Positions 1 to 27,932 of a stretch of 27,932 nucleotides of DNA are shown one piece after another. The first letter of the stretch is position 1. Every line of letters starts with the position of its first letter. The notes beneath the pieces were generated by a model. The model did no database searches and had not been told where the DNA came from. It saw only the letters and a program-made list of their open reading frames with translations. The translations under genes were made by a program, and so were the position numbers. The DNA is from a virus (lineage: Duplodnaviria > Caudoviricetes): the IMG/VR virus record IMGVR_UViG_3300005286_000052, positions 1 to 27,932 of that record. One strand, given 5' to 3'.

Positions 1-33
1 GAAAGTTGCGTCCCAATTAATGACTTGATTCAT
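1..33 (-). CDS. 5' end of a hypothetical protein running off the window (MNQVINWDATF...)
   Basis: ATG at 33-31 preceded by strong RBS AAAGGGAGTG (50-41); frame open to the window edge. Confidence 0.65.
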   Translation of the reverse strand, partial: MNQVINWDATF

Positions 34-77
34 TGTTATGCACTCCCTTTTATAATTTATTTATAGTTTATTCCTGC

Positions 78-355
78 TTTTTATATCTCTCTTATAAAAT
101 TGCGAAGTTCATAATATATTATTACGCTTTAATGTTTCAAAAGTTCTACCCTTTATTGTGGAAACTTCTACCAAGCCGCCATAATCTAATGAGTTAATGC
201 TTATTGCATATTCGTCATCGAGTCTCTTAGAGTTCTGAATAAAAACAAACTCTTTTGATGGCTCAAACATAATACCATTGAGCATATACGGTTTTTTGAA
301 TTTCAATTTTTGTCGTGGTTTCATATCTTTGCTCCTCTCAAGAGAGATATAAAAA
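78..355. repeat. Perfect 16-bp inverted repeat flanking the 71-aa gene
   Basis: TTTTTATATCTCTCTT (78-93) and its exact reverse complement AAGAGAGATATAAAAA (340-355). Confidence 0.85.
109..324 (-). CDS. Small hypothetical phage protein (71 aa)
   Basis: ATG with GAGGAG RBS upstream; normal protein composition. Confidence 0.75.
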   Translation of the reverse strand: MKPRQKLKFKKPYMLNGIMFEPSKEFVFIQNSKRLDDEYAISINSLDYGGLVEVSTIKGRTFETLKRNNIL

Positions 356-950
356 ACGGAACAAACGCTATTAGCGTTGGTCTACAGGCTAACAAGTAAT
401 TGGCACGCTTAATGCATGCTTTGCTTTACTTGTCGCCCAACACAACCCATAGCGCAAAATTGCGTCTTATTGCTGATTGTGTTTATAGTCGTTGATAACG
501 GTTAGACTAATATCACCGTTTAGCGTTGTTTATGAGTCGTTCGCTAAAATGTGCGACTGTTGGGAATGATTCGCCAACTACCATGGATTATAAATGATGC
601 AGGGTAAAACGGTAAAGCCAGTTAGAACGTTTTAATGCTGTTAATGCTTGCTATAAGTAGGTTATAGCTCCTATAAACAGATTAAGATGTACACTCATGT
701 ACAAATGTTGGGAACAATTCACCAACTACTATAGACAATAAAAAACAATAAAAGCTTGGTTGTCACGATTAAGCATTTTACAATGTTTGTGCTAGTATGA
801 TTAGTGTTGTGCTTGTGTAATCGTTAGAGACTAGTGACAAGCTGCTAACAGGGACTAGACAATGATTGTGCTAGGTTGTGACTGTGCCAATAGTTAAAGC
901 TATAGCTTTAATGTTGTGTAGTGCTTTGTTGTATTTGCTATCCTTTAACT
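350..950 (-). ncRNA. Candidate large structured non-coding RNA (~600 nt) or structured leader
   Basis: No ORF >=60 aa; sigmaA promoter immediately upstream; terminator-like end; long-range helices (891-884/406-399, 880-870/453-441, 751-719/498-467 with G-U pairs on the minus strand); 5' hairpin 950-943/899-892. Confidence 0.65.
351..382 (-). terminator. Putative intrinsic terminator ending the candidate ncRNA
   Basis: Minus strand GACCAACGCT-AAT-AGCGTTTGTTCCG followed by TTTTTT; stem short and imperfect. Confidence 0.45.
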
Positions 951-956
951 ATCTTT

Positions 957-985
957 AGTATACTGCTGGCAGATAAAAAATGCAA
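957..985 (-). promoter_or_regulatory. sigmaA-type promoter, TSS near 950
   Basis: TTGCAT (985-980), 17-bp spacer, TATACT (962-957), with an A/T-rich UP-like tract upstream. Confidence 0.8.
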
Positions 986-1019
986 GCACCTTTTTATAAT
1001 TTATTTTTTATAAATATTT

Positions 1020-2780
1020 CAGAGAGTATGAGATTACATGATCAATGATTGATTATAGCTGATCACTAATTGATTACATGATAGTAATATAGGGATAGAA
1101 AGGCCTGTATAAGGTTTAATAAGATAGATAGTATAAAAGGACAGATAATATATTGATAGCGTTAGAAGACGTTACAAAGGCTTATAAGTTGTCATAGTTT
1201 TATGATGCCCATAGACAGATTCATATGCCCATAGTAATTATAAATAAGCGATATAATATAGACAGTAAAAATAAAATGGATGAGAATGGCTTCAGAGGGC
1301 TTATAGATGGTAACAGTATATAGTATGTAATAATATGATATGCATGTATGATCTAATGAGATAATATAATATAAGATAGTTTTATACAACTTATAAGACA
1401 TACTTATATATTAACATAGCTGGAGTGAGCAAAAGAGCATACAATATAGTGAGTAACAATATGCATATATGGTTTATATAAGTAATATTTATAATAGGTA
1501 TAAGAAACGCTTATAATAGTTGATAGATGGAATAATAGTTAGATGGAAATTGTATAACAAGTGTATAGGTAATATATGATTATGTATAAGTATTGTATAT
1601 ATAAGTAATCCTTATACATTGTATAAGTAAAATTTATAAATATTATTACGTCAAACTTTTTCCATTGTTAACAATAATTACCATGTATTTTAGTGCAAGG
1701 CTTTTTTGACCACTACACCAACTTTTTTGACCACTGCTCCAAGCAGTTTTTCACAATGACACCAAGTTGCAAACACGTTTCCCCTGTAGCACTACTTCTA
1801 TTTCCTTACTAGTTCATGCAAGCCTCGCTCTACCTGTATTCCGTCTATCTATTTACAATAACCATCTATTTTATAATAGATGGTATTGCTTTTAGGGTTG
1901 ACAATTCTTTTCTATTGTGCTTTATATCCCACAGGCAGGGGGATATGTTTGCATATTTTATTCGTTGCCTATTTTCCCCACACCCCCTTAGCACATCAAT
2001 CTCGGTAACGAGTTGAAATTTTATCTTCTCTTATTCCAATCATTTCCACGTTTCCTTCAATTTTTACTACATCAGTTCAAATCAAAAATCTCACATTATT
2101 CCATATCCAACTATCTTATAATCTCTAAAAACCCCTCTCAATTCACCTTATTTTTACTCACATTTCACCACTTTTCCCCTATAAATTTATGTACAATAGT
2201 GCAAATCATTTTTTTATATCCCATATTATCGACATTATCTCAAACTTTCTTACCTTCCTATTTACCACTTTTTCCCATAATCATGCTATTTTTTGTCCTT
2301 TTTTCTCCTATTCGATTCAATTATCTCGCAATCATTACATTACACACCTTGCAAAACACACTAATTTTCACTCAAACAAATATCCTAGTTTATATCCCGT
2401 ATAATCGAATATATCTCCACATTCTCAATCCTCAATTTTTAGTCATATAATCGCTTCCACTTAGTATTAATTTATATTCCTAATCTTCGTTAATAACTCA
2501 AAGTTCTTACCACAAAACTTTATAAATCCTAATCAGCAACACAATTAGCAAATATATGCTCTGCCATCTTACTGAGACACAAAAATAGCCACTTATTATC
2601 CAGTCCAAGATAGTTAAGCAGCTATTTAATACAATTTTACTATTTCTTTCTTAAATCCAAAACTCTACAGTTCCAAACACTGCTGCATGCTGACAGGGGG
2701 ATAGTTTACACTTTTATTCTTTTCTTGTAACCAAAACTCGCTTCCCACCTATCATATATGAAATTTTATTTTGATCTCTT
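1020..2780. other. Long non-coding strand-asymmetric region (candidate genome terminus/packaging or replication-control region)
   Basis: C-poor on + up to ~1640, then G-poor and C/T-rich to ~2780; only low-complexity spurious ORFs; several repeat families. Confidence 0.5.
1701..1735 (+). repeat. 14-bp direct repeat with 21-bp period
   Basis: CTTTTTTGACCACT at 1701-1714 and 1722-1735. Confidence 0.85.
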
Positions 2781-2784
2781 CTCA

Positions 2785-3543
2785 CTATCTATCGTTTCCA
2801 GTTTTGTCAGATTTACTTTTACCATTCCACAAACTGATGTTCTTCTCTATGTTTTCCTTATGCAGTTTCTTAAAAGATTCTTTCTCACTCAAATTTTGCA
2901 ATATATAATGCTCAAATTTAATTCCATCTTCCCCACGTTGTTTATGATCACGATAGTACGTAGACAAAAAATAGCTTCGATTCAATTCGCGTATCATTCG
3001 ACTAATAGTATTTTTTCCTACTCTCATAGTTTTTGCGAGTTTTTCAATGGATACCCAACACTTGCCTTCAGCTTTATTGGAATACTTTTTAAGTATAAAA
3101 GACAATACAATCTCTTTAATGGTGAATCCGCAATCTAAATACTCTTGAACCAATTCAAGATTAATTGGAACATAATAATCATCTTCAGAGACTGGATTTT
3201 CAACTCCATGAGCATCTTTTGTGACTTGAGGGAGATTTAACAATTGAATGTACATGATTCCAGAATCAACATATCGATCCCATCTAGCTACATCAGATTT
3301 AATTAATTTATATCTCTCCAAAATTTTAAACAGTTCATAAGTTTTACTCATAGTGTAGCCAACTGATTTTTTCAAAGAAGACATAGACGTAACAATCAAT
3401 GCTTCTTCATTTGACTGTGAAGCCATGTAGTATCTATACAAAGTCAAATAAAGAAAAAATGCTTCATATCCTGTCTTGAATACTACTCCATCCTCATCAA
3501 ACCAATTTGACTTAAGCTTAATGTTTTTTATTTTAAATTTCAT
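2785..3543 (-). CDS. Putative replication initiator (Rep-like), tandem winged-HTH protein, 252 aa
   Basis: Start reassigned to ATG at 3543 (RBS AGGAGA). Two HTH-like segments: 'FFLYLTLY...TSMSSLKKSVGYTMSKTYELFKILE' and 'CWVSIEKLAKTMRVGKNTISRMIREL'. Adjacent to iteron array and AT-rich tract. Function is inferred. Confidence 0.6.
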   Translation of the reverse strand: MKFKIKNIKLKSNWFDEDGVVFKTGYEAFFLYLTLYRYYMASQSNEEALIVTSMSSLKKSVGYTMSKTYELFKILERYKLIKSDVARWDRYVDSGIMYIQLLNLPQVTKDAHGVENPVSEDDYYVPINLELVQEYLDCGFTIKEIVLSFILKKYSNKAEGKCWVSIEKLAKTMRVGKNTISRMIRELNRSYFLSTYYRDHKQRGEDGIKFEHYILQNLSEKESFKKLHKENIEKNISLWNGKSKSDKTGNDR

Positions 3544-3709
3544 GCTTGATTCTCCTAAAATTTGAATTAAACAAAAGAGACAAAATATTATAACGTAACA
3601 TTTAACATTTACCCTAAGACTAAACACTAATTCTAAATATTTAATGTCTTATTTTTTAAATTTTAATTTTTAAACAAATTTTTAAGTTTTAAATTTTAAA
3701 CAAACAACT

Positions 3710-3791
3710 GTGCGAAAGCACTCTCTTTTTTGGAACAACCTAGTGTAGCGATAGCGAAACGGAAAGTGAAGCGTAGCGTAACGAAGGTTGT
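3710..3791 (+). other. sso/pas-like hairpin element
   Basis: GTGC-GAAA-GCAC hairpin (3710-3721); ACAACCT/AGGTTGT stem (3735-3741/3785-3791) enclosing TAGCGA, TAGCGA, TAGCGT (CS-6-like hexamers); GC-rich island in AT-rich DNA. Confidence 0.5.
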
Positions 3792-3838
3792 GTATAGAGA
3801 TATTACTTAATTGATTCAATTATTATAATATTAATTCC

Positions 3839-4195
3839 GTACCTGTTTTTGAGTGTTTTGTCATACTTTTTTTGTGATTTTTATAAAAAATGAGCATTTT
3901 GTCAAAGTCTATTTTTAGCCTAAAATCTGAAATCCCTTGATACACAAGGCTTTTCAGCGTTTTTTATGTTGTACCTTGTACATACCTAAAAACGGTCATT
4001 TTGTCAAACTTTTTTTCTTTATATGTACCTGTTTTCGTCATTTTGTCACGCTTTTTTCGTCCAAAATAAGCGTTTTTGGGCATTTTGTCAAAGTGTCGCT
4101 GAAATCCCTTGTCCCACAAGGGATCTCGGAAACCATTTTGTCAAACTTTTTTATTTTGCGGTAATCATTAAGATGATTTTCTAGTCGTTTTGTCA
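3839..4195 (+). repeat. Iteron-like direct-repeat array (putative origin)
   Basis: Seven TTTTGTCA cores starting at 3856, 3897, 3999, 4041, 4083, 4136 and 4188, mostly CATTTTGTCAAA(G/C)T; two CTGAAATCCCTTG..ACAAGG palindromes. Confidence 0.8.
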
Positions 4196-4322
4196 TAATG
4201 TACTGATGAAATAGTTTGTAAGTTGCAGGGTGAATTCCTTTACAAATGAATCTTTCACCTCTGTCGTGAAGAAATTTTTGTAGGTTCAGGTCATAACAAT
4301 AGTAAAATTTAATCTTATCCAT
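4038..4322 (-). CDS. Small hypothetical phage protein (94 aa); C-terminus overlaps the iteron array
   Basis: AAAAGGAG RBS plus ATG; N-terminal 'FYYCYDLNLQKFL...GIHP' resembles small Bacillota phage proteins. Confidence 0.7.
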   Translation of the reverse strand: MDKIKFYYCYDLNLQKFLHDRGERFICKGIHPATYKLFHQYIMTKRLENHLNDYRKIKKFDKMVSEIPCGTRDFSDTLTKCPKTLILDEKSVTK

Positions 4323-4488
4323 CTTAAGCTCCTTTTGCTTTTGTTTATTTTATTAATGTCCCCTCTTATCCTATTGCTTGCTATAAAGCTCTACAAGCCA
4401 TTTTAAGGCGTTGTTCTAGCATCTGATTAGTATAATTTATCTTCTCATATCCCAGAACGCCTTAAATCTAAGCTTAAATCATTCAGAA

Positions 4489-6918
4489 TTATATATTATT
4501 CTTTAACAGTTCTTGAAGAAATGTATTTCGTGTTAAGTTAGCTACTTTTTTGATTGAGCGATTAATGACTTCTGGTTGACAGAGCAGCACACCAAATTTT
4601 CTAAGGCGAGTGATAGCTGTATACAAAAGGTTGGCATTCATTTGATACGTGTGACTCTTGTCTACAATAATCAGTACCACATCACTTCCAGAGCCTTGTG
4701 ATTTGTGAATTGTTAAAGCCCATGTATGCATTAATTGATTCAGTAAATTAGGAGTAAAGTGTACAACACCTTCGTCAAACTCAACATATACACCTTTTTT
4801 AGTCATTTCCATATCTGAGTCTCCGTTCTCAAACATATCGTCTCTATCAATCAGACCAATCTCTGTACCTTCAAACATGTCATCAATCTTACTCTTGTTC
4901 TTTTTAATATGTTCTTTGTTAACTTTTATAATCTTCCCTTTATCGCCGTTCACTAGATCAATAGTTTTACCGTCAATCGTCATTACGTCATAAGTATTTT
5001 TAATATTCATTACATAATCATTTACTCTAAAGACAATGTTTTCGTTATACTCAATTTCGTCTAACTTATCAAATGGTAATTGTGGGTTTACGATTTGTTG
5101 AACATTGTAATTAATAGCCTGAGTTCCCAAATCCCCAGTTTTTCTCGATGAAAGCACCATAACATTGTCGCTGCCATATACATTAATTAAATCTTGATAA
5201 TAGTATTTGTACATTTCAACCATCTGTTCTTGCTCGATACAATTAACAATGAAGTCTTTACCAAATTCATACTCGCCAACACTGTTACGATCTAAGAAAG
5301 ATTCACCTAGTCGAATCTTTGTAGCAACATCAAGTGCGCCACCTTCTTTTTGTCGGAATACGATATCTAACTTGGTGACTGGTATGATTTGGCTTTCAAT
5401 CATGTCGTGTAATAAGTTTCCAGCAGCTACTGATGGAATTTGGAAACTGTCACCAATAAACAGTAGTCGTGCTTTAGGATTCTTAATTTTTTTGAGTAAA
5501 CTGTCGAGAACAAATATATCCAACATACTGGTTTCATCAACTACTATGTAATCTTCATGGATTTCTCCAGAGCTTCCTTCAAAGCTTGGCTGATCATCAT
5601 CACTGTCATAGTTTTTACGTCCATAACCAATAGCTTTATGTACAGTTGAAGCATCTCGATTAACATAATTACTCAAAACCTTAGCAGCAGCCCCTGTTGG
5701 TGCAAGCCATTTTACTGTTAAGTTTAATTCATCACACAAATCACGTAAAAACTTTTGCATTTGGCTTTTTCCTACGCCTGCATAGCCAACCAGCAAATGT
5801 ACACCATAATGTTTAACATTAAAGAAAAAGTGTTTTTGTTGATGCGTCAATTGTATATTATTTTCTCTTTCAATTCCTTCAATAAACTCATCAATATCAA
5901 AATCCAACTCAGTAGCTTTATCACTCAGTTTTTCAGCGAACCATAGTGCAATTTCTTTCTCTGTTTCATATGCTTCTTTAGTAGCCACACGATCGCCATC
6001 ATAGTAAATCACTTTATTTTTCATCAAACTATCAATTTGCTCATATAGTAAATTTTCATCACTAATCTGAAGTAACTCCTTGCACTTGTCAATCAATTCT
6101 TCAATATACATAAATGTATGACCATTATTTTGATTCTCTTTTACTGCGTACTTAATTCCTTCTTTAATACGTTCAGGATTTTTAAAAATCCCATTTATGT
6201 ATAAATCTCTTGCTTGTTCTTTTGAGATTTCGCCAGACTCAATTTTTTCTTTCAAATCTTCTTCCTTCATGTTTTTTGCAATGGTATCAGCTTTAATAAA
6301 ACCAATACCATCAATTTTAGTGAGAGAATAAGGTTGCTCTTTAATTTTTTTAGCCGCGTAATCAGCATTTCCATATAATTCAATCAATTTTACGATCACG
6401 CTAAAAGTGATACCATATTTTGATAACTCACTAATTAACACTTGATAGTCTAGGTTTTTTATAATTTTCTCTTTTACTCGTCTATATGTTTCTTCCCCAA
6501 ACCCATGTACCTTACTGATGTCAATCTCATCGTTTTGAAACATTTTAATTAAATCAACTTCAGTGCCATAGGTATCATAGAGAGCCTTAAATTGTCGCTC
6601 AGTTAACAGCGCCCTAAAGAACTCTCGTTGTTGCAAACCGTTGCTAGGCAGTTCTTGAAAGATACTCACCACATCGTATGAAAACGGTCTGTCAGCCTTT
6701 GTGACAGTGGCTGTGTATTCTTGGTTTAATTCTAATTTTTGAATTTTACCTGCTATTACGAACGTTTGATAATCTGGATTAACCTCTATCTGGTCATTAG
6801 GTTCGCAAGCATAGCATGAATAAACATAAAACTGATCTTCTTTTTCAATTGCACCGTTTCTAGGAAATATTTGAAACGTTGGCTTTAGTTTTAATTTTAT
6901 TTTTTCTTTTTTAGACAA
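4489..6918 (-). CDS. recD2: RecD2/TraA-like SF1B DNA helicase
   Basis: Walker A GYAGVGKS, Walker B VVDETSM, 'LFIGDSFQIPSV', 'FRQ', 'ALTIHKSQGS', 'NLLYTAITR'; N-terminal HhH region 'IDGIGFIKAD'. Confidence 0.92.
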   Translation of the reverse strand: MSKKEKIKLKLKPTFQIFPRNGAIEKEDQFYVYSCYACEPNDQIEVNPDYQTFVIAGKIQKLELNQEYTATVTKADRPFSYDVVSIFQELPSNGLQQREFFRALLTERQFKALYDTYGTEVDLIKMFQNDEIDISKVHGFGEETYRRVKEKIIKNLDYQVLISELSKYGITFSVIVKLIELYGNADYAAKKIKEQPYSLTKIDGIGFIKADTIAKNMKEEDLKEKIESGEISKEQARDLYINGIFKNPERIKEGIKYAVKENQNNGHTFMYIEELIDKCKELLQISDENLLYEQIDSLMKNKVIYYDGDRVATKEAYETEKEIALWFAEKLSDKATELDFDIDEFIEGIERENNIQLTHQQKHFFFNVKHYGVHLLVGYAGVGKSQMQKFLRDLCDELNLTVKWLAPTGAAAKVLSNYVNRDASTVHKAIGYGRKNYDSDDDQPSFEGSSGEIHEDYIVVDETSMLDIFVLDSLLKKIKNPKARLLFIGDSFQIPSVAAGNLLHDMIESQIIPVTKLDIVFRQKEGGALDVATKIRLGESFLDRNSVGEYEFGKDFIVNCIEQEQMVEMYKYYYQDLINVYGSDNVMVLSSRKTGDLGTQAINYNVQQIVNPQLPFDKLDEIEYNENIVFRVNDYVMNIKNTYDVMTIDGKTIDLVNGDKGKIIKVNKEHIKKNKSKIDDMFEGTEIGLIDRDDMFENGDSDMEMTKKGVYVEFDEGVVHFTPNLLNQLMHTWALTIHKSQGSGSDVVLIIVDKSHTYQMNANLLYTAITRLRKFGVLLCQPEVINRSIKKVANLTRNTFLQELLKNNI

Positions 6919-6956
6919 AAAAATAACCTCGCTTTCTTTATTTTGTAAGCAAGGCT

Positions 6957-6985
6957 ATTATATCATACATCTTAATACGTGTAAA
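6957..6985 (-). promoter_or_regulatory. sigmaA promoter for the helicase
   Basis: TTTACA, 17-bp spacer, TATAAT with extended -10 TG. Confidence 0.75.
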
Positions 6986-7020
6986 TTTATATTTTATCTT
7001 TTATAAACGAAGTCACGAGC

Positions 7021-8052
7021 CTATATCTTGTTGTCAATGACAGCGTAAGCCAATTGCTCATATGCAGTCATATTTAATTTCTTCAACCCTTCTAAAATTT
7101 GTTCTTTAGAAATGTTATCAAAGATACTATCATCAACTTGAGTAAACATTCTCATGCCAGCTAAATCTTTATAATTGATTGAATATTTTGCATACGACTC
7201 AATAAACACTTCAGAGCTGTTATGTCCTAGTTGTTCCATACCCATTTGGATGTTTCCACGAGTCTTCATTTCATAAACAGCAGCTATCTTACGAAGTGAG
7301 TGAGTTGTAATACGTCCTTTTATATCAAGTGTTGTAGCAGCATTGGTGATCGCATCATGAATATTATCAGGTGTAAGATTTGGGAATAGGCGATCATTGT
7401 TTTCAATTTTAAACTCTAACAACATTTCATACATCCAAGGGAAGATTGGCATAGATTTAACTTTGCTGAATTTCTCTTTTGTTCTTCTTGTGGTCAAAAT
7501 GTACAGTTCTTGATCTTTGTCATAGTCTACATCTTCATAAACCATTGAACTTAAGGCATTCACACGAAGACTAGTAATTGCAGATATAATAATAAAAGCA
7601 AACAACTCTTTACCATAGATATGGCTTTCCTTAATATGCTCAGCGATTCTCAAGGCATCCTCTTTATCTAGTGGTGTATAACTGTCTGGAGTGTATTTAA
7701 TACTCTTAGCTTCAAATATAAAAGGATTACAATCTAAGCCTTCTCCTTTAAGAAAACCAAACAGTCCTCTGACCGTATAAACCATCCGTCTAATTGTTCC
7801 TTGTGGATTTTTTCTTTCTTTATATAGTTCTTCAAGATAGGATTTATAGTTTGTGACATCGCTTTTTTTAATAGGCTCTCCATCTTTTCTAGTAGTAAGT
7901 TCCTTTGCGCTCATGTCGGTAATGTTTTTCTTGTGCAGAAAAAGATAAAATTGTGTGATATCACGCATATACTCAACCTGTGTCTTAAGTTTATAGTTGT
8001 TCAGGAACGAATTGATATACTCCATAGCGCTATCTGTCTTAGTAATTGTCAT
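7021..8052 (-). CDS. Tyrosine recombinase (Xer/Int family)
   Basis: Catalytic residues present: SLRVNAL (R), HSLRK (H-x-x-R), LGH, downstream Y (ESY); probable start ATG 8052 after GAGGTG RBS. Confidence 0.88.
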   Translation of the reverse strand: MTITKTDSAMEYINSFLNNYKLKTQVEYMRDITQFYLFLHKKNITDMSAKELTTRKDGEPIKKSDVTNYKSYLEELYKERKNPQGTIRRMVYTVRGLFGFLKGEGLDCNPFIFEAKSIKYTPDSYTPLDKEDALRIAEHIKESHIYGKELFAFIIISAITSLRVNALSSMVYEDVDYDKDQELYILTTRRTKEKFSKVKSMPIFPWMYEMLLEFKIENNDRLFPNLTPDNIHDAITNAATTLDIKGRITTHSLRKIAAVYEMKTRGNIQMGMEQLGHNSSEVFIESYAKYSINYKDLAGMRMFTQVDDSIFDNISKEQILEGLKKLNMTAYEQLAYAVIDNKI

Positions 8053-8078
8053 CACAAACACCTCACATTATTTTATGT

Positions 8079-8175
8079 AAAACCATCTATTCTACTTAAA
8101 TATTAAGATAGATGGTTTTGGAAGTCAAGCAATTTGTTAAAAAGTATTGCAATTTTATAGTTTATCTTATATAAT
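8079..8175. promoter_or_regulatory. Divergent sigmaA promoters with a 12-bp inverted repeat
   Basis: + strand TTGCAA (8147-8152), 17 bp, TATAAT (8170-8175); - strand TTGACT (8128-8123), 17 bp, TAATAT (8105-8100); IR AAAACCATCTAT (8079-8090) / ATAGATGGTTTT (8108-8119). Confidence 0.75.
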
Positions 8176-8199
8176 AGAAATAAGAAAGGAAGGTGAAAA

Positions 8200-8403
8200 A
8201 TGAAACAATTTACTTCAGTGTTCGATCACTACACAGAAGAACAAATCTGCGCTGTTCTTGCCTATGCCGAAAATGCGGTTAATAATAATACATATCACAA
8301 CAGTGACTATGATCTCCATTGCGAGTGGCTAATCACAGGAGATATAAGAGAAAATATAAAAAGATTTGTTTATTTAATCAACAAGTTAGAACGAGGAGAT
8401 TGA
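8200..8403 (+). CDS. Hypothetical protein (67 aa), first gene of the RNAP operon
   Basis: Strong RBS AAGGAAGGTG; its 3' end supplies the GAGGAG RBS of the next gene. Confidence 0.8.
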   Translation: MKQFTSVFDHYTEEQICAVLAYAENAVNNNTYHNSDYDLHCEWLITGDIRENIKRFVYLINKLERGD

Positions 8404-8407
8404 AGAT

Positions 8408-11197
8408 TTGCTAAAAAACAGACAGTTCTTTACCATGAAATTCCAATCTTCTCGCTTAAAAGAGTTTAATTATGATATTCAATTAGACTTTGATAAAGCC
8501 AAGAGATTGGGAGAAATTATTGCGCTATCTGATAGTCAAATGCTACGTAGTATTCGTAGAATTCAAAACAGATATGTGGACTTAGAGCACATAGATCAGT
8601 TATACATAGAGCGAGATAAACTAAAAAAGAAGGATAGAATAAAATATAAAAAAGATATTATAAAATTACAAAAAGAAATTAATAGACTTACTTTTGTGCC
8701 TGAATACATATCTATAGTCATGAACCATCCAAAGCACTACGAGTATCTGTTTCATAATGGTTTATTACTTAACGGTAAAAAATATGTGCGTTTTTCTTGT
8801 TCTGCTGGTCAAGCAAGGGTTTCAACTGTCATTTTTGTGGATGCAAGTATTGCAGATGAATTAAATCGTATCCTTAATAATGGTAGAGATATGATGAAAG
8901 AACTCACACCTTCTAAGTTTAACGCTTACTTTGGAGTCGCAGGATCAGCAACTAAAAAAGTTTCAACCCCTAAGTTTTGCCTTGTTCCTGATTATGAGTC
9001 GCCATTAAAATCAAAAGTCAATTACGTGACCGAAACAAACTTTGAAGAAGATGACATTATCGAGGTTCGTGAAATCGAAACAATGTTCAATCGCTTTGAT
9101 GGACAGGGGCTAGTTAGCGTTAGACAGGCTAAACAGTGGGCTGATGAATTAGAGTTAGATTATATACCTGCTCAATGGTGTATTCGGCAGAATTTTATCA
9201 AGGGGATGCTTTGCACTTTTGATATACATGGTTTTTGTGAAGAAGTAAATAATGGCAATTACAATATAAAAACTTCCTACAAAGACGAAAATGGCAACTA
9301 TAAGATTGTAGACGTTCGAGATATCGATGTCATACTTTCTGAAAGTCAGTTTAAACTGTGGGATTCCTTTGATAGTATCGAACAATATCAAAAAAATTGT
9401 GAAGAAAACCATCTTTATTGGGGAATATCGCTGTATACACCTAAAAGAGATAAAGATATTCTTAAACTGAACTATCAATTTCTTCAGACGTTAAACTTGA
9501 ATAAGCAGGACATTGTGGACGTATCTAAAATGTTTGTAGATTGGATTGAGGGTGTGACTTCGGAGAATATTTATTACACCCTATTGTTCCTATTAGGTGA
9601 AAATGTTGATGAGGACAGATTGAGAAATTATTTTCAACATAGTGATAACCATTGGATTAAAGCGTTGATGCTTGACCACAGTTTGATTAATGATAAATAC
9701 ATAAGAACGAAGATATATGATTTAATTAAAACACGCATTCAACGTGCTTGCTTAGGTGAAATCTTAGTTGAAGGCAATTTTCAAGTAATTGTTTCTGATC
9801 CCTACGCACAGATGCAACATGTTTGTGGACTAGAAGTAAAGGGATTGCTCAAGCCTAACGAATATTATTCTGCTTACTGGAATAACAAAGGTGTAAAGAT
9901 TGTTGATTCTATGAGAGCACCATTAACCTTCAGAAGTGAACATGTTAAGCTTAACCTAGTAAAAAATGAATTAACAGAAAAATGGTATAAGTATTGTTAC
10001 ACTGGTATTATTGTCAATGTTTTTGGAAGAGAAACAATGAATTGGGCAGGTAGTGATTTTGATTACGACATTCTTGCAACCACATCTGATGAGACAATTA
10101 TAAAAGGCGTTTACGAGAATGAATTACCTATAGTTTACGATCCCCCTAAATCAACCAAAAAACTTATAGAGCCTGTAGACCTGTATAATGCTGATTTATT
10201 TTCTTTTGGTTCGCAAATTGGAGCAATTACAAATAAATCTACTTCTGCATTTGCCCTGTTGCCGAAATACAAAGAGAACTCGGAAGAGTATAAAGTACTG
10301 ATGAATCGTTTGAAAATGTGTACGAAATTGCAATCAGCTCAGATTGACAAAGCTAAGATTGGTCGAGAAGTGAAGGGAATACCTAAAGCGTGGGTTGAAT
10401 ACAACAAGATTGAAGACAGTGACTCTGATGACATTAAGCGTAAAAAAGAACTGTTGAACAATACATTACTTGATAAGCACCCATACTTCTTTATTTACTT
10501 GTATAAGGATACAAAACGGAAATATAAGCAGCACAAAGCAAAGCACGACAAGTATTGCCGTAGAACATTCAATATGTCTTTAGAAGAACTAATATCCAAA
10601 AAAAGAAAAACCTTAAAAGAGAAAGAATATTTGGATTTATATTATGAGTTCTTACCTGTGATCGAAAGCAATTCTGTGATGAATGAATTGTGCAAATATA
10701 TTGAATCAATTGACTTTAACATAAATAACAAAATAAAAAATGAGACTGATGATTTAATTTATAAGAAATATATGACAACTTCTGAATCGGAATTCAACTC
10801 TGAAAACTATCATAAAGTAAAGAAGGCATATAAGAATCTGACTAAGTTAATGAAGGGGAAGTTAGAAGATACAGTTTTAATAGATAATTCAGATAATATT
10901 TCAGTTGACTCATTGGGGCAAAATATTTCCGAAAACTATCAATTATTCATTCAGCAAATGGAACAATTAGACATACCTAACAATGAATTGGTCAATTATT
11001 TAATTTATTATCTCTATGTCGAAACCACTTCGCTTGATAAAAACTTTCTTTGGAACGTATATGGGGATGACATTGTTAAAAATCTAAAAGAAAATAGAAT
11101 CGATAATTATTATAAAATTCCTATTAATAATTCTGAAGGAGGTATTAATTATTTATGCAACACTTACCAATTAGAAAGGATCGAATATGAAAAATAA
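8408..11197 (+). CDS. yonO: YonO-like single-subunit double-psi-barrel RNA polymerase
   Basis: 929 aa; motifs 'FDGQG', 'IRQNFIKGML', 'LNYQFLQTL', 'RAP', catalytic 'GSDFDYD', 'IDKAK'; located upstream of an SPbeta-type head cluster. Confidence 0.9.
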   Translation: MLKNRQFFTMKFQSSRLKEFNYDIQLDFDKAKRLGEIIALSDSQMLRSIRRIQNRYVDLEHIDQLYIERDKLKKKDRIKYKKDIIKLQKEINRLTFVPEYISIVMNHPKHYEYLFHNGLLLNGKKYVRFSCSAGQARVSTVIFVDASIADELNRILNNGRDMMKELTPSKFNAYFGVAGSATKKVSTPKFCLVPDYESPLKSKVNYVTETNFEEDDIIEVREIETMFNRFDGQGLVSVRQAKQWADELELDYIPAQWCIRQNFIKGMLCTFDIHGFCEEVNNGNYNIKTSYKDENGNYKIVDVRDIDVILSESQFKLWDSFDSIEQYQKNCEENHLYWGISLYTPKRDKDILKLNYQFLQTLNLNKQDIVDVSKMFVDWIEGVTSENIYYTLLFLLGENVDEDRLRNYFQHSDNHWIKALMLDHSLINDKYIRTKIYDLIKTRIQRACLGEILVEGNFQVIVSDPYAQMQHVCGLEVKGLLKPNEYYSAYWNNKGVKIVDSMRAPLTFRSEHVKLNLVKNELTEKWYKYCYTGIIVNVFGRETMNWAGSDFDYDILATTSDETIIKGVYENELPIVYDPPKSTKKLIEPVDLYNADLFSFGSQIGAITNKSTSAFALLPKYKENSEEYKVLMNRLKMCTKLQSAQIDKAKIGREVKGIPKAWVEYNKIEDSDSDDIKRKKELLNNTLLDKHPYFFIYLYKDTKRKYKQHKAKHDKYCRRTFNMSLEELISKKRKTLKEKEYLDLYYEFLPVIESNSVMNELCKYIESIDFNINNKIKNETDDLIYKKYMTTSESEFNSENYHKVKKAYKNLTKLMKGKLEDTVLIDNSDNISVDSLGQNISENYQLFIQQMEQLDIPNNELVNYLIYYLYVETTSLDKNFLWNVYGDDIVKNLKENRIDNYYKIPINNSEGGINYLCNTYQLERIEYEK

Positions 11198-12002
11198 ATT
11201 TCTTTATAATGAAATCGAATATGCTAAATACGTTGAAGAGCATGGATTTTATTCGAGATATCATAAATCTGAGGTCAAACTCTTAGCAAAGTATTGGAAA
11301 TCTATTGGAATCAAACCTAAGCAACGTAAAGAAAAACTATATGACTTTTGTCAAAAGCATATGCAAAACTTTGAGCGAGAAACACATTATAAGTTTATTA
11401 ATTCAGTAATCGCTTATTCCAATAAAAAAACATCGATCCCTATTGTAATCAAGAGCATTCCAGTTTATAGACACGAATTTGAGTTTTTGAACAATCTCCC
11501 TGTTCAAGAACCATTTAAGAAATTACTGTTTACTATTTTAGTCGAGAAACGCATTAAAAAACAAATTAATTCGATCATAAATAACGAAGAAGTTGATTTG
11601 AAGCAATTGTCACCATACCTAAATATAGACAGCAGATTTGGTAGACTGTTAACTGTTTATTCTAAAATTCCTGCTAAATATAAAATTGATTATATGCTGT
11701 ATGAATTAAATCAAACAGAATTAATTAGCGTCACCGACAGGGAATTGGTTAAGTTAAACTACATAGAACAGTTAAATGAGGTCACTTCAGAAGTATTGAT
11801 TGAAATTAAATCATTTGAATCGCATGGTTATTATTACGATTTGCTATGTGGCGACAAGAAAATTTCATTCTGCGAGGATTGTGGTGTAATTATTAAGCGC
11901 ACATCCAATCGAAAAACACGATGTAATGACTGTAATGAACAGTATAGACGTGAATATATGGCTGATTTAATGAAGAAAAAAAGAGAAAGTGTTAGCAATT
12001 AG
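11187..12002 (+). CDS. Hypothetical protein with C-terminal Cys4 zinc ribbon
   Basis: CEDC-x13-CNDC; overlaps the RNAP gene by 11 nt. Confidence 0.8.
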   Translation: MKNKFLYNEIEYAKYVEEHGFYSRYHKSEVKLLAKYWKSIGIKPKQRKEKLYDFCQKHMQNFERETHYKFINSVIAYSNKKTSIPIVIKSIPVYRHEFEFLNNLPVQEPFKKLLFTILVEKRIKKQINSIINNEEVDLKQLSPYLNIDSRFGRLLTVYSKIPAKYKIDYMLYELNQTELISVTDRELVKLNYIEQLNEVTSEVLIEIKSFESHGYYYDLLCGDKKISFCEDCGVIIKRTSNRKTRCNDCNEQYRREYMADLMKKKRESVSN

Positions 12003-12144
12003 AAACAGTCGTTTAATATCGAGAATTAGGCTAATAAACGGCAATTACATACTTAGCGTAATATTATGAAAGAGTATATAAAAAATAGTTGAATTTTTCA
12101 CTATTAATTAGACTCTTATCATAAAATTTTGGGAGAAAATATTT

Positions 12145-12435
12145 ATGGCAAATAAGGAGAAACCTTATAATAAAGATCATGTTGTAGAAAATTTTGCACG
12201 AAGAATTGGTTCCACGAAACAAGACGCTGAACAAATCCTTGCGATTTTCTTCGATATGACTCGTGATTATATTTATGAATATGGAATGTTTCATTATAAA
12301 AGTGAACTTCAAATAGACACTGATTTTGTGCCTACGCACAAAAAGCAGTTACCCAATGGAGATATAGTAACAGTGCCTGATAGGAATAGATTAAAAGTTA
12401 AACTGATGGAAAACTATAAAAAAATGCTTAAATAG
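12145..12435 (+). CDS. HU/IHF-like DNA-binding protein
   Basis: 'YNKDHVVENFARRIGSTKQDAEQIL' helices plus arm 'PNGDIVTVPDRNRLKVK'; same position as SPbeta yonN. Confidence 0.75.
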   Translation: MANKEKPYNKDHVVENFARRIGSTKQDAEQILAIFFDMTRDYIYEYGMFHYKSELQIDTDFVPTHKKQLPNGDIVTVPDRNRLKVKLMENYKKMLK

Positions 12436-12450
12436 CATGGGAGACTGCTT

Positions 12451-13650
12451 ATGAAAAAAATCTTAATAGATACCAATGTTTTATTAGATGGGTTCACTGT
12501 AGAAGAAGGTAACACTTATATAATCCTGTCTCATGTTAATCGAGAATTGGATAAACATAAAACTTATGGCAATGAAGAATTAAAATACAAAACACGCCAA
12601 GCAGTGAGATTCATAGAAGAAAACGCAGATAAATTTGAATTTGATATTAAAGATTATGAAGTGAAATTTGATGAAAATTTTGACGATCAATACACAGACA
12701 ATAAGATTGTACAAGCGTGTTTAGATAACGGCTACAGTCTAATGACCAATGATTTACTCTTGAAACAAAAAGCAAAAGCTTATGATATTGAAATAATTGA
12801 GAGTAAGGAAATAGTTGAAGATGACTATTGTGGGTATAAAATAATTACACCAACTGATGACGAGTTAGCTGATATTTATGAGTTTCCAGAGGTTAATACA
12901 TACAATTTACTTGTGAACCAATATCTTGTTATTAAAGATAAACAGGGGAATGAAGTTGATTGTTTTAGATGGACTGGTAACAAATATACCAAATTAACTG
13001 AGGTTTATCCTAATACAGATTTATTAGGAAAGTTTAAGTGTAAAGATATCTATCAAAAAGCAGCCCTAGATTCTCTTCAGAATAATAGTATTACCATGAT
13101 TCGTGGTAAAGCTGGTTCAGGAAAGAGTTTGGTGGCACTTAGTTATATATTGCATCAATTAGAAAAAGGAAAAATTGATAAGCTTGTAATATTTTCTAAC
13201 CCTTTCGCTACACTCGGTTCGCAGGGTCTTGGTTTTTATAAAGGTGATAAAAACCAGAAGCTATTACAAAGCAGCATTGGAAATCTTCTTATGTCTAAAC
13301 TAGGAGATATTAAACAAGTTGAAGCAATGATTGAAGAAGGGGTTCTTCATTTACTTCCTTTTTCTGACATAAGAGGGTATGACACTGGAAACAATTCAGC
13401 AGTATGGATTTCAGAAGCACAAAACCTCGATATTAATCTTATGAAACTTGCTCTACAGAGATTGGGCGAGGGAAGTTTTATGGTTGTAGATGGTGATGAT
13501 AAGACACAAGTTGATTCCCACATTTTTGCAGGTTCTCGCAACGGCATGAAAAGACTAAGCAAGATATTTCGCGGTGAAGATTTGTATGGTGAAATTGAAT
13601 TTACTAAAATTTATCGTAGTAGGGTAGCAGAAATAGCAGATAAAATGTAA
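12451..13650 (+). CDS. phoH: PIN-PhoH fusion (PhoH2-like)
   Basis: N-terminal PIN ('ILIDTNVLL', 'ELD', 'TDNKI', 'TND'); C-terminal PhoH ATPase 'GKAGSGKS', 'SEAQNL', 'GDDKTQVD'. Confidence 0.9.
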   Translation: MKKILIDTNVLLDGFTVEEGNTYIILSHVNRELDKHKTYGNEELKYKTRQAVRFIEENADKFEFDIKDYEVKFDENFDDQYTDNKIVQACLDNGYSLMTNDLLLKQKAKAYDIEIIESKEIVEDDYCGYKIITPTDDELADIYEFPEVNTYNLLVNQYLVIKDKQGNEVDCFRWTGNKYTKLTEVYPNTDLLGKFKCKDIYQKAALDSLQNNSITMIRGKAGSGKSLVALSYILHQLEKGKIDKLVIFSNPFATLGSQGLGFYKGDKNQKLLQSSIGNLLMSKLGDIKQVEAMIEEGVLHLLPFSDIRGYDTGNNSAVWISEAQNLDINLMKLALQRLGEGSFMVVDGDDKTQVDSHIFAGSRNGMKRLSKIFRGEDLYGEIEFTKIYRSRVAEIADKM

Positions 13651-13725
13651 ATTTTAATTTAAAAAATAAATTATAAAGTGGAGATACTTGATTCTCCACT
13701 ATCTCTATATAACGAGGTATATGAA

Positions 13726-15228
13726 ATGGGAGAAAATAAACGTTATACTGATAAGCAATTGCTTGAAATAGGAATAAAGAAACGACAAGGAAAATTACAG
13801 AAGAGCTGGCAAACACTTGCTGAAACCTATGCTCGTGGACGATTTAGAGATGGGGAACAATTCAGAAGTTGGGTTAAAAATAAAGTATTAAAAGACGGAA
13901 GAAAGTCTGAAAGAATTACAATTAAACCTTCTAGTGCCAACTACGATCATGAGAAAGTTAAGAATAAAGAAGAAATAAACATTAAGGCTGATGGAACACA
14001 TGAAATCGAGAAAATAGTAGATTTCAAAAAGTCAGAATTTGAAATTGAAGAAGGAAAGTTAAAAGATAAAAACTATTTATTAGAATTTCATGGCTATAAT
14101 CCAAAAGAATTTAAACTACTCACTGCAAGAAGCTCTATGTGGGAAGTACCCACTGGTGATGAAAATGAGCCTGTTAGAATTCAATATGCTAGTAAAATTA
14201 CAGTTAAACCATATGACACTGAATTAACAGAAGAAAAGTCTGTTGAACTGTATATGGCAGAATTAGAAATTAAAAAACAGATTCAAATTAATCAGCAATA
14301 TAAGAATGAAATCAACAAATTAATTAGAAATGAAGCTAGTAAGGATTTAGTTTTGGATCTGATTAAGAAGTCTGTTGCCGATTTAGAAAAAATCAAACCT
14401 TTAAGCATAAGTAAATCAGATTACTATCCTTATGTGGAGTCGTCGCCTTGCAAAGTTTACGGAAATGTGATTTGGAGCGATTGGCACTATGCTGCTGAAG
14501 TAAATAACACATTTAATACATATAACACAAACATCTTTGAACTTCGCTTGCGTAAACTTATTGATGAAACAATTAATTCTATTTACAGATTTGGTGTTAC
14601 TCATTTAACTATTGGCAATATTGGCGATATGATTTCTGGAGCAATACATGTGTCAACTAGGGTACAAGCAAGCGAGGACGTTATAACTCAAATTACCTAT
14701 GTATCTGAACGCATTGCCGAAGCAGTCGCTGAAATATCAGGGCATGTTGAGTATATAAAATTTATAAATGTAATGGGTAATCATTCAAGATTGGTTGCAG
14801 ATAAACAACAAGCCTTGTTAAATGAAAATTTAGAAAGAATCATTCCTTGGTATTTACAAGCTAGAATAGGTCACATAGAAAATATTGAACTTGTTCACGG
14901 TGAAGATGGTTACTATATCGACAACACTTTTAATGACCCACATTTATATGTTCATGGCGATTTAGATAAGGTTGATAAAGTTGTTAAAACAGCATCGCAA
15001 TTGATGAATATCATTCCAACCTTAATCTTCTCAGGGCACATTCACCATCATACATTAAAAGAGCATGGTAAAACCATAGTCATTTCAAATGGTAGTATGG
15101 TTGGATTGGATGATTATGCTGTCGGAGGTCGATTTGCAGGACAACCTATGCAATTATTCCATGTATTTACTGAGAGTGGAAAGATTGACGTTCAAAAACC
15201 TATTTATTTTGATGGTATAGGAGTATAA
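13726..15228 (+). CDS. Calcineurin-like metallophosphoesterase (SPbeta YonJ-like)
   Basis: Motifs SDWH, GDMISG, GNH, HGD, GHIH; likely start ATG 13726 after GAGGT RBS. Confidence 0.85.
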   Translation: MGENKRYTDKQLLEIGIKKRQGKLQKSWQTLAETYARGRFRDGEQFRSWVKNKVLKDGRKSERITIKPSSANYDHEKVKNKEEINIKADGTHEIEKIVDFKKSEFEIEEGKLKDKNYLLEFHGYNPKEFKLLTARSSMWEVPTGDENEPVRIQYASKITVKPYDTELTEEKSVELYMAELEIKKQIQINQQYKNEINKLIRNEASKDLVLDLIKKSVADLEKIKPLSISKSDYYPYVESSPCKVYGNVIWSDWHYAAEVNNTFNTYNTNIFELRLRKLIDETINSIYRFGVTHLTIGNIGDMISGAIHVSTRVQASEDVITQITYVSERIAEAVAEISGHVEYIKFINVMGNHSRLVADKQQALLNENLERIIPWYLQARIGHIENIELVHGEDGYYIDNTFNDPHLYVHGDLDKVDKVVKTASQLMNIIPTLIFSGHIHHHTLKEHGKTIVISNGSMVGLDDYAVGGRFAGQPMQLFHVFTESGKIDVQKPIYFDGIGV

Positions 15229-15232
15229 CGTC

Positions 15233-15496
15233 ATGAAAGACGAATTTTATTCAGCTCCTGCTACTATAACGCCCAATGTTTTATTCTTGGAGACCAGTGA
15301 GTTGGAAAGTAAAGAAGAAATGATACTTGACTATTGCGCTATTTTACAAACCTGTCGAACTAAAATTGAAATAGAAGCAGTGTTAGAAGACTTTTACGAA
15401 AAAGTTGTTGAGCGCTCAGGAAAACTAATAATAGAACGACAAATAATAGATAAAGTCAAACAGTTAAACGAATTGCGCAGTAATTCTAAATTCTAA
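15233..15496 (+). CDS. Hypothetical protein (87 aa)
   Basis: AGGAG RBS; tightly packed in the operon. Confidence 0.75.
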   Translation: MKDEFYSAPATITPNVLFLETSELESKEEMILDYCAILQTCRTKIEIEAVLEDFYEKVVERSGKLIIERQIIDKVKQLNELRSNSKF

Positions 15497-15515
15497 AACT
15501 CAGAGGAGAATTTTT

Positions 15516-16169
15516 ATGAAAAAAAATAAAATCAAATTATGCGAACACTGCGTAACAGAAGAAGATGCTATCTCTGATGAGGAAATGGCTTCTATACTAT
15601 CTTCAACTGCATATGACACAGATGATGAATTAGAACAAATAGAAAAAGAAAATAGAATTATACATATTAACTACGATATAGATAGTCTAATCTATGATAG
15701 AGTAACAAGATTGATTCACAAATACAATTTAGAAGATGATCTTGAAAATATCGCCTATGAAGATCGTACACCGATTAAGCTGCATATACATTCTAATGGC
15801 GGGAGTTTGCATGACGGACTTACGGTAGTCAATGCCATTGTTTCTAGCAGAACTCCTGTGTACACTTATGCCGAATGTACGGTTGCATCAATGGCATTTA
15901 TGATTTACGTTGCAGGACATTATCGTTATGCACGAAAATTTAATGATTTCATGTATCATGATGTTTCTTTTGATGTAGGCGGAACAGCTACTGAAGTCAG
16001 AAGAAGTGTTGATAGTATAGTTAAATTGCGTGACATTTGTGATGATTTTATTATTGAAAGAACAAACATTACACTTTCACAAATAAACGAAGTATTCAAA
16101 TCTAACAGAGATTGGCATTTCTTTAGTGAGGAAGCTTTGGAGCTTGGTGTGTGTCACGAAATTATATAG
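15516..16169 (+). CDS. clpP: ClpP-like serine peptidase
   Basis: 'LHIHSNGGS', 'VASMA' (Ser), 'FMYH' (His), 'RDWHFFSEEALELG' (Asp region). Confidence 0.88.
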   Translation: MKKNKIKLCEHCVTEEDAISDEEMASILSSTAYDTDDELEQIEKENRIIHINYDIDSLIYDRVTRLIHKYNLEDDLENIAYEDRTPIKLHIHSNGGSLHDGLTVVNAIVSSRTPVYTYAECTVASMAFMIYVAGHYRYARKFNDFMYHDVSFDVGGTATEVRRSVDSIVKLRDICDDFIIERTNITLSQINEVFKSNRDWHFFSEEALELGVCHEII

Positions 16170-16189
16170 ATAAAGTATTCAAACCATTG

Positions 16190-16216
16190 AGTCTAAACTG
16201 ATGTTTAGACTTTTTT
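16190..16216 (+). terminator. Intrinsic terminator after clpP
   Basis: AGTCTAAAC-TGAT-GTTTAGACT followed by a T run. Confidence 0.7.
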
Positions 16217-16338
16217 GTTTGCATACTTTTATGCAAAACTGCAAGTTTGTTCTGCTTTAAGGACAGTGATTGTGATGCAGCCATTCTCCCTAGCTGCATC
16301 CTCCTTGCTTTTACTAACAAGAAGGGAGAGTTAAACGA

Positions 16339-17556
16339 TTGTCAACTAAAAGACGTTTTAATTTAAATAAAGATACTAGTGAAAAGACATTGAATGTAAC
16401 CATGATTACATGCACTGGAAAATGCGGAAAAGAAAAGAAATCACATCTGTTTTATGCGAGTTCTAATCCATTGTACGCAAGCACTGGAAGATTCCCTGTG
16501 TGTATAGCTTGTATATCAGACAGACTTCCTGATTATAGAATTAATCAGAAAGATGACTTATTTAAAATTATACAAGATAAAAACTTTATCAATGCAGTAT
16601 TAAATTTGTTAAAAACTATGAATTATCCGTTTGTAGTTCAGTATTGGACTAGTGCTATCAATGACGCAGAACGATCTGGTAAGCATGTGTTTGGACTGTA
16701 CATGAAATATCTTAATAAAAATAAAAAAATTGCTTACACATATGAGGATGGAGATGTCAATTTATCAGTTGAAGACATCTGTAGATTAAGTGTCAGCAGA
16801 GGGCTTACTGTAGAGACACTTGAAGAAACTAAAAAAGAAGAAGAAAAGGTAAAACTAAAGTTTGATGAGAACGATAGCACAGAAATAACAGAGGATGACA
16901 TCAGCACTCAAAAAGACATCATAAAACTACTAGGGTACGATCCTTTTTCTGGGTACAGTGCTATTGACCGAAAATACATGTATCAAGAGTTACACCCATT
17001 TCTAGATGAAGATACAGTAGAAGATCAACATTTGGTAAATGTGGTCGTTCAATTGGTTGTAAATAATAACCAAGTAAAAAAAATTGACAATGCTATCGCA
17101 GGACTCAGCCAGAGCGTAGAAGCCTTAAAAGAAAATCACACAGAAATCGATAAGCTTGCGAAAACCAAGAAAATAATTCAAGAGGCATCAACAAAATTGG
17201 CGACTGAAAATAGTATTGCTCTAAAACATAGGACAGACAAGAAACAGGGCAGAAGTACACTTGGCTATATGATGAAGGAATTGCGTGAGTATAATTTTAA
17301 GGACGCAGAAGAGAATTATTATGACATAAACAAGTCTAAAGGAATGCAAGTAACCGCTGAACTAAGTGTTAAGGCGATTTTTGATCAATTGCAATTCTCT
17401 GAATCGGATTACGAGGATATGTTAAAAGAAGCCCGTGACATGAATGTGAATTTTCAAAAGCAAATAATGGAGTTGGAAGAAGAAATTAGAAAAAATAACG
17501 TTTTAATAGATGCTTATAAAAAGCGTTATGGTGATTTGGATGGTGAAGACTTCTAA
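16339..17556 (+). CDS. Putative terminase small subunit-like protein with N-terminal Zn finger (SPbeta YonG-like)
   Basis: TTG start after AAGGGAG RBS; CTGKC...CIAC; abuts terL; function inferred from synteny. Confidence 0.6.
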   Translation: MSTKRRFNLNKDTSEKTLNVTMITCTGKCGKEKKSHLFYASSNPLYASTGRFPVCIACISDRLPDYRINQKDDLFKIIQDKNFINAVLNLLKTMNYPFVVQYWTSAINDAERSGKHVFGLYMKYLNKNKKIAYTYEDGDVNLSVEDICRLSVSRGLTVETLEETKKEEEKVKLKFDENDSTEITEDDISTQKDIIKLLGYDPFSGYSAIDRKYMYQELHPFLDEDTVEDQHLVNVVVQLVVNNNQVKKIDNAIAGLSQSVEALKENHTEIDKLAKTKKIIQEASTKLATENSIALKHRTDKKQGRSTLGYMMKELREYNFKDAEENYYDINKSKGMQVTAELSVKAIFDQLQFSESDYEDMLKEARDMNVNFQKQIMELEEEIRKNNVLIDAYKKRYGDLDGEDF

Positions 17557-18075
17557 ATGGCTAAAAAAAAGAGCGATCAAAGAGATAAAAGCATACTATC
17601 CAAGCGAAAAATAGAACTTTATTCTAAAAACGCAGAAATTATAAAATATTGGAGAAGAAATCCAGTTATTGCGTGTGAAGACATTCTTGGCATAAAGCTG
17701 ATGGACGCACAAAAATATATATTAATTGAGTCATGGACAAAGCCTTATGTTGTTTGGTGCTGTTCACGTAACTTTGGTAAAAGTTTTCTTGGGGCAATTT
17801 TAATGATACTGAAGTTTCTACTTTACGAGAATCAGCAAATTTATATTATTTCTTCTGTTGGTTCTCAGGCACAAGAAACTTTCATGAAGATAGAAAAAAT
17901 TGCTCAAAATCGAATTGATTCTGTAAAATCGCTGAAAAAAGTGTTTGCAGAAGAGGTTGTAAAAAGTGGTGTGAACAAAGAAGGGTTCACACACAATCCA
18001 GCCAGTTTCAATGTGAAATCTTACAATGGTAGCGAAATTCATACACTAAATGGAAATCCAGATAATAATAGGAGT
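17557..18075 (+). CDS. terL: Terminase large subunit, exon 1
   Basis: 'YWRRNP...LGIKL', Walker A 'CSRNFGKS'; homology-like sequence ends at ...DNNRS. Confidence 0.88.
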
Positions 18076-19072
18076 ATGCAATTGCACGTAGTTTGCTCCG
18101 CTAGTTAGAAATAGCTAGAATAATTCAACGAGGAAGAAATCGGGAAAGCTGAAAATAGTAAATTATAAAATTTACTTGCCAATCCGAGTGGAAGGCTATA
18201 TTTAAAAGTGTAGTCACACGCAGAGCATAGGAATTGAAACTATATACAATAAATACGATGGGAATGTTAGAAGATTGACAGGCGAAATTTATATTATTAA
18301 AAACTATATCAATGACAAGGTTTATATTGGACAAACAATACAAGGTAGTGAAACTAGATTCTTACAACACTTAAAATTGCTGAAAAGTAGTGCGAGACAG
18401 GCTATTCATAAAGCAATAAAAAGACACGGTAAAGAGAATTTTTACTATGAAGTATTAGAGTCAAATATTGAATTTAGTAAACTAGATGAAAGGGAGATAT
18501 ATTGGATTGCATTGTACAAGAGTGATACTCATGGTTACAACCTCATGAAAGGCGGTAATCAGTCTAGGAAGCCAATCAATGTGCAACTACTTGAAAATTT
18601 GCCGACGATTATTGAAATCTATCAGAGCGAAGATATTTCGTTGCGCCAAATCGCAAAGAGATTTGATACGGATCACAAGACTCTATCAAAAATGCTTCGA
18701 GCTAATGGTATACCAATAGCAAAAAGAAATAAGTCTAATAAAAATATAACTTTCGATGATATAGAATTAATAAAAAACCTGTTTGCTAAAGGTGTTAGCG
18801 CACAGGAAATTGCACATAAAATAAACAGAAATATCAAAACTGTGCAGCGATATATTAAATCACATTGTATATAGAATATAATATTGTGTATTATTTACAC
18901 CTTCTTCATATGAAGAAGCCCACGAGTCCTCGTCCCTGACCGAGTAATGTCGAAGGTGAAAAGATATGCCGACCTTATTCTCTGTTAAATAACTAGAGAC
19001 ATGACTGAATACAGTTGTGCCGAATAAAAAGGATAAGAACTATGGGATAAAAAGCCTGTAGGATAACATATG
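18076..19072 (+). mobile_element. Group I self-splicing intron (997 nt) in terL
   Basis: 5' exon ends GGAGU pairing with IGS GCUCC (18095-18099, U-G at splice site); terminal G at 19072; P3 ACGAGGA (18128-18134)/TCCTCGT (18927-18933); P7 GAGCATA (18223-18229)/TATGCC (18965-18970); P10 TTGCACGT/ACGTGCAA; splicing restores in-frame NNRS|KRATLVFFDEAGF. Confidence 0.9.
18275..18874 (+). CDS. Intron-encoded GIY-YIG homing endonuclease
   Basis: 'GEIYIIKNYINDKVYIGQT', 'RFLQH', 'EREIYWI', 'GYN'; two C-terminal HTH-like segments. Confidence 0.9.
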   Translation: MTGEIYIIKNYINDKVYIGQTIQGSETRFLQHLKLLKSSARQAIHKAIKRHGKENFYYEVLESNIEFSKLDEREIYWIALYKSDTHGYNLMKGGNQSRKPINVQLLENLPTIIEIYQSEDISLRQIAKRFDTDHKTLSKMLRANGIPIAKRNKSNKNITFDDIELIKNLFAKGVSAQEIAHKINRNIKTVQRYIKSHCI

Positions 19073-20416
19073 AAACGTGCAACATTAGTATTTTTCGATG
19101 AAGCTGGTTTCTCAAGTGAAGAGATTATTACTATTTCAGAAGCATTTGCTACACAAAATAGTGATTTCTCAACTTCGGTTGATGAAAGTTTTAATCGTAA
19201 AGCTCAATTTAAAAAAAATCCTACTCAGTTAATTTTTGCTTCTTCTGCAAGTTCAACAGACACTATTTTTTATCAACGCTATAAAGAATATGCAAAAAAG
19301 ATGATCATAGGAGATAATAAATATTTTGTAGCAGATATTCCATGTGATATACCACTAAATCCACTTTTAGATGGTGAACCAATAGATCCACTACTTAAAA
19401 AAGAACAAGTGGATAACGCTTTAGCTACTTCTCGTGAAAAAGCACTTAGAGAGTATTATAATAAATTTACCACTGACGGCGGAGAGTCGCAACCAATCAA
19501 AAGAAGTGTAATTGGTAGAAATTCGATAAACACACTTCCTGTTCTCTACAATGAGACTAATCAAGATAAATTCGTGTTTGCTTTTGACCCTGCAAGAACC
19601 TATGATAACTCAATTTGTAGTGTTATGAGGATAGTTCATGATGAAAAAATTGGCTATTATGGTGAAATAGTAAATTGTGTGAGTTTTGCAGATTTAGGTA
19701 AAAAAAAGAAAACCCCTATGAAATCTCCAGAGCAATTAAAGTATTTTAAGCAAATGCTTTTAGACTATAATGGCACAAAAAATCCAGACTATGAAAATAT
19801 TTTAGGAGTGCTTTTTGATAGTGGTGCAGGTGGAGGTGGTATCAGTTCATTTGCAGATAATTTGCTAGAGGACTGGGTAGATGAAAATGGTATTACCCAT
19901 CGAGGCATTATAGATTTAAGTCACGATCAATATAAAGATGACGCAAGCATGTATCCTAATGCTGTAAATATTTTGCAACTCATCAGTCCTAAAAAAATGA
20001 AAGTGCAAATGATGGAACAGTTAATCGAGTTACTAGGATTAGATTTGATTAAGTTTCCAAGAGAGTATGATGGCAAAGAAATTATAAATATTGCTAAAGA
20101 TGTTGAAGAAGATAATAACAAAGAGAGAAAAATTATAGAACGAAGACTTACCATGGAAGAGATTGTTGCTTTAAGCAATATAGATATCATGAAAGAAGAA
20201 ACTTATGCAATTCACAGGTTTAGAGGGGCTAATGGAACTATTAGTTATGATCTTCCTAAAGATAAGCAGAAAAATATGGGCGATGATAGATTTTACACAC
20301 TGCTTATGTTAGCCCATTTTCTCTATCAACTTAGACGTAAAGACACAGTTGTTAAATCCAAACCTAAAGTGGATTGGAGCAAAGCGCCTAATTTAGTTTC
20401 AGCAGTTAGTTTCTAA
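19073..20416 (+). CDS. terL: Terminase large subunit, exon 2 (spliced product 620 aa)
   Basis: Walker B 'LVFFDEAG', 'FASSA', nuclease 'FAFDPAR..D', 'DDRFY'. Confidence 0.88.
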   Translation, partial: KRATLVFFDEAGFSSEEIITISEAFATQNSDFSTSVDESFNRKAQFKKNPTQLIFASSASSTDTIFYQRYKEYAKKMIIGDNKYFVADIPCDIPLNPLLDGEPIDPLLKKEQVDNALATSREKALREYYNKFTTDGGESQPIKRSVIGRNSINTLPVLYNETNQDKFVFAFDPARTYDNSICSVMRIVHDEKIGYYGEIVNCVSFADLGKKKKTPMKSPEQLKYFKQMLLDYNGTKNPDYENILGVLFDSGAGGGGISSFADNLLEDWVDENGITHRGIIDLSHDQYKDDASMYPNAVNILQLISPKKMKVQMMEQLIELLGLDLIKFPREYDGKEIINIAKDVEEDNNKERKIIERRLTMEEIVALSNIDIMKEETYAIHRFRGANGTISYDLPKDKQKNMGDDRFYTLLMLAHFLYQLRRKDTVVKSKPKVDWSKAPNLVSAVSF

Positions 20417-20446
20417 TAAATGAATAACAAGTGAGGTGATGATTTT

Positions 20447-22063
20447 GTGAATGAAGAAGCAAACGAATTTAAAATAATCTATTCAGAGGACGAAGATGGG
20501 AATCGTGTAGTCACTGGTTATTCTGATGTTTTTGAAAAAATGATTAAAGACAGTGTACTGTCTTACAGGAACAATAACAATCAATATACTTACACCTACT
20601 TAAAAGAAGATCGAATAGGAAATACCGAGCTAACCGACGATGAGTACGATAAACTTGCAAAAAACGCTCAAACAGATTTAGCAAGTGTGCTTAGAATTAA
20701 TCAATTAACAAGATATTTCATTAATAAAGATGAGATAATTGGTTTAGTATATAACGCAATTGAAAACAATGTTAATGGTGAAATTCGGTTATCATTTGAT
20801 GGTATTGACATTACAAAAATTAAAGAGAATGAAATTAAAAAGCTAGAACAGACAAAAACTAGATTGAATAAGCTCAATAAAAAAATAAATATTAAAAAAT
20901 TCATAAAAAGTGTTATTCCAAATTCATATGCAGAGGGAAACTATATTGTCTACTTGAAAGGCGATAGTTTGCAAAATTATAGCATCCTTCGCATACCTTT
21001 AGGAGTTGGGTTAATTAGCGATTATGAGATTGATGGAAATCCAGTAATATATATTGACATTAACAAATTGGTATCTTCTTTACAAAAAACTGTGATCACC
21101 TCCAAAAAAACTAAAAAAGCAATTACACTAAAGGTAGAAGAAGAACTTCAAAAAATATTTCCTCCAGAAGTATATAAAGGATACAAGGATAAAGAACAAT
21201 TTGTACAACTAGATCATCGTAGAACTGGTGTAGTAAGAATAGGAAATATGGAGAAGAAGTATGGAGTGACACCAATCTTTAGAACATTTAGGGCAGCAGG
21301 AATGCTAGATGTTTATAAGGATGCTGACAAAGTTAACACCAAAGCAAAAGCTAAAAAGATCATTTTTCAGAAACTGAATATTGATATCATGGGCGAGAAT
21401 AAGAAAGAGCCAAGCTTTGATTTGATGGCATTTGCGCATAATCAGTTGATGGCTGCATGGAATAATCCAGTGGTTATTTACACTGGTGCGCCTTTTGTTG
21501 AGGATCTAAAATACGTTGAACCGTCTGTGGAAACTGATAATACGAAGCAAGTTCAATTATATAGAAATGAAATCATGACGACATTGGGTATTGGATATCT
21601 CAATAATGAAAATTCTCAAACCTTCACAGTTGCTAATATAACTATTGCTGAATTAATGAAAAATATTAATAAAATAGCTGAGCAAGTTGAGGATATCATA
21701 GAACGTTGGTACGGCTTGTTCATTGAACAAGAAGGACTTGATGAGGAATACATACCAACTCCTGAAATTATTGATTCAGAATTAATGTCACAAGAAATGA
21801 AGATTCAGTTGGTAGATACGTTGTATAACAAGTTAAACCTAAGTCTACAAACTTCTCTTGAAATTTTAGGTTATTCATACACTGAAGAGCTGCAACGCAG
21901 ATTGAAAGAAAATAATAATGGTACTCATGAAATAATGTTCCCAAGAGCTAATGCTTACAATAGTTCAGGCGACAAGAGTGAAGATAACAAGGGTGGTAGA
22001 CCAATCGATAACAATGATCCAGATAAGCAATTAGAGGATCAAAATAGAAGACAAGCTGAATAA
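20447..22063 (+). CDS. Portal protein (SPbeta YonE-like)
   Basis: 538 aa directly after terL; 'KYGVTPI', C-terminal 'GGRP' acidic tail; GAGGTG RBS. Confidence 0.75.
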   Translation: MNEEANEFKIIYSEDEDGNRVVTGYSDVFEKMIKDSVLSYRNNNNQYTYTYLKEDRIGNTELTDDEYDKLAKNAQTDLASVLRINQLTRYFINKDEIIGLVYNAIENNVNGEIRLSFDGIDITKIKENEIKKLEQTKTRLNKLNKKINIKKFIKSVIPNSYAEGNYIVYLKGDSLQNYSILRIPLGVGLISDYEIDGNPVIYIDINKLVSSLQKTVITSKKTKKAITLKVEEELQKIFPPEVYKGYKDKEQFVQLDHRRTGVVRIGNMEKKYGVTPIFRTFRAAGMLDVYKDADKVNTKAKAKKIIFQKLNIDIMGENKKEPSFDLMAFAHNQLMAAWNNPVVIYTGAPFVEDLKYVEPSVETDNTKQVQLYRNEIMTTLGIGYLNNENSQTFTVANITIAELMKNINKIAEQVEDIIERWYGLFIEQEGLDEEYIPTPEIIDSELMSQEMKIQLVDTLYNKLNLSLQTSLEILGYSYTEELQRRLKENNNGTHEIMFPRANAYNSSGDKSEDNKGGRPIDNNDPDKQLEDQNRRQAE

Positions 22064-22099
22064 TGTACTGACTTTACTTGAAAGGTGGTGAGAAGGAAA

Positions 22100-23647
22100 A
22101 TGGAAAAATTAGTTTTAAATAGTCCTATTCAAGTTTCTGGGCTAGATGATGATAAACCATATATAGAGCTTACTACACGATTATGTTGGTTTAACTATCC
22201 TAATCTAAATGGAGTGGGTTTGCTTTCTGATTCTAAACCAAGTTATGAAACATTAATCGATATGCCAGTAGTTGCTAAATTACATAGTTCAGGTAAAAAA
22301 TTTGGAAGTCATGAAATAGCAATTGACGACAATGGGCAGTATGTTTTCAACACGAATGCTTATGGAGTACATACTGAAGTTTATGTTGAAGATGATACTG
22401 TTGATATTCCTAACGTGGGCGAAGTCACTGTACCATGTTTGTTTGCAAAAAGCAAGATTTGGAAAAGATTTGCAAGTGTAGTTAATCTAATTGCTAATAA
22501 GATGACAAATCCTGATGAATATAATGGTGGCTTATGGTCTAGTTGGGAGCTACAAGGAAAGAAGTACGTTCTCGATGAAAATGGAAATAGAATGTATAGC
22601 GAATATCAATTTTTGTCTAACTGCTTAATTGATGTTCCACCAGCTTATGGGACTGCCTCAAAGACATTATTAGTGGCTTCTGAGGATATTGAAACAAGCG
22701 AATTTGAACAAGAATTGGAAAATGCTTATATTAAGGACAGTGAAACGCTAATTGCCACACAAAATGACGATAAGGGAGATGAAAATTTGTCCAAAGAAAA
22801 TAAAAACACAGAAACTAGTGAACTAACATCTTATGACTTATATCAAAAAATTCGCAATGCTTTGAATGCAAATGGATGGGATAGTGTACCTTACTATTCT
22901 ATTTTTGAGGTATATCCTGTTATTAATAAGGCTATCGCCTATACGTATGAGCGCGAGTCAGAAGATGATTATGTTATTGTGGAGTACAAAGTTGAAAACA
23001 ACGAAGTTACTATTGATTCATTGCAAAATAAAAAATTGAGTGATTTGTTCTCAGAATTCGATGTGTTGAACTTTAAAGACAGGTTACAAGAAAAAACTCA
23101 AGAATTTTCTGAGCAGTTAACAGCAAAGGATACAGAGATTTCTGAATTAATCAAAACAATTGAAGCAAACAATGTAAAAATTGCTGAATATGAAGACAAA
23201 ATTCTTAAAGCTGGAGAGAGTATTCTACAATATGAAAGTCAAATTGAAACTCTTGAGTCACAAGTGTCTGAACTAGAAACAGTAAAAGAACAACTTTCTC
23301 AATATCAACAAGTTGCACTTGAACAGGAAAAGGCTGAAAAATTGGCGTCATTGAAACAAGTAGCTCTATCGTCTAAGCAATTTACTGATGAAGAAATTAA
23401 TAGCGATGAAAGATTACAAGAAATCTTCTCAGAATTAGATGAAACTGCGTTGAAAGTTTATATTGCTGAACGATTGATTAATTCTTCTGTTGAAACTAAA
23501 GAAGATAACACCGAAGCCTCAGAACAAAAAAAACCAAAAGAAGCAGAACCAATTATTTCAGCAAGCAATTTAGATGTTGACAGAAATAAATTTGGTGAAG
23601 CATGGCTTGCCTCGATGACAACTTTTCGCTACAAATCAAAAAAATAA
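22100..23647 (+). CDS. Prohead protease/scaffold fusion (SPbeta YonD-like)
   Basis: N-terminal domain 'NLNGV...LIDMPVV...H...SSWEL...PAY' followed by an acidic coiled coil; between portal and capsid; likely start ATG 22100. Confidence 0.7.
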   Translation: MEKLVLNSPIQVSGLDDDKPYIELTTRLCWFNYPNLNGVGLLSDSKPSYETLIDMPVVAKLHSSGKKFGSHEIAIDDNGQYVFNTNAYGVHTEVYVEDDTVDIPNVGEVTVPCLFAKSKIWKRFASVVNLIANKMTNPDEYNGGLWSSWELQGKKYVLDENGNRMYSEYQFLSNCLIDVPPAYGTASKTLLVASEDIETSEFEQELENAYIKDSETLIATQNDDKGDENLSKENKNTETSELTSYDLYQKIRNALNANGWDSVPYYSIFEVYPVINKAIAYTYERESEDDYVIVEYKVENNEVTIDSLQNKKLSDLFSEFDVLNFKDRLQEKTQEFSEQLTAKDTEISELIKTIEANNVKIAEYEDKILKAGESILQYESQIETLESQVSELETVKEQLSQYQQVALEQEKAEKLASLKQVALSSKQFTDEEINSDERLQEIFSELDETALKVYIAERLINSSVETKEDNTEASEQKKPKEAEPIISASNLDVDRNKFGEAWLASMTTFRYKSKK

Positions 23648-23676
23648 ATTATAAAAAAATTTGGAGGAATTTAATA

Positions 23677-24132
23677 ATGTATAGAAATTTACAAAACTTT
23701 TTCAATAAAAACGCAAATGCAATGTTCTTTGCAAGTGAAGACTCAGTGCGTGGTCGTCTAGTAGTCGCTGATTACGAAACAGGCACATTCTCTAATGCGG
23801 CTACACCTACAGATGATGTGTATGTACTAGACAAAGAGCAAATCCCGTCTGGTGTTAATGTTGTATTTAATTATATGTCTGATTACGATCCACAGTTTGA
23901 AAATGTTAAACAAGGCGAATATGGAATTCTAATCAAACATGCTGCTGGAGAACGCTTTTCTACAGATCAGTTCGTTACTGACACTTATAGCGAGGGCGAC
24001 TACTTGACATGTGCTTCTGGCGCAGATGCTGGTAAATTTACTAAGGCTGCGAGTGGCACTACTACTAAATTCAAATTTGTAGGAACAGTAGTAGAAAATG
24101 GTCACGAACTAATCAAAGTACAGGTTGTCTAA
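23677..24132 (+). CDS. Putative capsid decoration protein (151 aa)
   Basis: Start reassigned to ATG 23677 (GGAGG RBS); small beta-rich protein immediately before the MCP. Confidence 0.65.
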   Translation: MYRNLQNFFNKNANAMFFASEDSVRGRLVVADYETGTFSNAATPTDDVYVLDKEQIPSGVNVVFNYMSDYDPQFENVKQGEYGILIKHAAGERFSTDQFVTDTYSEGDYLTCASGADAGKFTKAASGTTTKFKFVGTVVENGHELIKVQVV

Positions 24133-24173
24133 TAACAAAATTATAAAATTTACTTAAAGGAGAAAAACGAAGA

Positions 24174-25199
24174 ATGAACAAAACTATTAACAATACAGAA
24201 GTATCTGCAATTTTTGATGAAATCAATGTATTTGAGGTGGCTGAAAAAGTTGTTCAGCCTCAGTTTTCTATGAGTTCGCTTACCAGCGAAGAGAGAGATA
24301 TGTATGCAACCGTAGATGCTTGGGCAAAAGAAATTGGTCAACGTGGCTTTGACAAAGATCACCAAATTTCTGCTTTTATTCAAAATGTAGTTCAGCCTGA
24401 AGTATATGATACACCTGATTATTTACTAGAGCAAATTTTGGACAAGGGTTCTCTGGGTGAATTTGACTTTGAAGAGCTTACTACTGCACCTAAGAACACT
24501 CTAGAAGTTTATGAAGCTGCAAAAGGTGGTACTGTAGACAAGTCCTACATCGACTTCAGCAAAGCTTCTGTGACTCGTAAAATGCTACAAGGTGAAACAG
24601 AACTACGTTACTCTGACCTGCGTAGAGATGGTTTTAAATCAATTGCAACTATGTCTACTTTCATGCTTGAGGCTCTACGTCAAAAACGTTTCGCAATGAT
24701 TCTAAATATTGTTGACAATGCTATCACTGGCGGAAACCAAGTGTTCAACGTAACTGGTTCAAACGTTACTTCTGCTGCCATGGATCAGCTTCAAGCTTAT
24801 CTGCTAGACTATGCTGATGGAAGTGTTTCTCCAAGCACTATCTCACTTTCCAAGTATGCGCAACAAATCGTTCGTCTTATTAGTGGCAATGCTGGTCTGA
24901 TGTCTGAAGATATGAAGAATCAACTACATAAAACTGGTCTACTTGGCTATTACTATGGTCTACAAGTCAACCAAATTTCTGGTGCTAAAAAAACAGGTAA
25001 AGGTGAACTTCTGATCCCTGATAAACGTATTTTTGGCTTCGGTGGAAAAATTGGTAAGTTCAACGAGGTTGGCGAACTACGTGTTTACCAAGACATGGAC
25101 AACCAATCCGAGAAAGTTAACCTTAAATTCACTGGCTACGAGTTCGAAGTTGGTATCACTGACATCGAGAAAGTTGCTAAAATTACATTCTCTGCTTAA
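24174..25199 (+). CDS. Major capsid protein (SPbeta YonB-like)
   Basis: 341 aa; AAGGAG RBS; visibly biased high-expression codon usage; followed by a strong hairpin; synteny. Confidence 0.8.
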   Translation: MNKTINNTEVSAIFDEINVFEVAEKVVQPQFSMSSLTSEERDMYATVDAWAKEIGQRGFDKDHQISAFIQNVVQPEVYDTPDYLLEQILDKGSLGEFDFEELTTAPKNTLEVYEAAKGGTVDKSYIDFSKASVTRKMLQGETELRYSDLRRDGFKSIATMSTFMLEALRQKRFAMILNIVDNAITGGNQVFNVTGSNVTSAAMDQLQAYLLDYADGSVSPSTISLSKYAQQIVRLISGNAGLMSEDMKNQLHKTGLLGYYYGLQVNQISGAKKTGKGELLIPDKRIFGFGGKIGKFNEVGELRVYQDMDNQSEKVNLKFTGYEFEVGITDIEKVAKITFSA

Positions 25200-25215
25200 T
25201 AAGCAGATTTCATTT

Positions 25216-25239
25216 GAGTGAGTCATTCGTGGCTCACTC
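25216..25239 (+). terminator. Stem-loop after the capsid gene (weak terminator or mRNA stabiliser)
   Basis: GAGTGAGTCA-TTCG-TGGCTCACTC, with only a short T tail. Confidence 0.55.
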
Positions 25240-25268
25240 TTACTAAATTATAAAGGGAGAAAAAATAA

Positions 25269-25985
25269 ATGAAAAAGTTTAATGATTCTGAGCAAATTAC
25301 TATTTTTAATGATAGTTTTCACATGGTTATCATTCCTACTCAACACAATCCAAATGGATATGTGTTAGAACCTGTAACAAATGAGTTGGCTAAGCCATCT
25401 ATTACTATTAACTACAGTGAAGTGCGCTATGTCAACAACAGTTCAAACGTATTCAAAATTGGCGTTTTGCGGTTTGATAAAGAGCAACAAGAAGAAATCT
25501 ATAAAAACCTTGGGATTGTTAACTGGGAAGAAATTCTGACAGCAGAGGACATTAAGAGTTTAGCCACAAAGAAAAATCACACGCCTGATGATTATAAGAA
25601 AATCCTTTCTATTAAAGATCAAGCTTATTTTGAAAGAATCCGCTCAGAAGTAGTGGCTCTTCGTAACCAAGGAACATATGATTTGTCTAGTAGATTCTTG
25701 GACATGATCGAAAAACGTTTGAACGAATTTCAAAATGGCAAGTTTAACACTTCATTTAAAGTTCAAGAGCAGAAGAAAGATAATTCTGGCGTGAGTCAAA
25801 AAGATTACGATGAGCTTAAAGCAAAAAATGAAGAAATGCAGCGACAGTTTGAGGAGTTAAAAGCACTTATGATGGCACAACTTTCACAAAATCAGACTAC
25901 TGAAAAAACAGTAGATACACCTGCTGTGGGAGATAAACCAAAATCAACTCGTGGTCGTAAACCAGCAAGCGATAAAACCGAATAG
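25269..25985 (+). CDS. Hypothetical virion-module protein (SPbeta YonA-like position)
   Basis: AAGGGAG RBS; coiled coil with a basic tail 'RGRKP'. Confidence 0.7.
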   Translation: MKKFNDSEQITIFNDSFHMVIIPTQHNPNGYVLEPVTNELAKPSITINYSEVRYVNNSSNVFKIGVLRFDKEQQEEIYKNLGIVNWEEILTAEDIKSLATKKNHTPDDYKKILSIKDQAYFERIRSEVVALRNQGTYDLSSRFLDMIEKRLNEFQNGKFNTSFKVQEQKKDNSGVSQKDYDELKAKNEEMQRQFEELKALMMAQLSQNQTTEKTVDTPAVGDKPKSTRGRKPASDKTE

Positions 25986-26002
25986 AAAATGGTGAATTCA
26001 AT

Positions 26003-26488
26003 ATGACTTCATTTGAAGAAATATATCAAAGATTTTTTAATAAGATTGAAAATGATAGAGACTTTTTTGTATATTTCAATGTTACTGACAATGAAGCAAT
26101 TGAAATTGCACGAAAAAGAGCGAAAGACTTTCTTATTGAATCTGTTACTAGATTAACGCTATCTTGTACACCTGATGTAAATTTTCATGACTACAGCTTA
26201 GAACAAGAGCGATTCAATTTTGAATTAACAGGCAATGAAATTGAACTTTTATCCTCTTTAATGCGAGAAGAATATTTTAAGCGTGACTTGGCTAAATTGA
26301 AAGCTTTCATGCATCATTTTTCAACAAGAGACTTAAATCTATTCTCACCAGCAAATGAGCGTAAAACTTTTATAGATATGGTAGAAAAAATCACTGAAGA
26401 AAACGATAAGAATATAAAAAGATACATATCTATTGACAGATTAACTGGAAAGTATAAGGCGATAAACTACGCTGCATACAATAAATAG
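26003..26488 (+). CDS. Putative head-tail adaptor
   Basis: 161 aa, helical, 'MTSFEEIYQRF...FSPAN'; position after the capsid genes. Confidence 0.6.
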   Translation: MTSFEEIYQRFFNKIENDRDFFVYFNVTDNEAIEIARKRAKDFLIESVTRLTLSCTPDVNFHDYSLEQERFNFELTGNEIELLSSLMREEYFKRDLAKLKAFMHHFSTRDLNLFSPANERKTFIDMVEKITEENDKNIKRYISIDRLTGKYKAINYAAYNK

Positions 26489-26496
26489 GTGACGAC

Positions 26497-27690
26497 ATGG
26501 ATATTAACTATTATAAAAAAATTAATGGTTTATACGGTTTCGATAGTAAGAGGGATAGTGACATAGCTCGCACAAAGCGATTTGTTGCTGAAAAATTTGA
26601 TGATGATGTACAGGCTTTTGACGTGATGATTGAAGACAGAAGACAAACAGTGCTTATTTCATATGCCGCAAAAGAAGACATGAATAAAATCATTAGTCGT
26701 CCAGATGAAACCTTTAAAAATGGTGATATTGTAACTTGGAATGATGAAAAATATATTATTCTTCAAGTTGACTCAGACAAGAGAATTTACACCAGAGGAT
26801 TGATTAAAAAGTGTCTCGGTTCTCTTAAGTGGCAGGACGAGTTGGGTGACATACACGAGGCTTGGTTTGCAAGAACTACGAATCTATCGCCTAACTTTGG
26901 TGTAGACGACAGAAGTAAAATCATAACTATGCCTGACGAACGCAGACAAATTGTTTTGCAATCAAACAGTCATACACAAAAATTCGAGAAAGAACAACGT
27001 TTCATTATGGATGGTCGTGCATGGAAAATTATTACACTCGATGACATTGCTGATGGCATAATTAACGTTGTACTTGAGGAGTCTCATATTGATCCTGCTA
27101 TTGATAATTTAGAACTAAGAATAGCTAATTACAAGTCTGATTACTACAGATTGGTTAACAAAACACCATTATCAATTAATTTAAAAATCGACCAAAGTAC
27201 ATTACTAGATGTAACTGCTTACCATAACGGCGTGTCAGTAGACTCAAGTGAAGTTGAATTTATGGTTGAAGACAATAGTTTTGGAGTTGTTGATAATAAC
27301 GGTATATTTACACCTCATAAAAGCGGTAATGTAAAAATATTTGCTAAATATAAAACTGCTGTAATCGAATTCAATGTTCACGTCAGAGAAGAATTAGTAC
27401 ATAGTTATTACGTGGATATTATTGGTTCAAACGAAATTAATTTTGGTTTGATTAGCGAGTATACTGTAGTGTTTAAAAATCACGGCATAGAGATTGATGA
27501 GACTCCTGTGTTTGAATTGGAACAATCAGCAAACGATTTAGTTACTATTCAATCAACAGATATTTCTAAAAAAAGCATTACGTTGAAAGCCAATAGTAAA
27601 AATAAAGCAGGTACGATTACACTACATGTGAGAAGTGACAACGGATTAATTAAAAACAGTAAAACAATTAGAATCAAAGGATTTTTATAA
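26497..27690 (+). CDS. Putative head-closure protein with C-terminal Ig-like domains
   Basis: N-terminal beta-rich part 'FKNGDIVTWNDEKYII...QRFIMDGRAWKI'; Ig (Big_2)-like 'VVDNNGIFTPHKSGNVKIFAKY'. Confidence 0.6.
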   Translation: MDINYYKKINGLYGFDSKRDSDIARTKRFVAEKFDDDVQAFDVMIEDRRQTVLISYAAKEDMNKIISRPDETFKNGDIVTWNDEKYIILQVDSDKRIYTRGLIKKCLGSLKWQDELGDIHEAWFARTTNLSPNFGVDDRSKIITMPDERRQIVLQSNSHTQKFEKEQRFIMDGRAWKIITLDDIADGIINVVLEESHIDPAIDNLELRIANYKSDYYRLVNKTPLSINLKIDQSTLLDVTAYHNGVSVDSSEVEFMVEDNSFGVVDNNGIFTPHKSGNVKIFAKYKTAVIEFNVHVREELVHSYYVDIIGSNEINFGLISEYTVVFKNHGIEIDETPVFELEQSANDLVTIQSTDISKKSITLKANSKNKAGTITLHVRSDNGLIKNSKTIRIKGFL

Positions 27691-27713
27691 TAAATGAAAG
27701 GTGTGATGATTGA

Positions 27714-27932
27714 GTGGGTATTGCTATTAAGAGATTGGGTGAGTTACGAGTCGAATCTTTTGTTGAAGGTGTGAATAACAACTGGCTTATTTATAAATCA
27801 TTGCCTAACGCCAAAATGCATTCAAGTGCTGTAGATGGAACAGTTTTCTTAAGTGCCACACCTTCTGTTGAAGTTGTGGATGCAGACTTAGATATTCCAT
27901 TAGATGAGAATATTTATGCTTACTCTATTGGT
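27714..27932 (+). CDS. 5' part of the next structural gene (MGIAIKRLGELRVESF...), truncated by the window
   Basis: GTG at 27714 after AAAGGTG RBS; frame open to the window end. Confidence 0.7.
   Translation, partial: MGIAIKRLGELRVESFVEGVNNNWLIYKSLPNAKMHSSAVDGTVFLSATPSVEVVDADLDIPLDENIYAYSIG

What the first reader, a model, noticed from the sequence alone, without database searches (positions are those of the whole stretch)
350..985. Candidate ~600-nt ornate phage ncRNA with its own promoter and terminator
Seen: near-consensus sigmaA promoter (TTGCAT-17-TATACT), then ~600 nt without a credible ORF, ending in a hairpin plus U6. On the minus strand the 5' end forms a hairpin (AGUUAAAG/CUUUAACU enclosing AUAGC/GCUAU). 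Distant segments are complementary: AUUGGCAC (891-884)/GUGCCAAU (406-399), and CACAACCUAGC (880-870)/GCUA-ug-GGUUGUG (453-441). A long interrupted helix UUAUUGUU..AUUGU.UAUAGU.GUUGGUGA (751-719) pairs with 498-467 and uses G-U pairs on this strand. Crossing pairings AUGCUUAAU (776-768)/AUUAAGCGU (413-405) and CUAGU/ACUAG with GUUAG/CUAAC (858-823) suggest pseudoknots or alternative folds. Known: Bacillota phages carry large ornate RNAs of similar size (ROOL, GOLLD) with unclear function. Inference: this is such an RNA, possibly a new class, or a long antitermination leader for the early operon downstream.
Basis: partly seen in the sequence, partly recalled or inferred. Interest (0 to 1): 0.85.

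Follow-up and report, generated by a model that had tools for sequence, protein, structure and literature searches.

The report
Conserved hairpin in mosaic phage leader
The proposed 600-base phage RNA is a patchwork of non-coding sequence in which only one 125-base long hairpin is shared with the single related phage found; that hairpin likely acts as a folded signal in the early transcript, so this is a modest new RNA candidate, not a giant ornate RNA.

Summary
The window is a 27.9-kb fragment of an uncultured SPbeta-like phage that encodes a YonO-type RNA polymerase. Region 350-985 is non-coding. It folds better than shuffled controls on both strands (z -4.4 and -3.9, 0 of 100 shuffles each), whereas seven coding windows gave z +1.8 to -2.2. 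The signal is local: only the 3' end (about 345-500) and 751-900 stand out.

Rfam gives no match to any family, ROOL, GOLLD, OLE and raiA included. Only one relative was found, a complete 180-kb IMG/VR phage. It shares just about 125 nt (window 882-759, 74% identity). The remaining roughly 430 nt and the downstream ORF are absent from that genome.

The shared core is a long hairpin. Its 21 consensus pairs are all kept, and all six substitutions in paired columns form three G-C to A-U compensatory changes. The consensus energy lies z -5.8 against column shuffles.

The functional strand is unresolved. Gene context favours the minus strand; G-U pairs and ensemble probabilities favour the plus strand.

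His promoter matches 8 of 12 positions, and his terminator is atypical.

Best reading: a modular leader carrying one new conserved hairpin, probably a cis RNA processing or stability signal. Function is untested.

The parts
759..882 (.). Conserved core: a long imperfect hairpin of about 125 nt. Minus-strand pairs are P1 882-878/766-762, P2 872-865/784-781+775-772, P3 862-860/789-787 and P4 858-854/796-792. The apex (about 853-797) is variable. The functional strand is unresolved.
   Evidence: It is the only part alignable to relative L005 14038-14155 (74.4% over 125 nt). RNAalifold gives 21 pairs, 3 compensatory and 0 broken. All 6 substitutions in the 42 paired columns are compensatory. Column-shuffle z is -5.8, 0 of 1000. 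On the plus strand there are 33 pairs, 5 compensatory and 3 one-sided changes, z -4.95.
957..985 (-). Putative sigma-A-type promoter: TTGCAT (985-980), 17-nt spacer, TATACT (962-957). An A/T-rich repeat lies just upstream (993-1006).
   Evidence: Read. It matches 8 of 12 consensus positions and falls below the threshold of the scans. The upstream motif is one of 4 exact copies in the window. Promoter activity is inferred, not shown.
890..952 (-). Hairpin (10-bp outer stem 952-943/899-890) that would sit flush with the 5' end of a transcript starting about 7 nt after the -10.
   Evidence: (-10.4 kcal/mol, z -2.28). Not conserved in L005. A competing small hairpin lies at 910-893.
559..726 (-). 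Two copies of a 46-nt direct repeat (549-594 and 697-742), each holding a 20-nt palindromic hairpin (578-559 and 726-707). A promoter-like site TTTACC-18-TATAAT lies at 616-587, just upstream of one copy.
   Evidence: family D3, 78% identity; 2 exact matches; 0.18 expected. Absent from L005. A role as operators or RNA hairpins is inferred only.
345..470 (-). Lineage-specific structured 3' domain: a long hairpin (about 438-387), the small hairpin 378-364, and U6 at 356-351.
   Evidence: -42.8 kcal/mol, z -3.65, 1 of 200 shuffles. (z -4.20 and -3.20). No counterpart in the relative's genome.
340..355 (-). 5' arm of a 16-bp perfect inverted repeat whose partner is 78-93. The two arms bracket the SD and ORF71 (324-109).
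   Evidence: pair I6, 100% complementary. By reading, the pairing extends to about 21 bp with wobbles.
109..338 (-). Shine-Dalgarno sequence (about 338-331) and a 71-aa ORF of no known family: the gene this leader would feed.
   Evidence: no Pfam or PHROG match; no named Atlas neighbour. No homologue in the relative's genome.

Best explanation
The 636-nt span is a lineage-specific, non-coding, hairpin-rich stretch in which only a ~125-nt long hairpin (window 882-759) is conserved and kept paired by compensatory changes; this hairpin is predicted to be a cis-acting RNA fold in the early minus-strand transcript, likely a double-strand-RNase (RNase III-type) processing or stability signal.

SHOWN: the non-coding nature, the local rather than global structure, conservation restricted to the core, the compensatory pairs, and the absence of any Rfam match.

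INFERRED: that the core is transcribed on the gene-sense strand, from the weak promoter at 985-957 in this phage and from a strong promoter 565 nt upstream in the relative; that it acts as RNA; and that the action is cleavage or stabilisation. Under this reading the flanking pieces are separate, replaceable modules: the 5'-flush hairpin, the two palindromic repeats, the 3' long hairpin, and the 16-bp repeat bracketing ORF71.
For: STRUCTURE IS REAL AND LOCAL.

CONSERVATION IS LIMITED TO THE CORE. blastn and MAFFT against the only relative align just 759-882. Window 330-760 and ORF71 have no match in that complete genome.

PAIRING IS SELECTED. There are 21 consensus pairs, 3 compensatory changes (880/764, 871/773, 860/789, all G-C to A-U) and 0 broken. 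The only 6 substitutions in the 42 paired columns are those three pairs. By contrast, 28 of 57 apex columns differ. Sliding the 3' partners by 1-3 columns drops pairing to 17-37% with 0 compensatory pairs. The consensus energy is -11.3 against -1.8 +/- 1.6 in 1000 column shuffles; none of the shuffles has >=3 compensatory changes with >=21 pairs and nothing broken.

RNA RATHER THAN ssDNA. RNA folds reach -25 to -40 kcal/mol with z to -3.8. DNA folds reach -11 to -15 kcal/mol with z -1.4 to -3.1.

SENSE TRANSCRIPTION. All flanking genes lie on the minus strand. The relative has an 11-of-12, TG-extended promoter on the same strand upstream of the core, and no promoter-like site on the opposite strand near it.

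PRECEDENT. Stable stem-loops with small internal bulges are the classic Bacillus RNase III targets, and phage SP82 early mRNA carries such sites (passages of PMC4838370 read).
Against: There are only two sequences, so covariation rests on three events, and the tool's own shuffle control is uninformative (63 of 500).

On the gene-sense strand the helix is interrupted by a 5x5 internal loop and a 5-nt bulge. In the relative, the consensus pairs have a mean ensemble probability of only 0.04 on that strand, against 0.95 on the opposite strand.

On the plus strand the same ladder gains G-U pairs. No A-C type mismatch appears on that strand (and my reading), which points to the antisense strand.

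The element is single-copy in the relative's 180-kb genome, and the base of its stem is conserved in sequence. Neither is required of an RNase III site.

No transcript, cleavage site or expression data exist.
Confidence: 0.4

Rival explanations
1. The conserved hairpin functions on the plus strand as an antisense or independent small RNA, a rod-like fold of ~125 nt read opposite to the early genes, which would regulate or be processed together with the sense transcript.
For: The plus-strand consensus has 33 pairs, 5 compensatory and 3 one-sided (A-U to G-U) changes, and 0 broken, with z -4.95. The consensus pairs are probable on this strand in both phages (0.75 and 0.95) but on the sense strand in only one (0.96 and 0.04). 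Three of the five remaining differences outside the apex become structure-consistent on this strand. All transition-type mismatches in the ladder are G-U on plus and none are A-C (my reading).
Against: No sigma-A-like promoter was found on that strand upstream of the hairpin in either phage, and no conserved terminator follows it. The plus strand is G+U-rich, so G-U pairs arise easily: 11-12 of 46-47 MFE pairs are G-U, and the single-sequence z is only -1.95 in the window.
Confidence: 0.2
2. The hairpin acts as single-stranded DNA, for example as a single-strand initiation or primosome-assembly signal that belongs to the adjacent replication module (Rep gene, iteron-like and AT-rich tracts).
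For: It is single-copy per genome. It is syntenic with the helicase, Rep and AT-rich block in both phages. It is about 125 nt of imperfect hairpin with a conserved base. Compensatory changes fit any single-stranded nucleic acid. Plasmid single-strand origins and the pAMbeta1 ssiA site are of similar size (recalled, not checked here).
Against: The ssDNA folds are weak (-10.9 to -15.1 kcal/mol; z -1.4 to -3.1; the centroid is empty for one strand). In the relative, four small genes separate the core from the AT-rich tract by about 1.2 kb. The defining motifs of known single-strand origins were not tested.
Confidence: 0.15
3. The core is a put-like or other processive antitermination RNA that acts in cis on RNA polymerase downstream of an early promoter, so that transcription reads through the hairpin-rich leader into the small early genes.
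For: It lies about 70 nt downstream of the putative promoter in the window and downstream of a strong promoter in the relative. Terminator-like hairpins follow it.
Against: No canonical terminator lies downstream: the U-run sits 7 nt from the stem. The distance to the promoter is not conserved (about 70 nt against about 565 nt). No Rfam antiterminator family matches.
Confidence: 0.1
4. The core is a DNA-level feature without RNA function: a decaying palindromic or miniature mobile element, or two inverted protein-binding sites kept alike by gene conversion.
For: It is the only conserved island between non-homologous flanks. It is about 125 bp of imperfect palindrome, like ERIC, Correia or bcr1-type repeats (recalled). 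The surrounding segment is bracketed by direct repeats (45-62 and 989-1006).
Against: It is single-copy in the relative's genome. It was found in 0 of 151 Bacillales-order genomes searched. The mismatches and bulges are the same in both phages while the stem substitutions are all compensatory. Neutral decay or arm homogenisation would not produce that pattern.
Confidence: 0.1
5. The whole ~600 nt is one large ornate RNA whose 3' two-thirds evolve too fast to align.
For: The corresponding ~510 nt of the relative also fold far better than shuffles (z -5.66 and -5.45, 0 of 100 shuffles each). Both phages keep about 380-430 non-coding nt between the core and the next gene.
Against: The middle 300 nt carry no structure signal. 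Three of the four proposed long-range helices have probability near 0. There is no sequence or motif sharing outside the core. The span contains internal promoter-like and operator-like modules.
Confidence: 0.05

Closest known systems
Large ornate phage and bacterial RNAs (ROOL, GOLLD, OLE, raiA)
   Same: Non-coding, found in a Bacillota-type phage, a few hundred nt long, and folding better than shuffles.
   Different: No Rfam hit at gathering score on the whole window, and none at E<=10 on 250-1100. Only 125 nt are conserved. The structure is one rod-like hairpin, not a multi-domain fold. The rest of the span is unique to this phage.
RNase III processing hairpins in phage early mRNAs (Bacillus phage SP82 sites; classic B. 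subtilis targets described in PMC4838370)
   Same: A long imperfect stem-loop with small internal loops in an intergenic part of an early, same-strand transcription unit. The same leaders also carry other long duplexes: the 16-bp repeat around ORF71, and a ~55-nt inverted repeat in the relative.
   Different: Cleavage is not shown. The sense-strand helix has a 5x5 loop. The stem base is conserved in sequence and the element is single-copy, which such sites do not need.
HK022 put-type cis antitermination RNAs
   Same: A structured RNA placed after an early promoter and ahead of hairpin-rich sequence.
   Different: It is a single long hairpin rather than two short stem-loops (recalled). The distance to the promoter is variable. 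No terminator is shown downstream. Nothing was tested.
Single-strand origins and single-strand initiation sites of Gram-positive plasmids (ssoA type; pAMbeta1 ssiA)
   Same: About 130 nt of imperfect, strand-specific hairpin, single-copy, near a Rep gene and an AT-rich tract.
   Different: The predicted ssDNA stability is weak. The core is separated from the AT-rich tract by genes in the relative. The family's conserved motifs were not examined (recalled only).
The non-coding RNA modules at the head of the YonO-transcribed late operon of SPbeta-type phages (Forrest et al. 2017, PMC5467207, passage read)
   Same: Same phage group, and a non-coding structured tract.
   Different: The place and orientation differ: the tract here lies on the replication/early side, about 7.5 kb upstream of the YonO gene on the opposite strand. 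No sequence relation was seen.

Membership tests
ROOL / GOLLD / OLE / raiA and every other Rfam 15 family | Match to the family's covariance model at its gathering score | tested here: not met
   0 matches among 4227 families on the whole window; at E<=10 on 250-1100 the only match is a 35-nt plant-virus stem-loop (19.2 bits against a gathering score of 60; E 2.6), which is noise.
Large ornate RNA (generic) | Several conserved domains with covarying long-range pairs over most of the length | tested here: not met
   Only 759-882 aligns to the relative. Window 330-760 is absent from its genome. Three of the four proposed long-range helices have probability 0.00-0.02.
Conserved structured RNA element (generic) | Base pairs maintained by compensatory substitutions, above a null | tested here: met
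   The caveat is that only two sequences exist; the tool's shuffle control is uninformative.
Sigma-A promoter | -35 and -10 hexamers close to consensus at 16-18 nt spacing | tested here: inconclusive
   It matches 3 of 6 and 5 of 6 positions with a 17-nt spacer (read). It is below the scan threshold and is not listed. An A/T-rich tract lies upstream.
Intrinsic terminator | G+C-rich stem followed directly by a U-run | tested here: inconclusive
   The scan lists 378-364 (6 pairs, 3 of them G-C). However, the U6 (356-351) starts 7 nt after the stem and is an arm of the 16-bp inverted repeat with 78-93.
RNase III-type processing site | About two turns of near-continuous double-stranded RNA | tested here: inconclusive
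   On the sense strand there are 21 Watson-Crick consensus pairs in 5+4+4+3+5 blocks, with a 5x5 loop and a 5-nt bulge. On the plus strand the blocks are 9+3+5+3+5, including G-U pairs.
RNase III-type processing site | rnc-dependent cleavage | not testable with these tools
   No RNA data exist for this uncultured phage.
Plasmid-type single-strand origin / ssi signal | Stable strand-specific ssDNA fold | tested here: inconclusive
   -10.9 to -15.1 kcal/mol, z -1.42 to -3.10.
Plasmid-type single-strand origin / ssi signal | Family-specific conserved motifs and priming activity | not tested
   The motifs are recalled only and were not typed or searched.
Miniature palindromic repeat (ERIC / Correia / bcr1-like) | Many dispersed copies | tested here: not met
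   There is one copy in the relative's 180-kb genome and one in the window. It was found in 0 of 151 Bacillales-order genomes. The host genome is unknown.

The most novel reading that the evidence does not exclude
The core is a new, lineage-restricted, strand-specific rod-like element that works from the strand opposite to the early genes. It would be either an unrecognised antisense regulator RNA of a YonO-polymerase phage, or a phage single-strand initiation signal attached to a DnaD-type replication module. The sequence-unrelated but equally structured ~400 nt behind it in both phages would be fast-evolving partner domains.
Probability: 0.3. Interest if true: 0.5.

Novelty: new member of a known kind. 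Interest (0 to 1): 0.3.

Why it matters
It removes a candidate from the short list of possible new giant ornate RNAs. It shows how a hairpin-dense phage leader can imitate one. It also leaves a defined, testable 125-nt element whose pairing is under selection, in a poorly known branch of SPbeta-like phages. If the element proves to be an RNase III-type signal, it would extend an old observation from SP82 to temperate YonO phages. If it works from the plus strand or as ssDNA, it would be a new regulatory or replication element. With only two copies known, its wider importance is limited for now.

Tried and rejected
SEARCHES FOR MORE HOMOLOGUES
- blastn of 300-1050 against 50,697 phage records: none.
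- blastn of 330-1000 against plasmids: none.
- The relative's version against phages: none.
- Rep protein in IMG/VR and by tblastn in phages: none.
- Helicase in IMG/VR: 1 locus, the only relative.
- Two core patterns in IMG/VR: each found the same relative plus one chance hit inside a gene.
- The palindrome pattern in IMG/VR: none.
- Core pattern in metagenome contigs: 24 loci. One is the window itself. The other 23 share no more than 25 nt.
- YonO relatives in species genomes: 3 prophages, no element by blastn, nhmmer or the covariance model.
- Covariance model on 151 Bacillales-order genomes: 0.
- Covariance model on 15 further IMG/VR YonO loci: nothing below E 2.
- Covariance model on 10 whole records: the best hits are E 0.02, which lies inside a 232-aa ORF, and E 0.59.

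IDEAS TESTED AND DROPPED
- Type I toxin: the hydrophobic 26-aa plus-strand frame 878-958 is not conserved in the relative (my reading).
- Local hairpin with a GNRA-type loop at 785-774: rejected in favour of the long-range pairing, because the C/U change at 773 covaries with 871.
- attP: the 23 metagenome pattern hits show no extended identity.
- SPBRE/MrpR operator: the paper's text gives no motif letters, so this was not tested.

NO RESULT
- Sequencing runs: no RNA holder is listed. Three DNA runs of one study hold the stretch. None was laid.
- Earlier findings of this scan: nothing by sequence or by place.
Full report
CONTEXT

The window is a whole IMG/VR virus record of 27,932 bases, estimated about 19% complete. 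Pfam and PHROG scans find these genes:
- on the minus strand, a Rep protein with DnaD_N, HTH_36 and phage-O-like matches (3627-2785), a RecD2-type helicase (6918-4489) and a tyrosine-recombinase-like protein (8061-7021);
- on the plus strand, a 929-aa protein followed by PhoH, an exonuclease, a ClpP-type protease and a split large terminase.

The 929-aa protein is a YonO-type single-chain RNA polymerase. It is 58% identical to a protein of Bacillus phage BUCT082 (genus Spbetavirus) and about 25% identical to SPbeta YonO. The finding lies inside a 2.4-kb gene-free tract (325-2785) downstream of rep. All neighbouring genes, including a 71-aa ORF with a strong Shine-Dalgarno sequence (324-109), are on the minus strand.

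CHECKING THE OBSERVATION

The span is non-coding. The minus strand has no ORF of 25 aa or more, and the longest stop-to-stop frame that lies wholly inside the span is 34 aa.

The hexamers TTGCAT (985-980) and TATACT (962-957) with a 17-nt spacer are there. They match the consensus at only 3 and 5 of 6 positions, and the promoter scan does not list them.

A transcript starting about 7 nt after the -10 would begin flush with the hairpin 952/950-890 (-10.4 kcal/mol, z -2.28).

The terminator is a 6-bp stem (378-364) with the U6 (356-351) 7 nt further on. That U-run is one arm of a perfect 16-bp inverted repeat whose partner (78-93) lies beyond ORF71.

The whole span folds better than dinucleotide shuffles on both strands: minus -149.5 against -123.2 +/- 6.0, z -4.36; plus z -3.88; 0 of 100 shuffles each (first estimates). 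Seven 606-nt coding windows of the same record gave z +1.82, -0.31, +1.19, -1.43, -2.23, -0.65 and +0.82. The signal is therefore real.

It is local, however. Among 150-nt windows on the minus strand, only 301-450 (z -4.20), 351-500 (-3.20) and 751-900 (-4.10) stand out. The seven windows from 401-550 to 701-850 range from -1.86 to 0.00.

In the ensemble of the full-length minus RNA, three of his four long-range helices have probability 0.00-0.02. Only 751-719/498-467 is predicted, with mean probability 0.60.

KNOWN FAMILIES

Rfam 15 gives nothing at gathering score on the whole window. At E<=10 on 250-1100 there is only one noise hit. The element is not ROOL, GOLLD, OLE, raiA or any other catalogued family.

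RELATIVES

Only one relative could be found, a complete 180.5-kb IMG/VR phage with terminal repeats (L005 / G004). Its helicase is 76% identical and its YonO 75% identical to the window's.

The two phages are syntenic across helicase, rep, a strand-asymmetric tract and an AT-rich repeat tract. Inside the finding, though, only window 759-882 aligns, at 74.4% over 125 nt. Window 330-760 and ORF71 have no counterpart anywhere in that genome.

In the relative, four small ORFs lie between the AT-rich tract and the core. A strong same-strand promoter (11 of 12, TG-extended) sits 565 nt upstream of the core.

All other searches were empty. These covered phage and plasmid records, pattern scans of IMG/VR and of metagenome contigs, three prophages and fifteen viral contigs carrying YonO relatives, ten whole viral records, and 151 Bacillales-order genomes searched with a covariance model built from the two cores. 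Two weak model hits remained, one of which lies inside an ORF.

THE CONSERVED CORE

RNAalifold on the two cores predicts one long interrupted hairpin on the gene-sense strand, with a variable apex:
- P1 882-878/766-762
- P2 872-865 with 784-781 and 775-772
- P3 862-860/789-787
- P4 858-854/796-792

This gives 21 pairs, none broken, and three with both sides changed (880/764, 871/773, 860/789, each G-C in the window and A-U in the relative). These six positions are the only substitutions in the 42 paired columns. In the 57 apex columns, 28 differ.

Sliding the 3' partners by 1-3 columns lowers pairing to 17-37% and removes all compensatory pairs. The tool's shuffle control cannot discriminate with two rows (63 of 500). 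Shuffling alignment columns within conservation classes gives a consensus energy of -1.8 +/- 1.6 against the observed -11.3 (z -5.8, 0 of 1000). No shuffle has >=3 compensatory pairs together with >=21 pairs and no break; 43 of 1000 have >=3 compensatory pairs at all.

The conserved partner is ACUAG at 796-792.

WHICH STRAND?

For the minus (gene-sense) strand:
- gene orientation and promoter-like sites favour it;
- single-sequence z-scores are slightly better for it: -3.53 against -1.95 in the window, and -3.82 against -3.08 in the relative.

For the plus strand:
- the same ladder there gains G-U pairs, giving 33 pairs, 5 compensatory and 3 one-sided changes, none broken, z -4.95;
- all transition-type mismatches in the ladder are G-U on plus and none are A-C (my reading);
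- the consensus pairs are probable on plus in both phages (0.75 and 0.95) but on the sense strand in only one (0.96 and 0.04).

Against reading too much into this, the plus strand is G+U-rich, so 11-12 of its 46-47 MFE pairs are G-U, which weakens the argument.

As ssDNA the folds are weak: -10.9 to -15.1 kcal/mol, z -1.42 to -3.10.

I regard the strand as unresolved. RNA is more likely than ssDNA.

THE REST OF THE SPAN

Between the core and ORF71 lie three features:
- two copies of a 46-nt repeat, each with a 20-nt palindromic hairpin (578-559 and 726-707; 2 exact matches against 0.18 expected), one of them just downstream of a 10-of-12 promoter-like site (616-587);
- a strongly folded 3' domain (345-470; -42.8 kcal/mol, z -3.65);
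- the 16-bp repeat bracketing ORF71.

None of these occurs in the relative. Yet the relative's own ~510 nt from the core to the next gene fold just as unusually (z -5.66 and -5.45). They hold a ~55-nt inverted repeat around two repeated small hairpins.

The shared architecture is therefore: core, then about 400 nt of replaceable hairpin-rich sequence, then a Shine-Dalgarno sequence and a small gene. It is not a shared large RNA.

MECHANISM

SHOWN: a single, syntenic, ~125-nt element whose pairing is under selection, embedded in mosaic non-coding sequence.

INFERRED: that it is transcribed with the early genes and acts in cis as RNA.

My best guess (0.4) is a double-strand-specific processing or stability signal. 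Long stem-loops with small internal bulges are the classic Bacillus RNase III substrates, and phage SP82 early mRNA carries such sites (PMC4838370, passages read). The same leaders also hold other long duplexes.

Rivals:
- a plus-strand antisense or stand-alone RNA (0.2);
- an ssDNA replication signal of the adjacent Rep module (0.15);
- a put-like antitermination RNA (0.1);
- a DNA-level palindrome or mobile relic (0.1);
- a single fast-evolving ornate RNA (0.05).

Papers consulted, as passages only:
- bioRxiv 10.1101/2021.11.22.469490: the packaging start lies between yonR and yonP.
- PMC10516654: the MrpR repressor binds the repeated SPBRE element; the motif appears only in a figure.

Nothing found in two literature searches describes this element. 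That claim is limited to those two searches.

VERDICT

The ornate-RNA interpretation is not supported, and the leader alternative remains viable. What remains is a new, two-member, unclassified conserved hairpin of untested function. Interest is modest.

Noticed in passing
window 78-93 and 340-355: A perfect 16-bp inverted repeat brackets the SD and the 71-aa ORF (246 nt between the arms). By reading, it extends to about 21 bp with wobbles. It could be a long-range mRNA duplex or the ends of a small inserted cassette.
   Followed up: partly
window 49-62(-), 993-1006(-), 13664-13677(+), 23642-23655(+): A 14-nt A/T-rich motif occurs 4 times exactly, always in the local gene-sense orientation and next to gene starts or the putative promoter. 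There are 5 matches at <=1 mismatch against 0.53 expected, and 0 of 100 shuffles reach 5. It may be a recurrent promoter or UP-like element, or a module boundary. Copies at 45-62 and 989-1006 flank the whole core + leader + ORF71 segment.
   Followed up: partly
window 3895-4146; L005 9435-9686: A cluster of five copies of a 13-nt repeat lies upstream of rep, partly inside a 94-aa ORF. Three similar copies sit at the same place in the relative. A related word at 1645-1661 lies in a 33-nt block that is 94% conserved between the phages. These are iteron or operator candidates.
   Followed up: partly
window about 1700-2780; L005 about 11621-12260: A 1.1-kb gene-free tract has extreme strand asymmetry: GC skew reaches -0.8 and there is almost no G on the plus strand. 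The plus strand has nearly zero folding energy. The tract holds 29-nt and 16-nt repeats. The same property is present in the relative (read). It is unexplained; it may hold Rep-binding repeats.
   Followed up: no
window about 1000-1690: A tract of 23-27% G+C is packed with direct and inverted repeats of a TATAAG-like word. Its position next to rep is origin-like. The GC skew changes sign at about 1690.
   Followed up: no
window 17557-20416: The large terminase is split into a 183-aa ATPase part and a 448-aa part, with a GIY-YIG/HTH homing endonuclease gene (18275-18874) between them. Rfam reports no intron there.
   Followed up: no
L005 14297-14510: In the relative, a ~55-nt A/T-rich inverted repeat encloses two repeated small hairpins whose 13-nt loops contain GGA. 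It lies just upstream of the next gene's SD. It is unrelated in sequence to the window's leader.
   Followed up: no
window 7021-8061 (-): A 346-aa protein has only weak tyrosine-recombinase matches (Pfam E 5e-8). It could be an integrase or an MrpR-like recombinase-derived repressor as described for SPbeta (PMC10516654). This was not examined.
   Followed up: no
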